DNA from: Gammaproteobacteria bacterium
GTDB taxonomy: Bacteria; Pseudomonadota; Gammaproteobacteria; UBA4575
DNA: 64,000 nt
Direction: 5' to 3'
Assembly (NCBI GenBank): GCA_965222615.1
Contig: CBDCUI010000008.1
Coordinates: forward strand, 992,001-1,056,000
Position numbers and translations under genes: made by a program. The number at the start of each line of letters is the position of its first letter. Position 1 is the first letter of the stretch. The notes below the pieces were generated by a model. The model worked only from the letters and a program-made list of their open reading frames with translations. It was not told the DNA's origin and made no database searches. This document shows, piece after piece, positions 1 to 64,000 of the stretch.

Positions 1-2
1 GT

Positions 3-962
3 CTAGGTGATTCAACTGCAGCACGTGATATTGAAGCAGTTTCAACAGGTTCATTGGCTTTGGATGTTGCACTTGGTATCGGCGGTTTGCCTAAAGGCAG
101 GGTAGTTGAAATTTATGGTCCAGAATCTTCTGGTAAGACTACACTTACTTTGCAAGTCATCGCGGAATGTCAAAAACAGGGGGGGACCGCTGCTTTTGTT
201 GATGCTGAACATGCTTTAGACCCAGTTTATGCAGAAAAAATTGGGGTAAACGTCGATGATTTACTAGTTTCGCAACCCGACACAGGTGAACAGGCCCTAG
301 AGATTACAGATATGCTAGTTCGATCCGGTGCGGTTGATATTGTAGTGGTAGATTCTGTTGCGGCACTGACACCACGCGTTGAAATAGAAGGGGACATGGG
401 TGACTCCCACATGGGTTTGCAGGCCCGTTTGATGTCTCAAGCCTTACGTAAGCTTACTGGTAACATTAAGCGTTCGAACACAATGGTGATTTTTATTAAT
501 CAGATTCGTATGAAGATAGGTGTCATGTTTGGTAGCCCGGAAACAACTACTGGAGGTAATGCACTTAAGTTTTATGCTTCGGTACGTTTGGATATTCGAC
601 GTATTGGCGCTATTAAGAAAGGTGATGAAATCCTTGGTAATGAAACACGCGTGAAAGTTGTTAAAAACAAATTAGCTCCACCATTTAAAAAAGCAGATTT
701 CGAGATTTTGTATGGTGAAGGCATATCTCGGTTGGGTGAGATCATCGATATGGGTGTTGAAAATGGTATCGTCGATAAAGCCGGCGCATGGTACAGCTAT
801 GAAGGTGAACGCATTGGTCAAGGTAAAGAAAATTCTCGTACCTATCTCAAAGAACATCCTGAAGTGGCAGAGGAAATCGAGACAAAATTACGTAACAAAT
901 TATTACCGAACGCAGATGAACTCAATCAGGAAGTAGAAGAGGAAGAAACCACTGAAGCCTGA
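3..962 (+). CDS. recA: Recombinase A (5' end outside window)
   Basis: Frame open from base 3 ([21 protein letters not shown]); GPESSGKTT Walker [22 protein letters not shown] signature. Confidence 0.99.
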
Positions 963-1404
963 GCGTTCCATAAGAAACACTGCTCTTGATCTCCTGTCTA
1001 GGCGCGAACACACTCGTCTCGAGCTGACAAGAAAGCTAAAAGCCAAACAATTTTCCACAAGTGAAATTGGTGAGCTGCTTGATTGCTTGGAGGGCGAAGG
1101 TTTACAAAGTGACGCACGTTATACCGAAAGCTATGTGCATTCTCGTATACGACGTGGTGTGGGACCTATACGCATTAAGCTTGAATTAAAGGAACGAGGC
1201 GTGCCGGCAGATCTTGTAGACGAACATATCGACTTTCAAGATGAGGTCTGGTTGGATATTGCATGTAAGGAATATGAAAAAAAATTTGGCCAACTTGCTG
1301 CTGAATCTATCAAAGATCGGGCTAAACGTACACGTTTCCTACAATCCCGTGGGTTCACTGGTGATATAATTCAAAAAACTTTTGCTACCTTTATAAGGCG
1401 CTGA
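952..1404 (+). CDS. recX: Regulatory protein RecX (probable CTG start)
   Basis: In-frame [15 protein letters not shown]...RFLQSRGF upstream of the ORF-track start; in-frame stop at 934-936; GAGGA 939-943 precedes CTG 952. Confidence 0.9.
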
Positions 1405-1464
1405 ATTGGCGCTCACTGTTGATAAAAAGGAAATATCAACATCAGGCTACAAGACGGGATTAAC

Positions 1465-4065
1465 ATGGAACACAGTGCAGCGCTTCGCAGTGCGTTTTTA
1501 AACTTTTTTAAACAAAACGGCCATGAGATCGTGCCGTCTAGTCCATTGGTCCCTGCTAACGACCCAACCTTGCTATTTACCAACGCCGGTATGGTGCAAT
1601 TCAAAGATGTGTTCTTAGGCAAAGAATCTCTTAGCTATTCACGTGCAGTGTCTAGCCAACGCTGTGTTCGTGCGGGTGGCAAACATAATGATTTGGAGAA
1701 TGTTGGTTATACCGCAAGGCACCACACATTTTTTGAGATGTTGGGAAATTTTAGCTTTGGGGATTATTTTAAAGAAGAGGCCATTCACTATGCCTGGGAT
1801 TTTCTCACTAAAGAGATGCAATTACCGCAAGATCGTCTTTGGGTCACGGTATATGAGGAAGATGAAGATGCAGCCAAAATTTGGCTTGATGATCTAAAAG
1901 TTAATGCAAAGCAATTTGCACGCATCGGCGCCAAAGATAACTTTTGGGCAATGGGTGACACAGGTCCATGTGGTCCATGTACGGAAATATTTTATGACCA
2001 TGGCGACAAGGTGCAAGGCGGACCTCCTGGAACAGCTGAGCAAGAAGGGGATCGTTATGTAGAAGTTTGGAACCTCGTTTTTATGCAGTATGAGCGCGAC
2101 AAGCAAGGAAAATTAACCGAATTGCCTAAGCCTTCTGTGGATACTGGCATGGGTTTGGAACGTTTAACAGCGATCATGCAAGGAGTTACGAATAACTACG
2201 ATACCGATTTGTTCAAAGGGATTATCGAAACTACTGCTGATCTAGCCAAGGTTAAGGATCTATCTTTGCCTTCATTGCGTGTGATTGCTGATCATATTCG
2301 TTCTTGTAGTTTTATGATCACCGATAATGTAGTGCCTTCAAATGAAAGCAGGGGTTACGTGTTGCGCCGTATTATTCGACGCGCGGCACGACATGGACAT
2401 AAGCTTGGCATAACCGATCCGTTCTTTTTTAAATTAGTAGACCCGCTTGCAGATGTAATGGGTCAAGCCTTCCCAGAGTTAATGGATGCTCAGCCACGTG
2501 TACAAAAAGTTTTACAAAATGAGGAGCAAAGATTTAGTGAAACTTTACAGCAAGGTATGCGGATTTTACAAGACGATATTGAAAAATTAACGAACGATAC
2601 AATTTCGGGAGAAACCGTTTTTAAACTCTATGACACCTATGGGTTTCCCGCAGATCTCACCGCAGATATCGCACGCGAACAAGGACTAATGATCGATGCG
2701 GCCGGATTTGAACAGCATATGGAAGAACAACGTGAACGTGGTCGGCAAGCCAGTCGCTTTGATGTTGAATATGATGCTTCTATTGCTGTACAGACGAGTT
2801 CTATGTTTACTGGCTATAATCACACACAAGGTGAGGCAGTCATCCAAGAGATTTTTGTTAACAATAAACATGTGCAGGTAATCAATAAAGATGAATCTGG
2901 AATCATTATTTTAGATCAAACCCCGTTTTATGCAGAATCGGGTGGCCAAGTTGGTGACCAGGGTCTATTGAAGAAGGCGGATGCAATCTTCGAGGTTTGC
3001 GATACACAAAAGCAAGGTGATGCTCATGCACATCTTGGTACACTAACATCGGGTTCTTTGGCCGTAGGAGATCAAGTAGCTGCTTTGACAAATGCTGAGC
3101 GTAGGCAAGCGATTGTACTCAATCATTCTGCCACGCACTTGATGCATGCAGCGCTACGTCAGGTATTAGGTACGCATGTGCAACAAAAAGGTTCATTGGT
3201 TGCACCAGACCGCTTACGTTTTGATTTTTCCCATGATGCCCCGGTTACTGAGCAAGAATTGCAAGAAATTGAAAATATCGTGAATACACAGATTCGATTA
3301 AACACTCAGACTAGTGCAAAAATTATGGCAAAAGACCAAGCACTTGCTGCCGGTGCGATGGCTTTGTTTGGAGAAAAGTACGGTGAAGATGTGCGTGTGC
3401 TTTCAATTGGAGATTTCTCTATTGAGTTATGTGGAGGTACGCATGTGGAGCGTGCGGGTGATATTGGTATATTTAAAATTATCTCAGAATCCGGTATTGC
3501 CTCGGGTATACGTCGAATCGAAGCAGTTACTGGCAAGGGTGCATTAGATTGGATTAATGAGAATGAAAGCCAGCTAATGGATATTGCGCATATTGTTAAA
3601 GCATCTAGAAGCGAAGTAAGAGATAAAATCTCACAAATATTTGAGCGAAATCGTGAATTAGAGAAGGAACTCAATCAGCTTAAGTCAAAATTAGCTTCGC
3701 AGGCAGGCAGTGATTTGATTAAAGATGTAATTGAAATCGATGGTTTAAAAGTGCTAGCCCATAAAATAGAAGGTGCCGATGTTAAGTCGCTACGTGATAC
3801 TTTAGATCAATTAAAAAATAAGTTAGGCAGTGCAGCAATCGTATTGGGAACAGCAAATGGCACGAAAGTGAATTTAATTGCAGGAGTTACCAAAGATCAA
3901 GTCGATCGCATTAAAGCGGGAGACCTGGTTAATGCAGTGGCAGAACAGGTTGGCGGTAAAGGTGGTGGTCGCCCCGATATGGCGCAGGCTGGTGGTAATA
4001 AGCCAGAAGCTTTGGATGCTGCTTTACAATCTGTACCAGATTGGGTCAGAGCAAACTTGCAGTAG
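1465..4065 (+). CDS. alaS: Alanine--tRNA ligase
   Basis: [52 protein letters not shown]. Confidence 0.99.
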
Positions 4066-4123
4066 CCACAATCAATAACCTATAAATAATTTACTAACCA
4101 TTTTTCACGGATAGAAATATAGC

Positions 4124-5344
4124 ATGGCATTAATCGTACAAAAATATGGTGGTACTTCTGTTGGTACAGTAGAAAAAATTGAACATGTTGCAGAAAAAGT
4201 AATTAAATGCAAACGGCAAGATAATCAAGTTGTTGTTGTGGTGTCTGCAATGAGTGGCGAAACCAATCGTTTAATTTCTTTAGCAGAAGAAGTGCAGGGC
4301 GAGATTCCTTATGGAAGAGAGTTAGATGTTTTAGTTTCTACAGGAGAACAAGTTACTATTGCGTTACTATCGATGGCACTCCAAAAGCGTGATTGCCCTG
4401 CCATTTCATCTACAGGTACGCAATTAGATATTCGTACCGATAACAAATTCAATAAAGCACGTATCCAAAATATAGATTCAGCTCGTTTAAAGAAGTTATT
4501 GGATGCCGGCAATGTAGTTGTTGTAGCAGGTTTCCAAGGAGTTGATGATGAAGGCAATATTACGACATTGGGTCGTGGCGGATCCGATACCACTGCCGTT
4601 GCTCTCGCAGCTGCAGTGCAAGCTGATGAATGTCAAATCTACACGGATGTAGATGGTGTATACACAACGGACCCAAGAGTTGAACCCAATGCACGTAGAC
4701 TCGATCGAATTACCTTTGAAGAAATGTTAGAGATGGCCAGTTTAGGTTCAAAAGTATTACAAATTCGTGCAGTAGAATTTGCAGGTAAGTATGATGTGCC
4801 GCTTAGGGTACTATCTACATTCGAAGAAGGGCCAGGAACTCTAATAACCTTTGAGGAAGAAAACATGGAAGACCCATTGATATCTGGAATCGCCTTTAAC
4901 CGGGATGAAGCCCAGTTGACCATCAAAGGCGTGCCGGACCAGCCGGGGGTGGCCGCTCATATTTTGGGTCCAATTTCGGCTGAAAACATCGAAGTTGATA
5001 TGATTGTGCAAAATGTGGGGTCTGATGGCACCACTGATTTCACTTTCACTGTACATAGAAATGACTATGATAAAGCACTGAAAGTACTTGAAACTACTGC
5101 AAAAAAACTCGGAGGAGGACAGGTGGGAGGGGATCCCCATATCGTAAAAGTTTCATTAGTAGGCGTTGGAATGAGGTCTCATGCCGGAATTGCGAGTAGA
5201 ATGTTCACTGCACTAGCGGATGAGAAGATCAATATTAGAATGATCTCCACATCGGAAATTAAAATTTCGGTCGTAATTGAGGAAAAATATTTAGAGCTGG
5301 GCGTGCGCGCCTTACATGAAGCCTTTGAATTAAATCAAGAATAA
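4124..5344 (+). CDS. lysC: Aspartate kinase
   Basis: VQKYGGTS, TTLGRGGSDTTA, two ACT domains; alaS-lysC-csrA synteny. Confidence 0.97.
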   Translation: MALIVQKYGGTSVGTVEKIEHVAEKVIKCKRQDNQVVVVVSAMSGETNRLISLAEEVQGEIPYGRELDVLVSTGEQVTIALLSMALQKRDCPAISSTGTQLDIRTDNKFNKARIQNIDSARLKKLLDAGNVVVVAGFQGVDDEGNITTLGRGGSDTTAVALAAAVQADECQIYTDVDGVYTTDPRVEPNARRLDRITFEEMLEMASLGSKVLQIRAVEFAGKYDVPLRVLSTFEEGPGTLITFEEENMEDPLISGIAFNRDEAQLTIKGVPDQPGVAAHILGPISAENIEVDMIVQNVGSDGTTDFTFTVHRNDYDKALKVLETTAKKLGGGQVGGDPHIVKVSLVGVGMRSHAGIASRMFTALADEKINIRMISTSEIKISVVIEEKYLELGVRALHEAFELNQE

Positions 5345-5498
5345 ATGGAGAATAATGTAGCGGCTAACGTGTAGTGTGATAATAACAAAACAGCTTTGGT
5401 AAGGAGAGAAACCGCAGGAGCATACTTAATATGAATCATGTTAAGCATGTACTGATTAAATATATAACAATAAAAACGGACTATTAGGAGATACGGGA

Positions 5499-5690
5499 AT
5501 GCTGATTTTGACTCGGAGAGTCGGCGAAACGCTGATGATAGGAGATGATGTCACTGTCACTGTGTTAGGAGTGAAGGGTAACCAAGTACGTATTGGTGTC
5601 AATGCGCCGAGAGATGTTGCTGTGCATCGTGAAGAAATTTATGAACGCATTAAGCGTGAAAAGTCGCAAGCATCAGAATCTGCTGGTTGA
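5499..5690 (+). CDS. csrA: Carbon storage regulator CsrA/RsmA
   Basis: [44 protein letters not shown]. Confidence 0.99.
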
Positions 5691-5726
5691 CAAGTAGTCG
5701 CATCATTAAAGAAACAATCTACTCAA

Positions 5727-5754
5727 GTATCAGGTTCTCGGTCTGATATTTTTT
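5727..5754 (+). terminator. Probable intrinsic terminator of csrA
   Basis: GTATCAGG..TCTGATAT stem followed by T-run. Confidence 0.5.
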
Positions 5755-5796
5755 GTTGTCGTATGTGGCTTATCTATAGATTGAAAGTTTCTAAGA

Positions 5797-5991
5797 TTAT
5801 TTAGAAGCTTTTTTTGCAAGTTTTGTAATCATATCGTTAAACCATAGATACCCAGCGAAAAATAATATAATTGAACCTATAAGTAACAATATCCACCCTA
5901 TGTACTGAATCTCAAAAGGTAAAAAGAAAAATCCTATTCCAATAGCATTTGTGACTAAGGCCAATAGAAGTGTTTGTCGTGGAGTGGGCAT
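5797..5991 (-). CDS. Small two-TM hypothetical protein
   Basis: 64 aa, two hydrophobic segments, basic tail; no clear SD. Confidence 0.5.
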   Translation of the reverse strand: MPTPRQTLLLALVTNAIGIGFFFLPFEIQYIGWILLLIGSIILFFAGYLWFNDMITKLAKKASK

Positions 5992-6024
5992 ATTGATTTA
6001 ATTGCAAATAGAATGGTATCTAAC

Positions 6025-6404
6025 TGGCGGAGAGGGACACTTGCGAGCGGGTATTGCTCGCAAATTGATGCTCGCGTAGCGATTCCATTATACATATTTT
6101 TTCAATAGCATTATGGCACGCACCTTCCATGATGCGGGCTCTCACTCACGTGTCCCTACGCTCGCGCCTGAAGGATTACAAAATACCTTCATAGGAGATT
6201 ATCTAAAAGTTGCTCGCATCCTCCCTGATGCGAACTCTCTCTCGTACTTCCATGTACTCCACCATAAAGGCCGTTGTGGCAAAGCCACAACGTTCAAAAT
6301 TGTTCCAGACAATTTTGTCGAACTCCATTGTTAATATGTCGGGAGTTCGAGACTTACCAACTGCATAAATATTAAAAAAGCCCTTTAAAGGTCTTTTTTA
6401 ATAT
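6025..6404 (-). repeat. tRNA-linked structured trailer, copy A (after tRNA-Arg ACG)
   Basis: Homologous to 6659-6901 and 12584-12935; hairpin, anti-T-arm, GGA hairpins; ends in CCCTCTCCGCCA. Confidence 0.85.
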
Positions 6405-6481
6405 TGGCGCGCCCGGAGAGATTCGAACTCCCGACCCCCTGGTTCGTAGCCAGGTACTCTATCCAACTGAGCTACGGGCGC
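6405..6481 (-). tRNA. tRNA-Arg(ACG)
   Basis: GCGCCCG acceptor, CCTGG-CTACGAA-CCAGG anticodon arm, TTCGAAT T-loop, CCA; 77 nt. Confidence 0.98.
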
Positions 6482-6491
6482 TGATATGAAA

Positions 6492-6504
6492 GCCGGCGAT
6501 TATA
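6492..6504 (-). promoter_or_regulatory. -10 box and GC-rich discriminator of tRNA-Arg promoter
   Basis: Minus strand TATAAT-CGCCGGC just upstream of the tRNA. Confidence 0.6.
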
Positions 6505-6565
6505 ACGAATTAGGCGATTAGAATTACATATATTATTAGGTATCCGATATACTCTTCCATCAATC

Positions 6566-6901
<336 letters not shown>

Positions 6902-7025
6902 ATATTTTACAACTTGTTACGAACGCAAACTCAATACATGCACGTAATTTTTGTAATTTAAGCCTAGTTCTGTAGGTCTCTATAAACGGATTATTTCCAA
7001 TTTAATTAACTATCAAGGAATTGAA

Positions 7026-7982
7026 ATGCTGCTTAAAGTTAGCAAAAACAGTGAAGTAAATGAGTTTGAAGTAACGGATGAAAATCTCTACAAAGAGCGC
7101 AGAAGGTTTTTGCAGTCAACGGCATCTATTTCAGCAGCTTCTTTAGTACCTACTTTTTCATTATGGCCTTCTCTTGGCTCAGCAGGCATAGATTTTACTA
7201 CCATCACGAAGAGCAAATTTTCTACTAATGAGGAATTAACACCTCATGATGCTGTAACTAGCTATAATAATTTTTATGAATTAGGTACTGACAAAGGCGA
7301 TCCAAAACGTAATGCTGGTCAATTAAAGGTAAAACCTTGGAGCGTCAAAGTTGAAGGAGAATGTAATAAACCGGGCGAGTATGACTTAGAAGATTTTATT
7401 TCTTCGACAATACTTGAGGAGCGTATCTATCGCTTACGTTGTGTAGAAGCTTGGTCCATGGTCATACCTTGGGTTGGGGTGGAATTAGGTAAGATATTAA
7501 AGCGTTTCGAACCCACGTCTAAAGCTAAATATGTGGAGTTTGTTACTATATTCGACCCGGATAATTTATCCGGGCAGAAGCGCGCTGTATTGGACTGGCC
7601 ATATCGTGAAGGTCTGCGAATAGATGAAGCCATGCATCCTCTCACCATTTTGGCTGTAGGATTGTATGGCAAAGAACTTCCGAATCAGAATGGAGCGCCA
7701 TTAAGATTGGTAGTGCCTTGGAAATACGGTTTTAAGAGCATTAAATCCATTGTGAGCATTCGTTTTATGGAGCAACAACCACCTACAAGTTGGAATGTTA
7801 CTGGGCCTGAGGAATATGGTTTTTATGCAAACGTTAATCCGGCTGTGAACCATCCGCGTTGGAGTCAAAAACGTGAGCGTAGAATCGGAGAATTTTTAAA
7901 ACGTGAAACTTTGCCTTTTAATGGCTATGCAGATGAGGTTGCTAGTTTATATGCAGGAATGGATCTCAAGAAAAATTATTAA
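7026..7982 (+). CDS. msrP: Protein-methionine-sulfoxide reductase catalytic subunit
   Basis: Tat [43 protein letters not shown]. Confidence 0.97.
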
Positions 7983-8030
7983 TAAAGAGTAGTAACTAAA
8001 ATTTAATATTCATCAAATTCATATAGACTC

Positions 8031-8624
8031 GTGCAGAAAACCTCCACAGGTAAATCTTTAAAGCCTGTACTTTTTGTTCTTTTACTCATCCCCTTAGCTA
8101 TTCCCATTTATTGGTTTTTTACTAATGGGTTAGGTGCTAACCCAATTGAAACCATTAATCGTTGGACAGGTGACTGGGCGTTAAGAATTTTATTATTAAC
8201 TTTAACATTCTCGCCTTTGATAAGGATAACGCATTGGAATAATATCATTCAGTACAGAAGAATGTTTGGCTTATTTGCGTTTTTCTATGTATGTGTACAT
8301 ATATCATCATATGTTGTATTGGATCAGTTTTTTGATTTTAATGAAATTATAGATGATGTGTTAAAACGACCATTTATTACTGCAGGGTTTTCAGCATTTA
8401 TTTTGCTTATTCCACTTGCTATAACGTCATCTAATAAAATGGTTGAGCGTTTACAGTACCGATGGATTCAGTTACATAAACTGATTTATATTATCGCTAT
8501 CTTAGCTGTGTTACATTTTTGGTGGATGGTGAAAGCAGATAAACGTGAACCAGCTATCTATGCTGTTTTTCTTGCATTTTTGCTTGGGGTTAGATTGCTT
8601 TTCTATTTAAAGAGAAGAATTTAA
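8031..8624 (+). CDS. msrQ: Heme-binding membrane subunit MsrQ
   Basis: RRMFGLFAFFY..H, LAITS, W.QLHKLIY; follows msrP. Confidence 0.95.
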   Translation: MQKTSTGKSLKPVLFVLLLIPLAIPIYWFFTNGLGANPIETINRWTGDWALRILLLTLTFSPLIRITHWNNIIQYRRMFGLFAFFYVCVHISSYVVLDQFFDFNEIIDDVLKRPFITAGFSAFILLIPLAITSSNKMVERLQYRWIQLHKLIYIIAILAVLHFWWMVKADKREPAIYAVFLAFLLGVRLLFYLKRRI

Positions 8625-8637
8625 AGTTATAAGGCAC

Positions 8638-10062
8638 ATGAAATATTCTCATGTCGTTGTTATTGACCAAGGTACGCATTCAACACGTGCAATTATCTAT
8701 AACCAAGCAGGTGATTCGGTATTTAAAGTCCAACAATCGATTGAACTTTTCTATTCTGAAAAATACCATGTTGAACAAGATGCTCAGCAAATCTTAAACT
8801 CATGTCGATATGTCATTGAAAAGTCAAAGGAATACATTGATGGTAATCGGCTACATAAGGTTGCTTTTGCTCTTACGACACAACGTTCAACAGTTGTCGC
8901 TTGGGACTTGCATTCTGGTGCTGCGTTAGCCCCGGCTTTAAGCTGGTTAGATACACGAGCTCAAAGTTATCTGCATTCACTTAAATTAAACGATAAACAA
9001 GTAAAATCTAAAACTGGTCTACCAATTTCGGCTCATTACGGTGCCTCCAAATTAAATTGGTTGTTACAAAATAATTCAAGTGTGAAAAAAGCTAAGCAAG
9101 AGGGTAATCTTTTACTTGGTCCACTTTCATCTTTTTTGATATTTAACCTTCTAGAAAAAAAACCATGCTTTGTAGATTATGCAAATGCACATCGCACGTT
9201 ATTATGGAACTTGAAAACCAGGAACTGGGATCAATCGCTAATGCAAGAATTTGATATTGATGTAACACTATTACCGAAGTGTGTGCCAAATATTTTTGCG
9301 TACGGAAAATTATGCGACTCAAGTTTTCCGTTAATCCTGGCTAATGGGGATCAAAATAGTGCAGTGTGTGGGTATGGAAAACTTGAAAAAAACACAATAT
9401 TTGTAAATATTGGCACAGGTGGATTTGTGTTAGCGGCAGGTCAAAAAACACCAGTGTTAGATTCCCGCTTATTAGCGAGTATTACCTATAGCACGAACGC
9501 AACTCAAGAATATGCGATGGAAGGGACAATTAATGGGGCGGGAGCAGCGCTTACTTGGGCTGAAGATGCTTGGAAAATTAATAACATTGGAAATGTGTCC
9601 TGGCATGATGTAATGGATGTTCCCATATTTCTAAATTCTGTTGGTGGCTTAGGTTCTCCCTATTGGGTAAGTGATTTGCACCCAAAATTTATAGATAAGA
9701 ACAAAAGCTACAGCAGCTATACACATGAGCAATGTAAAGCAGCCATTATGGAGAGCATAGTGTTTCTCATTGCCATAAATATTAATGAAATGCAAAAGCA
9801 TGGTATCAACGCGAACAAGCTTATTGTTGCAGGGGGGTTAAGCACCGATAAAAACTTATGCCAACGCATAGCGGATTTGTGTGAGGTCCCAGTAGTTGCA
9901 TCTAGTTTTAAAGAAGCCACATCTCGTGGTGCCGCATGGCTAAGTTTAGAGCAACCGAATTGGGAGCCCGTTGATATTATTAGCTTTGCTCCCAAAAAGG
10001 ATAAAAACATAATTGCGCGTTATAACAGCTTTAAGATGGAAATTGAGAGGTTAGTCCATTGA
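8638..10062 (+). CDS. FGGY-family kinase, glycerol kinase-like
   Basis: IDQGTHSTRA, TTQRSTVVAWD, GDQ, GTGGF; context with GDPD and GlpD. Confidence 0.85.
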   Translation: MKYSHVVVIDQGTHSTRAIIYNQAGDSVFKVQQSIELFYSEKYHVEQDAQQILNSCRYVIEKSKEYIDGNRLHKVAFALTTQRSTVVAWDLHSGAALAPALSWLDTRAQSYLHSLKLNDKQVKSKTGLPISAHYGASKLNWLLQNNSSVKKAKQEGNLLLGPLSSFLIFNLLEKKPCFVDYANAHRTLLWNLKTRNWDQSLMQEFDIDVTLLPKCVPNIFAYGKLCDSSFPLILANGDQNSAVCGYGKLEKNTIFVNIGTGGFVLAAGQKTPVLDSRLLASITYSTNATQEYAMEGTINGAGAALTWAEDAWKINNIGNVSWHDVMDVPIFLNSVGGLGSPYWVSDLHPKFIDKNKSYSSYTHEQCKAAIMESIVFLIAININEMQKHGINANKLIVAGGLSTDKNLCQRIADLCEVPVVASSFKEATSRGAAWLSLEQPNWEPVDIISFAPKKDKNIIARYNSFKMEIERLVH

Positions 10063-10790
10063 TGAATAGATTGGTTGCGCATCGTGGCGATATGACTAAC
10101 TATCCAGAAAATAGTTTGTTGGCTTTTCGTCGTGCTGTGGAGCTAGGTTTTACCTATATTGAACTAGATGTTCAGTTATCAAAAGATAATGAGCCAATAG
10201 TGATTCATGATGAAAATTTAAAGAGGACTACAAGTGTAAACAAAAATGTAAGAGATTTAATGGCAGAAGAATTAACGACTATACCAATTAACTCACCACA
10301 TCGATTTAACGAAAAAAAGAACCTTTTAAAGGTTCCTACTCTAAGGCAAGTAGTAAAACTATTAAACGGCTATTCTAAAATTAATTTATTTGTAGAAATA
10401 AAAAAAGAAAGTGTTGAACATTTTGATGTTAGGAGTGTTGTAGATAAAGTGTTAGAAGTGCAGAACGATGCAAAATTTAACATTATTATTATCTCGTTCG
10501 TAGATAAAGTTGTTGACTATGTAAAAAGTCAAGAGGTGTATCCAACCGGATTTGTGCTGAAAAAATATGATGAAAAATATCATTTAAAAGCACAAAAACT
10601 AGAGCCGGATTATTTATTTTGTAATATCAAAAAGATTAATCGCCCATCAACATTATGGGTAGGCTCATGGAAATGGGTGCTTTATGACATTAAAAATCCT
10701 GAGTTTGCTTATGAGCTATTAGAACAGGGAGTTTCATTTATTGAAACAGGCGATATCGAAAAACTCAGCAAATTTGAAGAATTTAATTAG
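10059..10790 (+). CDS. Glycerophosphodiester phosphodiesterase
   Basis: VAHRG..PENSL, ELDVQLSKD..IVIHD..L.RT. Confidence 0.92.
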   Translation: MMNRLVAHRGDMTNYPENSLLAFRRAVELGFTYIELDVQLSKDNEPIVIHDENLKRTTSVNKNVRDLMAEELTTIPINSPHRFNEKKNLLKVPTLRQVVKLLNGYSKINLFVEIKKESVEHFDVRSVVDKVLEVQNDAKFNIIIISFVDKVVDYVKSQEVYPTGFVLKKYDEKYHLKAQKLEPDYLFCNIKKINRPSTLWVGSWKWVLYDIKNPEFAYELLEQGVSFIETGDIEKLSKFEEFN

Positions 10791-10796
10791 AATACT

Positions 10797-11981
10797 ATGG
10801 ACTATGATGTTGCAATCATAGGCGGAGGCATACATGGTGTTGGTGTTGCACAAGCAGCGGCTGCGCAGGGTTATCAAACCGTATTGCTTGAGCAATATGA
10901 TCATTTAGCTGAGGGGACCTCATCTCGTTCCAGCAAATTAATTCATGGTGGTTTGCGTTACTTGGAACAATTTGAGCTCTCACTGGTGCGTGAATGTTTA
11001 TTAGAGCGTAGTTATTTACTTGCGAATGCTCCTGATCTTGTAAAACTTGCTCCTGTCTATATTCCGGTTTATAAGGACTCTAAACGTTCTGCATGGATGA
11101 TACGCACTGGTCTATCGTTGTATGCCATGTTGGGCAATCTAAGTGGTAATACCCGATTTAAAAAACTTGATAAAAGCAATTGGAACAATCTGCATGGATT
11201 AGAGGTGCAAAATCTACAAGCAGTTTTTCAATATTATGAAGCACAGACAGATGATCGTTTGCTGACACAGGCAGTGATGCAATCGGCACAGCAGCATGGT
11301 GCTGAGCTTAGACTAAATGCTGAGGTAAATAGGATAGAACTGGATCGAGATCATTGCACAGTCAGCTACGTTGATAAGGTAGGCAAAGAAATTTCTATTA
11401 ATAGTTTGACTGTAGTCAATGCGGCTGGGCCCTGGGCACATGAGGTGCTAAATACAGTACATCCATCGCAGGAGAATGTTGCGGTTGATCTGGTTCAAGG
11501 AACACATATTGTTTTACCAATTTATCTAGATGATGTAATTTTTTATATTGAAAGCCCTCAAGATAAACGACCTGTTTTTGTAATGCCTTGGTATGAGCAT
11601 ACAATGATCGGTACAACAGAAAGTATTTTTAACGATGACCCGAGTAAAACTTATCCTCTTGAACAAGAGATAGAATATTTATTGCAAGCTTTTTATCACT
11701 ATTTTCCAAAATATAAGCATCAAAAAATGCAAATAAATGAAAAGTTTGCGGGCTTGCGTGTATTACCAAGGAATCAACAAGATGCCAATAAACGCTCTAG
11801 GGAAACTATTTTCTTACGTGACCGTAAACACAAACCTCGGATTTTATCGATATTTGGTGGTAAATTAACGGCCTACCGCAAAACCGCTGAGCATGTGCTT
11901 GACTATCTAGACACCTCACTGCCATTAGCAAAATATCAAATTGATACTAGAGAATTGAAATTGACAAGACCAAACAATTGA
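10797..11981 (+). CDS. glpD: FAD-dependent glycerol-3-phosphate dehydrogenase/oxidase
   Basis: IGGGIHG, GTSSRSSKLIHGGLRYLE, GGKLTAYR. Confidence 0.85.
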   Translation: MDYDVAIIGGGIHGVGVAQAAAAQGYQTVLLEQYDHLAEGTSSRSSKLIHGGLRYLEQFELSLVRECLLERSYLLANAPDLVKLAPVYIPVYKDSKRSAWMIRTGLSLYAMLGNLSGNTRFKKLDKSNWNNLHGLEVQNLQAVFQYYEAQTDDRLLTQAVMQSAQQHGAELRLNAEVNRIELDRDHCTVSYVDKVGKEISINSLTVVNAAGPWAHEVLNTVHPSQENVAVDLVQGTHIVLPIYLDDVIFYIESPQDKRPVFVMPWYEHTMIGTTESIFNDDPSKTYPLEQEIEYLLQAFYHYFPKYKHQKMQINEKFAGLRVLPRNQQDANKRSRETIFLRDRKHKPRILSIFGGKLTAYRKTAEHVLDYLDTSLPLAKYQIDTRELKLTRPNN

Positions 11982-11987
11982 GGAGAT

Positions 11988-12464
11988 TTATAAATTTACA
12001 GAAATTAAATAATTATAGTAGCTCTCTCGCATGGGTATTTTTGCATCGATAGATTGGTTCATGACCTCATCAAGTACTGCTTCAAACTCATCGCGAATAG
12101 TATTGAAAAAAGTTTCAGTAAGCGGATATCTACCCGTAGGTAGCGCAATTACTTTTTGCTGAAATTTAAGTGGAAAGATTAATCTATCTGCAAATAGAAT
12201 TTTTACTGCAAAAACCCAACGCCAATCCCAACAGTAAGGTACTGGAGAATTTTTTCTTATACACACATCAAGTAATTCCCCTCCATTCATTTCGCCTTTA
12301 CTGAAAATAATGGCTTGATAAGAGTTGGGATTATTTGAACAGATCAAATTTGCTTCAACGAGATCTGATTTATCTGTGTGCTGTTTAAGTTTTTTGTATA
12401 AAGCTGGATAGAAAGCTTCAAGAAAAGCCAATAACTTAGGGTATTGTTGGGCTGACGTAACCAT
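11988..12464 (-). CDS. Hypothetical protein
   Basis: 158-aa ORF filling the gap between glpD and the tRNA. Confidence 0.6.
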   Translation of the reverse strand: MVTSAQQYPKLLAFLEAFYPALYKKLKQHTDKSDLVEANLICSNNPNSYQAIIFSKGEMNGGELLDVCIRKNSPVPYCWDWRWVFAVKILFADRLIFPLKFQQKVIALPTGRYPLTETFFNTIRDEFEAVLDEVMNQSIDAKIPMRESYYNYLISVNL

Positions 12465-12506
12465 AAATCCAAATTGTGCTAATCTAAATCTTTATACTAA
12501 CATCGT

Positions 12507-12583
12507 GCGCCTGTAGCTCAGCTGGATAGAGTACCTGGCTTCGAACCAGGTGGTCGGGGGTTCGAATCCCTCCAGGCGCGCCA
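12507..12583 (+). tRNA. tRNA-Arg(TCG)
   Basis: GCGCCTG/CAGGCGC acceptor, CCTGG-CTTCGAA-CCAGG, GGGGGTTCGAATCCCTC, CCA; TATACT at 12493-12498. Confidence 0.95.
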
Positions 12584-12935
12584 ACATCCAAATGGGTCAA
12601 TAATGGCCCATTTGGATGTTGATGCAATTGGTTAGTTTCGAACCCCCGACATAGATAATGGAGTTCGACAAATTCGTCTGGCGAGTACATGGATGTACGA
12701 GAGAGAGAACGTATCATGGAAGATGCGTACCGCTGTATAAAAACAGCAGTTTATTTTTGAATATGTGGCTAAGTCAAAATAGTCGAAAAGGGCGAGTATA
12801 GAGATATGGGAGAGAGAGTTCGCATCAGGGAGGATGCGAGCAACTTTTAGACAATCTCCCATGAAGGTATTTTGTAATCCTCCGGATATGAGCGTAGGAA
12901 CACACGAAAGAGTCTGCATCATGGAAAGTGCGCTC
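12584..12935 (+). repeat. tRNA-linked structured trailer, copy C (after tRNA-Arg TCG)
   Basis: Homologous to copy A; hairpin 12583-12620, anti-T-arm 12637-12650, four clear GGA hairpins. Confidence 0.85.
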
Positions 12936-13073
12936 AACAATTACCTTCAAAGCACCTGACTTTCAATGATCAATTGCCATAAATTTCACTAGTCTTCGCT
13001 GCTTATTTAACAAGTAGCATCTTCAAGTGACTCTAAGTATTTGAAAGAAGGTGAACTTAATAGAAAGTTTTTG

Positions 13074-13089
13074 TGTGACTTAAGTCACA
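13074..13089. promoter_or_regulatory. CRP-type binding site
   Basis: Perfect palindrome TGTGA-CTTAAG-TCACA. Confidence 0.7.
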
Positions 13090-13330
13090 TTTTGGGAATC
13101 TGGTCATGTCTTAATCCACCTTTTTCATAATTCTATCAATATACTTTAAGACTCTATATTTAAGTTACACACTTAATGCAAATAGAGACGTGGACAGATA
13201 TGGAGGTAGCGAGATCTGCACGGTGCGGAAGTACCAAATAAATAAAAGTATAAAAAAGTTGATGAAGTCGAAGTTAATGAAAGTTTTTAAATGTTAACTT
13301 CATTTTCAGAGAGTTATAGGAGGTAGGGAT

Positions 13331-13444
13331 ATGCAGACAAGAAATAATTCAATATTAAGAAAGCTACTCATACCGGAAATTATATTATTTTTAATTGGTA
13401 TCTCGGGATTTTTAATACAGTTTTTTAATATATTTCCAGGCTAA
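13331..13444 (+). CDS. Small single-TM peptide (37 aa)
   Basis: GGAGGT SD at 13319-13324; MQTRNNSILRKLLIPEIILFLIGISGFLIQFFNIFPG. Confidence 0.55.
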   Translation: MQTRNNSILRKLLIPEIILFLIGISGFLIQFFNIFPG

Positions 13445-14000
13445 TTAATTGATCTGAAAGTTTAAAGCATTTACTAATTGCTAAAATCGTAATGGCAGTT
13501 CAATTATTGTCAGTGAACAATTAAATTTTTCTCTCTAATGTAAATTTCAAAAGCACGCGTATTAGTATGTGTACTTTATTTATAGCTAGTTTTTACTGGA
13601 AAATTTAAAAATATACTGGTGCATCTTCAAAGAATATTTCCATTGATTTTAGTAAGCGAGATTAATGAAGTTAGTTAGCTTATTTAGAAAAATTAGGCGA
13701 TGAATCAAACTAAATTTTACAAATAGTTTTTTAACAAAAATACTACATTAAATTATCCAGTTGTCACTGAAACATATAACAAGTATTAAGAACTACATGA
13801 TAATTAACAAAAATATAAATATATATATTTCAGAATGTTATATGACTATTTTTATTAAGTCTCAAAGTTTTATTAAACATTTGTTATCTGGTTCATTTTT
13901 TTAATAAAAAAGCAATTTTTGCTTTGGAAATATTCGGTGTGATGTTAAAGTACCTGCTTCATTAAATAAGTGATAGCTTTTAAAGAGGGAGGATTATTTA

Positions 14001-14252
14001 ATGAGTGAAGAGAAATCACAAAGTGAATCTAGAAGAAGGTTTTTAAAAACCACTGGCAAATTTGCTATCTATACACCACCTGCATTGTTTTTAATGAGTA
14101 AAGCCAATGCGAATCACAGCGACTTGTATAAATCTGTCAAGCCAAATGGCATACGTCGTGGTAAACGTAATGGCCAACGCAGAAGCTATGGGCGTCGTAG
14201 ACGTTATGGCCGACGCGGGTTAAGGAGACGACTTAGAAGGTTCTTCTCTTAG
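14001..14252 (+). CDS. Putative RiPP precursor / Tat-like leader peptide with Arg-rich tail
   Basis: Strong SD GGGAGG; SRRRFLK, YTPPAL, ANA; 16 Arg in last 34 aa; C-terminal Ser. Confidence 0.75.
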   Translation: MSEEKSQSESRRRFLKTTGKFAIYTPPALFLMSKANANHSDLYKSVKPNGIRRGKRNGQRRSYGRRRRYGRRGLRRRLRRFFS

Positions 14253-14440
14253 AAAAAGTCATATCTAGATTTTATCTATAGAATCAAATCATATTTGGTG
14301 CCAAAACAAGAGTTTAGCGCCCCTTCCATATACAAATTTTAAAGCGCTGATCTAAAGGGGGCTATCTTTTCCCCTTTTTGTATAAATATCCGCTAACCTA
14401 TTGAATAGAGTTCAATAAAATATTTTGTCAAACATTACTC

Positions 14441-15634
14441 ATGTCTAGCCAGCTAAGCTCAGTATTTCCTTTGCCTAATGATTCAATTAGCACATATCTA
14501 ATTGATAATGAACTTATCGTGTTTGATGCTCGTTCTAGACAGCTAGTGCGTCTAAATGGGACAGCAACTCAAATCTGGAAGATGCATGAGAATAATATAA
14601 CTACAGATGAAATAGCCTCTGAATTATCAGCGATCTATGGATTAAAAAAAACAGAGTTACTCCCTGATATCCGCATGGCTTTAAACGAATGGCATGTAAT
14701 GGGTATGTTGGGGAATGAACATATACCAACTGTAGAAGAGGAAGCTGATGTTCTTGATCATTTGAAACAAACAACTGTAAATTATCAAGATAGACAAGGT
14801 TTTATTAAAGTAAAAGAATTTACATTTTTAGATACGGGATTTGTTATAGAAGCATCAAGTGATGAGCTTAAAAAAATTTTATTGCCATTATTTTCGCATT
14901 TGGGAAAAATAGAAAGTAAAACCACTCATAAAATAAAAGTTATAGAAGAAAATTCTAGTTATGTTGTGTTAGATGGCGATATGGAATTAGGGTGTACTAA
15001 TAGACTTGAAGAAATTGCACCGATAGTCAATGCACATGTGTTGGTAGTAGGTTTTTTAGAGGTGGACTGTCTTTCAGTTTTTCATTCAGGTGTGATATAT
15101 GATGAAACTGGAGTAGTGTTATTAAGTGCAGGAAGTGGTAGTGGTAAGTCAACATTAACTGCTGCATTGATGTGTGCCGGGAAAACTTTTTTCACAGACG
15201 AGTTAGCTATTCTTACACACGATAAAAAAATACGCCCTGCACCTGGTTGTGTTGGCTTAAAAGAAGGCTCATGGAACGTAATTGAAGAATTCTATCCAAG
15301 CATTTTTAAATTACCTACTCATATGCGTCAGGACGATAAGGTAGTTAAATATGTCCCACCAGCTTCACTGCCTTCTGTCGAGCAACTGAAACATGGAGAG
15401 AAGGTGCGAGCGATAGTATTCCCAAATTATTCACCTGACTGCCAATCAGCATTGGTGGAGATTTCTGCTGTAGATGCCCTGGTGAAAATAACCGATGCAG
15501 GTTATCACACAAACCAAACTTTGAATCATGAATCTGTAGCTAAATTGGTTGATTGGATTGTGGATATACCTGCCTATGAGTTAAAAGTAAACGACCTTAA
15601 AGAAGCGGTTGATCTCGTATCAAAATTATTTTAA
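14441..15634 (+). CDS. PqqD/RRE domain fused to HPr-kinase-like P-loop kinase
   Basis: N-term ELIVFD..LNGTATQIW..EIASEL..Y..DI...L (RRE pattern); C-term FHSG..GSGSGKSTLTAAL..TDE. Confidence 0.85.
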   Translation: MSSQLSSVFPLPNDSISTYLIDNELIVFDARSRQLVRLNGTATQIWKMHENNITTDEIASELSAIYGLKKTELLPDIRMALNEWHVMGMLGNEHIPTVEEEADVLDHLKQTTVNYQDRQGFIKVKEFTFLDTGFVIEASSDELKKILLPLFSHLGKIESKTTHKIKVIEENSSYVVLDGDMELGCTNRLEEIAPIVNAHVLVVGFLEVDCLSVFHSGVIYDETGVVLLSAGSGSGKSTLTAALMCAGKTFFTDELAILTHDKKIRPAPGCVGLKEGSWNVIEEFYPSIFKLPTHMRQDDKVVKYVPPASLPSVEQLKHGEKVRAIVFPNYSPDCQSALVEISAVDALVKITDAGYHTNQTLNHESVAKLVDWIVDIPAYELKVNDLKEAVDLVSKLF

Positions 15635-15639
15635 GTAAT

Positions 15640-16680
15640 ATGAGTTATCACGAATATCGTTTTATTACGTCTACAGTATCTCCGTTTATTTCAGCTGAGG
15701 AATTAGTAAAGCAGATTAAATCAAATGAACCACTGAACTGGGAAGTGGTAGCAGATATTGCAGGCACTCATTCAATCATTCAAGCGCTATACCCAGCATT
15801 TATTGAAAAAGATGTTGTAGGTTATATTCCAAATGAATTTCTGGATTATGCACAACATTTAAGTGAACTAAACCAAGATCGTAATCGAATGATGAAGGCA
15901 CAGCTGATTGAGGCTGTGTCTATTATTAACAAGTCTGGAATAAAACCCCTATTGATGAAAGGCGCAGCACATCTCATACTCGATACATTTTCGAGGACTT
16001 CTGATCGATTATTAACAGATTTGGATATCCTAGTTCCTGCAGATGAAATCAAGCGCATTAGCGAAGCATTTATTGAAGCTGGCTATACATTTTACGAAGA
16101 AAAGATTGATTTTATAGAAACCCACCATCACTACCCTCCATTAATCAAGCAAGGTGAATGTGCAATGATTGAGTTGCATCGAGAGTTAATGTTTAGTGAG
16201 CAGCAACATATATTTCCAACAAAACGTGCGTGGGAAAATACTATTGATATTACGTTGTCTGGGAATGCTCAAGCTAAAGTACTCAATCCAACCTATAGAG
16301 TGTTTCTTAGTTTCTTGCATAATAGTTTGGTTGACTCTCTTTATCTAAAAGGCTACGTTGAAATTCGACAATTGCACGAACTGGCTAGAACTCAGTTTGT
16401 ATATTCTCCCGATATAGATTGGGGAGCAATGCAAAGCTATGCGCACGAAAAAAATGTTTCTAAACAACTAGACGCTAATTTATATGCGGCTAGTAAGTTT
16501 ATGGGTATTCCAGAATTTATGGAGTTTATCAACAATAATGTAATAAGTGCTGTATTACATTACTACAGAGTTTGTTTAAAGCTTAAATATAGTTGGTTTG
16601 AAACCTTGGATGCTAAGCTATATAGAAGAAAAAAACGCATGCGTTCCAGAACTAATCTGCCATCTCACGAAACTGTATGA
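15640..16680 (+). CDS. Nucleotidyltransferase family protein (NTP_transf_5-like)
   Basis: LLMKGAA..R...DLDILV..IELH. Confidence 0.85.
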   Translation: MSYHEYRFITSTVSPFISAEELVKQIKSNEPLNWEVVADIAGTHSIIQALYPAFIEKDVVGYIPNEFLDYAQHLSELNQDRNRMMKAQLIEAVSIINKSGIKPLLMKGAAHLILDTFSRTSDRLLTDLDILVPADEIKRISEAFIEAGYTFYEEKIDFIETHHHYPPLIKQGECAMIELHRELMFSEQQHIFPTKRAWENTIDITLSGNAQAKVLNPTYRVFLSFLHNSLVDSLYLKGYVEIRQLHELARTQFVYSPDIDWGAMQSYAHEKNVSKQLDANLYAASKFMGIPEFMEFINNNVISAVLHYYRVCLKLKYSWFETLDAKLYRRKKRMRSRTNLPSHETV

Positions 16681-16709
16681 AAATTATTGCGCTTGTTTTC
16701 TAGTTTCAA

Positions 16710-17168
16710 ATGAAAACTAAGGCAATAACAAATACACATTATTTTTTCTTTTTTTTAAGTATTTTTCTCGTTGCATGTAGTGACACCTCTGAGTTGAAGC
16801 CTTTTACTAGTGATGGGTGTTCTCTTTTTCCAGATGGTTCTTTAATTAGTAAAAAAGATTGGTGCGAATGTTGTTTTCAACATGACTTAGCCTATTGGCG
16901 TGGAGGTACTGAGAAAGAACGCGAAATCGCAGATGCTAAGTTGAAAGCATGTGTATATGAGAAAACCGGTGATGAGACCCTAGCAAAAATTATGTATGAC
17001 GGGGTGCGTCTTGGCGGTAGTCCTTATTTTTATAATTGGTATCGTTGGGGATATGGCTGGTCTTATCAGAGGAAGTATCAAGCATTAACAGATGTTGAGT
17101 TAAAGCAAGTAACAAGACTTATAGAAGAGCACCAAATAAGCAGCATAAAATATTGCCAAACTTATTGA
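16710..17168 (+). CDS. Lipoprotein with secreted PLA2-like motif
   Basis: LVAC lipobox; DGCS, CCFQHDLAY, AD..L..C. Confidence 0.7.
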   Translation: MKTKAITNTHYFFFFLSIFLVACSDTSELKPFTSDGCSLFPDGSLISKKDWCECCFQHDLAYWRGGTEKEREIADAKLKACVYEKTGDETLAKIMYDGVRLGGSPYFYNWYRWGYGWSYQRKYQALTDVELKQVTRLIEEHQISSIKYCQTY

Positions 17169-17210
17169 AAGTTCTCCATATGTTCTCTATAATGAGAACA
17201 TATGGAGAAT
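17165..17210 (+). promoter_or_regulatory. sigma70 promoter with overlapping putative LexA operator
   Basis: TTGAAA-17bp-TATAAT; 16-bp perfect inverted repeat around the -10; GTTC-N7-GTTC and GAAC-N7-GAAT. Confidence 0.85.
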
Positions 17211-17214
17211 ATTT

Positions 17215-17805
17215 ATGCCAACTGAACGAGAGCATGCCACGCTACAATTCATCGCAGATTATATACTCAGACACCGCAAGGCGCCCCTACTAACGGAAAT
17301 TGCTAAGGGTTTGGGCATTCAGTCTAAGGGCGTTGTACACCGATATTTATCCGCATTAGAAGAGCAAGGCTATATTCGCCGTTATCAAAAGCATCGGGGT
17401 ATAGAATTGATCGACTATCCCGATTACGACGAATTGCCGTTGTTGGGGCGCATTGCTGCAGGTAAACCCATTGAAGCAATTGAAGATCGTGAGTTGATTA
17501 GTTTTGCACATTTGCTAGGTGGCCCCAATCGCTATGTGTTGCAAGTTAAAGGTCTTTCTATGATTGACGAGGGCATTCGCAGTGGCGACCTTGTGGTAAT
17601 CGAACAATCTAATACAGCGCGTAACAACCAAATTGTGGTGGCATTGATCGATAACCACGAAGCTACTTTAAAAAGAATTAAATTTCTAAATAGAGACGTG
17701 ATTCGTTTGATTCCTGCAAATAAAAATATGCAACCTAAAAACTATTCAGCTGATCGCGTCACGATACAAGGGGTATTGGTTGGTCAAGTGAGAGTGTATT
17801 CATAG
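17215..17805 (+). CDS. lexA: LexA repressor
   Basis: wHTH, IAAG cleavage site, GLSM Ser, TLKR Lys. Confidence 0.93.
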   Translation: MPTEREHATLQFIADYILRHRKAPLLTEIAKGLGIQSKGVVHRYLSALEEQGYIRRYQKHRGIELIDYPDYDELPLLGRIAAGKPIEAIEDRELISFAHLLGGPNRYVLQVKGLSMIDEGIRSGDLVVIEQSNTARNNQIVVALIDNHEATLKRIKFLNRDVIRLIPANKNMQPKNYSADRVTIQGVLVGQVRVYS

Positions 17806-17808
17806 CAC

Positions 17809-19026
17809 ATGAAGCGTTGGCCGCGTGCAGTTATTTTTATCGACATGGATGCCTTTTTTGCTAGTGTCGAACAAAATTCACGACCTGAATTACGTGGAAA
17901 GCCAATCGGTATTACTAATGGTCTTACCGGCACCTGTTTTATTACTTGTTCGTACGAAGCAAGAAGGTATGGAATAAAAACTGGTATGCGGCTTAAAGAA
18001 GCACGTAGTTTATGTCCACATGTGCAACAAATTCCTGCAAGAGCAGAATTATATGCCGAAGTATCTACACGCATTATGTCGGCATTGCAGTCAGTTACTC
18101 CTGATATCGAAATATTTTCAGTTGATGAAGCTTTTCTTGATGTCACTCATTGTCAGGGTATTTATAAAAATCCTATGCATGCAGCCGAACTTGCTAAACA
18201 AATTGTTGAAAAGGCGGGTGGAGTAACCTGTAGTATAGGCATTAGCGGTGATAAAACCACAGCAAAGTATGCAGCTAAAACTAAAAAACCTGGAGGGCTA
18301 ATATCCGTGCCGCCTTGGAAGGCGCGTGACTTTTTACAAGATGTACCTGTTACTGAATTATGTGGAATTGCTAGAGGCATAGGGGAATTTCTTAATGATA
18401 GAAAAATCTATGTCTGTGGCGACATGATTAAACTTCCAATTGGTGAGCTTGCGGGGCGATTTGGTAATTTAGGTCGACGTATTTGGTATATGGCACAAGG
18501 TTTAGATCCAGAGCCTATAAAGCAAACTATAGCTGCACCGAAATCAATTGGACATGGGAAAATAATGCCGCCTAACACAAGAAGTCCTAATGTATTAAAA
18601 ACTTATTTACATCATATGAGTGAAAAAGTTGCAGCGCGTTTGCGTAAACATGCATTTGAGGCACAATGTTTTTTTGTTGGATTCCGTACTAGCCATAAAT
18701 GGTTGGCTGATAAATTTCGAGTGGAAGAGCCTACTGATGACGGACGAGAAATTAGAATGGTTGCAGAAAAGATACTTGGAGTTTGGAAAGGCGAGGGCGT
18801 GTTTCAAGTACAGATTACGGCGCTTGATCTGCGTCCACGCGGGAATCAACTGTCTTTTTTTAATATTGTAGATGAACAGCAGCAATGTCTAAATCAAGCG
18901 ATGGACCAAATCAATGAGCGCTTTGGTGAATTTGCAATTACCTCTGCTACATTGTTGAACCGTTCTGAGATGCCTAATGTGATATCTCCTTCATGGAAGC
19001 CGGTTGGGCATCGAAGGACAGTATAA
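17809..19026 (+). CDS. dinB: Y-family DNA polymerase IV
   Basis: IDMDAFFASVE, SYEARRYG, SVDEAF. Confidence 0.9.
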   Translation: MKRWPRAVIFIDMDAFFASVEQNSRPELRGKPIGITNGLTGTCFITCSYEARRYGIKTGMRLKEARSLCPHVQQIPARAELYAEVSTRIMSALQSVTPDIEIFSVDEAFLDVTHCQGIYKNPMHAAELAKQIVEKAGGVTCSIGISGDKTTAKYAAKTKKPGGLISVPPWKARDFLQDVPVTELCGIARGIGEFLNDRKIYVCGDMIKLPIGELAGRFGNLGRRIWYMAQGLDPEPIKQTIAAPKSIGHGKIMPPNTRSPNVLKTYLHHMSEKVAARLRKHAFEAQCFFVGFRTSHKWLADKFRVEEPTDDGREIRMVAEKILGVWKGEGVFQVQITALDLRPRGNQLSFFNIVDEQQQCLNQAMDQINERFGEFAITSATLLNRSEMPNVISPSWKPVGHRRTV

Positions 19027-19181
19027 GTACATGGTTTAATTATTTGGGATACACAGGTCATCGAAGAACAGTGTGAGCACATAGTTCATTTAACATGAAG
19101 TCTGCTGGTCATCGAAAGACAGTATGAGCGCATGATTCATTTATGCGGGATTGGCAGGTTATCGAAAGACAGTGTGTGAGC
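19006..19181 (+). repeat. Degenerate tandem repeat (about 3.5 x 50 bp) of the dinB 3' end
   Basis: Units start at 19006, 19056, 19107, 19157: GG(G/T)YATCGAARRACAGTRT. Confidence 0.85.
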
Positions 19182-19480
19182 AATAAGATAGAGATCTTTC
19201 TTTGAGCTTTAGCTGAGGAGGCTCAAGCAGAGTCAGTAATATACCAATTCTGTTTAAAAGCAACTGAGAATTTCTTATGCGATGCAAATGGTTGTAATAG
19301 ACAGATAAATGGTAATAAATTCACCTAAAATCTGTGACTTACTTGCCGTTAATCTTTTACATGTAGCCTTTTAGTGAAATTGTCAAGGAAAATTAAGTCC
19401 ACATTCATACAATAGGTTACGACAATTAGGTCAAAGTAGTTTGGTTATAGGGAATAACTTTTGATGAAAAGGAGCACTTC

Positions 19481-19669
19481 ATGATATCAGCCAAAAGCAT
19501 TGAACGGCTTTATCAATCGTCAAAGCCATCAAAACTTCGTGCAGCGAGAAAATTGTACTCGTTACATACCAATTTAGATAGTGTAGAAGATACGACTATG
19601 GATACTCATTTAAGTCGTGATCAAGTCTTAGAAATTTATGATTGGATAGCGCAGTTGAATGCACAATAA
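19481..19669 (+). CDS. Small hypothetical protein
   Basis: AAGGAG SD; 62 aa. Confidence 0.55.
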   Translation: MISAKSIERLYQSSKPSKLRAARKLYSLHTNLDSVEDTTMDTHLSRDQVLEIYDWIAQLNAQ

Positions 19670-19738
19670 TTTTTTGAAATTAAAGTACGGTTAATTTTTG
19701 GGAGCCTTTATAAACGCTAACTTAAATAGGGATGTAAT

Positions 19739-19837
19739 ATGGATGTAACACACACAATACTAATGTATGACATTATTGCACTAGTTGGAATTATAGTAGC
19801 AAGTTCTGTTTATTTGTACCGTCGGAAGTTTCACTAG
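19739..19837 (+). CDS. Small single-TM peptide (32 aa)
   Basis: AGGGA SD; MDVTHTILMYDIIALVGIIVASSVYLYRRKFH. Confidence 0.5.
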   Translation: MDVTHTILMYDIIALVGIIVASSVYLYRRKFH

Positions 19838-19913
19838 AAAGTTAAAATTAAGAGACTAGAGGTTTCTTAAATAACAGAGTCCAACTCCAAGCGTTTAACA
19901 CGCTTATAATAAT

Positions 19914-19936
19914 AAGCCCCCATCTTAAGGGGGCTT
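19914..19936. terminator. Probable bidirectional terminator
   Basis: AAGCCCCC-ATCTTAA-GGGGGCTT between convergent genes. Confidence 0.7.
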
Positions 19937-19955
19937 TCTAATTTCAGAACTTAAA

Positions 19956-20453
19956 TTATAGATCTTTTGTAAAATTAAAGGCTGAGCATCTTAAAGTGCC
20001 CATTAGCGCTTCATGAAACTCTTGTGTTTTATCATCACCAATTTCATTACGGACGCAGTCAATTAATTTTTCAGTAAATTTTATACCATCACTGGCGATA
20101 CGCTCTCCCTTGGGAGATAGCTTTAGATTGACGACTCTTCTGTCTTGTTTACTATGTTCACGGCTTACAAGCCCTTTAGCTTCTAACAATTCAAGTTGTC
20201 TGCTAATAGTACCAGAATCTGTAAATGTAGCTGCAGATACCTTTGCTGGTGTTGTTGCAAGTTCTAAGTAAATAGACTTGAGTATCCGCCATTGCTGATA
20301 ATTAACATGATGCTTTTTTAAATAGTCTGACGTCTTTTTGCGAGCAATACTATTTATAGTTTCTATATATGTAATTATGTCTGCATCAATTTTATTATCT
20401 TTTTTTTCTAGCACACGTGTTGTAAAAGCACTCTCTTCTTCTGTAATGTTCAT
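19956..20453 (-). CDS. MarR-family regulator
   Basis: QWRIL..TISRQLELLEAKGLV.R...DRRVV.L.L. Confidence 0.9.
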   Translation of the reverse strand: MNITEEESAFTTRVLEKKDNKIDADIITYIETINSIARKKTSDYLKKHHVNYQQWRILKSIYLELATTPAKVSAATFTDSGTISRQLELLEAKGLVSREHSKQDRRVVNLKLSPKGERIASDGIKFTEKLIDCVRNEIGDDKTQEFHEALMGTLRCSAFNFTKDL

Positions 20454-21124
20454 GAATACCTCGGTTCATAGTAAAAATTTCCGTTTTTTACCAACCTAAA
20501 TTGTAGTAGTTGTAGATTTTATTATTATTTGATAATTGTCATTAAACAATCATCCACCACCACAGTAATTCCTGTCGAAACAAAATTATGTGAGCAAGAT
20601 AACAGAAATTAGATCCCTCCTGATTTAAGGGGGTTTTTAATTACACTCAGTACACATGCCAATAAAATGACTAAAACCACCCACAACATATAGATTAATT
20701 GTATAAGGAAAATTAAGGCAATTTAAATAATTATTGAAAAATCAGTAATTGAATATACAGTTAAATTAATGGCCTAACTGAGCTAGCAATGTACAAAAGT
20801 TAAGTATCAAACACTGTGGCAAAATCAAATCAGTTTCATGCATAAACTGACTTTTTAGATAGGTACTTGATTAATATATATATTATGTGGCTAATCGTAC
20901 ATGCTGTTTGTTATTGTATTCAAATGTACTGGACAAGACAGGTAAGATACGTGTAGGTAATTCAACAGAAAAGTCATTAAATATCATTAAATTATTTGGA
21001 AGACTTGGCTCTCGTACGTCATTTCATCACTTATTAACGCACTTTCGACCGAATAGTGATTCACACGGTTTAATGCATAAAAATACTATCTCACCTAGGT
21101 GAAAATGATACCGAGGTTAATTCA

Positions 21125-21355
21125 ATGAGCTATTTTGGTGAGAGTACACTTGAGCATAAGGTTTTGAAATATATGGAAGGCATCAAGAATGCTAATAGTC
21201 TGAAAGACTACGAAATTGTCCGTATTATGAATAAAGTTGTCGATTATTATAGAGATAATCTTGTGTATGAGTTCAACGAAGAAGAAGCAAATACTATTTT
21301 ACAAGAAGCAAATGATTCGGCCATTCAGGCAGCTAAGAACTCTGCAGATTCCTAA
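21125..21355 (+). CDS. Hypothetical protein
   Basis: GAGG SD, 76 aa. Confidence 0.55.
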   Translation: MSYFGESTLEHKVLKYMEGIKNANSLKDYEIVRIMNKVVDYYRDNLVYEFNEEEANTILQEANDSAIQAAKNSADS

Positions 21356-21585
21356 TATAATTTTGTTTATCGGTTTTTAGATCAGAATAGAATTCGTGTT
21401 CATATAATTACTCTATCAAGATAAGTAGTTCGTTTCTTAATACTGTTATTTTTTATTAGTTGTTATTCCATTCGTAAAAGGTTTTCTCGACTTTTATTTT
21501 TAGTAGGTTTGTTTAATAGTTGAAATTAAAGCAACTAAACCAGCAAACATCATTAATCAATAATTACTACTAGATCAAAGTAAAT

Positions 21586-22074
21586 TTAAAGTTCGTTTAA
21601 AGAACTTTTCAAAGATGTAATTGCACTTGTGGAAACCAATATCGCGAATCTTGTAATTGTAACGTTTGGTAAAAAAAGACATGTGACTGCGCCGATAATA
21701 GCTCCATTTAAGGTTTGTTGAACCTGCTTGCTCTGTATTGCTAGACCATGGGCTAAGCGTACGAAATGCTCACAATTAAAGGTTACTAAGTTATAACGGA
21801 TATTGGCACCGATGTAACTTCGAGCACGCTTAAGAATTACATCTGTACAATCTGTCCCTTTTATATTGCTGCCTTCATAAGGTCTGTTTCCTACAACCAG
21901 GTCCCATGGCTCTTCTTGAACACCTGTAGTTCGATGTGAGAGTGAAATTAAATTAGGTTTGCCATTAGTGTAGCGGTCACTCACAATAGCAAAATGTTTA
22001 TAGAACGGATATCGTATACTGATTACAGATCCAGGCTTTAATTTTAGAAGGTGTTCAGTAGCATTCGTATCCAT
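21586..22074 (-). CDS. LRAT-like (permuted NlpC/P60) acyltransferase/hydrolase
   Basis: YKHFAI and YNLVTFNCEHF motifs, C-terminal hydrophobic tail. Confidence 0.8.
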   Translation of the reverse strand: MDTNATEHLLKLKPGSVISIRYPFYKHFAIVSDRYTNGKPNLISLSHRTTGVQEEPWDLVVGNRPYEGSNIKGTDCTDVILKRARSYIGANIRYNLVTFNCEHFVRLAHGLAIQSKQVQQTLNGAIIGAVTCLFLPNVTITRFAILVSTSAITSLKSSLNEL

Positions 22075-22171
22075 AGTGATTTGCTGGACATTATATACTC
22101 ATTAAAGTTTCATTTTACTATAGTTTTGACATATTTTATATTTCAAGCTTTATTTACACTGTTTAATTAAA

Positions 22172-22828
22172 ATGTCTAAAAAAATTTTATCGTTGAGAGT
22201 ATTTTTTGCCACTCTATTGATTATGTATATGGTAGCTTGCTCCCAAGCATATTACGGCACTTTGGAAAAAGTAGGTATCCATAAACGTGATATCTTAGTT
22301 GATCGAGTAGAGGCCGCTAAAGAATCACAAGAGGCTGCAAGAGATCAATTTCAATCTGCCCTTGAGGAATTTAGTTCTGTAGTGAATTTTGATGGGGGTA
22401 ATCTTGAAGAAACCTATAAAAAGTTAAATAAAGAGCTTCAAGAAAGTGAGGCTCGTGCAAATGAGGTTAAAACAAGAATTGATAAGGTAGAAGAAGTCTC
22501 AAAGGCGCTATTTACTGAATGGGAGAAGGAATTAAAGGAGTATGATAGCGATACCCTGCGTAAAAAAAGTGAACAACAACTTATCAATACAAAACAACGC
22601 TATAACCATCTAATGGTATCTATGAGACGTGCTGAGGTTCGTATAGACCCTGTTTTGCGACCATTTAGAGACCAAGTGTTATTTCTAAAGCATAATTTAA
22701 ATGCTAAGGCTATCGCATCTTTGCGTGGGGAGTTGGTTCAGGTAGAGGCCGATACCGATAAATTGATAAGAGAGCTTGAGTTATCAATAGCTGAAGCGGA
22801 TAAATTTATCCAAGAGTCTGAACTCTGA
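22172..22828 (+). CDS. DUF2959-type lipoprotein
   Basis: VAC lipobox, EKVGIHKRDILVDRV, DQVLFLKHNLNAKAI. Confidence 0.85.
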   Translation: MSKKILSLRVFFATLLIMYMVACSQAYYGTLEKVGIHKRDILVDRVEAAKESQEAARDQFQSALEEFSSVVNFDGGNLEETYKKLNKELQESEARANEVKTRIDKVEEVSKALFTEWEKELKEYDSDTLRKKSEQQLINTKQRYNHLMVSMRRAEVRIDPVLRPFRDQVLFLKHNLNAKAIASLRGELVQVEADTDKLIRELELSIAEADKFIQESEL

Positions 22829-23024
22829 GTGAGTTGCCCCCGACAGATTGTTATATATATAGAAAATACTTGGACTGACTAAGATAAATATTAGGTAATA
22901 GCCTTAACTCTAAAGATATCCATTTATTCCTAAATTTATTCCGTTTGTCCTCATGTTTAAAAAGGCTAATCTAATGCCTTGATATAGTCGATCAAATTTT
23001 TTGAAATCTTGGGGATGTAGCACT

Positions 23025-23888
23025 ATGAGTTTATTTTGTGCCAGACAAGGAACCCACTTGCTAAAGTCTTTTTTAATCCCAATTTTTATTAGTAATTGTT
23101 GTGTAAGCCTAGCCTCTGCTGAAGGTATTTTTTCCAGCATTACGCAGTTTACAAACACGAAGGCTATTGAAAAATGTGTCGCGAAAATTAATCGCAATGC
23201 AGATGAATCTCTGGATACAGCTGCGAGACTTTATCAAACCGGCATGTGTTATTTTTGTGTAGGTTGTGACTTAGATGCAGATAATGGACACATATTTGAA
23301 GGTAATCATCCTACAGATTTTACATTACATGATTCATATGTGACGGCATATAAGTTGCTACAACAGGCTGCTGATTTGGGTAATCAACAAGCAAACTATG
23401 GACTAGCAGCATTGATTTATGCAAATGATTTAACTAAGAATAAAATCACTAAAGATAAAATTGCATCACAAGAAATTGAAAAAATTACGCAAAAAGCTAA
23501 TGCAAAAAGCTCTCTTGCAGAGGAAGAATTAAATAATACTATTGAAACTCTTAAAAAAGAGGTTTATGCGAAGCCACAGAATCAAGATTTCAGCACTGAA
23601 ATACATGTTCGCCTGTTGAAAGCTGCCAAGCAAGGTCATATACCTTCACAGTTTGCTCTAAGTCAGGTTTATTCCAGGGGTGTTGGTGTTAAGCCCAATA
23701 AGATTAAAGCCTATGCATGGGCTGCTACTGCGGTTGCACAAGATCCTCCCTTTGGTAGTGATAGAAGAGATATACATGCGATGTATATGAATACTTCTGA
23801 ATTATTTGAAGCAGAATCTTTGGCTGACCGATACATGAAGAAATATACGAATATCTTTGAGCGGCCTTCGGTTACAGTAATGCGTTAA
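23025..23888 (+). CDS. Sel1-repeat protein
   Basis: AAKQGHIPSQFALSQVYSRGVGV...KAYAW; GGGGA SD before ATG 23025. Confidence 0.75.
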   Translation: MSLFCARQGTHLLKSFLIPIFISNCCVSLASAEGIFSSITQFTNTKAIEKCVAKINRNADESLDTAARLYQTGMCYFCVGCDLDADNGHIFEGNHPTDFTLHDSYVTAYKLLQQAADLGNQQANYGLAALIYANDLTKNKITKDKIASQEIEKITQKANAKSSLAEEELNNTIETLKKEVYAKPQNQDFSTEIHVRLLKAAKQGHIPSQFALSQVYSRGVGVKPNKIKAYAWAATAVAQDPPFGSDRRDIHAMYMNTSELFEAESLADRYMKKYTNIFERPSVTVMR

Positions 23889-23898
23889 AACAATAATT

Positions 23899-24031
23899 TA
23901 GGAAACTCTGATTTATTAATGAAATGACTGAGATGAGGCAAAAAATGTTGAGAAAGCGGAGTGTATATACAAATACATGAGCATTTCGAGACATTTTTTA
24001 ACAAAGTATCAGAATAAATCAGAGTTTCCTA
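23899..24031. mobile_element. MITE-like palindromic repeat, copy 1
   Basis: 19-bp perfect terminal IR TAGGAAACTCTGATTTATT; homologue at 50990-51134. Confidence 0.8.
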
Positions 24032-24164
24032 TAGTATTCGAATTGCTTCACAATTTTAGAAGTTATTTGTCACTGGTCTGAAAAAAACCATGTGATATCG
24101 CCTCTACCGGCTTTTGCCAAATAATTGCGCCATAATTTTAGAGTTTATATTGAAATAGTTAAGC

Positions 24165-24941
24165 ATGGGTATATCAAACACGGATGTTTCGAGAAAGCCA
24201 AATCAAAAGTTAGCCAGCACAGACAGCCAAATCATAGATCAAGCTATACAATCGAAACTTAGCAATCAATTTCGGCCTTATTATTTAATAAGTGCCATGC
24301 TTTTTATATTCACCTTACTGGAATGGTATAGGTGGTATGAAGATCTCCCGCCAGCTCCTTTTACGATATCCATCTTATTTTTGGTTTCAGTTGTAATCGC
24401 TTATTTTAAGCAGCAGCAATTTAAACAAGAACTCGGCTTTTTAAGCTATGGAAAGCAGGGTGAGAGACCAATTTCGGATTACATTAGAGATTTATCTAAG
24501 GCAAATAGTCTACGTATTTTTCAAGATGTGAAAGTTGAGGATAATTTTTGCAGCTATGTAATATGTGCGAATTTTGGTGTTTTGGTGATAGACATAATTG
24601 ATTTGCCAGCACCACAAAATGGCGAGGCAATTGTTGCATATAAAAATAATGAGCTGACTCTAAATGGTTATCCAATGGATAGGGATCCTGTAGATGAAAT
24701 GAGGCAGTTGTGCAAAGAACTTCAAAAAGTTTTACAAAAAAGTTCAAGTCAAGATTTTACAATATATGGTGTGTTAGCATTTCCAAAGTGGTATGTTAAA
24801 TCCCATGAATCCTCAGATATTAAAATCATTAATCCAAGGCAATTAACAGGCGTATATCAGGGCCTATTAAATTCGAATACTAACGTAGATCAAGGTATTG
24901 CTTCATATCATATAAATAAATATATACGCGCAAGCAAATAA
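24165..24941 (+). CDS. Membrane-anchored NERD-like domain protein
   Basis: Two TM, G..GE..I, then NERD-like pattern with degenerate catalytic residues. Confidence 0.55.
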   Translation: MGISNTDVSRKPNQKLASTDSQIIDQAIQSKLSNQFRPYYLISAMLFIFTLLEWYRWYEDLPPAPFTISILFLVSVVIAYFKQQQFKQELGFLSYGKQGERPISDYIRDLSKANSLRIFQDVKVEDNFCSYVICANFGVLVIDIIDLPAPQNGEAIVAYKNNELTLNGYPMDRDPVDEMRQLCKELQKVLQKSSSQDFTIYGVLAFPKWYVKSHESSDIKIINPRQLTGVYQGLLNSNTNVDQGIASYHINKYIRASK

Positions 24942-24967
24942 TAATACCTAATCAACTAAGCAATGCT

Positions 24968-25573
24968 TTAGTATTTCAATGATAGATCTGCTTCAAGGAT
25001 AGCATCTACTTCATTTTGTATGATTAATTCTGAAAAAGGTTCTTCTAGATCTAAAAAGATGATATGCATGACCCGCATAAAATCACTCTTTTCATGAGTT
25101 ATGGGAGTTTTGTTAAATTTTGATTTGTATAGGTTTGCAATATTAGAGATTAATATTCGTAAACGCTGTAGTTCATCATCATTGTTTTTTCCTCTGATAT
25201 TATCCGTCGTCCAGCAAATTAAGTCGCGAATATGCATAAGATCGGTTTGTGTCCTATCGAGAATTTCAGGCAAAAAACCTAAACCAGAAAAAGATGCTTT
25301 TGCTTTTAATAAAGGAACTCCAAATGTTGGTAATGTTTGCAGGTCGTGTAAAACCTGATCAATATTATTAGCGATTTCCTCAAATTGCTTTGCAGTTATA
25401 GTAGCTTTTGGAATCTCGAGATTAGTTTTTACAATGGAATAATAGTCTTCAATATACGTTTCAACCTGCCTTATAAACTCATCCACTAAATACTTCTTAT
25501 ATGGAAGTATATTACGAAGTGCTCGCACTGAAAGCGCATCAAGTGAATAATGACTGACTTGGTAGATGGGCAT
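24968..25573 (-). CDS. Hypothetical protein
   Basis: 201-aa ORF. Confidence 0.65.
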   Translation of the reverse strand: MPIYQVSHYSLDALSVRALRNILPYKKYLVDEFIRQVETYIEDYYSIVKTNLEIPKATITAKQFEEIANNIDQVLHDLQTLPTFGVPLLKAKASFSGLGFLPEILDRTQTDLMHIRDLICWTTDNIRGKNNDDELQRLRILISNIANLYKSKFNKTPITHEKSDFMRVMHIIFLDLEEPFSELIIQNEVDAILEADLSLKY

Positions 25574-25651
25574 AGTTATTAAGCATCGTTGTTATTGTGT
25601 ATTATTGCCAAAATTATACTGTGTATTTGCAGCCTAACACATAGAGTTTTT

Positions 25652-27553
25652 CTATTTGAATTGGTTCAATGACTTAGTAACGATTTCTTCAAGTAAATTC
25701 GCATTGGCTTTACTTGGATCGACAGGTTTGCTAGCAATTAGGTTAATTTTACGCCCAATTTTTTTGGGTAAGCCTTGCATTGGCTTGCCATTGAAATTAC
25801 TAAAGTAACTGCCCCACAAGCCCTCCAGCGCCATAGGGATCACCACAACCGGGGTTTCATTAAGTATGCGTTCTATTCCTGGCTTAAAGGTATCTACCTT
25901 TCCATCTGTAGTAAGTTTTCCTTCGGGAAATATCCCAATGACATGGCCATCGTCAAGTTCAGCAGAGACCCGCGTATATGCCTGTTCTAAAAGAACAGGG
26001 TCTTCTTTTTTAGGGGCGATTGGAATGGCATTTGCGGTTTTGAATATAAAGCGTAAAAAAGGGATATTAAATATTTTATGGTACATAACAAAGCGAATAG
26101 GGCGTCGTACACAGCCACCAATAATAAGAGCATCCATTAAGCTAACATGATTTGACACAACAACAGCTGGACCTTGCTCAGGGATATTGTCCAAGCCATG
26201 TTTTTTTACCCGATATATCAAATGCACTAGTATCCAAACAACAAAACGCATAAAAAATTCGGGTATGAGGGTATAGATATACACCGCTACGACTGCATTT
26301 AAGATTGCAGCCACAAGAAATAGCTGTGGAATATTTAATCCTGCATTCAGTAAAAAAATCGCATATAAGCCAGCAGTGGTAATAAAAATTGCATTAAGTA
26401 TGTTATTACCTGCGATAATGCGTGATCGTTTTTTTGGGTTAGACCGAGCTTGTATCAGTGCATATAGAGGTACGATGTAAATACCTCCAAATACGCCAAG
26501 TAAAAATATATCTGCGATCAAACGCCAGTTTGAATGTATTGAAATAAATTCTCTGAATCCTAATAGTTCCGTTGACGCATGTGTGGTCGTAGAGAAAAAC
26601 ACGTCAATGCCAAATAATGTCAGCCCGATTGAACCTATAGGAACTAAACCTAATTCTATTTTTCGATCAGAAAGACGTTCGCATAGCAATGAGCCAACAC
26701 CTATACCGATACAAAATAAAGCTAAGAATAAAGTTACAACTTGCTCATTAGCGCCTAATGATAACCGTGTAAAATTTGGTAATTGAGTGATGTAAGTTGC
26801 GCCTAAAAACCAAAACCACGACACACCTAGTACAGAATTAAATACAGTTTTATTTTCTCTTAAAATATTTATATTGCGAAAAGTTTCTATAAAAGGATTC
26901 CATTTGATATTAAGTTGAGGGTCTACCGCCGGTGCGGTCGGAATACGTAAACTAGCAATGAAGCCAAATATCGCTAATGCGATTATGACGTAAGGAACTA
27001 GCATATTTGAGTTTGAAGATATCCCTATTAAAATTCCACCTAGCATTGTTCCTAACAAAATTGCAATGAAAGTCCCAGATTCAACCAGTGCGTTACCCCC
27101 TACAAGTTCTTCTTTTTTTAAATGTTGTGGAATAATTGAATATTTAATTGGTCCAAACAACGAGGACTGCGTACCCATAAGAAACAAAGCCAACAATAAA
27201 ATAGGGATGTTTTTTAAGTAAAATCCTAAAGATGCAACTAGCATAATCGCTATTTCTGCTAGTTTAATTCGTCTGATTAATAAAGATTTTTCAAATCGAT
27301 CAGCAATTTGCCCTGCTGTAGCTGAGAAAATAAAAAACGGTAATATAAAAAGTATTGCAGCGAGGTTGATGATGTTGTTTGAATGGTCTGAACCAGTATG
27401 GATACTTTGAAAAGCAATTAGTATAAATAATGCATTTTTGAACACATTGTCATTGAATGCACCAAAGAATTGCGTAAGAAAAAAAGGGCCAAACCGTTTT
27501 TCGCCAAGAAGGTGAAATTGGCTATTTTTTTTGGGATGATTTTGTGTCGACAA
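25652..27553 (-). CDS. MFS lysophospholipid transporter fused to PlsC-type acyltransferase
   Basis: TQFFGAFNDNVFK MFS; NHVSLMD and FPEG motifs. Confidence 0.92.
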   Translation of the reverse strand: MSTQNHPKKNSQFHLLGEKRFGPFFLTQFFGAFNDNVFKNALFILIAFQSIHTGSDHSNNIINLAAILFILPFFIFSATAGQIADRFEKSLLIRRIKLAEIAIMLVASLGFYLKNIPILLLALFLMGTQSSLFGPIKYSIIPQHLKKEELVGGNALVESGTFIAILLGTMLGGILIGISSNSNMLVPYVIIALAIFGFIASLRIPTAPAVDPQLNIKWNPFIETFRNINILRENKTVFNSVLGVSWFWFLGATYITQLPNFTRLSLGANEQVVTLFLALFCIGIGVGSLLCERLSDRKIELGLVPIGSIGLTLFGIDVFFSTTTHASTELLGFREFISIHSNWRLIADIFLLGVFGGIYIVPLYALIQARSNPKKRSRIIAGNNILNAIFITTAGLYAIFLLNAGLNIPQLFLVAAILNAVVAVYIYTLIPEFFMRFVVWILVHLIYRVKKHGLDNIPEQGPAVVVSNHVSLMDALIIGGCVRRPIRFVMYHKIFNIPFLRFIFKTANAIPIAPKKEDPVLLEQAYTRVSAELDDGHVIGIFPEGKLTTDGKVDTFKPGIERILNETPVVVIPMALEGLWGSYFSNFNGKPMQGLPKKIGRKINLIASKPVDPSKANANLLEEIVTKSLNQFK

Positions 27554-27568
27554 GGTCAGCGTGCTAGC

Positions 27569-27997
27569 TTAGTGGCAACAAGATTGACCAAACTTTTTTA
27601 AACGCCAGTAATTATAGGGCCAAGGTGTTAAAAATCCTACTATAAGCATTATGGGAATGACCCACCATACAAGTCTGGCACCACCAGTAAGATAATAGTC
27701 GGTAATATTCATCGTAGTTTCCATCGAAATCATGGAAATAAAGCTCATTCCTAAGGCAGTTTTTAAGGCTGCATTAAAGTGCATTCCTCTACGAATTAAT
27801 AAGATAGTTTCAAGAAGTATACTAGTAAGTAGTCCGTTGATGATGGCTAAGGTGAGGATAAAAATAGGGTTTGCATTAATCTTAAAAAATTGGAAAAAAG
27901 CAATGGTTCCAAAGTCTCCAATTGAACAGCCAATTAAACACCACATAGTGTTATACGCACTTTCTCTCCAGGTATTTAAACTAGTCCAAAACGACAT
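27569..27997 (-). CDS. DUF4396-type membrane protein
   Basis: WCLIGCSIGD, SMISME, PYNYWRLKK. Confidence 0.75.
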   Translation of the reverse strand: MSFWTSLNTWRESAYNTMWCLIGCSIGDFGTIAFFQFFKINANPIFILTLAIINGLLTSILLETILLIRRGMHFNAALKTALGMSFISMISMETTMNITDYYLTGGARLVWWVIPIMLIVGFLTPWPYNYWRLKKFGQSCCH

Positions 27998-28012
27998 TGA
28001 TTAATGCTAATA

Positions 28013-28048
28013 AAAAAAGCGTGATAAGCAAGGCTCATCACGCTTTAT
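28013..28048 (-). terminator. Intrinsic terminator
   Basis: AAAGCGTGAT..ATCACGCTTT stem with flanking A-run. Confidence 0.65.
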
Positions 28049-28064
28049 TTAGAGTTAATTGAAT

Positions 28065-28397
28065 TTACGATTTGTAGTCAGGATTAATTGCTCCTTGATC
28101 GAAGTCTAGTTCTACTTCAACATCGGTCTTTAATCTTGACTGACAAGCCAAAATATAGTTTTGCTTGAGCATGTCACCATCTAGAGTATAGGCAAAGTCT
28201 GTTAACTCTTTTACTTTACCGCTTATGAGTTTAGCTCTACACGTACCGCAGGAGCCCACTTTGCAATCACATGGCCAATCAATACCGGCATTCTTTGCTG
28301 CTTGCAATAGATTGATACCGCCTTTGACATCAAATGTCTGGCCTGTATTTTTTATGGTTGCTTTAAAATCCTTATTTTTCCCGCCTAATCCAAACAT
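28065..28397 (-). CDS. 2Fe-2S ferredoxin
   Basis: CKVGSCGTC...LAC. Confidence 0.92.
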   Translation of the reverse strand: MFGLGGKNKDFKATIKNTGQTFDVKGGINLLQAAKNAGIDWPCDCKVGSCGTCRAKLISGKVKELTDFAYTLDGDMLKQNYILACQSRLKTDVEVELDFDQGAINPDYKS

Positions 28398-28557
28398 AGT
28401 ATGTACTCCTATTTCACTTATTTTTTGCAGCTAAGCTAATCGTGACGTGGTATTTAACTAGCATATAAATGAATCATAACGCTTAACTAACATAAGTCGA
28501 AGATTTTTTTACATAAAATGTATTGCTATATGGGTTAAATACTTGAATACCATGATT

Positions 28558-29043
28558 TTATTGTAACAAGCTCCTTAACATCCAAGCGGTTTTTTCATGA
28601 ATTTGCATACGTTGTGTAAGAAGATCGGCAGTAGGTTCATCACTTGCATTTTCCGCTAGTGGAAAGATTTCACGTGCTGTTCTAACCACCGCTTCTTGTC
28701 CTAGAACCAATTGTTGAATCATTTCTTCTGCACTCGGGACACTTGTTTCTTCCTTAATTTGAGTAAGTTTTGCATAACTCGCATATGAGCCGGGTGCATA
28801 AACCCCTAGAGTTTGAATACGCTCAGCTATTTCATCCACGGCAAGAGCAAGTTCGTTATATTGCTGTTCAAACATAGTATGTAATGTCGTGAACATTGGG
28901 CCAGTTACGTTCCAATGATAATTATGAGTTTTTAAGTAAAGGGTGTAGGTATCTGCGAGTAAGCGACTCAAGCCTTGTGCAATTTGTTGTCGTTGCTCTT
29001 CAGCAATACCTATATCGATTCGTGGTTGAACGACTGTATTCAT
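28558..29043 (-). CDS. dps: Dps family DNA protection protein
   Basis: [32 protein letters not shown]. Confidence 0.95.
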
Positions 29044-29139
29044 GGCCCAATCTCCTGTGTTAGTAGTGACTAATAATCTTGTGTAGCTATCTTCCTATTT
29101 TGTTTTTCATATTTAAAATTGATAATAATGAAGACTTTG

Positions 29140-29158
29140 ATCGATTTTATAAATCGAT
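29140..29158. promoter_or_regulatory. Palindromic candidate regulator site upstream of dps
   Basis: ATCGATTT-TAT-AAATCGAT. Confidence 0.3.
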
Positions 29159-29224
29159 TATTAGCACTCAAGTTCAGTAGGATAGGTGAACTTAGAGTCA
29201 CTGGCTGTGCAGGCTAATAGAAAG

Positions 29225-30025
29225 TTACCATGGGTAAAGGCTCATCCAATAGGTGCCCCATAATACAAGTCCTAAACCGGTGATCATCCGCATCTTATTT
29301 GCGGAGAAGGGTAGTATTTTTTCTAGTAATACAAAGACTGTTATGAGTATTACCCACAGCATATTCATAACTCCAACGGCAAAAAGTATCGCCATTAGTG
29401 CCCAGCAACAACCCACGCAAAATAAACCATGATGTAGTCCCATTCTAAATGCTCCCCAATTTCCGTCTTGCCAGGCGGTCATTAAAAATCCAAGTGGTGT
29501 ACGACATTGACGCAGGCAGACATCTTTCAGTGGTGTCCACTGATAGAGTCCAGCAAGAATCAATATCCCGCCACTCATGAGATAACTGCGACTGTTCATC
29601 ATAGGATTGAGCAAACCGCTCTCGTGTAGTGGCCATTGAATTACAGTGGCAGCTATACTGAATATTGCCCATGCAACTAAGTACCCACCGAGAAATATAA
29701 AAGTTGAAGCATAGGGCTGTTGTTTAAGCCGTTTATTTTTGTTTACGGTCGAAAACATCAATACCATTGGAGCAGCTGTTGGCGTCATCATGGCAAGCAT
29801 CATGGTTAGCCACATAAAAAATAGCATAAAAAAATCCCACACAGTCCAGATTCTGCTGCCACCTTTGGGCGGCATCCACATATCAACTAAATGCATATTC
29901 TCCATCGCCCATGCCATATAGAACATATAGATCCAACCTACTGCAGCGACCACAAATAAGCCGGCTACAATAATTTTTTTGTCTTCTAGTGAAAGGTTAT
30001 GAGGGGATAATTTCGATACATTCAT
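29225..30025 (-). CDS. DUF2182 membrane protein
   Basis: MMLAMM.P, YQWTPLK..CL..CR.P, CVGCCWALM. Confidence 0.9.
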   Translation of the reverse strand: MNVSKLSPHNLSLEDKKIIVAGLFVVAAVGWIYMFYMAWAMENMHLVDMWMPPKGGSRIWTVWDFFMLFFMWLTMMLAMMTPTAAPMVLMFSTVNKNKRLKQQPYASTFIFLGGYLVAWAIFSIAATVIQWPLHESGLLNPMMNSRSYLMSGGILILAGLYQWTPLKDVCLRQCRTPLGFLMTAWQDGNWGAFRMGLHHGLFCVGCCWALMAILFAVGVMNMLWVILITVFVLLEKILPFSANKMRMITGLGLVLWGTYWMSLYPW

Positions 30026-30227
30026 ATTTATAAAGTTGATTCTATTATAGTTTTTTAACTCATTGATTATTCATTAAATATAAAGATTGTTTAAGTGAGT
30101 AAAAAGGACAAGCCAGGGGGACTATCTATAAGCCTTACTGCGCCAGAGTTACCAAGCTATTGTCACACTGATCTATTATGCTATCGTGTATGTAATTGCG
30201 CATAGATATTATTATGTGAGGTAAAAA

Positions 30228-30833
30228 GTGGCGATTTCAAATTGGAAAGTAGAAGGCACCTATTTCGAATCATGTAACTGTGAAAATGTTTGCCCATGCA
30301 TTTTGTTAAAGGATCCTACCGCAGGGTTTTGTGAAGCCATCGTCGGCTGGCATATTGAAAAAGGTCATTGCAACGATGTTTCTTTGGATGGAGTTAAAGT
30401 CGGGGTTTGGTTGCATGCCCCTGGTAATCTTACCAAAGGCAATTGGCGCTTAGCATTATATGTAGATGATAGTGCAACGGATGAGCAGTTCGATGCAATA
30501 TGTTCACTATGGAGTGGTGAAGGCGACGGTCATTTAGGGGTTATCGCTAGCTTAGTAAGTGAAGTAATGAGCGCTAAAAAGGCGAAAATCACTTATGAAA
30601 GCACGGGTACTAAAAAACATCTGGTGATTGATGGCGTAGGTGAAAATGAAATGTACCCAATGGAGGGTGAAGAGGGTAAACCGGTAATTGTGACTAATCC
30701 ACCGCTGGCTGTAGCACCTGGCAATCCTATTGTTGTGCACGAATCTAAGCGTGCGCGCTACCATGATAATGGCATGGAGTGGTATCAGTCAGGTAAGGCT
30801 GGCTTGGCGTCTCCATTTCAATACGGTCCATAA
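30228..30833 (+). CDS. DUF1326 protein
   Basis: YFESCNCENVCPC...C. Confidence 0.9.
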   Translation: MAISNWKVEGTYFESCNCENVCPCILLKDPTAGFCEAIVGWHIEKGHCNDVSLDGVKVGVWLHAPGNLTKGNWRLALYVDDSATDEQFDAICSLWSGEGDGHLGVIASLVSEVMSAKKAKITYESTGTKKHLVIDGVGENEMYPMEGEEGKPVIVTNPPLAVAPGNPIVVHESKRARYHDNGMEWYQSGKAGLASPFQYGP

Positions 30834-31152
30834 AGCTGTTCGTTTAAGTACACAGATCAGGTGTAGCTAATTCTAGCCAAAATGCTGTATGGCTTGAGTT
30901 TATAAATAACTCACTGAAATGCTGTGAGGTGCTGTCCATGTCGTATATATTTTACTATGGCTAGTTGAACGGCTCGTATAGATAAATTATTCACTCACTC
31001 GATTAGATCACTGTTTTTTTCATCTCAGCAGCTAAAATTCATCACTAATCAATACATTGGAGTTGAATTAAAGGGAATTTGATCAGCTTTGCCAAGGCTT
31101 TATCCTTGCTAAATCTGTATGTGTAAAGCTTTACACGATCCCTCCTTGCATC

Positions 31153-34029
31153 ATGTTTAAAAAATCTGTGCTGCAAATTGGTGATATAGAAAAACAGTCT
31201 TCTCTTGGGTCATCAGATCCTATCGAGGTGATGTGTCGTTATGATGGGCGAATAATCAAAGTTAACGACTCAGGTCGCCAATTATTAAAACTATTAAAAA
31301 TAAAAAAAATGAATCGGCTGCTACCGGATGATCATTTTGAATTAATCGATCAAGCCTTGCATAGTGGTGAAGTAGTTGTTGCTGCTAACAAAGTAAATAA
31401 CTATAGTTTTGAATGGAAATATTTTTTAGATCAAGCCAGCAAAGTAATCCGCATTGAAAGTATTCAACATGCTTCAGATGAAACAAATCGTCCAGATAGT
31501 CCAATTAATATTGGTGTATCCATAATAGAGCATTGGACTAACTTCCTAGATACGATACCTGTTTCTGCATGTGTAACTGAAAATAATAATGACCGAATTA
31601 TGGTCATTAATCAGATGGCAATGCGCTTACTAAATATAACGCCTGGAAAAGAAAAATCTACACAATTACGTAATTTGTTTACGGATCCAGAGTCTATCAA
31701 AAAGATTAATCAATCGCTTATTAAAAAAGGCTTCGTGAAAGATTTTAAGATATCTATTGCAAATAAAAGTGGAAATAGATGGGGTCATGTTAAGTTGCTT
31801 GTGAATATAAAATTGGTACGCAAGCTAGAAGGCTCTTTCTTAGTTTGGACTTTCTCTGATTATACAATGGGCTCAAAGATCGAATATGCACTTAGAGAAA
31901 GTGAAAGCAAATTTGAAAATGCAATTCAAGGTGCACAAGAAGGAATATGGGAATGGCAGGCTGGGCTTGAAGGGAAAGAATGGTGGTCAGAGCCAATGTT
32001 TGAGTTGTTAGGATTTAAACCTAACGAGTGTGAGCCAGGACTAGCTCAGATGCAACGTCTATTAAATCCAGAGGATCGCGAAACCTTTAATAATGCATGG
32101 AGTACTTTAGTAACCACTAAAGGCTCAGAATTTTTGCTAGAAGCTCGTCTTGCTGTTAAGGATAAAGGTTATAGGTGGTTTGTGATAAGAGGAACGGCTA
32201 CTTACGACTATACGGGTAATGCGACCAAAGTAGTAGGCTCGATTAGTGATATTCATTTGCAAAAACAAGCTCAATCGCAACTAGCGAATGAGAAGGATAA
32301 AGTAGTTGCGACTTTGCGATCAATTGTTGATGCTGTGATTACAACAAATGAGCGTGGTGAGGTGCAATATATTAACGAAGCGGCTAAACGCTTTCTAAAC
32401 TGTACTGAGCAGGAAGCTAGAGGTAAATATATTGAGAAAATTTTAAGCTTGTTTGAAGAGGAGTCCGATAAGCGAATTGAAAACCCTATAATTTCATGTC
32501 TATCGAATTGCGATCACACTAACCAAAAACTTAATGCAGATATTGTTACTAAGGCCGGGGCTAAATTTACTGTGCAAGTAATGGCTACTCCACTAATTTC
32601 TCAAGGTGGAAAAATTTATGGCGCTGTATTGGTTATGAATGATGTAACTAATTTACGTACACTTTCCAGAAGATTGCGCTATCAGGCAAGCCATGACTCA
32701 TTAACGAGATTAATTAATCGGTCTGAGTTTGAGCGTAAAGTCAGGAAAGCGATATTAGATGCAAAAACTAAACGACATAATAGTGCGATCATCTATATTG
32801 ATCTAGATCGTTTTAAAATGATTAATGATTTATTTGGTCATGCTGCAGGTGATGAGCTATTAATACAATTTAGCAATTTAGTAAAAAGCAATCTTAGAGA
32901 TGAAGATATACTGGCGCGTCTTGGTGGGGATGAATTTGCCTTATTGTTGCGCGGTTGTTCACTACAATTGGCAGAAGAGAAAGCTCATGAAATACTAAAT
33001 ACAATTCAGGAATACAAGTTCATATGGGAGCAGAAAAGTTTCAATATAGAAGCTAGCATGGGTGTTGCTGAAATCAATGAAAGGTGCTTTGATCTTTCAT
33101 ACATATTATCGTCGGTAGATAGTGCATGTTACTTAGCTAAAGAGTCTGGCCGAAATTGTGTCCGAGTATTTAGAGAAGGCGACGTGGAAATCAATCATCG
33201 CCGTGGACAGGAACGTTGGTTGCAGCGTTTTGACAAAGCATTAAATGACGGTAGGTTAGTTATTACTGCTCAACCCATAATAAATATTAAAGCGAATAAA
33301 GATCCCAATACCCATAAAAATGGATTTGAAATATTGATTCGTATGCAAGACGATAACGGACGGTTGGTACCACCGAAAGCATTTTTGCCAGCAGTAGAAC
33401 GCTATAATCGTGCGCCAAAGCTTGATCGTTGGATATTGAACCATGTGCTTAAATTATTAGCTGAACATCCTGAGGTATTACTACAGTTAGATAAGTGTTC
33501 AATTAATCTTTCAGGCCAATCTTTAGTATCTGAAGGCTTTTTACCCTTCATCATGGCAAAACTAAGAGAATTTGAGATTGATCCTAGTAAAATTTGTTTT
33601 GAAATTACTGAAACTGCCGCTATTGCTAACTTAACTCAAGCAACCTCGTTTGTACAAAGTTTAAAAGATTTGGGTTGTTATTTTGCTTTAGATGATTTTG
33701 GTGCAGGTTTGTCATCCTTTGCTTACTTGAAAACACTACCAGTAGACTATTTAAAGATCGATGGCATGTTTGTAAAAGATATTCATAATGATGATGTAAG
33801 TCGTGCGATGGTGAGGGCAATTAATGACATGGGGCATGTATTAGGCAAAGAAACTATTGCGGAATACGTAGAGAATGAAAATATTTTAAATATATTGAAG
33901 GAAATAGGAGTTGACTATGCGCAGGGATTTCATTCCGGTCGCCCAGAACCTGTGCTTGAATTTTTTGAGTCTTCAGAATTTAAATTTGACAAACGAACTA
34001 CACAAAAGTTATTTGCGCTAGGTGGTTAA
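31153..34029 (+). CDS. PAS-GGDEF-EAL signalling protein
   Basis: Multiple PAS/PAC, RLGGDEF, EILIR, DDFGAG, LKIDG, YAQG. Confidence 0.95.
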   Translation: MFKKSVLQIGDIEKQSSLGSSDPIEVMCRYDGRIIKVNDSGRQLLKLLKIKKMNRLLPDDHFELIDQALHSGEVVVAANKVNNYSFEWKYFLDQASKVIRIESIQHASDETNRPDSPINIGVSIIEHWTNFLDTIPVSACVTENNNDRIMVINQMAMRLLNITPGKEKSTQLRNLFTDPESIKKINQSLIKKGFVKDFKISIANKSGNRWGHVKLLVNIKLVRKLEGSFLVWTFSDYTMGSKIEYALRESESKFENAIQGAQEGIWEWQAGLEGKEWWSEPMFELLGFKPNECEPGLAQMQRLLNPEDRETFNNAWSTLVTTKGSEFLLEARLAVKDKGYRWFVIRGTATYDYTGNATKVVGSISDIHLQKQAQSQLANEKDKVVATLRSIVDAVITTNERGEVQYINEAAKRFLNCTEQEARGKYIEKILSLFEEESDKRIENPIISCLSNCDHTNQKLNADIVTKAGAKFTVQVMATPLISQGGKIYGAVLVMNDVTNLRTLSRRLRYQASHDSLTRLINRSEFERKVRKAILDAKTKRHNSAIIYIDLDRFKMINDLFGHAAGDELLIQFSNLVKSNLRDEDILARLGGDEFALLLRGCSLQLAEEKAHEILNTIQEYKFIWEQKSFNIEASMGVAEINERCFDLSYILSSVDSACYLAKESGRNCVRVFREGDVEINHRRGQERWLQRFDKALNDGRLVITAQPIINIKANKDPNTHKNGFEILIRMQDDNGRLVPPKAFLPAVERYNRAPKLDRWILNHVLKLLAEHPEVLLQLDKCSINLSGQSLVSEGFLPFIMAKLREFEIDPSKICFEITETAAIANLTQATSFVQSLKDLGCYFALDDFGAGLSSFAYLKTLPVDYLKIDGMFVKDIHNDDVSRAMVRAINDMGHVLGKETIAEYVENENILNILKEIGVDYAQGFHSGRPEPVLEFFESSEFKFDKRTTQKLFALGG

Positions 34030-34032
34030 GCA

Positions 34033-34593
34033 TTAACCCTGGGTTTCCAATCCCATGATGGTTGGATACGAATCCCTGGTATGAAATCTTGCAATGGATA
34101 TATACCGGTTATTACTACAGTGCTGTAACTCTAAAATATATTTTTTTTCACTCTCTGCGGTAATATGTTCCCTGAGTGTCTGAGCAGTTTTATCTGCGGT
34201 TTGTTTACTATTAAGTGCATAGTACTTTGTTGAAAATATATATTGTTCATCAGTATTTCGTACGATGTCTTGACGAATACGATATTCATCAGGCGTAGAG
34301 TCACTGGTTTTGTTAGCCACACGTTGAATAACGATATCTACATTACCGCTTTCCAATTGCATCATCATTTTACTGTCTCGGTTTAAATTGGCATCCATGT
34401 AGGCAGCTTTTTTCATGTATGAGTTTGTTGTTTCTTGCAGTTGGGCCTTACGTAGCTGACGATCTATATTGTCATCACCATTTTGTTCACGATATTGAAG
34501 ACGAACACCTGAACGGCTGATGTAGATACCTATAACATCGATCGGATATTCATTTTCAATGTGGTCGCGTAAACCTTCAGTGTTTAATGCCAT
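34033..34593 (-). CDS. Hypothetical protein
   Basis: 186-aa ORF. Confidence 0.65.
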   Translation of the reverse strand: MALNTEGLRDHIENEYPIDVIGIYISRSGVRLQYREQNGDDNIDRQLRKAQLQETTNSYMKKAAYMDANLNRDSKMMMQLESGNVDIVIQRVANKTSDSTPDEYRIRQDIVRNTDEQYIFSTKYYALNSKQTADKTAQTLREHITAESEKKYILELQHCSNNRYISIARFHTRDSYPTIMGLETQG

Positions 34594-34712
34594 TTTGAAT
34601 CAATTAAGTAGTAGTAAATATCAAGTTTAGGGCAGTACATTATTATCCTGAAAATCAAATGATTTTCAGATTCGGGGTGGGCAAGCGGGAGGCCCTGAAG
34701 GACTAACTGTGG

Positions 34713-34898
34713 TTAATCACATGTAGTAATGCCAAAAGGTACGTAAAGCGGACACGTACCTAAGAGGCCAGTCAGTACAGGAACTACGCCAATTAACCCA
34801 AACCACCAGCCACCTTGAAATGCAAATGCCAAGCCTATGAGTAATAGGCCAATTAGAATTCTCAGCATGCGCTCTGTTTCACCAACGTTTGTAGTCAT
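34713..34898 (-). CDS. DUF2892 (YgaP-like) membrane protein
   Basis: NVGETERMLRI..G.CPLY..FGITTC; AAGGAGG SD. Confidence 0.88.
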   Translation of the reverse strand: MTTNVGETERMLRILIGLLLIGLAFAFQGGWWFGLIGVVPVLTGLLGTCPLYVPFGITTCD

Positions 34899-35313
34899 TT
34901 GTTTTGCCTCCTTAAATGTTAATAATTATGGTCAGGAAATTATCTGAAGCTATTAGACCTATGTTAAGTAATCCTACCGAAGATGAATGTAATGAGCTAT
35001 ACCTTTATAAAATAACTTACTAAATATGGCGAAATATCTTTTTATCTAGAACGTAAATACTTGCAGCTAGTCAACCAGGTTTATGGAGAACGACTAAAAG
35101 TATTTAGGCACTAGGGTCAGTCATTACTATGTGCTGACCGTTATCCAAAAAAATTAAGCAATTACCACCTATTCTTGAATTGATACCATTAATCATGTTT
35201 GTGCCAATTTGTTCAAGCGGAAGGAACATAGGTCGTTTAATATGGCGATTAACATTGATAATTAAATCTCGAAATGGCTGTATAATTCATTCAGAGTTTG
35301 TGGAGAGGAACTG

Positions 35314-35553
35314 ATGGCAAAGAAATCGTTATTTGGTGGGATTTTAGGGAAAAAGCAATCTAAGCCTGTGGTTGAAGCTGAACAAGTTGATGCTGAGGCC
35401 AATGAAGAGTCAATTGAGCATCTTTATATAACCGAAGATGATAAGAAAAATAAAAAGTATAAGAAAAAAATTGTCACCAAGGATCCAAAAATTGATACCG
35501 CAATTCTTCGTAATAGAATCGCCGATAAAATTGCTAAAATGGATAATAATTAA
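35314..35553 (+). CDS. Hypothetical charged protein
   Basis: GAGGA SD, 79 aa. Confidence 0.6.
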   Translation: MAKKSLFGGILGKKQSKPVVEAEQVDAEANEESIEHLYITEDDKKNKKYKKKIVTKDPKIDTAILRNRIADKIAKMDNN

Positions 35554-35703
35554 GGTATTCTAACCGCTATTTCAGTTAAGTCTTATCTCATAATCAATAA
35601 TCCTTAGTTCAGAAATGATTTGCTTGTTTCGTAAAAGCGAAACGACAGTGTGAGTGTATTTATGGCAAAATATGGACATTCAATATTGTCTTCCTTCATT
35701 TGA

Positions 35704-36534
35704 ATGTGTTTCCAATTAAAGTTTTTCTCAATATTAATAATATTCTTTCTATCTCTTGCAATAGTCGCAAATGACAAAAAGCTCGAACTTTCTGGGAATT
35801 TAATCCAAGGTGGTCTGGTATATGGAGAGACAGCTCCAGGCTCAAAAGTGAAATTTAATCAGCACTGGGTGCGTGTTTCCTCAAATGGTACATTTATATT
35901 AGGCTTTGGACGTAATTTTCCTGAGCATGCAGATTTAATTATTTACTCAGCAGCAGGGTCCAAGTCTGTTTACAAACTTAAAATTAAATTGCGTGAATAT
36001 AAAATTCAACGCATTGATGGATTACCGGATGACAAAGTAAATCCTGACGAAAAAGCGTTGCAGAGAATACGCAAAGAGCAAGCGGAAATTGCCAAAGCGC
36101 GTGATATAGATGATGCTCGACAAGACTATCTATCGGGATTTATTTGGCCAGTACAAGGACCCATAACTGGAGTATATGGTAGTCAACGTATCCTCAATGG
36201 ACAAGCACGACAGCCACATTATGGAGTCGATATCGCGGCACCTAGTGGTAATCCCGTTGCAGCCCCTGCTGCAGGTATCGTGACATATGTGAATCCAGAT
36301 ATGTATTTTTCAGGGGGTACGCTGGTGCTCGATCATGGGCATAATTTATCTTCGTCGTTTTTGCATTTGCAGAAAATTCTAGTGAAGGTTGGTGATGTGG
36401 TAGAACAGGGCCAGACGATTGCATTAGTTGGCGCCACGGGAAGAGTCACTGGAGCACATTTGGATTGGCGCATGAATTGGCGTGAGCAACGTTTAGACCC
36501 CGCCCTAATTATGGGGGACACCCCGATTCATTAA
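35704..36534 (+). CDS. M23 metallopeptidase
   Basis: HYGVD, TGAHLDW, signal peptide. Confidence 0.93.
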   Translation: MCFQLKFFSILIIFFLSLAIVANDKKLELSGNLIQGGLVYGETAPGSKVKFNQHWVRVSSNGTFILGFGRNFPEHADLIIYSAAGSKSVYKLKIKLREYKIQRIDGLPDDKVNPDEKALQRIRKEQAEIAKARDIDDARQDYLSGFIWPVQGPITGVYGSQRILNGQARQPHYGVDIAAPSGNPVAAPAAGIVTYVNPDMYFSGGTLVLDHGHNLSSSFLHLQKILVKVGDVVEQGQTIALVGATGRVTGAHLDWRMNWREQRLDPALIMGDTPIH

Positions 36535-36645
36535 AAAATATTAGTAGAATAATACAGTTAAAATAATAGGTTACATAACAATTATAATAAAGACTTTAAG
36601 TATGTAGATTTACATCTATAGGTAAATCCATACACAATGTAAGCC

Positions 36646-37197
36646 ATGCAGACTAAATCTGGTCAATTAAATATAGAAACCAAAACCTCGCAGTTTGAAG
36701 CGATTGTGCAGGCCTATTCCAAAGATTTATATCGATTTGGACTGTGGCTTACCAAAGATGCACAAGTTGCGGAGGATTTGGTGCAAGAGACTTTTTTACG
36801 CGCTTGGAAGGCAATGGATTCTTTGAAGGATCCCAATGCAGTAAAAAGTTGGTTATTTACGATTTACCGTCGTGAAAATGCGCGGCGATTTGAGAAAATC
36901 AGACCAGATACAACGCCTATTGACGATATAAATATCGATAAATTTGCACAACTTGAAGATGATTTTGCTAAAACTGAGGTGATAGCACTGCGTGAAAGTT
37001 TAAAAGAATTGCCTGAAGAGTATTTAGAGCCGTTACTTTTGCAAGTATTAGGTGGGTACAGCTGTGAAGAGATTGGCGAAATAATTGGCATTAAAAAGGG
37101 CGCTGTAATGACACGTGTATTTCGCGCACGTAAAAAATTACGTGAAATTTTGTTAGATGAAGACAGTAATAGTAGTCAAAAAGTTACTGAGATTTAA
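36646..37197 (+). CDS. ECF sigma factor
   Basis: AEDLVQETFLRAW, WLFTI, region 4 VMTRVFRAR. Confidence 0.93.
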   Translation: MQTKSGQLNIETKTSQFEAIVQAYSKDLYRFGLWLTKDAQVAEDLVQETFLRAWKAMDSLKDPNAVKSWLFTIYRRENARRFEKIRPDTTPIDDINIDKFAQLEDDFAKTEVIALRESLKELPEEYLEPLLLQVLGGYSCEEIGEIIGIKKGAVMTRVFRARKKLREILLDEDSNSSQKVTEI

Positions 37198-37220
37198 GGC
37201 CTAAGGATTAGGGTATTTAT

Positions 37221-37943
37221 ATGGATGCAAAATGCATTGAGGTAAGAAGAGAATTAACTACTGATCCTCAAACTAGAGATGCTGATATTTTGCAACACCT
37301 TAATAGTTGCACCAGCTGCTCGGATTATCTCAAGGAGTTGAGGCTTTTTGATACTAAGCTTGCTAAAGCTATAAAGGTTGAGGTTCCGGAAGGCTTAGAG
37401 TCGCGCATTTTACTGGCTCAGAAGATGGGCCAACCACCCCAAATGTCGAGGCAATCTAAGTGGCGAGATTATACTTGGATGTCGCTTGCAGCAGGTCTTG
37501 TCGTTGCTATTGGTATTACCATAGGTGCATATAAGCTGGGTGAATCCCATGGTATCGAGCGTGAAGTACTAGCACATATTTATGAAGATATATATGCCCT
37601 GGATAGAAACGATAATATAGAACTGGCATCGTTGAATAAGATATTGAAGCCTCATGGAATTCAAGCCGATGCAGGTATTGGACATATTCGTTATGCCGCT
37701 AATTGCCCCATTGGTGACAAAACCGCACCACATATGGTTTTAGATGATGATCAAGGCAAGGCGGTAACGGTTATGTATATTCCTTGGAAAGACTCCTTTA
37801 AGCGCATGCCTTTTGATGATGAGAGATTTAATGGTGTTTTGGTTGGCGCAGAACAGGGTAGTTTTATAATTGTTTCGGAAAATCAACAGTCTTTAAAGCC
37901 GATGGAAGATCGCGTCATAAAATCGATAGAAATACGAATCTAA
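37221..37943 (+). CDS. Anti-sigma factor, DUF3379-like
   Basis: HLNSCTSC ZAS motif, TM, follows ECF sigma. Confidence 0.8.
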   Translation: MDAKCIEVRRELTTDPQTRDADILQHLNSCTSCSDYLKELRLFDTKLAKAIKVEVPEGLESRILLAQKMGQPPQMSRQSKWRDYTWMSLAAGLVVAIGITIGAYKLGESHGIEREVLAHIYEDIYALDRNDNIELASLNKILKPHGIQADAGIGHIRYAANCPIGDKTAPHMVLDDDQGKAVTVMYIPWKDSFKRMPFDDERFNGVLVGAEQGSFIIVSENQQSLKPMEDRVIKSIEIRI

Positions 37944-39127
37944 TTCAGGCTTTGATAGTAGTCCATTAATATTTTTGCCACTTCCGGTCTTGCAAACTCC
38001 TTAGGTAAATTTTCTCCTGCAGCAAGCATGCCACGAACTTTGGTACCAGAGAGCAATACAAAATCATCTTTTTGGTGGTCTGGTGCATCACGCATCATCA
38101 CCACTTTATTCAATTTTTTAGAATAAGCGGTATGATCAGCACGAAATACTTCTATTTCCAATGCACCGGATGGAACTTCATCATCAAAAATTGTTTGAGC
38201 ATCGAATGCGCCATAATAGTCACCTACACCGGCATGATCACGTCCTATAATAAAGTGAGTGCATCCGCAATTTTGACGAAATACAGCATGTAGCACAGCT
38301 TCACGAGGACCTGCATACAGCATGTCGAAACCATAGCCAGTAATCATTACCGTATTCGGCGGGAAATATAAATCTACCATTTTACGAATGGCTGCATCAC
38401 GCACCGGGGCAGGGATGTCTCCAGGTTTTAATTTTCCAAGTAACATATGAATGAGAACCCCATCGGCATTCACGGTCGCTTGAGCCATTTTACATAGTTC
38501 CTCATGTGCGCGATGCATAGGGTTACGGGTTTGAAAACCTACTACACTGTTCCAACCGCGTTCAGCAATTTCGTCTCTAATTTCACTTGCAGTGCGAAAA
38601 GTTTCGGCAAATTCATCTCTAAAGTAACTATAGTTCAATACTTGAATAGGCCCTGAAATGACAGTTTTCCCCAATGACATGAATGTTGCGGCACCGGGAT
38701 GGTCCGCAGCAGTGGTTCTATACACTTTTTCTGTAATAGTAGCTAGCTGATCGTTGCTAAGTTCTTCTATTGCCTCAACATCTTGAATAGCAATAACTGG
38801 ATTTCCGTCTACATTTGGGTCTTTTAATGCAATACGCTTTGCAGTACCAATCGATGAAGCATCTTCAACTAGATTTAATACTGGCGTAGGCCAAAACAAA
38901 CCACTTGTAGTTTGCATCTTCTCAGCAACAGACATTGCATCTGCAACATTCATATAGCCATCCAATGGCGTGAAATATCCAGCACCAAGCATTACTGCAT
39001 TAGAAGCCGCAGCCGAGTTGACTAAAATTGAAGGTAGATTTTTTGCTTCTTCTTCTAGCTGTTTGCGTTGAGCATCGTCTTCTACATATAAAGGTTTTAA
39101 AGTATCCGATCCATGCGGCTTGATCAT
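37940..39127 (-). CDS. sat: Sulfate adenylyltransferase
   Basis: FQTRNPMHRAHE, YAGPREA, GRDHAG, SGTKVR. Confidence 0.97.
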   Translation of the reverse strand: MIKPHGSDTLKPLYVEDDAQRKQLEEEAKNLPSILVNSAAASNAVMLGAGYFTPLDGYMNVADAMSVAEKMQTTSGLFWPTPVLNLVEDASSIGTAKRIALKDPNVDGNPVIAIQDVEAIEELSNDQLATITEKVYRTTAADHPGAATFMSLGKTVISGPIQVLNYSYFRDEFAETFRTASEIRDEIAERGWNSVVGFQTRNPMHRAHEELCKMAQATVNADGVLIHMLLGKLKPGDIPAPVRDAAIRKMVDLYFPPNTVMITGYGFDMLYAGPREAVLHAVFRQNCGCTHFIIGRDHAGVGDYYGAFDAQTIFDDEVPSGALEIEVFRADHTAYSKKLNKVVMMRDAPDHQKDDFVLLSGTKVRGMLAAGENLPKEFARPEVAKILMDYYQSLN

Positions 39128-39566
39128 TGCTTACTCCCAAATATTTAATGATATTTAAAAACGATTAAATGGTCTTAATTATTGTCTCTAGTCAAATCTG
39201 AGATTGGTGGCATACGAATATGCCATCTACGAATCAGTTACTTCAATAACAGATTCGGCGAAGGCAAATACGGACATGTGCCAGACTTGCTGTAGCTGTA
39301 TTTTTCCGACAAGAAAAATACAGCTCATAGATAATTATTACAGTATGAAAGTCTTAGCTTAGCTAGTTGATTGTCTTAATAGTGCTATTAGTAGTTTTAT
39401 TTCGACCCAAATTTGATGCGGCTAGATTATCATTGCCGAATAGATTGGTGTAACTATCTATTTTTCATAGTGTTATATGGCAAGTTCTCTATATTTGAGC
39501 CAGTACACAATTCCCATGCGCTAGTTGTGAGATTATAGCTGAAATTATTTTGCTAGGTTTTACGAC

Positions 39567-39800
39567 ATGGAAGATAAGTTTGATAGCGCAATCAAAGAGG
39601 TCACGGAAGATTTTGATAGCGTACCCACTACTGAGGATCCGCGGACTGGAATCGATCGTAGACATACTGTAGCGACAGAATTTCCAATTAAGGATCATGA
39701 TGGCAACGTGATTACAAAAGATCGACGCTCAAAACAAGACCGGCGTGCAAGAGATATCGACATCGACGATATCAGTGAATACGTTGTAGATTTGCACTAG
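39567..39800 (+). CDS. Small protein with repeated DRR motifs
   Basis: DPRTGIDRR..DRRSKQDRR. Confidence 0.6.
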   Translation: MEDKFDSAIKEVTEDFDSVPTTEDPRTGIDRRHTVATEFPIKDHDGNVITKDRRSKQDRRARDIDIDDISEYVVDLH

Positions 39801-39804
39801 CAGA

Positions 39805-40236
39805 TATTTTCCAGCGTTAGGTATAAACCCCGCGGCTTGAATGCCGATAACTGCGCAGTGCTTATCTTCATCTGACAAATCTCCGGTAATACCGACAGAG
39901 CTAATTATTTTCGTATTGGGCCTCTTACTAAAACGCCCCCTGGAACAGGTAAAAGTCTTTGCTCAGATAGGTTGATCAAAGCATTCATGAACATCGGTCG
40001 TTCTTCACCCATTTCTCCCAACTCGCGGGATGAGACTCCAACACCAATGACACCCCAGGCCTTCGCTAGTGCAATCTGTGGACGCATGAGGCTGACACCG
40101 TCGCGCGAGATAATGCCCTAATGTGTCCCCCTGCATTTAATATGACCACAGTGAGAGAGGCTAGTTTACGTTTTTTGCCTTCATCATGCGCTGCCTTAAT
40201 GATTATATTGGCTTGTTCTAATGTAATTTCCGTCAT
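39805..40236 (-). pseudogene. GlcG/HbpS (DUF336) heme-binding family pseudogene
   Basis: MTEITLEQA..NAGGH / DGVSLMRPQIALAKAWG..PGGVLVR / SVGITGDLSDEDKHCA..GI across two frameshifts. Confidence 0.8.
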
Positions 40237-40340
40237 TAGTATTTTTCCTTAGTGTGAGGCTTGTCATTTAGAAAAGCGTTATGAATTTATTCCTTATGTT
40301 AGTAAAATAGCTGTAATAAAAAACCTCCCATATAACAACA

Positions 40341-43680
<3,340 letters not shown>

Positions 43681-43776
43681 ATACCATCACTTGTGTTTAG
43701 GATATTATTGGTTACTAAATTTTTCAAATTCAAAGAAAATTTCAGTTTCTCATGTAATACAAAGGAGGAACGAATT

Positions 43777-44352
43777 ATGAACAAGATATACTCTAGTAGC
43801 CTAATGGCGTTGTGCCTATTTTTGGTGGCTTGTGAAGATTCGTCAGAACGTACTGCTAAAAAATCAGAGGCAGTGGCGACAGTTCAATCGGCAGAATCCG
43901 ATAAGAGCAGCGGTCTTAAAAGTGCCTGTGATGTATTTCCTTTGGATATTGCGCAACACATTTTAGGCGATAATGTTGAAAAGGGACATGGCAGTCAGCC
44001 GGATAGCTATGATGAGCAGCTCAAGGTAAGAGTCTCAACATGCACTTATCAAGCAGATGATCCAAATTCGGCGGGTATTTTAGTGGCTTCTCTTAGCCTC
44101 AGAGCAGCTGGCTCAGATAAACAAAGAGCGGACAACGAAGCATTGTTGGAATTAGGAATGCAAGCTTTTGAAAGTGACGATTTTAAAGTAGAGAACATAA
44201 ATGGATTGGGTGATAAAGCATATGCGATTTCGAGCTCACTTGGAGAATTTATTCACATGTTGGCTAATGATAACCAGTACATGCTAATAGTTAGTGCACA
44301 AACACGTGAACAAACTGAGGAATTAGTCAGGCTTGTGCAGGGAAATTTATGA
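43777..44352 (+). CDS. Hypothetical lipoprotein
   Basis: AGGAGG SD + ATG 43777; LVAC lipobox. Confidence 0.75.
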   Translation: MNKIYSSSLMALCLFLVACEDSSERTAKKSEAVATVQSAESDKSSGLKSACDVFPLDIAQHILGDNVEKGHGSQPDSYDEQLKVRVSTCTYQADDPNSAGILVASLSLRAAGSDKQRADNEALLELGMQAFESDDFKVENINGLGDKAYAISSSLGEFIHMLANDNQYMLIVSAQTREQTEELVRLVQGNL

Positions 44353-44417
44353 AATAGTATAAAAGTTGATTTATCCGCAAAGTAGTCTAAAGACTGACAT
44401 AGTTTGACTGAAATGAT

Positions 44418-44780
44418 TTATTGTATTGGGCTGATCATTTCGATGATTTCATCAATATAGTCCAATAAGGCGCAGGCCAGCATATCATCTGACTTTTTTT
44501 CACCAATATTCAGCAATCCTTGTAATGCATTGATGATTATCTGTGAATCTTGCTTAGAGTGATTAAGTTGTTCTTCTATATTTTCAATATGTATCATGGC
44601 AGCGGTTTTATCACGATCTGAATCCAGAATATCTGGAAAGTGCGTACTAACTTGTTAGATAAATTTAAGCAGTGCATGTTTTTTGTCTTCATGGGTGTAA
44701 CCACTATAGGCGTGTCTAAGTGGTGGTATCAATTGCACAGGGTAATTTTTGGTTGCGGATTTATCTTTTTCATTGGTCAT
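44418..44780 (-). pseudogene. 120-codon ORF with a single internal TAA
   Basis: AGGA SD + ATG; in-frame TAA at 44655-44657, frame otherwise open to 44418. Confidence 0.55.
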
Positions 44781-44788
44781 AGTTTTTC

Positions 44789-45283
44789 CTAAGCTGGCTT
44801 AAATTCAAGTACTTGGCCGTTGTTACACCAGCGTTGGCCAGTAGGTAAAGGACCATCCATAATCAAATGCCCATGGTGACCTGAGCAGCGTGCGCATCGA
44901 TATGCTGTGCTTGGCAAAATGCTTCTGAAATCAGCATATACCTCCAGATGACCTTTAATATGGTCACTAAAGCTAGGCCAACCAGTCTTACTGTCATATT
45001 TCATCTCAGAAGTGAATAATGCCAATTGGCAGCCCACACAATAATAAGTCCCGGGTGCATTAAATGTATTAAAGTCACTGGAAAAGCGTGGTTCAGTGGC
45101 GCCAGTGCGTAATATGGCGTATTGAGCCGGGGTAAGTTTGTTGCGCCAAAATTCGTCGGAGTGCATCCATTTTTCTATACTGGGATCGGCTTTAATTGTA
45201 AGTTTATTATGACCTGAACTTAGTTGCAGCACCGTAAACACTGAAACACCACCAACAGCGAATAAAAAACTTCTTCTATTCAA
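44789..45283 (-). CDS. msrB: Peptide-methionine (R)-S-oxide reductase, Tat-exported
   Basis: NRRSFL, KYDSKTGWPSF, HHGH, RWCNN, two CxxC. Confidence 0.93.
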   Translation of the reverse strand: MNRRSFLFAVGGVSVFTVLQLSSGHNKLTIKADPSIEKWMHSDEFWRNKLTPAQYAILRTGATEPRFSSDFNTFNAPGTYYCVGCQLALFTSEMKYDSKTGWPSFSDHIKGHLEVYADFRSILPSTAYRCARCSGHHGHLIMDGPLPTGQRWCNNGQVLEFKPA

Positions 45284-45408
45284 AATGCATCCTTAAAGTA
45301 TGCAGTACCATATCTAAGATCAAGTTTAGCGTTTTGCACGAGGTTAAAGTGAATAATTATGGCCGCAGAAATAGCTAATGTTTTTATTTATATATACTCT
45401 ATAACTAC

Positions 45409-45984
45409 ATGATTAAAAACAGTTATTTAGTATTTTTAATATTGCTATGCAGCATGCTGGCACAATTCAGTATGCAACTTGGTACGGATTGGTTTCAGTA
45501 TTCCAGGTCGGATATCGAGGCGGGACAATGGTGGCGTTTTTTTACTGGAAATTTCATTCATCTCAATTGGCGTCATTTTGCAATGAATGCGGTTGGGCTT
45601 ATTGTTATTTATGCATTATTCCCAAAAATTTTACGCCCAAACACTTTTTTATTGGCTGTAGTGTTATGTAGTTTGGCGGTCACACTGGGTTTATGGTTGT
45701 TCAGTCCCCTGGTGTATTGGTATGTTGGACTATCAGGTGCTTTACATGGGGTGGTAGTGACATTATTGATTTTGGATTATGTCCGCAGCCGCAGCCTGAT
45801 GACGGTTGCATTAGTGCTTCTTGTCTTGGCCAAATTGGTGTGGGAGTTTACTATGGGTCCATTGCCAGGAAGTGAATCTACAGCTGGTGGTCCGGTAGTG
45901 GTTATTGCGCATCTATATGGAGCACTGGGAGGGTTGCTATTTACAATGTGTCTGTTATGGATAAGTTCTAATAAAAATAATTAG
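45409..45984 (+). CDS. Rhombosortase (rhomboid protease)
   Basis: WWRFFTG..H...H...N, YVGLSGALHG, AHLYGA. Confidence 0.85.
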   Translation: MIKNSYLVFLILLCSMLAQFSMQLGTDWFQYSRSDIEAGQWWRFFTGNFIHLNWRHFAMNAVGLIVIYALFPKILRPNTFLLAVVLCSLAVTLGLWLFSPLVYWYVGLSGALHGVVVTLLILDYVRSRSLMTVALVLLVLAKLVWEFTMGPLPGSESTAGGPVVVIAHLYGALGGLLFTMCLLWISSNKNN

Positions 45985-45992
45985 TTATATAA

Positions 45993-46301
45993 ATGACTGA
46001 AAGTAAATTATCAATTTTTTTGCAAGATGAATTTCAACAACTTTGTCGCAAAATGACCTACGCAACGGTTATCGCGGTATGCATATTTGCAGTAGTAGCT
46101 TGGTGGTTTGGTATAGAAGTCAAAGGCAATATGGCTACTTTGATTGGGCTTATATTTATAATACTGGCAGTACTAACGTTTAAAATTCCACATATCGCCT
46201 ATCGCTATATGTTGAACAAATATAAACACGAGCCCGAAAAGCTGTCCGCATTAGGATCCAGCTGGAAAGAGTTTAAAGATAGTTCTCAACAGCGCTACTA
46301 G
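45993..46301 (+). CDS. Hypothetical membrane protein
   Basis: Two TM, 102 aa. Confidence 0.65.
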   Translation: MTESKLSIFLQDEFQQLCRKMTYATVIAVCIFAVVAWWFGIEVKGNMATLIGLIFIILAVLTFKIPHIAYRYMLNKYKHEPEKLSALGSSWKEFKDSSQQRY

Positions 46302-46480
46302 GGGCCTCCAACCAATTTTCTGAATATCCGTTGGACAGAAATTAGTCACTCACTATCTGATGTGTGCTTTCAGATATCTTAGGAGTTCTCTATTCTATAA
46401 ACTAACTTATTCATTTTATTAGTGAAATTAAGCACGTCAATAATTTGGCATGGTTTTGAGACTGATTTTAAAGCGACCAC

Positions 46481-46819
46481 ATGTTGGGGATTTTTCGAAA
46501 ATCTAAATTACGCTCGTCTTTTTATCCTCGTGAAGAGCGAAGAGCCATTGAAGGGGAGGTTTATATTAAGCGTCCTGGGCGCGAGCTATTGCTTGCCACT
46601 ACTGGAAATATCAGTGCTAACGGGCTTTATGTAGAGATCTTTAACCATGATCTCGATAAAGGCAGAAAAGTAGAAATTATCTTGGTAAAGCAAAACGGCT
46701 CGGTCAAGAAGATCACTAAAATGATGGGAATTGTGGTACGTGCCGATCAAAATGGGGCAGCTATGGTGACCTATAAGCGACAAGATGTAGGTTCCTTAGA
46801 AGAGCTTAGTCCGCCATGA
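46481..46819 (+). CDS. PilZ-domain protein
   Basis: REERR and NISANG motifs. Confidence 0.8.
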   Translation: MLGIFRKSKLRSSFYPREERRAIEGEVYIKRPGRELLLATTGNISANGLYVEIFNHDLDKGRKVEIILVKQNGSVKKITKMMGIVVRADQNGAAMVTYKRQDVGSLEELSPP

Positions 46820-46933
46820 TGCGGCTCTGCTGTAGTAGGGGATGAGTAGCCTCAGCTGGGTTTCTCGGGTTAAAAGGTCATTTTTTACAGATAAGCTGTA
46901 AGGTCTAAGTCTGCTTAGCCTCTATAATATCCA

Positions 46934-46994
46934 CTGTAGTTTCTCTCCTTCTGAAGCTGACCCACGTCACATCCTTAAGACGTGGGTTTTTTTT
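46934..46994 (+). ncRNA. Candidate sRNA with CU-rich seed
   Basis: CTATAAT at 46922-46928, seed CTGTAGTTTCTCTCCTT, strong terminator. Confidence 0.45.
46960..46994 (+). terminator. Intrinsic terminator
   Basis: ACCCACGTC-10nt-GACGTGGGT + T8. Confidence 0.88.
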
Positions 46995-47063
46995 GTCCAA
47001 TACAATGTAGTTCAAATTTTTCCTGTTGCTATAGACTCCATTTTGCTGTGTTAGCATCTCAAA

Positions 47064-47432
47064 ATGAATGCACTGTTATTAATTGCTCATGGTAGCCGAA
47101 GACAAGATTCCAATTATGAAGTAAGAGATTTAACGAATAATCTCGCTCAGATAACGGCCCATAAATTTAAAATTGTCGAATGCGCCTTTCTGGAATTGGC
47201 TACACCTTCCATCTTTGAAGGGGTAACACGATGTGTACAACGAGGTGCTGAGTGCGTGACTGTCTTACCTTATTTCTTATCGGCAGGGCGACATGTGGTG
47301 GAGGATATACCTGCTGAACTCGAAAAAGCATTACAAGAGTACCCGACGCTGCAAATTAAAGTCGCTCCACATCTAGGTTCGGCTTCTGGAGTTTGTGATA
47401 ATTTAGTCGCCCTATCTGAGTTAGCCATTTGA
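47064..47432 (+). CDS. CbiX/SirB chelatase domain protein
   Basis: IAHGSR, AFLEL..P, PYFLSAGRHV..DIP. Confidence 0.9.
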   Translation: MNALLLIAHGSRRQDSNYEVRDLTNNLAQITAHKFKIVECAFLELATPSIFEGVTRCVQRGAECVTVLPYFLSAGRHVVEDIPAELEKALQEYPTLQIKVAPHLGSASGVCDNLVALSELAI

Positions 47433-48535
47433 CACCCAGGCGTTTAATGCCAGTAATTGAAGATAAAAAAACTTCTGTTGATCAAAAAACACGGGGGCGT
47501 GGTTATGTCGCGAATATACCAAATCGTTTTGATCATATCGTCACAGAATATGATGCAGGAGTTAATGTTCACGATTCCAAAATTGTTCTAACCGAGCTCT
47601 CATCCACACAGGCAAAATTGATCCTATCTAAGAATACGTCACCTGATGTTCCATTTGATCAAAGCTTGAATCCATACCGTGGTTGTGAGCATGGCTGTGC
47701 TTATTGTTTTGCTAGACCCACTCACTCTTATTTAGATTTGTCACCCGGGCTTGATTTTGAGACACAAATATTTTTTAAAAGAAATGCAGCAGAATTACTA
47801 GAAAATGAGTTTCTAAAGCCGAATTACGAAGTCAAAACTATTTCACTTGGAAATATAACGGACTGTTATCAACCAGTCGAAAAGCGCTTAAAGCTTACAC
47901 GCGATATATTAAAAATAATGCTGAAGTATGAGCACCCAGTCAGTATTGTCACAAAATCGAAATTAATAGAGCGTGATTTGGATTTGTTGAAGCCATTAGC
48001 CCAGCAAAGGCTTGTGCATGTCGCTATTACAGTAACAACCTTGGATAAAAATTTGGCACAAAAATTAGAGCCAAGGGCAACAACACCTAGTCGGCGACTT
48101 GAAACGATTCAAGCCTTATCTCAACAGGGGGTATCAGTTTCGGTTTTAGTAGCGCCCATAATTCCTGTTTTGACTGATTATGAGTTGGAAGAGGTTCTTA
48201 GGCAGTGCAAAGAATATGGTGCGAATGGAGCAAATTTTGTAATGCTACGTCTGCCTCACGAATTAAAGGATTTATTTGTGAATTGGCTTGAAAGGCATTA
48301 TCCCTTAAAGGCCAAGCACATTTTGAATCGTGTAAAAGAAATGCATGAAGGAGAATTATACCAAGCCAAATTTGGACAAAGAATGCGAGGCTTGGGGAAC
48401 TATGCAGAACTAATAGAAAATCGGTTTCGTTTGGCATATAAGAAATTTGGCTACCAAAGTGAATTCTATGAGCTGGATCATTCTAAATTTGTTCGATCAA
48501 GTGATACGTTGCCAAAACAATTGAATATGTTTTAA
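47429..48535 (+). CDS. Radical SAM protein, PA0069/SplB-like
   Basis: NPYRGCEHGCAYCFARPTH, TDCYQP; start may be ATG 47447. Confidence 0.9.
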   Translation: MTPRRLMPVIEDKKTSVDQKTRGRGYVANIPNRFDHIVTEYDAGVNVHDSKIVLTELSSTQAKLILSKNTSPDVPFDQSLNPYRGCEHGCAYCFARPTHSYLDLSPGLDFETQIFFKRNAAELLENEFLKPNYEVKTISLGNITDCYQPVEKRLKLTRDILKIMLKYEHPVSIVTKSKLIERDLDLLKPLAQQRLVHVAITVTTLDKNLAQKLEPRATTPSRRLETIQALSQQGVSVSVLVAPIIPVLTDYELEEVLRQCKEYGANGANFVMLRLPHELKDLFVNWLERHYPLKAKHILNRVKEMHEGELYQAKFGQRMRGLGNYAELIENRFRLAYKKFGYQSEFYELDHSKFVRSSDTLPKQLNMF

Positions 48536-48566
48536 CGAAATATCAGAATAAATCAGAGCTTTCTTA
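48529..48566. repeat. MITE-like repeat remnant (one end)
   Basis: TATCAGAATAAATCAGAGCTTTCT matches the right end of copy 1. Confidence 0.7.
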
Positions 48567-49283
48567 GATCTTAAGTGATTCGATTTCGTCTTTTTTTATG
48601 GCGGAGTAAGGGGAGTTTCTGATTTGATCGTGTACTTTCATACGATAACGTACAAATTTATCGACATCGGTGAAATGCATAAACGGGTTGCCTTCTAATT
48701 CTTCTCCAAGCGTAGATGTTTCTTGTACTGCGTAATGATGACCAGGATGAATAATAATTGAGGAGGGTAGCTCATCGCGAAATCGTTGTAAGGTGGTATG
48801 CATGAGTTCTGGATCGCCACCACTTAAATCACAGCGTCCACATCCAAATACAAACAGTGTATCTCCTGTTATTAAATCATCATTAATACGGTAACATGCA
48901 GATCCTGGGGTGTGTCCTGGTGTATGCATAATTTCAATTTCAGTCACACCTATTTTGATTCGGTCACCGCCATAGTGCAGGCTTGGCTTGGCTAATTCTT
49001 TTCCCCAAAATGAAGCTTCATGTTTAAGCAAATGTATCTGTGCATCATAGTGTTTTAGTAATTCATCAATTCCATTGATGTGGTCATGGTGACTATGAGT
49101 TAATAAAATGTTTGTAATTGTTACATTAAGTTGTTTAGCGCGTTCTAATATTGCTGGCACATCCCATGCAGGATCTACTACAGCTGCAGTTTTGGAGCTT
49201 TCATCGATCAGAAGATAAATAAAATTTTCCATTGGCCCTAATTCCATAGGCTCGATGGAATATGTCGATACGTTTTTAAGCAT
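48564..49283 (-). CDS. MBL-fold hydrolase (glyoxalase II-like)
   Basis: THSHHDH, TPGHT, TGDTLF..GCGR. Confidence 0.9.
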   Translation of the reverse strand: MLKNVSTYSIEPMELGPMENFIYLLIDESSKTAAVVDPAWDVPAILERAKQLNVTITNILLTHSHHDHINGIDELLKHYDAQIHLLKHEASFWGKELAKPSLHYGGDRIKIGVTEIEIMHTPGHTPGSACYRINDDLITGDTLFVFGCGRCDLSGGDPELMHTTLQRFRDELPSSIIIHPGHHYAVQETSTLGEELEGNPFMHFTDVDKFVRYRMKVHDQIRNSPYSAIKKDEIESLKI

Positions 49284-49389
49284 AGTTTATTTAAACAAAA
49301 ATAATATAAAGGCTATTATGGAATTGAATATACTATTTTACTACATGTTACAACATGAGATTATAGCTAAAATTACGCTCAAGTAGATT

Positions 49390-49938
49390 ATGAACACTCT
49401 CCCGGATTTCATTGATCATGGACTAGCTATTCTATCGATTGGACTTAATCCATCAACGATTTCAGTGGAAAAAGGCTATTATTTTGCAAATCCTCGTAAT
49501 AGATTTTGGAAGGCTTTGAATACTAGTGATTTGATCCCGGAAGAATTAATACCTTCAGTGGATGCGCAAGAGAAGATGCTGAAACAATATAAAATAGGAT
49601 TTACCGATGTTGTGAAGCGTCACACTCGCATGGGGAAAGACTTGAAAGCAATTGATTTTAAAAAATATGCTCCAAAGTTATACACAAAAATTGAAAAATA
49701 CCAGCCAATGGTGTGTTGGTTTCATGGCAAAGTAGCTGTTCAAAAATTTTTGAAATATTCAAATTGTCTTGAAACAGAAATATCGTGGGGAACACAGAAC
49801 TTTAAAATCTGCAACTCTGATGCTTTTGTAACTCCAAATCCAAGTCCAGCAAATGCAGCTTATTCACTAGATGTGATTTCAGAGTGGTATACCATGCTCT
49901 ATAATACTGTTAAGCAAAAGGATCATTTAATTATTTAA
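49390..49938 (+). CDS. mug: Mismatch-specific uracil-DNA glycosylase
   Basis: GLNPS, FANPRNRFW, PNPSPANA. Confidence 0.88.
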   Translation: MNTLPDFIDHGLAILSIGLNPSTISVEKGYYFANPRNRFWKALNTSDLIPEELIPSVDAQEKMLKQYKIGFTDVVKRHTRMGKDLKAIDFKKYAPKLYTKIEKYQPMVCWFHGKVAVQKFLKYSNCLETEISWGTQNFKICNSDAFVTPNPSPANAAYSLDVISEWYTMLYNTVKQKDHLII

Positions 49939-49944
49939 TATAAA

Positions 49945-50424
49945 ATGAAGTTTATATTGCTAATATTATCCCTGTTTGTAATTTCGTGTACGAACAATTC
50001 AGAGTTAAAACATGATGATCAACAAGCACGTGACACCCTTGTTGGCGTTTGGCGTGGAGCAGGTAATTATCAAGACGAGGGTGATCGTGGTTGGCGAGAG
50101 TATTGGAAAATGATACGACATAAAGATGGCAGTTATGATGTGAGTTATTTGTTAATTCATGAGAAAAATAAACAATATGAATTGACCTCTGATTCAGGAA
50201 AATGGAAATTCGAAAATAGTAGATATTTTGAAGTAGACCGGCATGAACAAAAGTCGGAGTTTAAAGTTCTTTCGCTAAAAAAAGATTTGTTCAAGTACAA
50301 TTATATTCAGCGTGATGATAATCTACCCATTAGTGAAACCAAAACCAGTGACAATTATCAATTGCAAGAACCGCCAGAAGGTTATACAGAGTTTGTGTAT
50401 CAAAAACCAAATAAAATAGAGTAA
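49945..50424 (+). CDS. Hypothetical lipoprotein
   Basis: VISC lipobox, LVGVW. Confidence 0.7.
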   Translation: MKFILLILSLFVISCTNNSELKHDDQQARDTLVGVWRGAGNYQDEGDRGWREYWKMIRHKDGSYDVSYLLIHEKNKQYELTSDSGKWKFENSRYFEVDRHEQKSEFKVLSLKKDLFKYNYIQRDDNLPISETKTSDNYQLQEPPEGYTEFVYQKPNKIE

Positions 50425-50448
50425 TTATTACTATTTAAGGCTGAGTTA

Positions 50449-50946
50449 ATGTTTAGTAGTCGTGCTTTATATTTTTATGGGTTTATAATATGTGTTGCAT
50501 CACTTGCATTCGCCTTTTTTTATCTTGAAAAGACGTTATACTTAGACCCTTGTCCGCTTTGTATTTTCGATCGGGTAGTAATTGCCGCCTTAGGAATAAT
50601 CTTTTTTATTGCTTTCTTGCATAATCCAGCATCATTCTTTAAAAAATTATATGGAATTGTATCGATACTATTATGTTTTATTGGGATTGGTCTCGCTTCC
50701 AGGCATATCTGGTTGCAGAATTTGCCTAAAGACCAGGTTCCGGAGTGTGGGCCTGATTTGTATTTTATGTTTGAGACCTTGCCATTTTTTGATGTAATTA
50801 AAAAAGCACTTTCCGGGTCAGGTTCTTGTGCAGAAGTTAGTTGGACCTTTGCCGGCTTGACGATACCCGAACAGACCTTAATTTTATTTGTGGCATTACT
50901 GATCTTGTCGGTAATCCAGACCTTACGAGCACGTAAATCTATATAA
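50449..50946 (+). CDS. dsbB: Disulfide bond formation protein B
   Basis: PCPLC..R, RHIWLQ, CG, GSCAEVSW. Confidence 0.93.
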   Translation: MFSSRALYFYGFIICVASLAFAFFYLEKTLYLDPCPLCIFDRVVIAALGIIFFIAFLHNPASFFKKLYGIVSILLCFIGIGLASRHIWLQNLPKDQVPECGPDLYFMFETLPFFDVIKKALSGSGSCAEVSWTFAGLTIPEQTLILFVALLILSVIQTLRARKSI

Positions 50947-50989
50947 ATAGTAAGCAATTTACGTACAATTCCGTTCTTTTGTTTTTTAA

Positions 50990-51134
50990 GGAAACTCTGA
51001 TTTATTCTGATATGGCCCTAGGAAAATGCTTAAGAAAAAATGTCTCGAAATACTCATGTATTAGCCTATACACTTCGCTTTTTCGACATTTTTTGCCTAA
51101 TATCAGTCAGCTATGCCAATAAATCAGAGCTTCC
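50990..51134. mobile_element. MITE-like palindromic repeat, copy 2 (inverted)
   Basis: GGAAACTCTGATTTATT..AATAAATCAGAGCTTCC; core is the reverse complement of copy 1. Confidence 0.8.
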
Positions 51135-51219
51135 CAAGCTATATTGGAATTTTTGTACATTAGAATCCAGGCGATACAGTGAATGTTGAATATTTTTTAG
51201 TGTTAAATAGAGAACTATT

Positions 51220-52377
51220 GTGAGTACGGCAGCAAAAGATATACATCCCATACCAAACCGTGTGCCACCGGCAACGCAGTTTGTGGAATTACGAGGCGAT
51301 TACGGCACGTCGGATTTCATCATGCGACGTGGTGGTTTTTTGCCTAAAGTAGTGGTTGCCTATGAATCGTGGGGTGAATTATCCGAAACTCATGATAACG
51401 TGGTTCTGGTATTTACGGGTCTTTCTCCATCTGCACATGCTTGCTCATCATCAAAAGATCCATCTCCCGGTTGGTGGGAATATATGATTGGTCCCGGAAA
51501 ACCCATCGATACCAATAAGTTCTATGTTATTTGTGTAAATTCTCTAGGTAGTTGTTTTGGTTCAACCAGCCCAACTTCGATCAATCCAAAAACCGGTAAG
51601 CAGTATTGTGCTGAGTATCCCGAGCTAACAATCGAAGATATTGCTAAGGCAGGGCATCACGCCTTACAAGAACTTGGTGTTGATCACTTATGCGCTGTCG
51701 TGGGGGCATCTATGGGGGGGATGTCTTCACTCGCTTATGCATTGCAGTATCCAGATGAAGTCGATTATTTAGTTAGCATCTCTGCAGCTTGTCGTTCTCT
51801 ACCTTTAGCCATCGCAATGCGTTCTTTACAACGTGAAATTGTACGCTGTGATCCGGAATGGAAAGATGGATGCTATGAACCAGATGAGGAACCCAAACAC
51901 GGTATGGTATTGGCGCGTAAGTTAGGTTTGATGTCTTATCGTGCTGCTGCAGAGTGGAATGAGCGCTTTAATCGTGCACGTGTAGATCCTTCAAGACGTA
52001 GTGAAGACAAGTTTGGGATTGAATTTGAAGTTGAATCATATCTCGATTACAACGCACATAAATTTGTGGATACCTTTGATGCTAATAGTTATCTATATTT
52101 GTCTAGAGCGATGGATTTATTTGATGTTGCTGAGCATGGAGGTTCGGTAAATGCGGGTTTGGCAAAAATTCATGCTAAAAAATCCTTAGTAATCGGTGTT
52201 GAAACCGATATTTTGTTCCCAATAAAACAACAAGAAGAGATTTATAATGGAATTAAGAAGGCAGGCCGTAATGTCGAATTTGCGCGTCTACCTTCTATTA
52301 ATGGGCACGATTCGTTCTTAATCGATGAGGAACATTTTGCTCCCGTGATGCAAAAGTTTTTTTCTGAATTCGCTTAA
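51220..52377 (+). CDS. MetX-family O-acyltransferase (likely serine-specific subgroup)
   Basis: GASMGG, FDANSY, GHDSFL; FTGLSPSAH. Confidence 0.88.
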
Positions 52378-53681
52378 CTGCGTTTATTAATCTCGACGTA
52401 ATCACGTTCATCTGGTCCAGTATATAATTGACGTGGGCGGCCAATTTTTGCCTCAGGATCGCTCATATGTTCCTTCCAGTGGGATATCCAGCCTACGGTT
52501 CTTGCTAAAGCAAAAATTACTGTAAACATGCTTAGCGGAAAACCCATTGCCCGCAAAATTATGCCTGAATAGAAATCTACATTTGGGTAAAGCTTGCGCT
52601 CTACAAAATAGTCGTCTTCGAGTGCGATGCGTTCAAGTTCCATCGCAGTATCAAATAATGGTTTATTGGGGTTGTCGTCTCCTAGCTCAGCAAGCAATTC
52701 ATGACAGACATTGCGGATTATTTTGGCACGTGGATCATAGTTTTTATACACACGATGACCAAAGCCCATTAAACGGAATTTAGAATCTTTATCCTTTGCA
52801 CGGTCGATGTAATAGGCAACATCATTGTCTGATTCGACGATATCTTCAAGCATACGGATGACGGCTTCATTGGCTCCACCATGTGCAGGTCCCCAAAGAG
52901 AGCTAATACCTGCTGAAAGTGCGGCATAAGGGTTTGCACCAGAACTTCCTGCCAGACGTACAGTAGAGGTAGATGCATTCTGTTCGTGATCCGCATGCAA
53001 AATTAAAATAACGTCCATCGCTTTAACAAAAATCGGACTAGGTGTGTATTCTTGAGTTGGAAAACCGAAGGTCATGTATAGAAAATTGGACACATAATCC
53101 AAATTATTATTGGGGTACATAAACGGTTGACCAACTGTATATTTGTATACCCAAGCAGCCATAGTTGGTACTTTGGCGATTAAACGATTAGCTGCAATTT
53201 CACGAGATTCTGGATCATGTACATCGATTTGTTCATGATAAAAAGCTGATAGAGCACCTACAGTCGCAACCATCATCGCCATTGGATGCGAATTATTATG
53301 AAATCCCAAATAGAAGCGACGCATTTTTTCATCAAGTAGAGTATGTACTCTAAGTCTGGACACAAATGCATCAAATTCTTGTTTGGTGGGAAGTTCTCCA
53401 TATAAAAGTAAATAACAGACCTCTAAAAAAGTACTCTTCTCTGCGAGTTGTTCAATTGGATAACCACAATAACGGAGTAGACCTAGGTCGCCATCAATAA
53501 ATGTGATTTTGCTCTCGCAACTGCCGGTAGAGACAAAGCCTGGATCAAAAGTGAAGTAACCCAGTTCTTTATATAAGTTTCCAATATCAATTGTACTTGG
53601 GCCATTGGCGCCATCAAGAATTGGTAGGTCGACCTTTTTCCCTGTCGAATTGTCAATAACGGTAACGGTTCGAGCTGCCAT
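52374..53681 (-). CDS. gltA: Citrate synthase type II
   Basis: [35 protein letters not shown]. Confidence 0.98.
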
Positions 53682-53936
53682 TTAAGACTCTCCTAAATAA
53701 TTATTGGTTAGAAATAAATTGTTTATCTTGTAGCCAAAAGACACTCTCTCCGTCCATCAATTTGGAGAAAACCTTCTGTCTTAGTTCTAATAAGTTAGAT
53801 AAAGTACTTATAGTAACTTGCTGTTATTACTAAAGTTACTTGCTGTGTATCGCTGTATTAGCCAATACTAACTTGTTATTTTGTCCAGGAATTATAGCAT
53901 TTTTGTGTTATTCAGTGGAGCAAGAGATTTTGACGC

Positions 53937-54473
53937 TTATCGCGAAGATTTGTTTATAAATTGCTCGATATAAGTGGCAATCTGATGTGGATGGTTAAGC
54001 TCTAGTAAAGGCAGTGGACTACTCACATGATTGGGTTCATCCGTTGCAATGGCAATTACGTTTTCGTCTGTTGCGGAAATAAGGGGTTTTCCTAAACTCG
54101 GCCGATGAATTTCTATTTTGGGGATAGGCTCGGATTTATAACCTTCAACTACTACAAAGTCTATGTTGTCTATGACGATGTGTCTCAGTGCTTCTTGTAG
54201 AGATAGTTCCAAGTGGTCAGAAGGATTTTCATGAATCATTACCCAACGATTAAGTGAAGAAATCAGAATTTGTTGCGCCCCTGCTTTTCTAATTTTATAA
54301 CTATCTTTTTCGGGGTGATCGATATCAAATGTGTGATGCGCATGTTTAATAACTGCGACCTTATAACCATGTTTACTAAAAATTGGAATGAGCTTTTCCA
54401 ATAATGTTGTTTTTCCAGAACCGCTATAAGCACATAGGCCTAAAATAGGCTTTTGAAAGACAATTTGTTTCAT
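53937..54473 (-). CDS. mobB: Molybdopterin-guanine dinucleotide biosynthesis protein B
   Basis: SGSGKTTL, IKHAHH, VEGYK. Confidence 0.94.
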   Translation of the reverse strand: MKQIVFQKPILGLCAYSGSGKTTLLEKLIPIFSKHGYKVAVIKHAHHTFDIDHPEKDSYKIRKAGAQQILISSLNRWVMIHENPSDHLELSLQEALRHIVIDNIDFVVVEGYKSEPIPKIEIHRPSLGKPLISATDENVIAIATDEPNHVSSPLPLLELNHPHQIATYIEQFINKSSR

Positions 54474-54479
54474 TATTTG

Positions 54480-55082
54480 TTATTTTACTAAAAGTTTAGC
54501 TAAAGAATTTTTATCTTCTGGGGTGTTTACATTAATAAAGCAATCTTTATTATCACTGAAATCTACTTCAATTAATTTGTGCTGTTCAAACCAACGATCA
54601 ATTTTACGTTCACCGCTATTTAAATATTCATTCAAACTTTCTAATAAGTCACATTGAATAAGCGCATATACGGGCTGTATTCGCCTACCATCATGTGCTA
54701 CAGCAATTTCTGCGTTCCGATTTTTGGTGGAGTTATATAATCGTGATACTAAATCATCTGCAATCAGCGGACCATCACATGGACAGGTACAAATATAAGG
54801 CGTGGTGCATTTATGCATTGCTACAGCAATACCGGCTAATGGTCCTTGGTAATCATTTAGGTTATCAGTAAATACTGGATACCCATATTTTTCGTAAATT
54901 TCTATATTGCGATTCGCATTAATCAAAATACTAGCAACTTGAGGCTCAAGTGCGCGGATTACATATGAAATCATGGTTATACCATTGATTTCCAACAAGC
55001 CTTTATCTTGGCCTCCCATACGTTTGGCTTTTCCCCCAGCTAAAATTATGCCAGTAACATTATTGTTGTTGGTGTTGTTCAC
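54480..55082 (-). CDS. mobA: Molybdenum cofactor guanylyltransferase
   Basis: LAGG.AKRMGGQDKGL, GPLAG, NVNTPED. Confidence 0.95.
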   Translation of the reverse strand: MNNTNNNNVTGIILAGGKAKRMGGQDKGLLEINGITMISYVIRALEPQVASILINANRNIEIYEKYGYPVFTDNLNDYQGPLAGIAVAMHKCTTPYICTCPCDGPLIADDLVSRLYNSTKNRNAEIAVAHDGRRIQPVYALIQCDLLESLNEYLNSGERKIDRWFEQHKLIEVDFSDNKDCFINVNTPEDKNSLAKLLVK

Positions 55083-55173
55083 AGGATTATTAAACTAAAA
55101 TTTTTCAATGTTCTGAAACTTAGTACAAAATACAAATATAATATTAAAACCAGATTGTTTTGAGGTAAAAATT

Positions 55174-55488
55174 ATGAGTGATGAGAAATATGACCGGAAT
55201 CAGTTAGAAATCGAGGCAGCAGTATACAGAAGGTTGGTAGATCATTTGCGAAAAAAGACAGATGTGCAAAACATAGATCTGATGAATTTAGCGGATTTTT
55301 GTCGTAATTGCTTGTCTAAGTGGTATGTTGCTGCTGCTGAGGAAAGGGGAATTACGATTGAGTACGAAAAGGCTAGAGAACTCGTTTATGGCATGCCGTA
55401 CTCAGAATGGAAAGCAAAATATCAAACAGAGGCTAACAAAGAACAATTGAAAGCATTTGCTGAAGGTGAAAAGAGACGTAACAGTTAG
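55174..55488 (+). CDS. DUF1244 protein
   Basis: VQNIDLMNLA.FCRNCL, VYGMPY.EWK. Confidence 0.88.
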   Translation: MSDEKYDRNQLEIEAAVYRRLVDHLRKKTDVQNIDLMNLADFCRNCLSKWYVAAAEERGITIEYEKARELVYGMPYSEWKAKYQTEANKEQLKAFAEGEKRRNS

Positions 55489-55520
55489 CAGTTTTATTCA
55501 TCAAGACTTAGGATTATCAA

Positions 55521-56291
55521 TTGAATCAAAAGGAAAGTAAAAATGATCTAAGTGATGATGAGTTGCTTCGTTATAGTCGACAAATCATGCTTCCACAACT
55601 TGATATAGTTGGCCAGAAACAATTATTGAAGTCACGTGTTTTGCTATTTGGAGCAGGAGGACTAGGTTCGCCAATTGCAATGTACTTAACCGCAAGTGGT
55701 GTAGGACAAATAACCATTGTGGATCCTGACACTGTAGATCTTTCTAATTTGCAGCGTCAGATTATTCACAGCAGTAAAAATTTAGGACAAGACAAGGTAG
55801 ATTCGGCAAAACAGACACTATGTGAGCTAAATTCTCAAACTAGTGTGCAAACAATAAACACAATTTTAAGTGGGGCAGAACTTGAAAATGAAGTCCTGAA
55901 GGCAGATGTAGTAATTGATGCAACAGATAATTTTAAATCAAGATTTGCTATTAATATGGCATGCGTAAAACAAAGAACTCCACTCGTGGTTGGAGCTGTA
56001 ATTCGTTTTGAAGGGCAAGTAATGGTTTTTACAATGGATGATAATAGCGCCTGTTATCAATGCCTTTTTTCTAACCAGGTTGAGGAATTGGACGAGAGTT
56101 GCACGCAAACCGGTGTGCTCGGTTCTGTAGTAGGGCTAGTTGGTTGTATACAGGCGACAGAAGCTATAAAAATTTTAGCCAATTTTGGTGAGACGTTATC
56201 CAATAAATTATTGTTAATCGATGCATTAAATGCGGAGTGGCATACTGTCAAAATTAGAAAAGACCATAAATGTGCAGTATGTGCGGCGTAA
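55521..56291 (+). CDS. moeB: MoeB/ThiF adenylyltransferase
   Basis: RYSRQ, GAGGLG, SNLQRQ, CYQC, CAVC; mob context. Confidence 0.85.
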   Translation: MNQKESKNDLSDDELLRYSRQIMLPQLDIVGQKQLLKSRVLLFGAGGLGSPIAMYLTASGVGQITIVDPDTVDLSNLQRQIIHSSKNLGQDKVDSAKQTLCELNSQTSVQTINTILSGAELENEVLKADVVIDATDNFKSRFAINMACVKQRTPLVVGAVIRFEGQVMVFTMDDNSACYQCLFSNQVEELDESCTQTGVLGSVVGLVGCIQATEAIKILANFGETLSNKLLLIDALNAEWHTVKIRKDHKCAVCAA

Positions 56292-58362
56292 TAAATTGTA
56301 TTTAGGCAAACTATTTTATGCTTGGTTATGCATATTGCCATTACTATTATTTTTTATTCCGTGGACATATGCGAACTCTCTTCAATTTAAAACTTCAATT
56401 TTAGTAGATCATGTTGAAGGTCATGGTTTTGAATTAGAAGGGATAAAAATCATCTTTGACGTACAAGCAAAGAATGTTTCAAGTTATATAGTCGAAATAC
56501 AGTCGGCTTTATTACCAGTACAAAAAAGCCGGATTAAAGACATTGCCTTTACATGTAATGAGGGGCTGTTTTCGCAGCAGGAAATATCATGTATTGATGG
56601 TATGTTGTCATTTAAGGATCCGGTTATTACAGCAGACTCCTCACCAATAAACTTTCATATCAAAAAAAATGGAGAATATTCTCTCAGGATAGATTCAATT
56701 CAACTCGCGGGTGGTTTTACATCAGTTGATATGACTATGCAGCATGATAAATGGGTAGCTAATTTAAGTACACGGAATGTTTCTCTAGCTAAATTACAAT
56801 CTGTTCACCCCTATCTATCTGAGTTGTCTCTAGTAGGAAATTTGCAAGGCAGCTTGAGATTAGATGGCTACCGTTCAGTGATTCAAGCCATCATGGGTAA
56901 TGCGGAAGTGACAGGTTTAGATTTCTCCAATCAGGAAAGCACTAGCGTTGGAGAAGATGTTGCCGCTAAATTTTCTTTTAAGGCGCATCGAATAGATCAA
57001 TTGTGGAGAAGTGATATTTCATCCACAGTTTTTGCTGGCGAACTTTATTTCGATCCTATATTTATCGATGCAAATGAAAGCCCTAAGGATGTATATGGAG
57101 AGATTGCATGGGAAGTGCATACAAATAATATACAACTTGTCCCTCTGCATATGGAAGATCAGAATGCCGGTCACATGAAAATTTCAACCACATTTAATAT
57201 AGAAGAAAAGAAACCAATTGCACCCATAGAGCTAAATATTGAATATGCGATTTTGCCACAGGCATATAAAACTTATATGCAGCCATTTTTTTTAGATACA
57301 AATTTGGCTGATTTAACTACAAGCGGATCGCTGTCAGGCTCTGTAGAAATAGATGATGTGAATATAAGTGATGCGAATTTTGATCTTAATAGAGTTTCAT
57401 TTATTGATAAACAAAAACGGTTTGCACTTTTGAATTTAGATGGAAACATTGGATGGGGCGAGCGCTATATCGATACTGATTATAAGATGGAATTTGAGTC
57501 AGCTAACATTTATAAACTTCGCTTGGGGAAAACTGCGTTTTCATTTTCTAATCAGGGGGATTCGCTAAAATTAAATCAAGTAGCAAATGTACCTGTCTTA
57601 AATGGGGCGCTGAATATAGAATCATTTATAGTGTCTAATCCTGGTAAAGATGATCAAAGCATATCTTTAGATTTAAGCTTGATTCCCGTTTCTATGGCAA
57701 AATTGTCTTCAGTATTTGCTTGGCCTGAATTAAGTGGCGATCTTGCAGGTTATGCGCCGAATGTCACATATAAGCAAGGCGACTTGGATGTACAAGGAGC
57801 ATTATTAGTTAGGGCATTTAATGGGACAACCACTATTCATAATTTAAGGGCGCATGATTTATTTAGTGTAACGCCAAAACTATTTGCAGATATTAAAATT
57901 CAAAATCTCAATTTGGGGTCATTGACGGAAACATTCTCGTTTGGTGAGATCACTGGAAAACTAAATGGTTACATAAATAATTTGCAATTTGTTAACTGGC
58001 AACCTATACAATTTGATGCTTGGCTTGGGACTCCTGAAAATGATAAGTCCCGTCACAGAATTAGCCAAAAGGCGGTAGACAATCTCACGCAGATAGGTAA
58101 TGGTGCATCTAATATTTTTTCTAAAAGTTTTCTGCGGTTTTTTGATAGTTTTGGCTATGATCGTCTAGGCATAGGGTGTCGGCTATATAACTCTATCTGT
58201 GAAATGCGCGGAGTTGCGAATAGAGATAATGGTTTTTATATTGTAAAAGGAAGTGGAGTTCCAAGGATTGATATAATTGGATTCACAGAAAAAGTATCTT
58301 GGCCAGTATTAATAGCACGATTAAAGCGGGTGATAAGTACTCAGGATATTGTGGTTCAATAG
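56281..58362 (+). CDS. YdbH-like intermembrane transport protein
   Basis: Beta-rich exported protein, FG.ITG.L.G, ISQKAVDNL; precedes YdbL-like gene; start uncertain. Confidence 0.6.
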   Translation: MRRNKLYLGKLFYAWLCILPLLLFFIPWTYANSLQFKTSILVDHVEGHGFELEGIKIIFDVQAKNVSSYIVEIQSALLPVQKSRIKDIAFTCNEGLFSQQEISCIDGMLSFKDPVITADSSPINFHIKKNGEYSLRIDSIQLAGGFTSVDMTMQHDKWVANLSTRNVSLAKLQSVHPYLSELSLVGNLQGSLRLDGYRSVIQAIMGNAEVTGLDFSNQESTSVGEDVAAKFSFKAHRIDQLWRSDISSTVFAGELYFDPIFIDANESPKDVYGEIAWEVHTNNIQLVPLHMEDQNAGHMKISTTFNIEEKKPIAPIELNIEYAILPQAYKTYMQPFFLDTNLADLTTSGSLSGSVEIDDVNISDANFDLNRVSFIDKQKRFALLNLDGNIGWGERYIDTDYKMEFESANIYKLRLGKTAFSFSNQGDSLKLNQVANVPVLNGALNIESFIVSNPGKDDQSISLDLSLIPVSMAKLSSVFAWPELSGDLAGYAPNVTYKQGDLDVQGALLVRAFNGTTTIHNLRAHDLFSVTPKLFADIKIQNLNLGSLTETFSFGEITGKLNGYINNLQFVNWQPIQFDAWLGTPENDKSRHRISQKAVDNLTQIGNGASNIFSKSFLRFFDSFGYDRLGIGCRLYNSICEMRGVANRDNGFYIVKGSGVPRIDIIGFTEKVSWPVLIARLKRVISTQDIVVQ

Positions 58363-58444
58363 GTAAAGGTGCAAATAATGTGCAAGGGAACTTATTCAAT
58401 TCCAAAGATATCTAACACAAACAAAATTCGGGAAAAAATTTGTT

Positions 58445-59059
58445 ATGAATATTAAGCAACGCAAATCAATTTTTAGTAGTTTTGTATTAGCATTTTTACT
58501 TTCGGCATGTGTCACTATAAATATTTATTTTCCTGCTGCAGCGGCAGAAGATGCAGCACGGATAATAGTACGTGATGTACTCGATGAAGGTGAAGCAAGT
58601 GAATCAACCACTACAGGCGAAGAGACAAGTTACCAAGTACCTCATGTTACCTTGCATTATTTTGCTGCTTTGCTTCTAGATGTTTTAATTTCACCTGCAT
58701 ATGCTGAAGCAGATATCAATATTAATACGCCTGCTATTGCTACTTTGCGTGCGAGTATGAAAAGCCGTGCGTCTAGCTTAAAAACTTATTACGCAAATGG
58801 TGCGGTTGGTTTAACCACAGATGCAAATGTGCAGATAAGAGATCTTTCCGTGATACCACTAAAAGACCGCAATACTGTAAAGAAATTGGTAGCTGATGAA
58901 AATCGTGAGCGTGGCGCATTGTATGCCGAGATTGCGAGAGCCAATAACCACCCGGAATGGGAAGCCGATATTCGTGCAACCTTTGCTAAAGTGTGGGTGG
59001 AAGAGGTTCCTGCTGGCACCTGGTATCAGGCAGCTGATGGTAGTTGGGTGCAAAAATAA
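58445..59059 (+). CDS. YdbL/DUF1318 family lipoprotein
   Basis: LSACVTINIYFP, EN..R..LY.EIA, WYQ..DG.W. Confidence 0.85.
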   Translation: MNIKQRKSIFSSFVLAFLLSACVTINIYFPAAAAEDAARIIVRDVLDEGEASESTTTGEETSYQVPHVTLHYFAALLLDVLISPAYAEADININTPAIATLRASMKSRASSLKTYYANGAVGLTTDANVQIRDLSVIPLKDRNTVKKLVADENRERGALYAEIARANNHPEWEADIRATFAKVWVEEVPAGTWYQAADGSWVQK

Positions 59060-59305
59060 CTTATTTTGCTAAGTGTGGTTTAAAATCTTCCTATAAACTG
59101 ATCTAAGTTAAACCGTCTATACAAGCGGATACTTGTAGGGTTTTAACGAATTTTTCAACTGCTGTGGTTTTTACTGGCCATTCCTATTGTCTGATTGAAG
59201 CTACCTTTGAGTGTTGGAGCAATAAATCCATCTTGCTTTACATTTGCTATCCATGTATCTGCTACAATTTGTATAACCTTCACATAGAGTGTCTAATAAT
59301 ATCTT

Positions 59306-60691
59306 ATGCTTAAAGAGAAAATTAATGAGCTTATTTGGCAGGCTGACATTAAAGAAATGCCGTGGTGGAAGGCTTGGCCATTAAGCATTGTTCGCTTTAT
59401 ACATGTCATATTGATTGACTTTATGGATGGCCAATTAAATTTACGTGCAATGAGCCTTGTGTTTACTACAATGCTTTCTATTGTTCCGGTCATTGCTGTT
59501 AGTTTCACTGTGGCAAAAGCCTTTGGTATGCATAACCATATGGAACCATTATTGCTAAATTATTTAGCGCCGTTGGGTGAACAAGGAAAAGAGATTGCCC
59601 AGCAGATAATGGGGTTTGTTGATAACATCAAAGTAGGCATATTGGGAGGAATTGGTTTAGCCTTATTGTTTTTAATTATAATCAGGCTAATACAAAAAAT
59701 TGAATATGCATTTAATTATACTTGGAGGGTTAAACATACTGGTTCTTTAGTACGAAGAATAGGAAATTACTTGATAGTAAGTATAGTAGGGCCACTATTA
59801 GTTTTCATAGCACTTGCAGTAACGGGCTCTGTTATGAACAGCTCAATCGCGCAAGCCATTATTTCTATGGAACCATTTGGGACGCTATTAAGTATTGGAA
59901 CAAAGCTTGTTCCATATTTGTTAATTATTGCAGCATTCACTTTTACTTATCTGTTTATACCTAATGCTAAGGTAAGGGTTGTCCCGGCATTGATAGGAGG
60001 AATAACTGCTGGAGTATTATGGCAGACGGTAGGTTGGGCTTTTGCAACCATTTTTTCCGCATCGATTTCAACAAGCTATACAGCGATATATTCAAGTTTT
60101 GCTTTTTTGTTTGTTTTTATGATCTGGTTATGGTGGAGTTGGTTAATACTTCTTGTTGGTTCAAGTGTTGCTTTTTATAAGCAATATCCTGAATACCTAT
60201 TTATTAATACACATAATTTATCTTTGACCAACAAACAAAAGGAAGAGCTTGCCTTAAAGTTAATGACGGTTATTGGTCAGCAGTTTTATAGAAACTCTCC
60301 CCCGATATCCGTAAATGATCTTGTAGAAATTTTGCATCTTCCTAAACAATGCATTGAACAACAGCTGCAGTTATTTGAATCCCATGGCTTGCTGATAAAG
60401 ATAGATTCAGACATACCAACTTATACACCAGCAAGACCGTTGGAGGAATTGAGCTTGAAAACGGTTGTTGACACCGTACGCGAACCTGGTCCAAATAGTC
60501 ATATTAAATCTGCATTAACACAGAAATTTCCTAGTATAAACTCTTTGCTAGGGAATTTAGATAAAGAGATAGGCCAGATCTTAGACAATAAAACAATGAA
60601 AGAGATTATCAAACAGCAAGATACGGATTCTAAGTATAATGATAATGCAGTGACTCCAATTACCTCAGGAATGAAAAGCAAAAATGAATAG
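59306..60691 (+). CDS. YihY/BrkB membrane protein with C-terminal wHTH
   Basis: RAMSLVFTTMLSIVP, IEYAFN.TW, LARP-like tail. Confidence 0.88.
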   Translation: MLKEKINELIWQADIKEMPWWKAWPLSIVRFIHVILIDFMDGQLNLRAMSLVFTTMLSIVPVIAVSFTVAKAFGMHNHMEPLLLNYLAPLGEQGKEIAQQIMGFVDNIKVGILGGIGLALLFLIIIRLIQKIEYAFNYTWRVKHTGSLVRRIGNYLIVSIVGPLLVFIALAVTGSVMNSSIAQAIISMEPFGTLLSIGTKLVPYLLIIAAFTFTYLFIPNAKVRVVPALIGGITAGVLWQTVGWAFATIFSASISTSYTAIYSSFAFLFVFMIWLWWSWLILLVGSSVAFYKQYPEYLFINTHNLSLTNKQKEELALKLMTVIGQQFYRNSPPISVNDLVEILHLPKQCIEQQLQLFESHGLLIKIDSDIPTYTPARPLEELSLKTVVDTVREPGPNSHIKSALTQKFPSINSLLGNLDKEIGQILDNKTMKEIIKQQDTDSKYNDNAVTPITSGMKSKNE

Positions 60692-60737
60692 AGGTTATGT
60701 AGTTACTTTGGCTATATTTGCCAAAAGGTAAGTAATA

Positions 60738-61094
60738 ATGACAGAGCCTGTAATAGAAGAACTAAAATTAAAACTCAGAGAATTTGCGCAAGAGCGTGAT
60801 TGGGAAAAGTTCCATAGCCCAAAAAATCTTTCCATGGCCTTGTCTGTAGAAGCGTCTGAACTAGTGGAGAATTTTCAATGGATGACAGAAAAGCAAAGTT
60901 TTAATCTTGATCCAAAACGTCATGCAGCCGTAGCATTTGAGCTTGCAGACATATTTATTTTTTTGCTAAGACTATCAGATCAGTTAAATGTAGATTTAAT
61001 GGAAGTAACAAAACGCAAAATGGAGCTTAATAATAAACGTTATCCTATAGACATGGTCAAAGGCAGTTCTAAAAAATATAGTGAATATGAATAG
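60738..61094 (+). CDS. MazG-like nucleotide pyrophosphohydrolase
   Basis: RDWEKFHSPKNL, EASEL, ELAD, N..RYP. Confidence 0.9.
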   Translation: MTEPVIEELKLKLREFAQERDWEKFHSPKNLSMALSVEASELVENFQWMTEKQSFNLDPKRHAAVAFELADIFIFLLRLSDQLNVDLMEVTKRKMELNNKRYPIDMVKGSSKKYSEYE

Positions 61095-61169
61095 CTAGAT
61101 AAACGTTTCATCTAGTTTTCAACAAAATAATAATTCTGAAACTAATCTTTAACTTTCTAATGCTTAGTT

Positions 61170-62351
61170 GTGTCTGAACCACTGCAAAATTTATTTGTCA
61201 ATGAAAGCAATTTGACTATTTTAGGTACTGCGCACGTGTCACGTGCAAGTGCAGATACTGTGCAAAAAATGGTACGTTCTGAAAGGTTTGACGTAGTTTG
61301 TATAGAACTTTGTCAAAGTCGTTTCAATTCTATTATGCAACCTAATTCATTGGCAGAAATGGATTTGTTTAATGTTATACGCCAAGGTAAAGCAAGCATG
61401 GTAACCGCGAGCCTGGCCTTAGGAGCTTATCAGCAAAGATTAGCCGAACAACTTGGAATAGAGCCTGGCAAAGAAATGAAAACTGCTATTGTGGAAGCAG
61501 AAAAATTGGGCTTACCACTAATTTTAATAGATCGAGAAGTAGGGACTACACTTAAGCGTGTTTATCACAATGTACCTTTTTGGAAAAGAATTTATTTGTT
61601 TGCAGGATTATTTGGCAGTGTCTTATCTCGTGATGAAGTTTCAGAAGAAGAGATTGAAAAATTAAAGAGTGGGGACATATTAGAGACCACTTTCACACAG
61701 TTTTCTGAAGATGCAAAAGAGTTATTCATACCTTTGATTGATGAGAGAGATCGGTACATGGCTGCAAAATTATTACAAGTCACTGAAGATCATAGCAGTC
61801 GTAACATACTAGCCGTTGTAGGCGCTGGCCATATTAAAGGTATGAAAAATTATTTAGAAAGCACTAATTTGGATGCTGAAAATACGATTAAAAATTTAGA
61901 TGCGGTACCTAAAAAAGCATCATGGCTTAAGTTAATTCCGTGGATAATTGTTGGGTTAGTATTTGTGGGATTTTTTCTTGGTTTTAGAAAAAGCCCAGAT
62001 CTTGGTTGGAGTTTAATTGGGCAATGGATTGTAATTAATGGTGGACTATCTGCATTAGGTGCCGCAATAGCAGGTGCTCATATTTTAACAATTTTGGTTG
62101 CTTTTTTAGCTGCTCCAATTACGTCATTAAATCCAACCATTGGTGCTGGTATGGTAACGGCGGCTATGGAATTGTTTCTCCGCAAGCCTGCAGTTAAAGA
62201 TTTTGGAGAACTGCGTAAAGACACAACTACAATTAAAGGTTGGCGCAAGAATAGAGTAGCTAGAATACTATTAATATTTCTTCTAAGCAGCTTGGGTTCT
62301 GCGATTGGAACCTATGTGGCAGGGTTTAGGATATTTAATCAAATAACCTAA
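61170..62351 (+). CDS. TraB/GumN family protein
   Basis: GTAHVS, ELC..R, LIDERDRYMA, VVGAGH. Confidence 0.92.
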   Translation: MSEPLQNLFVNESNLTILGTAHVSRASADTVQKMVRSERFDVVCIELCQSRFNSIMQPNSLAEMDLFNVIRQGKASMVTASLALGAYQQRLAEQLGIEPGKEMKTAIVEAEKLGLPLILIDREVGTTLKRVYHNVPFWKRIYLFAGLFGSVLSRDEVSEEEIEKLKSGDILETTFTQFSEDAKELFIPLIDERDRYMAAKLLQVTEDHSSRNILAVVGAGHIKGMKNYLESTNLDAENTIKNLDAVPKKASWLKLIPWIIVGLVFVGFFLGFRKSPDLGWSLIGQWIVINGGLSALGAAIAGAHILTILVAFLAAPITSLNPTIGAGMVTAAMELFLRKPAVKDFGELRKDTTTIKGWRKNRVARILLIFLLSSLGSAIGTYVAGFRIFNQIT

Positions 62352-62377
62352 TAAAGCAGGGTTTACATAGCTTAATG

Positions 62378-63397
62378 TGTGTGATTCACAGACATGGTTT
62401 CAAATTTCTGACTTGTAAATCTAGCTGGTAGTTAGCTTCTTGTATACGTTCTTTTTCAGGATGATAGTCTTTTAGGACTTCTTCTCTAAGAGGGGTTTTA
62501 TCCAGTAAGTGGCAAACTTTCTCCATAGGGGTTTTGCCTTTTAAGGAGCCATGTGTACGTTGCCAATTATAGTAGTGTTGCCATTCTGGAAGAGTGAGTT
62601 GCAACTCATCAAGATCAAGTTTTGCGGTTGCGTAAAATTCTTCTTTATCAGTTCGTTGAGAGCGTTCAACTTTACCGTTAAGATGAGGGGAGCCAGGTTT
62701 ATTGGGCCTGAATTTAATGCCGTGTTCTATCATTTTTTCTTGAACCTTTACAGCAAAAAACTCACGCCCTCGATCTGTTTGTATACGTTGAATAGGAAAA
62801 GGCATCTCTTCAATCACTTGTTCTAGAAATTGCAATGTATTGGCTGCTGTACGTCTTGAGAAGGCTGCTAAAACCCTGTATCTAGAGCAATCATCAATCG
62901 CCGTGTATTGGTAAATACCATGTGTAATTTTACTGGTATCCATCTGTATGCGATCACCAGGTATCGGCCTTTGATATCGAATATAGCCCGCTTTCTTTCG
63001 ATTACGCTTAAGTGGCTTAACGTGATGCTTAGTCAGTATTTTGTGAATCGTTGCTAGTGATAAAGAGTAGTCATGCTCACGTAAAAGTTCGTTTTGAATA
63101 CGTCTTGCACCGAGTTTACGCTGCTTTCTAAGGCTCAGTATCCAAGCTTCTTCTTGTTGACCAACTTTTGTATTAGGTGAGTGATGAGGCCGTCTACTGC
63201 AATCTCGTAAACCATTTAAGCCATCTTTCTCATAACGCTTCAACCATTTGCGTAAAGTGGGTCTTGAAATACCACAACGACGACAAACTAACCCTGCATT
63301 TTGGGTTTCCATATACAGGTCAACCCATACCAATCTTTGTTTTACTTGCTTGTTCATAGGCATCCATTTTAGTGAAAGGATGTCTGTGAATCACACA
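62378..63397 (-). mobile_element. IS481-family insertion sequence (1020 bp)
   Basis: 18-bp perfect IR TGTGTGATTCACAGACAT (62378-62395 / 63380-63397), TGT..ACA ends, flanks TTAATG / CTAATG. Confidence 0.92.
62386..63363 (-). CDS. IS481-family DDE transposase
   Basis: HTH, QMD, AIDDCSR, QTDRGREF, NGKVER. Confidence 0.93.
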   Translation of the reverse strand: MPMNKQVKQRLVWVDLYMETQNAGLVCRRCGISRPTLRKWLKRYEKDGLNGLRDCSRRPHHSPNTKVGQQEEAWILSLRKQRKLGARRIQNELLREHDYSLSLATIHKILTKHHVKPLKRNRKKAGYIRYQRPIPGDRIQMDTSKITHGIYQYTAIDDCSRYRVLAAFSRRTAANTLQFLEQVIEEMPFPIQRIQTDRGREFFAVKVQEKMIEHGIKFRPNKPGSPHLNGKVERSQRTDKEEFYATAKLDLDELQLTLPEWQHYYNWQRTHGSLKGKTPMEKVCHLLDKTPLREEVLKDYHPEKERIQEANYQLDLQVRNLKPCL

Positions 63398-64000
63398 CTA
63401 ATGGTTACGATCTACAAATGAGCTTGATTTATGCGATGTTAAAATTTTAGCTAAATCAGTTGCAATATTTGCAGTTTCGTCAAGTAAAACATCAATATAT
63501 TCATCATCATCATCAAGCTTATTTAAATTATCTTCGGTGTTTTTTAAGTAGTTTTGATACTTAGAACGTGTAGACTCATACAACTCGTATTCTTTCCTTC
63601 GTTTAGACTCAAGTAATGAAACCGTTTCTTGATTTCTTAATTTAAAATCTAGCTCTAATAATTTTACTAGCGAATTAAATTTTTCGTCTTTTCTAATGCG
63701 GGCAGTATGTAAACTCGAAGTATTTCTAATGATCTGATCATTAACTGAGCCATAATGATAGTTAACTGGAGAAATTGAACTCCATGGCAACGCATTTTTA
63801 AGTGCGCGTTCACCATATTTCTCTCCTGAAAAAATTGTATTGAAATCGATGTCTGGTTCAACACCACGATGTTGTGTACTGCCTCCATTAACTCTAAAAT
63901 ATTGTGCAATAGTTGCTTTTAATTGCCCGAGTTTTTCATCACGTTTAGCATCAAAATTATTTAAATCGACTAATTGTTGTACAGTACCTTTCCCAAATGT
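63398..64000 (-). CDS. prc: Tail-specific protease Prc (3' part; runs off window)
   Basis: Frame open to base 64000: TFGKGTVQ..GQLKATIAQYFRVNGGSTQHRGVEPDI..GERALKNALPW. Confidence 0.88.
   Translation of the reverse strand, partial: TFGKGTVQQLVDLNNFDAKRDEKLGQLKATIAQYFRVNGGSTQHRGVEPDIDFNTIFSGEKYGERALKNALPWSSISPVNYHYGSVNDQIIRNTSSLHTARIRKDEKFNSLVKLLELDFKLRNQETVSLLESKRRKEYELYESTRSKYQNYLKNTEDNLNKLDDDDEYIDVLLDETANIATDLAKILTSHKSSSFVDRNH

Follow-up and report, generated by a model that had tools for sequence, protein, structure and literature searches.

The window analysed here is a stretch of 64,000 nucleotides from the genome of a gammaproteobacterium (assembly GCA_965222615.1, contig CBDCUI010000008.1, positions 992,001 to 1,056,000 of the forward strand), and it carries structured trailers behind three tRNA genes, denoted copies A, B and C. 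Each trailer begins at the base directly after its own tRNA and lies on the same strand, and the three align with one another. Their parts are listed below together with the nearby csrA gene. R1 and R2 are the covariance models for a module with two GGA hairpins and for the complete repeat unit, respectively, and H1 to H4 denote the helices of the latter.

5499–5690, plus strand: csrA, 63 aa (NCBIfam CsrA equivalog, 119.6 bits)
6025–6036, minus strand: 12-nt copy of the tRNA-Ser(gct) 3' end, inverted, at the far end of copy A (pattern search)
6112–6172, minus strand: copy A, twin-GGA module 2 (second hairpin 6119–6136; R1 56.0 bits)
6208–6268, minus strand: copy A, twin-GGA module 1 (hairpins 6244–6257 and 6215–6232, the first being H4; R1 66.5 bits, RNAfold)
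6234–6338, minus strand: copy A, full core of the tRNA-linked repeat, H1–H4, the H1 and H4 loops containing GGA (R2 93.3 bits)
6338–6350, minus strand: 13-nt inverted copy of the tRNA-Arg(acg) T-arm, the 5' arm of a hairpin (longest-match scan, at +55)
6362–6404, minus strand: terminator hairpin directly after tRNA-Arg(acg), at the position of the first terminator (16-bp stem and U run; RNAfold -11.6 kcal/mol, z -2.97)
6405–6481, minus strand: tRNA-Arg(acg), the stable RNA upstream of copy A (ARAGORN; Rfam tRNA, 65.6 bits)
6566–6658, plus strand: tRNA-Ser(gct), the stable RNA upstream of copy B (ARAGORN; Rfam tRNA)
6714–6728, plus strand: T-arm of tRNA-Ser(gct), copied in inverted form (10 nt identical, or 15 nt if one mismatch is allowed)
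6754–6814, plus strand: copy B, twin-GGA module (hairpins 6765–6778 and 6791–6806), fused to a truncated repeat (R1 55.4 bits, RNAfold, alignment)
6890–6901, plus strand: end of copy B, a 12-nt direct repeat of the 3' end of tRNA-Ser(gct) (pattern search)
12507–12583, plus strand: tRNA-Arg(tcg), the stable RNA upstream of copy C (ARAGORN; Rfam tRNA)
12584–12621, plus strand: 16-bp hairpin directly after tRNA-Arg(tcg), in the place of the first terminator, without U run (RNAfold -25.2 kcal/mol, z -6.22)
12637–12650, plus strand: 14-nt inverted copy of the tRNA-Arg(tcg) T-arm (longest-match scan, at +54)
12674–12734, plus strand: copy C, twin-GGA module 1 (hairpins 12685–12698 and 12710–12727; R1 66.1 bits, RNAfold)
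12732–12757, plus strand: terminator-like hairpin and T run after module 1 of copy C, in the place of the second terminator (terminator scan; fold -6.6 kcal/mol)
12785–12845, plus strand: copy C, twin-GGA module 2 (12821–12838 is its second hairpin, the first having decayed; R1 62.0 bits)
12881–12939, plus strand: copy C, weak third module (hairpin 12916–12931; R1 26.2 bits, E 1.2e-4)

All hairpins with GGA loops described in the first-pass annotation lie where it had placed them, four in copy C, two in copy B and three on the minus strand in copy A, and GGA is read on the tRNA-sense strand in every one. We counted hairpins with a GGA loop and a 5-bp stem in each trailer and compared the counts with 1000 dinucleotide shuffles per trailer. 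Trailer C holds 3 against a shuffle mean of 0.31 (3 reached in 2 of 1000 shuffles), trailer B 2 against 0.17 (2 reached in 7 of 1000) and trailer A 3 against 0.26, a number that no shuffle attained. RNAfold placed GGA in the loop in all three modules folded, with z values of -3.96, -2.86 and -6.15. A further first hairpin in copy C, absent from the earlier annotation, is found in a decayed state at 12795–12808, where GGA has changed to AGA.

Copies B and C represent truncated repeats, in which a unit that breaks off in the H1 loop is fused to a module. The ends of the trailers differ as well. Copy B closes with 12 nt of its own tRNA, copy A ends in the tRNA-Ser 12-mer instead of a piece of tRNA-Arg, and a search of copy C for a 3'-end repeat of its own tRNA found none. 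The 3'-end 12-mer of tRNA-Ser(gct) has three exact matches in the window, with 0.07 expected. Rfam scans of the window at E ≤ 10 and of an 8-kb region returned tRNAs and chance-level matches alone, with no TLR, CsrB, CsrC, RsmY, RsmZ or rsmX among them; positions 6227–6328 in copy A gave a sub-threshold match to AaHKsRNA22. No promoter-like site was found in the window ahead of the modules on the module strand. A 'tRNA-Trp' called by ARAGORN at 6270–6365, antisense to copy A, is without support from the Rfam tRNA model.

The proximity of copies A and B to csrA, pointed out in the first-pass annotation, is real in terms of distance, as with csrA at 5499–5690 both lie within 1.2 kb of the gene. 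The order alaS-csrA-tRNA-Ser-tRNA-Arg is also present in E. coli, so that the closeness of the trailers to csrA is inherited old synteny, and in four relatives (G001, G002, G007 and G014), where the tRNA-Ser/tRNA-Arg pair likewise follows csrA, R1 detected nothing at these tRNAs (best score 12.9 bits). With respect to the same four genomes the tRNA pair beside csrA is inverted here, and the inverted pair is flanked by inverted copies of distal trailer sequence. The CsrA protein of this genome and its E. coli counterpart (1Y00) are nearly the same over residues 1–59, with few substitutions in the alignment.

The tRNA-linked repeat unit

In its complete form the unit consists of a stable-RNA gene, a terminator hairpin, a short hairpin made from inverted and direct copies of the T-arm of the tRNA, the helices H1–H4, of which H1 and H4 have GGA loops, and finally a repeat of the last 12–21 nt of the stable RNA. 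A scan of all 64 tRNAs of this genome revealed the same geometry behind the tRNAs for Thr, Lys, Ser-tga and Ser-gga. Here, inverted T-arm copies of 13–14 nt (Thr, Ser-tga, Ser-gga) or 9 nt (Lys) are located at +51 to +64, and the units close at +157 to +170 with a 19-nt repeat of the tRNA end. An inverted T-arm copy like that of copy A is present behind six tRNAs, at +51 to +56. Downstream of tRNA-Arg(tcg) in G001, a genome of the same genus, lies a unit of approximately 170 nt that is closed by a 19-nt copy of the tRNA 3' end.

For the covariance model R2, 10 trailers from this lineage were aligned (alignment A6). Pairing in the helices amounts to 93.5%, and two-sided changes occur in 14 of the 20 pairs, which none of 500 shuffles reached. 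R2 matches were obtained in 28 of 61 genomes of relatives. Among the 23 best R2 loci in relatives, 18 adjoin a tRNA on the same strand, 16 lying downstream and 2 upstream of it, and 10 of the 16 downstream units end in at least 12 nt of the tRNA 3' end. Two genomes (G054 and G028) carry units inside tRNA operons, between tRNA-Arg and tRNA-His; a blastn search of the G054 unit against plasmids and phages gave no match. In a class-wide sample with one genome per family, R2 found 63 of 151 gammaproteobacterial genomes, corresponding to 62 of 150 other families plus the present genome, with one unpublished genome (G079) included in the count. GGA is kept in both loops across these other families.

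On one E. coli chromosome R2 yielded nine matches at E ≤ 0.01. Three of them score 61–62 bits, and the two that were examined lie directly after 5S rRNA at the ends of rrn operons, while four others with 30.7–34.3 bits fall on loci annotated as 'RtT sRNA, processed from tyrT transcript'. In the opposite direction, the Rfam model for RtT (RF00391) recognized the trailers of Lys (37 bits), Ser-gga (28.6 bits) and Thr (17.9 bits) in this genome below its gathering score of 45 bits, which was reached nowhere in the genome, and it gave no match in the window at E ≤ 10. As RF00391 also misses the rrn-linked repeats of E. coli at E ≤ 0.01, the model is a narrow one, and R1 and R2 find relatives that it does not detect. 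From these sequence comparisons, the assignment of trailers A, B and C to the family of tRNA-linked repeats (TLRs) is well supported.

The E. coli members of this family have been described by Stenum et al. (2021; PMC8144298), and what follows is taken from that paper. E. coli K-12 contains 22 TLR copies at ten loci, each ending in 18–19 bp of the upstream tRNA or rRNA; in the rrn-linked TLRs the terminal repeat is the 3' end of 5S rRNA, and a role in RNase E processing has been proposed for it. The RNAs RrA, RrB and RrF lie between dual terminators, arise by read-through of rRNA operons past the first terminator and are short-lived. They have five GGA motifs, two of which are in loops; by the alignment of model R2, these two would correspond to H1 and H4. 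Binding of CsrA in vitro occurs at about 100 nM and is abolished by mutating three GGA motifs in RrB, CsrB out-competes RrB ten-fold, and the phenotypes of deletion and overexpression in E. coli are modest and partly paradoxical. In-vitro binding of CsrA and Hfq is given there for three rrn-linked copies, from Enterobacterales only, and homologues are reported within Enterobacteriales alone, in 31 species of 12 genera. The same paper states that TLRs have been known since 1978 and were still without a known function in 2021. In the part of the literature covered by our search, we found no paper on TLRs outside Enterobacterales or on 3'-UTR modules derived from TLRs.

Spread of the twin-GGA module

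In the present genome the last TLR hairpin, H4, together with a second GGA hairpin forms a twin module of 55 nt that has been multiplied. A sequence profile made from 15 module copies detected 47 places in the 3.10-Mb genome (E < 0.01), and the covariance model R1 was derived from 40 of these, leaving out one exact duplicate and six low-scoring divergent copies. R1 then gave 56 matches at E ≤ 0.01, E-values from covariance models being rough, and the tally, with contig C6 left out, stands at about 54 copies in 37 loci. Rfam scans of five other module loci of this genome returned nothing relevant. Across the 40 copies, pairing in the R1 stems is 89% and two-sided changes are seen in 8 of 11 pairs; none of 500 shuffles reached the observed score. 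Both loops read A-N-GGA-N, with the N positions at 38–47% conservation and GGA at 95–100%. The first-pass annotation had made its proposal depend on the loop GGA being kept among other genomic copies, and this holds for both loops. The stems further contain 24 G-U as compared to 4 A-C oppositions, an excess that points to the GGA-sense strand folding as a single strand; the ratio is weak for R2 (5:3 and 11:8) and stands at 25:14 for R1 in relatives.

Of the 37 module loci, seven have a tRNA no more than 300 nt away, where 3.9% would be expected (p 5e-4), and always on the same strand; four of these are in trailers and three in leaders, and the other 30 are not near a tRNA. With genes called crudely as the longest non-overlapping ORFs of at least 100 aa, module and 5'-flanking gene share their orientation at 27 of 37 loci (p 0.008), whereas the 3'-flanking gene shows no orientation bias (18 of 37). 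The modules are mostly found just downstream of genes in sense orientation. The same was seen in G014, in a sample of 20 regions selected from 60 matches for top scores and arrays: 28 of 35 loci are on the strand of the 5'-flanking gene (p 5e-4), most of them 0–140 nt after the stop codon. A replication-strand bias as the cause was ruled out, since adjacent modules on opposite strands each follow their own gene. The 'gene plus module' arrays of G014 also invited comparison with integron cassettes and their attC sites. This reading was rejected, as the flanks showed no attC-type cores and the modules occur scattered over both strands, in line with the local genes.

Among relatives the module is distributed in patches. 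R1 matches were obtained in 14 of 61 genomes including this one, a sample in which the relatives are not mutually independent and the host genus is represented by only one other species. That species (G001) has 3 copies versus 54 in this genome. All eight sampled genomes of genus g7 carry modules, at 12–68 copies each, and G011 carries 44, while no match was found in the nine sampled genomes of genus g3 or in 24 other sampled families. A strict pattern scan of 185,579 species genomes gave matches solely in five MAG records, labelled Gammaproteobacteria or Thiotrichales. In 61 module copies from 11 relatives GGA is conserved at 98–100%. R1 had no match at tRNA-Arg(tcg) in G001, G002, G007, G014 and G006. 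In the leader of tRNA-Ser(tga), two modules are situated between a conserved upstream block and the tRNA in this genome and in G014, whereas the site is empty in G001, G006, G007 and G028. The absence from orthologous loci and the filled and empty sites identify the modules as insertions that come and go.

Mobilization by a Y1 transposase, as in REP/RAYT systems, was considered and rejected, because copy number does not track the presence of the transposase: Y1_Tnp was found in one of ten sampled g7 genomes in spite of the modules in all eight g7 genomes of the R1 sample, and G001 has three Y1 matches and three modules. Two further repeats were noted in the course of this work. A related repeat of 135 nt (family 2, 19 copies) shows no orientation bias, and a separate one of 122 nt (family 3) matches RF01731 below threshold, at 34.2 bits versus 43.

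The GGA loops and CsrA

Sequence, fold, covariation, family membership, distribution and orientation of these elements are established by the data above, and the interpretation that we favour, at a probability of roughly 0.55, starts from there. H4 and a second GGA hairpin have combined into the twin module, which was copied in tandem within trailers and spread to about 37 loci. Transcription of the units would result from read-through that starts at the tRNA or at the gene upstream. The hairpin immediately behind each tRNA occupies the place of the first terminator in the family layout; it is no argument against expression. Each twin module would present two A-N-GGA-N loops about 27 nt apart, a spacing within the range that one CsrA dimer could bridge, and with two such loops per module the RNAs would be expected to bind CsrA. 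They may then act as a diffuse, transcription-coupled sink for CsrA or as local handles for it, rather than as a dedicated sponge. Expression, CsrA binding and any effect in this organism are what we infer.

For the preference of a diffuse load or local control over a dedicated sponge, three observations are relevant: the close similarity of CsrA to the E. coli protein, the presence of csrA in 39 of 41 genomes of the family, with or without modules, and a candidate for another antagonist. The latter emerged from a scan for ANGGA density, in which the modules themselves remain below 6 per 200 nt, and is a putative multi-GGA sRNA upstream of glyQ, conserved in five genera, that may already be the main CsrA antagonist. 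The first-pass annotation had raised the question of canonical GacA-driven Rsm sRNAs. Genome-wide, the RsmZ model of Rfam found nothing, and the best match for RsmY (28.6 bits versus 57) is the end of a gene with its terminator. In a weak test, we found no match to a strict GacA-type box in the genome, and two exact matches to a LetA-type box that both lie inside genes elsewhere. The conserved locus upstream of glyQ is a candidate for a conventional multi-GGA sRNA.

A more far-reaching version of the favoured reading, which we hold to be rather unlikely and put forward tentatively, sees the twin-GGA module as a TLR-derived, movable cassette for CsrA recruitment. Inserted in the sense direction after stop codons, as well as in the leaders and trailers of tRNAs, it would wire some 37 transcription units into the Csr network, and the spread modules would together form a distributed, transcription-coupled CsrA sink. 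TLRs with GGA loops, in about 40% of the sampled gammaproteobacterial families, would then constitute an ancient CsrA input coupled to stable RNA. If this were true, it would provide a function for a family that, according to PMC8144298, had none known 43 years after its description in 1978.

Copy-number swings and filled or empty sites fit a spreading repeat as well as a regulator. Other points that weigh against the favoured reading are the lack of TLR or Csr/Rsm families among the Rfam matches in the window, the truncation of copies B and C, csrA being carried by all but 2 of 41 family genomes irrespective of modules, the weak G-U excess in R2, and the modest phenotypes of the homologues in E. 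coli. In a selfish or neutral repeat, hairpins and GGA would be kept for copying of the element itself or for RNase processing of stable-RNA precursors, and the likeness to CsrA sites would be incidental. The patchy bursts (12–68 copies in all eight g7 genomes and 44 in G011, versus none in the nine of g3), the alternative states of the tRNA-Ser(tga) leader, the tandem arrays, the unbiased orientation of family 2 and the RNase E processing role proposed for the terminal repeat in PMC8144298 all agree with such an origin. It does not readily account for the fact that GGA with free neighbouring bases is the invariant part, in two different loops and in 60-odd families, nor for the sense-orientation bias in two genera. 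In addition, E. coli RrB binds CsrA through its GGA motifs (PMC8144298), and the presence of RAYT-type Y1 transposases is unrelated to copy number. We therefore regard a purely selfish or neutral repeat as rather unlikely, though it deserves serious consideration.

The original proposal, in which excised tRNA 3' trailers form a dedicated CsrA sponge that reports growth rate and lies near csrA for a reason, appears improbable in this strict form. Copy C does show the succession of tRNA, first hairpin, GGA modules and second terminator, a dual-terminator layout like that of the read-through-expressed RrA/B/F of E. coli in PMC8144298, and it carries up to six hairpins; the enrichment of modules near tRNAs, on the tRNA's strand throughout, also speaks for it. 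However, R1 is absent at the csrA-linked tRNAs or tRNA-Arg(tcg) in G001, G002, G007, G014 and G006, the order of csrA and tRNAs is ancient, 30 of 37 loci are elsewhere in the genome, and the three leaders are not trailers at all. The putative sRNA upstream of glyQ may already hold the role of main antagonist, and the ten-fold advantage of CsrB over RrB and the modest phenotypes (PMC8144298) point in the same direction. In favour of the sponge idea stand the homology of the trailers to E. coli TLRs, whose RrB binds CsrA in a GGA-dependent manner, and the conservation of loop GGA in other copies. As a whole it is partly supported and largely already published for the E. coli homologues, a growth-rate link via stable-RNA transcription being explicitly suggested in PMC8144298. 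It is a reasonable hypothesis, yet one with modest effects in vivo in E. coli.

Very improbable, finally, is an origin as scars or miniature forms of integrative elements that target tRNAs, with attL/attR and remnant attP sites, tyrosine integrases and hairpins as recombination signals, for in spite of direct repeats bounding the units, which copy the tRNA 3' end as far as CCA, tandem units each closed by the repeat and presence or absence among relatives, the E. coli members sit behind 5S rRNA with its 3' end as repeat (PMC8144298), none of six Phage_integrase (PF00589) matches in the genome adjoins a unit-bearing tRNA, a separate specificity would be required for each of eight different tRNAs, units occur inside tRNA operons, and G-U prevails over A-C in R1.

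The class-wide search suggests that, of 150 other sampled families, 62 possess the TLR fold, usually behind tRNAs and with GGA in two loops on covarying stems, and the retention of GGA on covarying stems across families provides comparative support for the GGA loops as the selected feature. New here is a lineage whose high-copy 3'-UTR element originated from a single TLR hairpin. Should the module be bound by CsrA, a spreading RNA cassette would here have extended a regulon.

Comparison with known systems

BOX and REP elements are modular intergenic repeats that are short, structured, multi-copy, intergenic and mosaic, and the twin-GGA module shares all these traits. It differs from them in its strong sense-orientation bias, in invariant loops that resemble protein sites, in its derivation from a repeat linked to stable RNA and in the lack of a tie to Y1 transposases. 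The TwoAYGGAY RNA (RF01731) likewise consists of two hairpins with AYGGAY-type loops, but the twin module has no match to RF01731, and linker and context are different. With CsrB, CsrC, RsmY and RsmZ the elements have in common several A-N-GGA-N hairpin loops per RNA and the expected ligand, CsrA. Unlike those RNAs, the sites here are embedded in other transcripts at dozens of loci, and neither a promoter of their own nor a GacA-type box was found. A trailer-derived sponge is known in the 3'ETS-leuZ of E. coli, which base-pairs with RyhB and RybB (Lalaouna et al. 2015, as cited in PMC8144298). It is similar in that this regulatory RNA, released from a tRNA precursor's trailer, acts by titrating a regulator, but the present elements would titrate a protein via loop motifs.

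The closest relatives are found within the TLR family itself. RtT (RF00391), from the tyrT-tyrV transcript of E. coli, is also linked to a tRNA, with tandem units closed by the tRNA 3' end; in the one RtT copy aligned to R2, however, the H1 region is compressed and the H4 loop is without GGA. RrA, RrB and RrF, located at the ends of rrnA, rrnB and rrnD in E. coli, follow 5S rRNA, whereas the units described here, in a distant family, follow tRNAs for Arg, Ser, Thr, Lys and Pro. A second difference is that the last hairpin has here been extended to twin modules, multiplied and exported to mRNA 3' regions. In all other respects compared the two are alike: R2 assigns them the same fold, with loop GGA motifs aligned to H1 and H4, a stable-RNA gene precedes the unit, which is framed by a first hairpin and a second terminator and has a copy of that RNA's 3' end as its terminal repeat, and the proposed role is the binding of CsrA tied to stable-RNA transcription.

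TLRs and the tRNAs they follow

Each tRNA-linked repeat (TLR) opens with the T-arm of the tRNA it belongs to, copied in inverted orientation, and the repeat also copies the T-loop variant of that tRNA, which is TTCAA for Thr and Pro and TTCGA for the others. Both the window and tRNAs elsewhere in the source genome, G000, provide examples:

Window 6338-6350, inverted T-arm copy
Window 6714-6728, inverted T-arm copy
Window 12637-12650, inverted T-arm copy
Contig C8, 691517, tRNA with a TLR showing the copy
Contig C8, 818045, the same
Contig C9, 50921, the same
Contig C9, 663929, the same

The body of a TLR resembles the final ~30 nt of its own tRNA, interrupted ~19 nt before the end by the cassette of helices H1-H4.

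Inverted tRNA pair beside csrA

At window 6020-6905, tRNA-Arg(acg) and tRNA-Ser(gct) form a divergent pair that is inverted relative to csrA in comparison with four relatives, G001, G002, G007 and G014, and is bracketed by inverted copies of ~110 nt, each of which ends in the 3' 12-mer of tRNA-Ser. The arrangement fits an inversion between trailer repeats. Note that ARAGORN reports a 96-nt 'tRNA-Trp' at window 6270-6365 (+), a likely false positive that the Rfam tRNA model does not call and that is antisense to the TLR of copy A, the tRNA-Arg(acg) trailer, and to its T-arm pieces.

In G000, the end of the small contig C6 (13043-13469) is a near-copy, with 87-97% identity, of the tRNA-Ser(tga) trailer region at C9:50900-51400, and this may be a repeat left unresolved by assembly.

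Dispersed repeats with GGA loops

Two further repeat families of G000 carry GGA hairpin loops or related motifs, with these examples among their loci:

C9:562037-562171, family 2, 135-nt repeat
C8:469544-469678, family 2
C7:465279-465399 (locus L182), family 3, 122-nt repeat
C8:797844-797964 (L183), family 3
C8:412613-412734 (L184), family 3

Family 2 is MITE-like and very uniform, with two GGA-loop hairpins, and occupies 19 loci, among which no orientation bias was seen (10/19). Since R2, the covariance model of the full TLR, matches nine of its copies weakly (27-35 bits), the family looks like a further TLR derivative. Family 3, present at 15 loci, forms a long hairpin whose two inner loops are of the AYGGAY type, and the Rfam model TwoAYGGAY matches it at 34.2 and 29.4 bits, below its threshold of 43. 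Three of the copies are followed after ~60 nt by a full TLR in the same orientation, as though the repeat were a stable RNA in its own right.

Candidate multi-GGA RNAs and known sRNA families

Two loci beyond the window and its trailers are of note:

G000:C7:569850-570050 (L034, about 1040-1240), upstream of glyQ, outside the window
G014:C1:1359860-1360094 (L093:1361-1595), three tandem twin modules (55-nt repeats of H4 and a second GGA hairpin), antisense to both neighbouring genes

The first, a candidate conventional Csr/Rsm-type sRNA, holds ~8-10 GGA motifs, several within conserved hairpin loops, ends in a terminator and is conserved at the DNA level in five genera of the family. The second, with six GGA hairpins at a period of ~87 nt, is possibly a free-standing multi-GGA RNA gene.

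As to CsrA itself, five CsrA-family matches occur in the single genome G012 (genus g3), against one in almost every other member of the family.

Rfam RF02902 (Aggregatibacter sRNA 22) matches TLR cores below threshold, at 23.7-26.2 bits against 39.8:

Window 6227-6328 (-)
L182:371-474
L183:179-274
L184:369-463

Aggregatibacter sRNA 22 may, from these matches, be a relative of the TLR.

Follow-up and report, generated by a model that had tools for sequence, protein, structure and literature searches.

A probable non-lasso peptide modification cassette whose conserved leader may double as a Tat signal

The window analysed here, a 64,000-nt stretch of gammaproteobacterial DNA, contains a compact run of three genes on one strand, encoding a short peptide with an Arg-rich tail, an enzyme that joins an RRE/PqqD domain to an HprK-like kinase, and an NTP_transf_5 nucleotidyltransferase (NTase). 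Their features, numbered from the first base of the window, are as follows.

13985..13993, + strand: Shine-Dalgarno-like, purine-rich GAGGGAGGA, with 7 nt between its end and the peptide ATG (sequence reading)
14001..14252, + strand: 83-aa precursor-like peptide gene, conserved leader and variable Arg-rich part (ORF list)
14028..14048, + strand: twin-arginine consensus S10-R-R-R-F-L-K16 of the 83-aa peptide (sequence and family conservation)
14070..14087, + strand: Y24-T-P-P-A-L29, with Y-x-x-P-x-L spacing, within the hydrophobic region of the signal (sequence and family conservation)
14103..14111, + strand: A35-N-A37, candidate signal peptidase I site (sequence; small residues at the matching place in relatives)
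14133..14135, + strand: S45, candidate acceptor, aligned with a family Ser/Thr about 19-21 residues past the Tyr (alignment)
14148..14249, + strand: Arg-rich tail, residues 50-83 (16 Arg in 34 residues), ending RRFFS with C-terminal S83 (counted from the translation)
14357..14383, + strand: terminator-like hairpin and T-run between the peptide and enzyme genes (consensus scan; weak)
14441..15634, + strand: 397-aa fusion of an RRE/PqqD domain (about residues 10-92) and a PEPCK/HprK-like P-loop kinase (about residues 120-397) (Pfam, NCBIfam, PDB search, AF2/Foldseek)
15137..15154, + strand: P-loop G233-S-G-K-S-T238 of the fusion, within GSGSGKST (about residues 232-239) (sequence)
15640..16680, + strand: 346-aa NTP_transf_5 nucleotidyltransferase, 5 nt past the fusion stop (Pfam)
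16018..16026, + strand: D127-x-D129 of the NTase (conservation in 17 sequences)

The peptide runs from SRRRFLK through TTGKFAIYTPPALFLM to ANA, an AxA-type site, which is the layout of a Tat substrate, and every sequence detail that the original prediction had given for this ORF (SRRRFLK, YTPPAL, ANA, 16 Arg in the last 34 residues, C-terminal Ser) was recovered. The NCBIfam model TAT_signal_seq gave no match to the window peptide at E<=0.01. A Tat translocase is encoded in the genome, with TatC at 228.9 bits and two adjoining TatA/B/E genes (tatA/B/C).

The fusion of a PqqD/RRE domain to an HprK-like kinase carrying GSGSGKST, also predicted from the sequence, was confirmed. Pfam PqqD matched residues 24-86 above its cut-off (34.2 bits, cut-off 23.4), whereas NCBIfam HprK_rel_A (TIGR04352) matched residues 213-396 at 90.7 bits, below its cut-off of 200 and over model positions 98-280 only; the PqqD part scored 21.5 bits on TIGR04353, below the cut-off of 35. 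Pfam Hpr_kinase_C did not match the window fusion at E<=0.01 and gave a weak, sub-threshold score in one relative locus, L036 (22.5 against 33.3). In a PDB sequence search, the RRE domain was nearest to the lasso B1 proteins TbiB1, TfuB1 and 9x8z (1e-9 for TbiB1 to 7e-7), and the HprK structure 3tqf was found at 0.005, or at 1.3e-3 by Foldseek. The AF2 model of the fusion (pLDDT 88.9) contains an intact, well-predicted RRE fold that superposes on TbiB1 in its leader complex with a target TM of 0.88 and an rmsd of 1.1 A (Foldseek), while the rest of the model is PEPCK/HprK-like, with PEPCK at E 4e-7. G233, G235, K236, S237 and T238 of the P-loop are invariant in 18 homologues, and the fusion combines a GxSGxGKS(T) P-loop with a PEPCK-like fold, as HprK/P-type kinases do. 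A complex prediction of the RRE (fusion residues 1-100) with the leader (peptide residues 1-40), run without controls, scored 0.02 (mark 0.32), a result that favours neither binding nor its absence.

The assignment of the downstream gene as an NTP_transf_5-type nucleotidyltransferase was secure, with Pfam NTP_transf_5 (PF14907) matching at 103.6 bits (cut-off 31.2). K107, R123, D127, D129, G148, H163, H180, H227 and R243 do not vary among 17 sequences, and the conserved K107-G108 and D127-x-D129 follow the G-[GS]...D-x-D pattern of Pol-beta-type enzymes. A phmmer search of locus ORFs with the window NTase as query returned 60 matches, most of them directly 3' of a kinase match, whether the locus is fused or unfused. 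The AF2 model has a pLDDT of 92.2; a Foldseek search found nothing at E<=1e-3, so that the chemistry is not readable from the fold search. The lack of a close solved relative for the NTase (best Foldseek E 4e-3) counts against the interpretation that we prefer below, as do the kinase scores well below the NCBIfam cut-offs and the missing Pfam Hpr_kinase_C match.

A profile built from 22 leader peptides and searched against 1.84 billion proteins retrieved 1381 representative clusters at E<=1e-3 (260 at E<=1e-10), all between 52 and 171 aa in length. The family is defined by its N-terminal 35-40 residues, RR-F-L-K-x-A-G-K-F-A-x-Y-T-P-P-A, and its C-terminal parts are hypervariable. Residues were counted in 149 representatives, the best 150 of the 1381 clusters minus one that lacked the motif anchor. 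In these the Tat consensus is conserved (RR in 148-149 of 149, F in 148, L in 130 and K in 128), and so is YTPP (Y in 148, T in 143, and the two prolines in 148 and 149). Across 43 peptides, two of them junk frames, mean pairwise identity was 0.56 in the leader (28 residues) against 0.14 in the core, and leaders remain about 70% alike even where the partner enzymes share just 24-32% identity. The YTPPAL stretch does not occur in other Tat-type signals of the genome, and the hydrophobic region of the peptide is family-specific. No Pfam or NCBIfam model covers the leader family, and source names among the 120 clusters listed are 'hypothetical protein' or blank, bar one 'formiminotetrahydrofolate cyclodeaminase'. 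Judged by these relatives, the 83-aa peptide is a member of a real family of gene products, beyond chance. It has the conserved leader, variable core and adjoining RRE enzyme of a RiPP precursor. Two earlier proposals gained from this comparison: that the N-terminus is a leader, given its conservation, its exact Y-x-x-P-x-L spacing and the closeness of the fusion N-domain to lasso B1 RREs, and that it carries a Tat consensus, which is kept across the family in a genome with tatA/B/C.

Beyond the leader, cores come in several kinds (Arg16, GGYKP repeats, His-rich, two-Cys), with the same types found across genera. The original prediction had emphasized a polycationic core and a C-terminal Ser. 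Both describe the window peptide and a subfamily, and neither defines the family: net charge is at least +5 in 69 of the 149 representatives and -3 or lower in 12, a C-terminal Ser occurs in 22, and an ending of the form [FWLI][SG] in 12. Tails of the type R[FL][FW]S, like the RRFFS of the window, occur in a subfamily. For the family as a whole we therefore rejected the C-terminal Ser as acceptor, while it may still serve as one in the RRFFS-type subfamily. Two or more Cys are present in 30 of 149 representatives, and several core types carry two. Far more widespread is a Ser or Thr about 19-21 residues past the Tyr, found in 127 of 149 (117 Ser and 10 Thr, at Y+19); from the alignment, this family-wide Ser about 20 residues past the Tyr, S45 in the window peptide, is the best candidate acceptor. 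S45 lies 2 residues farther from the Tyr than the conserved Ser of most relatives, and this offset, like the want of a family-wide C-terminal acceptor of the paeninodin kind, counts against the interpretation given below.

We then related peptides to enzymes. The three genes recur together widely among bacteria, and relatives of the cassette include a Thiogranum MAG locus (L022) and a 'Candidatus Competibacter phosphatis' locus (L079). A leader peptide lies beside the fused enzyme in 36 of 54 fused-locus rows, which include at least three duplicate pairs, and mostly 90-500 nt upstream on the same strand. Among the 45 with at least 500 nt of upstream DNA, mining the neighbourhood recovered a leader peptide at 34; the remaining 11 have none nearby, an observation that weighs against our preferred reading. 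In the window's order, the fusion occurs in 7 of 56 genomes and the peptides in 8, namely the same seven and G011, whose cassette is interrupted where the NTase match runs into a contig end. In a sample of 400 genomes from the class, peptides were found in 10 of the 399 other genomes; 9 of these 10 also have an RRE/kinase relative, which in 8 genomes shares the contig of the peptide at a distance of about 1.3 kb or less. The neighbourhoods of the seven fused cassettes examined are unrelated, and only the peptide, the fusion and the NTase are common to all. The cassette had been called an orphan, which is wrong because three more leader peptides are dispersed elsewhere in the genome, making four copies against a single enzyme pair; three of the four have housekeeping genes as neighbours and lie far from the enzymes.

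Several described systems resemble this arrangement in part. The available text of PMC8498205 reports that the C-terminal Ser of the paeninodin precursor is phosphorylated by an HPr-kinase homologue and that, in pseudomycoidin, a nucleotidyltransferase places one or two hexoses on that phosphate. The window cassette shares with those clusters an HPr-kinase-like enzyme with a nucleotidyltransferase, an RRE of the lasso B1 kind and a Y-x-x-P-x-L leader. Unlike them, it has no cyclase or B2 peptidase at the locus or in the genome and no ABC exporter at the locus; its RRE is part of the kinase protein instead of standing alone, its leader also reads as a Tat signal, and the C-terminal Ser is not conserved. 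A second parallel is the NCBIfam HPr-rel-A system (TIGR04352 with the PqqD-family 'peptide chaperone' TIGR04353), which has the same order of PqqD, kinase and NTP_transf_5 and a twin-arginine protein encoded just upstream. There, however, the upstream Tat protein measures 220-300 aa, as against 50-170 aa for the YTPPA-leader peptides, PqqD and kinase are not one protein as they are in the window cassette, and a classical member, L075, scores 342.2 on TIGR04352, whereas the window falls below both cut-offs. In the third case, DUF2282 precursors paired with DUF2063 RREs, the available text of PMC12710340 describes Sec signals and reports no specific RRE-recognised motif. Those precursors likewise bear an export signal that replaces or is added to a classical leader, but the signal here is Tat-type with a near-invariant RRE-type motif, and the enzymes are unrelated.

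Literature searches, with subscription journals outside their reach, found no description of the HprK-related kinase or HPr-rel-A system, only lasso papers for HPr kinases combined with RiPPs or RREs (twin-arginine included), and no mention of a Tat signal among the papers listed on RiPP precursor peptides and PqqD. Neither RRE-Finder (PMC7470986) nor PMC12710340 mentions kinase, HPr, nucleotidyltransferase or twin-arginine in its main text.

Taken together, the domains, the leader and core conservation, the co-occurrence and adjacency, the lack of lasso enzymes (below) and the Tat genes are best explained by a compact, non-lasso, leader-guided, RiPP-like modification cassette, in which the leader probably doubles as Tat signal and RRE recognition sequence. 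The peptide would be made in the cytoplasm, where the RRE domain of the fusion may bind YTPPAL inside the hydrophobic region of the signal. The tethered HprK-like kinase would then phosphorylate a hydroxyl residue of the peptide, S45 being the best candidate, with the C-terminal Ser as a possible alternative or additional site in the RRFFS subfamily. The NTP_transf_5 enzyme might extend the phosphate with a sugar or nucleotide, like its pseudomycoidin relative, and the released peptide would be exported by TatABC and cleaved at ANA. The four leader-bearing peptides that the genome encodes would presumably share this single enzyme pair.

A wider and more tentative proposal is that Tat signal peptides can be RiPP leaders. 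The RRE might act as a chaperone that holds the Tat signal and shows the conserved Ser just past it to the tethered kinase, the NTase might add a phosphate-linked sugar or nucleotide, and release to TatABC might follow only afterwards, in this family and across the wider HPr-rel-A group. Tat proofreading chaperones of the TorD, DmsD and NapD class are cytoplasmic proteins that bind a Tat signal until its cargo is finished. We know of no sequence or fold relation between them and the RRE-kinase fusion. Those chaperones attend cofactor enzymes, whereas here a winged-helix RRE joined to a kinase would do the binding, and its cargo would be a short peptide.

In an unlikely alternative, the peptides make up a family of ordinary, Tat-exported small proteins in its own right, and the RRE-kinase and NTase gate or quality-control their export. 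The RRE would hold the signal as REMP chaperones do, and transient phosphorylation or nucleotidylation would control release and leave no stably modified product. The complete Tat consensus, the conserved AxA-type site and the tatABC genes fit such a gate. An independent secreted-peptide family would also fit the remoteness of three of the four genomic peptides from the enzymes; the two-Cys cores recall disulfide-bonded secreted peptides, and classical unfused relatives have the longer Tat-signal protein, not a short peptide, upstream of their PqqD gene. Against this, the two enzymes have lasso relatives whose modifications are stable, according to the available text of PMC8498205, the conserved Ser/Thr just past the signal suits product modification equally well, and the fused loci examined show no conserved phosphatase or hydrolase in the cassette.

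We consider it improbable that the substrate of the kinase and NTase is something other than a peptide, such as a sugar, a lipid or a polymer of the cell surface, with a vestigial or regulatory RRE and the peptide a mere neighbour. Such a role would accord with the unfused HprK_rel_A/NTase pairs L075 and L071, which lie among polysaccharide genes (epimerase, UDP-glucose dehydrogenase, Wzy-like), with a weak NCBIfam match to a FomB-type phosphonate kinase (18.8 bits), and with phosphonate pathways being the only context found for NTP_transf_5/PF14907 in the accessible portion of the literature. Fused cassettes, however, share just peptide, fusion and NTase across unrelated neighbourhoods, the fusion model shows an intact RRE fold of good predicted quality, Y-x-x-P-x-L is kept almost without exception, and peptides and enzymes co-occur genome by genome.

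A further candidate, that the enzymes modify a lasso peptide with its cyclase and peptidase genes at other places in the genome, draws on the resemblance of the RRE to lasso B1 proteins and on the kinase and NTase types being known as lasso tailoring enzymes. Lasso precursors typically have Thr at the penultimate leader position and an Asp/Glu acceptor at core position 7-9. The window peptide instead has N36 before A37 and a core, NHSDLYKSV, without D/E at positions 7-9, in agreement with the original prediction that the sequence after ANA lacks a lasso pattern. The predicted lack of a cyclase, leader peptidase or ABC exporter nearby was likewise borne out, with no Asn_synthase, Transglut_core3 or ABC exporter between 9000 and 22000; all genomic matches to the first two lie beyond the window. 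In this 99.79% complete genome, all four Asn_synthase proteins score above the TIGR01536 cut-off for asparagine synthase, one of them being an NAGGN amidotransferase (916.6 bits, cut-off 570.1), and none reaches a lasso cyclase cut-off (NF033535 at most 281 against 525, NF033561 at most 67 against 300). The sole Transglut_core3 match (30.8 bits) is a 260-aa secreted-looking protein on another contig with no RRE or cyclase beside it, the only other PqqD is part of a PQQ operon, leaving no second lasso-type RRE, and no lasso genes lie near any of the seven fused cassettes examined. The genome-wide search thus upholds the non-lasso assignment, and we rejected the trans-encoded lasso peptide as very improbable and close to refuted.

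That the 83-aa frame is open merely by chance, within an AT-rich spacer, as the 1.4 kb of AT-rich, ORF-poor DNA upstream of it and the low complexity of its Arg-rich tail might suggest, is already refuted by the conservation of the peptide family, with its 1381 homologous clusters, four paralogues in the genome and core types kept across genera, and is further opposed by the strong Shine-Dalgarno sequence before the frame.

If the favoured reading is true, a RiPP-type recognition domain recognizes a motif that lies inside a Tat export signal, tying peptide modification to export in a way absent from the searchable literature, and HPr-kinase-like and NTP_transf_5 enzymes, known only from lasso tailoring, define a separate and widespread class of 1381 clusters. 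Should the wider proposal hold as well, it would reveal a new class of RiPP and a novel coupling of maturation to export, with over 1,300 clusters of secreted, phospho-decorated peptides of low complexity, most of them cationic. The peptides are an unusual material with no known function, and a three-gene cassette is easily moved, which makes the chemistry directly testable.

Two minor features of the locus complete its description. The consensus scan found three terminator-like sites where 2.2 were expected, and the hairpin call at 14357..14383 is weak for that reason. A tRNA-Arg gene lies at 12507-12583 in the window, and an island origin at this tRNA was set aside because relatives in other genera keep the fusion-NTase-lexA-polymerase synteny, which makes a recent insertion unlikely.

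The cassette comprises three genes on the forward strand of the window, and the open reading frames, motifs and domain matches named in the original prediction were all found in place:

14001..14252, + strand, ORF of the 83-aa peptide
14441..15634, + strand, ORF of the 397-aa fusion enzyme, matching Pfam PqqD and, below cut-off, NCBIfam HprK_rel_A
15640..16680, + strand, ORF of the 346-aa nucleotidyltransferase (NTase), 5 nt after the fusion gene, matching NTP_transf_5 (103.6 bits versus 31.2)

On reading the sequence, the peptide ATG follows 7 nt after a purine-rich ribosome-binding site, GAGGGAGGA. The peptide contains S10-RRRFLK16, Y24-TPPAL29 and A35-N-A37; 16 of its residues 50-83 are Arg, and RRFFS forms its C-terminus. 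It matched nothing in Pfam or NCBIfam, and its relatives gave only sub-threshold matches to Tat-signal models when run against NCBIfam. A 188-nt gap containing a weak terminator-like hairpin leads to the fusion gene, whose product matches Pfam PqqD at residues 24-86 (34.2 bits, cut-off 23.4; NCBIfam PqqD_rel_X, 21.5 against a cut-off of 35) and HprK_rel_A at residues 213-396 (90.7 bits, below the cut-off of 200). Y-x-x-P-x-L is the motif of lasso leaders, and its spacing in the window leader is exact. Here it is placed within a complete Tat signal, and it is absent from the other Tat-type signals found in this genome, which have ordinary Ala/Gly-rich hydrophobic regions. The genome also encodes tatA, tatB and tatC.

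Small ORFs immediately upstream of related fusion genes proved near-identical to the window peptide over residues 1 to 35-40 and unrelated over the remainder. In an alignment of 22 such leader peptides, R11, R12, A22, Y24 and P27 do not vary, and G19 and T25 hardly do. A profile built from this alignment and searched against 1.84 billion representative proteins matched 1381 clusters at E≤1e-3, of which 260 reach E≤1e-10; every one is 52-171 aa long. Among 149 of the best 150 matches, those that a motif could anchor, the leader consensus was S-R-R-x-F-L-K-x-A-G-K-F-A-x-Y-T-P-P-A, with the RR pair conserved in 148-149, the F in 148, the Y in 148 and the second P in all 149. Mean identity was 0.56 in the leader versus 0.14 beyond it (43 peptides, including two junk frames). 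Leaders remained ~70% alike even at loci whose fusion protein shares only 24-32% identity with that of the window, and by this comparison the leader is more strongly conserved than the enzyme. None of the 120 family clusters listed carries a Pfam domain, and their source names are blank or "hypothetical protein", apart from one "formiminotetrahydrofolate cyclodeaminase" label. That the 83-aa peptide is a chance ORF is effectively excluded.

Several core types recur across genera of the window's order: cationic tails ending in ILRRFFS, CNQGVGAPVVNDGC...GNPG, CNNGFGNGDQC...NNAENSL, GGGWLQDLL and C...LFCKY. Beyond the order, cores include 16 consecutive Arg (locus L113), GGYKP repeats (L107), FKGG repeats (L024) and His-rich runs (L125). 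The polycationic character originally proposed thus describes the window peptide and not the family: net charge is at least +5 in 69 of the 149 representatives and −3 or lower in 12, and 30 have two or more Cys, making polycationic character one theme among several. We can only guess that the mature peptides bind polyanions or act as antimicrobials.

Peptides and enzymes travel together. The leader HMM found a peptide in 36 of 54 fused-locus rows, and in 34 of the 45 with at least 500 nt upstream, although these rows include duplicate pairs (L013/L019, L014/L020, L015/L021 and probably L036/L123); most locus-linked peptides lie 90-500 nt upstream of the fusion on the same strand. Of 56 genomes in the window's order, which span 11 genera of one family, seven carry the fusion and eight carry peptides, namely the same seven plus G011, and the remaining 48 have neither. 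In G011 a partial NTP_transf_5 match extends to the contig end, so its cassette was probably cut by assembly. Within a single genus of 15 genomes there are two fusion carriers and three peptide carriers. The counts for the order are not independent, because the genomes are kin. In a more independent sample, an even draw of 400 genomes across the class, peptides (E≤1e-4) were present in at least 10 of the 399 genomes other than the window's; at least nine of those ten match the fusion alignment, at least eight on the same contig within ~1.3 kb, all lower bounds because scoring covered just a subset of the candidates in each genome. A further 65 class genomes, free of peptides, match the alignment, most of them in the kinase half only; these are the unfused HprK_rel_A type.

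The window's genome holds one fusion and one NTase versus four leader peptides, so a single enzyme pair probably serves several. The three extra peptides share the leader of the window peptide, have quite different cores, and stand alone among housekeeping genes outside the window:

C8:587557-587808, + strand, leader peptide with a Gly/Ser/Thr-rich core ending in CGHGTLADLFCKYF
C8:420027-420290, + strand, leader peptide with a CNQGVGAPVVNDGC... core
C9:433490-433720, − strand, leader peptide with a CNNGFGNGDQC... core

In the relative at L016-L018 (G005:C1:2153312-2154413) the fusion gene is split in three, matching query residues 8-254, 246-318 and 314-374, with an in-frame TAA in the third piece; a tandem pair of intact leader-peptide genes lies just upstream and two more occur elsewhere in that genome. 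At L012/L186 (G022:C107) the peptide gene adjoins the fusion on the opposite strand, the match has one in-frame TAG, and a second, intact copy lies on another contig.

The AlphaFold2 model of the fusion enzyme is confident (pLDDT 88.9, pTM 0.85). Its first 90 residues adopt the RRE layout of three strands and three helices, and this N-domain superposes on TbiB1 from a leader complex (5v1u_B; target TM 0.88, rmsd 1.1 Å); its best solved sequence relatives are likewise lasso B1 proteins (TbiB1, 1e-9; 9x8z, 8e-8; TfuB1, 7e-7). The remainder is similar to PEP carboxykinase (E 4e-7) and has a weaker likeness to HprK (3tqf); the P-loop, H215, D253 and K274 are invariant across 18 homologues. The NTase (model pLDDT 92.2) retains K107-G108 and D127-x-D129, and a fold search returned only weak Pol-beta-type matches and no close solved relative.

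A lasso pathway acting in trans is effectively excluded. At 99.79% completeness, the genome encodes four full-length Asn_synthase proteins; all four score above the threshold of TIGR01536, the model for asparagine synthase, one is the NAGGN amidotransferase, and none comes near lasso cyclase cut-offs. Its sole Transglut_core3 match is a 260-aa secreted-looking protein with no lasso-like genes beside it. Pfam searches of 82 neighbouring ORFs at 11 related loci revealed no cyclase, peptidase or transporter common to the seven fused cassettes, in which only peptide, fusion and NTase recur. The genome's only other PqqD gene belongs, on sequence reading, to a PQQ-type set (C8:615523-627502): it adjoins a radical SAM gene resembling PqqE, and PqqB/C-like and quinoprotein-like dehydrogenase genes lie nearby.

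The best-supported reading has the peptide modified in the cytoplasm under the guidance of its leader and then exported by Tat: the RRE domain would bind YTPPAL of the leader, the tethered kinase would phosphorylate the peptide, the NTase would extend the phosphate, and the product would be exported by TatABC and cut by signal peptidase at ANA. The chemistry is inferred from lasso relatives. As PMC8498205 recounts these two cases, the paeninodin precursor receives a phosphate on its C-terminal Ser from an HPr-kinase homologue, and in pseudomycoidin a nucleotidyltransferase adds one or two hexoses onto that phosphate. The C-terminal Ser initially put forward as acceptor did not hold family-wide, occurring in 22 of 149 representatives; an amphipathic ...R[FL][FW]S tail marks the subfamily including the window peptide, and 12 of 149 end in [FWLI][SG]. 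Far more general is the position 19 residues after the leader Tyr (Ser in 117, Thr in 10), with which window S45 aligns although it stands at Y+21. We rank this conserved Ser first among candidate acceptors, because an active site on a tether would call for a constant spacing from the RRE motif.

The main rival holds that the peptides are ordinary Tat cargo whose export the enzymes gate, with no modified product; it fits both the dispersed peptides of this genome and the classical unfused systems, where Tat proteins of 220-300 aa are encoded upstream of the PqqD gene, and shares with leader-guided modification its novel core, an RRE that would read a Tat signal. Action on a non-peptide substrate, suggested by the polysaccharide gene context of unfused relatives, is difficult to reconcile with the intact RRE, the conserved motif and the peptide-enzyme co-occurrence.

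In its manner of working the cassette would resemble the branch of lasso pathways in which a kinase and an NTase tailor the peptide, but with neither cyclase nor B2 it departs from lasso pathways on their defining tests. It is a relative of the NCBIfam HPr-rel-A system, but scores below the cut-offs of that system and differs in architecture and putative substrate. In the open-access literature searched we found no description of it; what appears new is a putative modification of peptides that depends on an RRE, uses a new enzyme architecture and takes a Tat signal as its leader. At five unfused HprK_rel_A loci (L075, L071, L067, L080, L078) a 218-302 aa twin-arginine protein of no Pfam or NCBIfam family lies directly upstream of a small PqqD gene, several with a C.SPS…C.G.SPG.WK-like stretch. 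Kinase loci L073 (an Actinomycetota MAG), L142, L148 and L149 (metagenome contigs) carry one to four Cys-rich proteins of 138-162 aa with the leader variant RRR(M/L)(L/M)K…(A/V)W(S/V)APV(L/I), in which W-x-A-P replaces Y-T-P-P.

The cassette's neighbours are unrelated: an FGGY kinase, GDPD, a DAO oxidoreductase, tRNA-Arg(TCG), a 152-aa lipoprotein-like ORF, LexA, a Y-family polymerase and MarR. After the tRNA (12507-12583), ~1.4 kb of AT-rich, ORF-poor DNA reaches the peptide gene (12507-14000 overall) and includes a 37-aa hydrophobic ORF (13331-13444) downstream of an AGGAGG-like site. The 152-aa ORF (16710-17168, +), between NTase and lexA, has a lipoprotein-like start (…FLVAC) and no match in Pfam or NCBIfam; in relatives L013/L019 and L015/L021 lexA follows the NTase directly. 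At 17215-19026 (+), LexA (Peptidase_S24 and LexA_DNA_bind) is followed after 3 nt by the polymerase (IMS and IMS_C), and two or more further genera within the window's order keep the succession fusion-NTase-lexA-polymerase.
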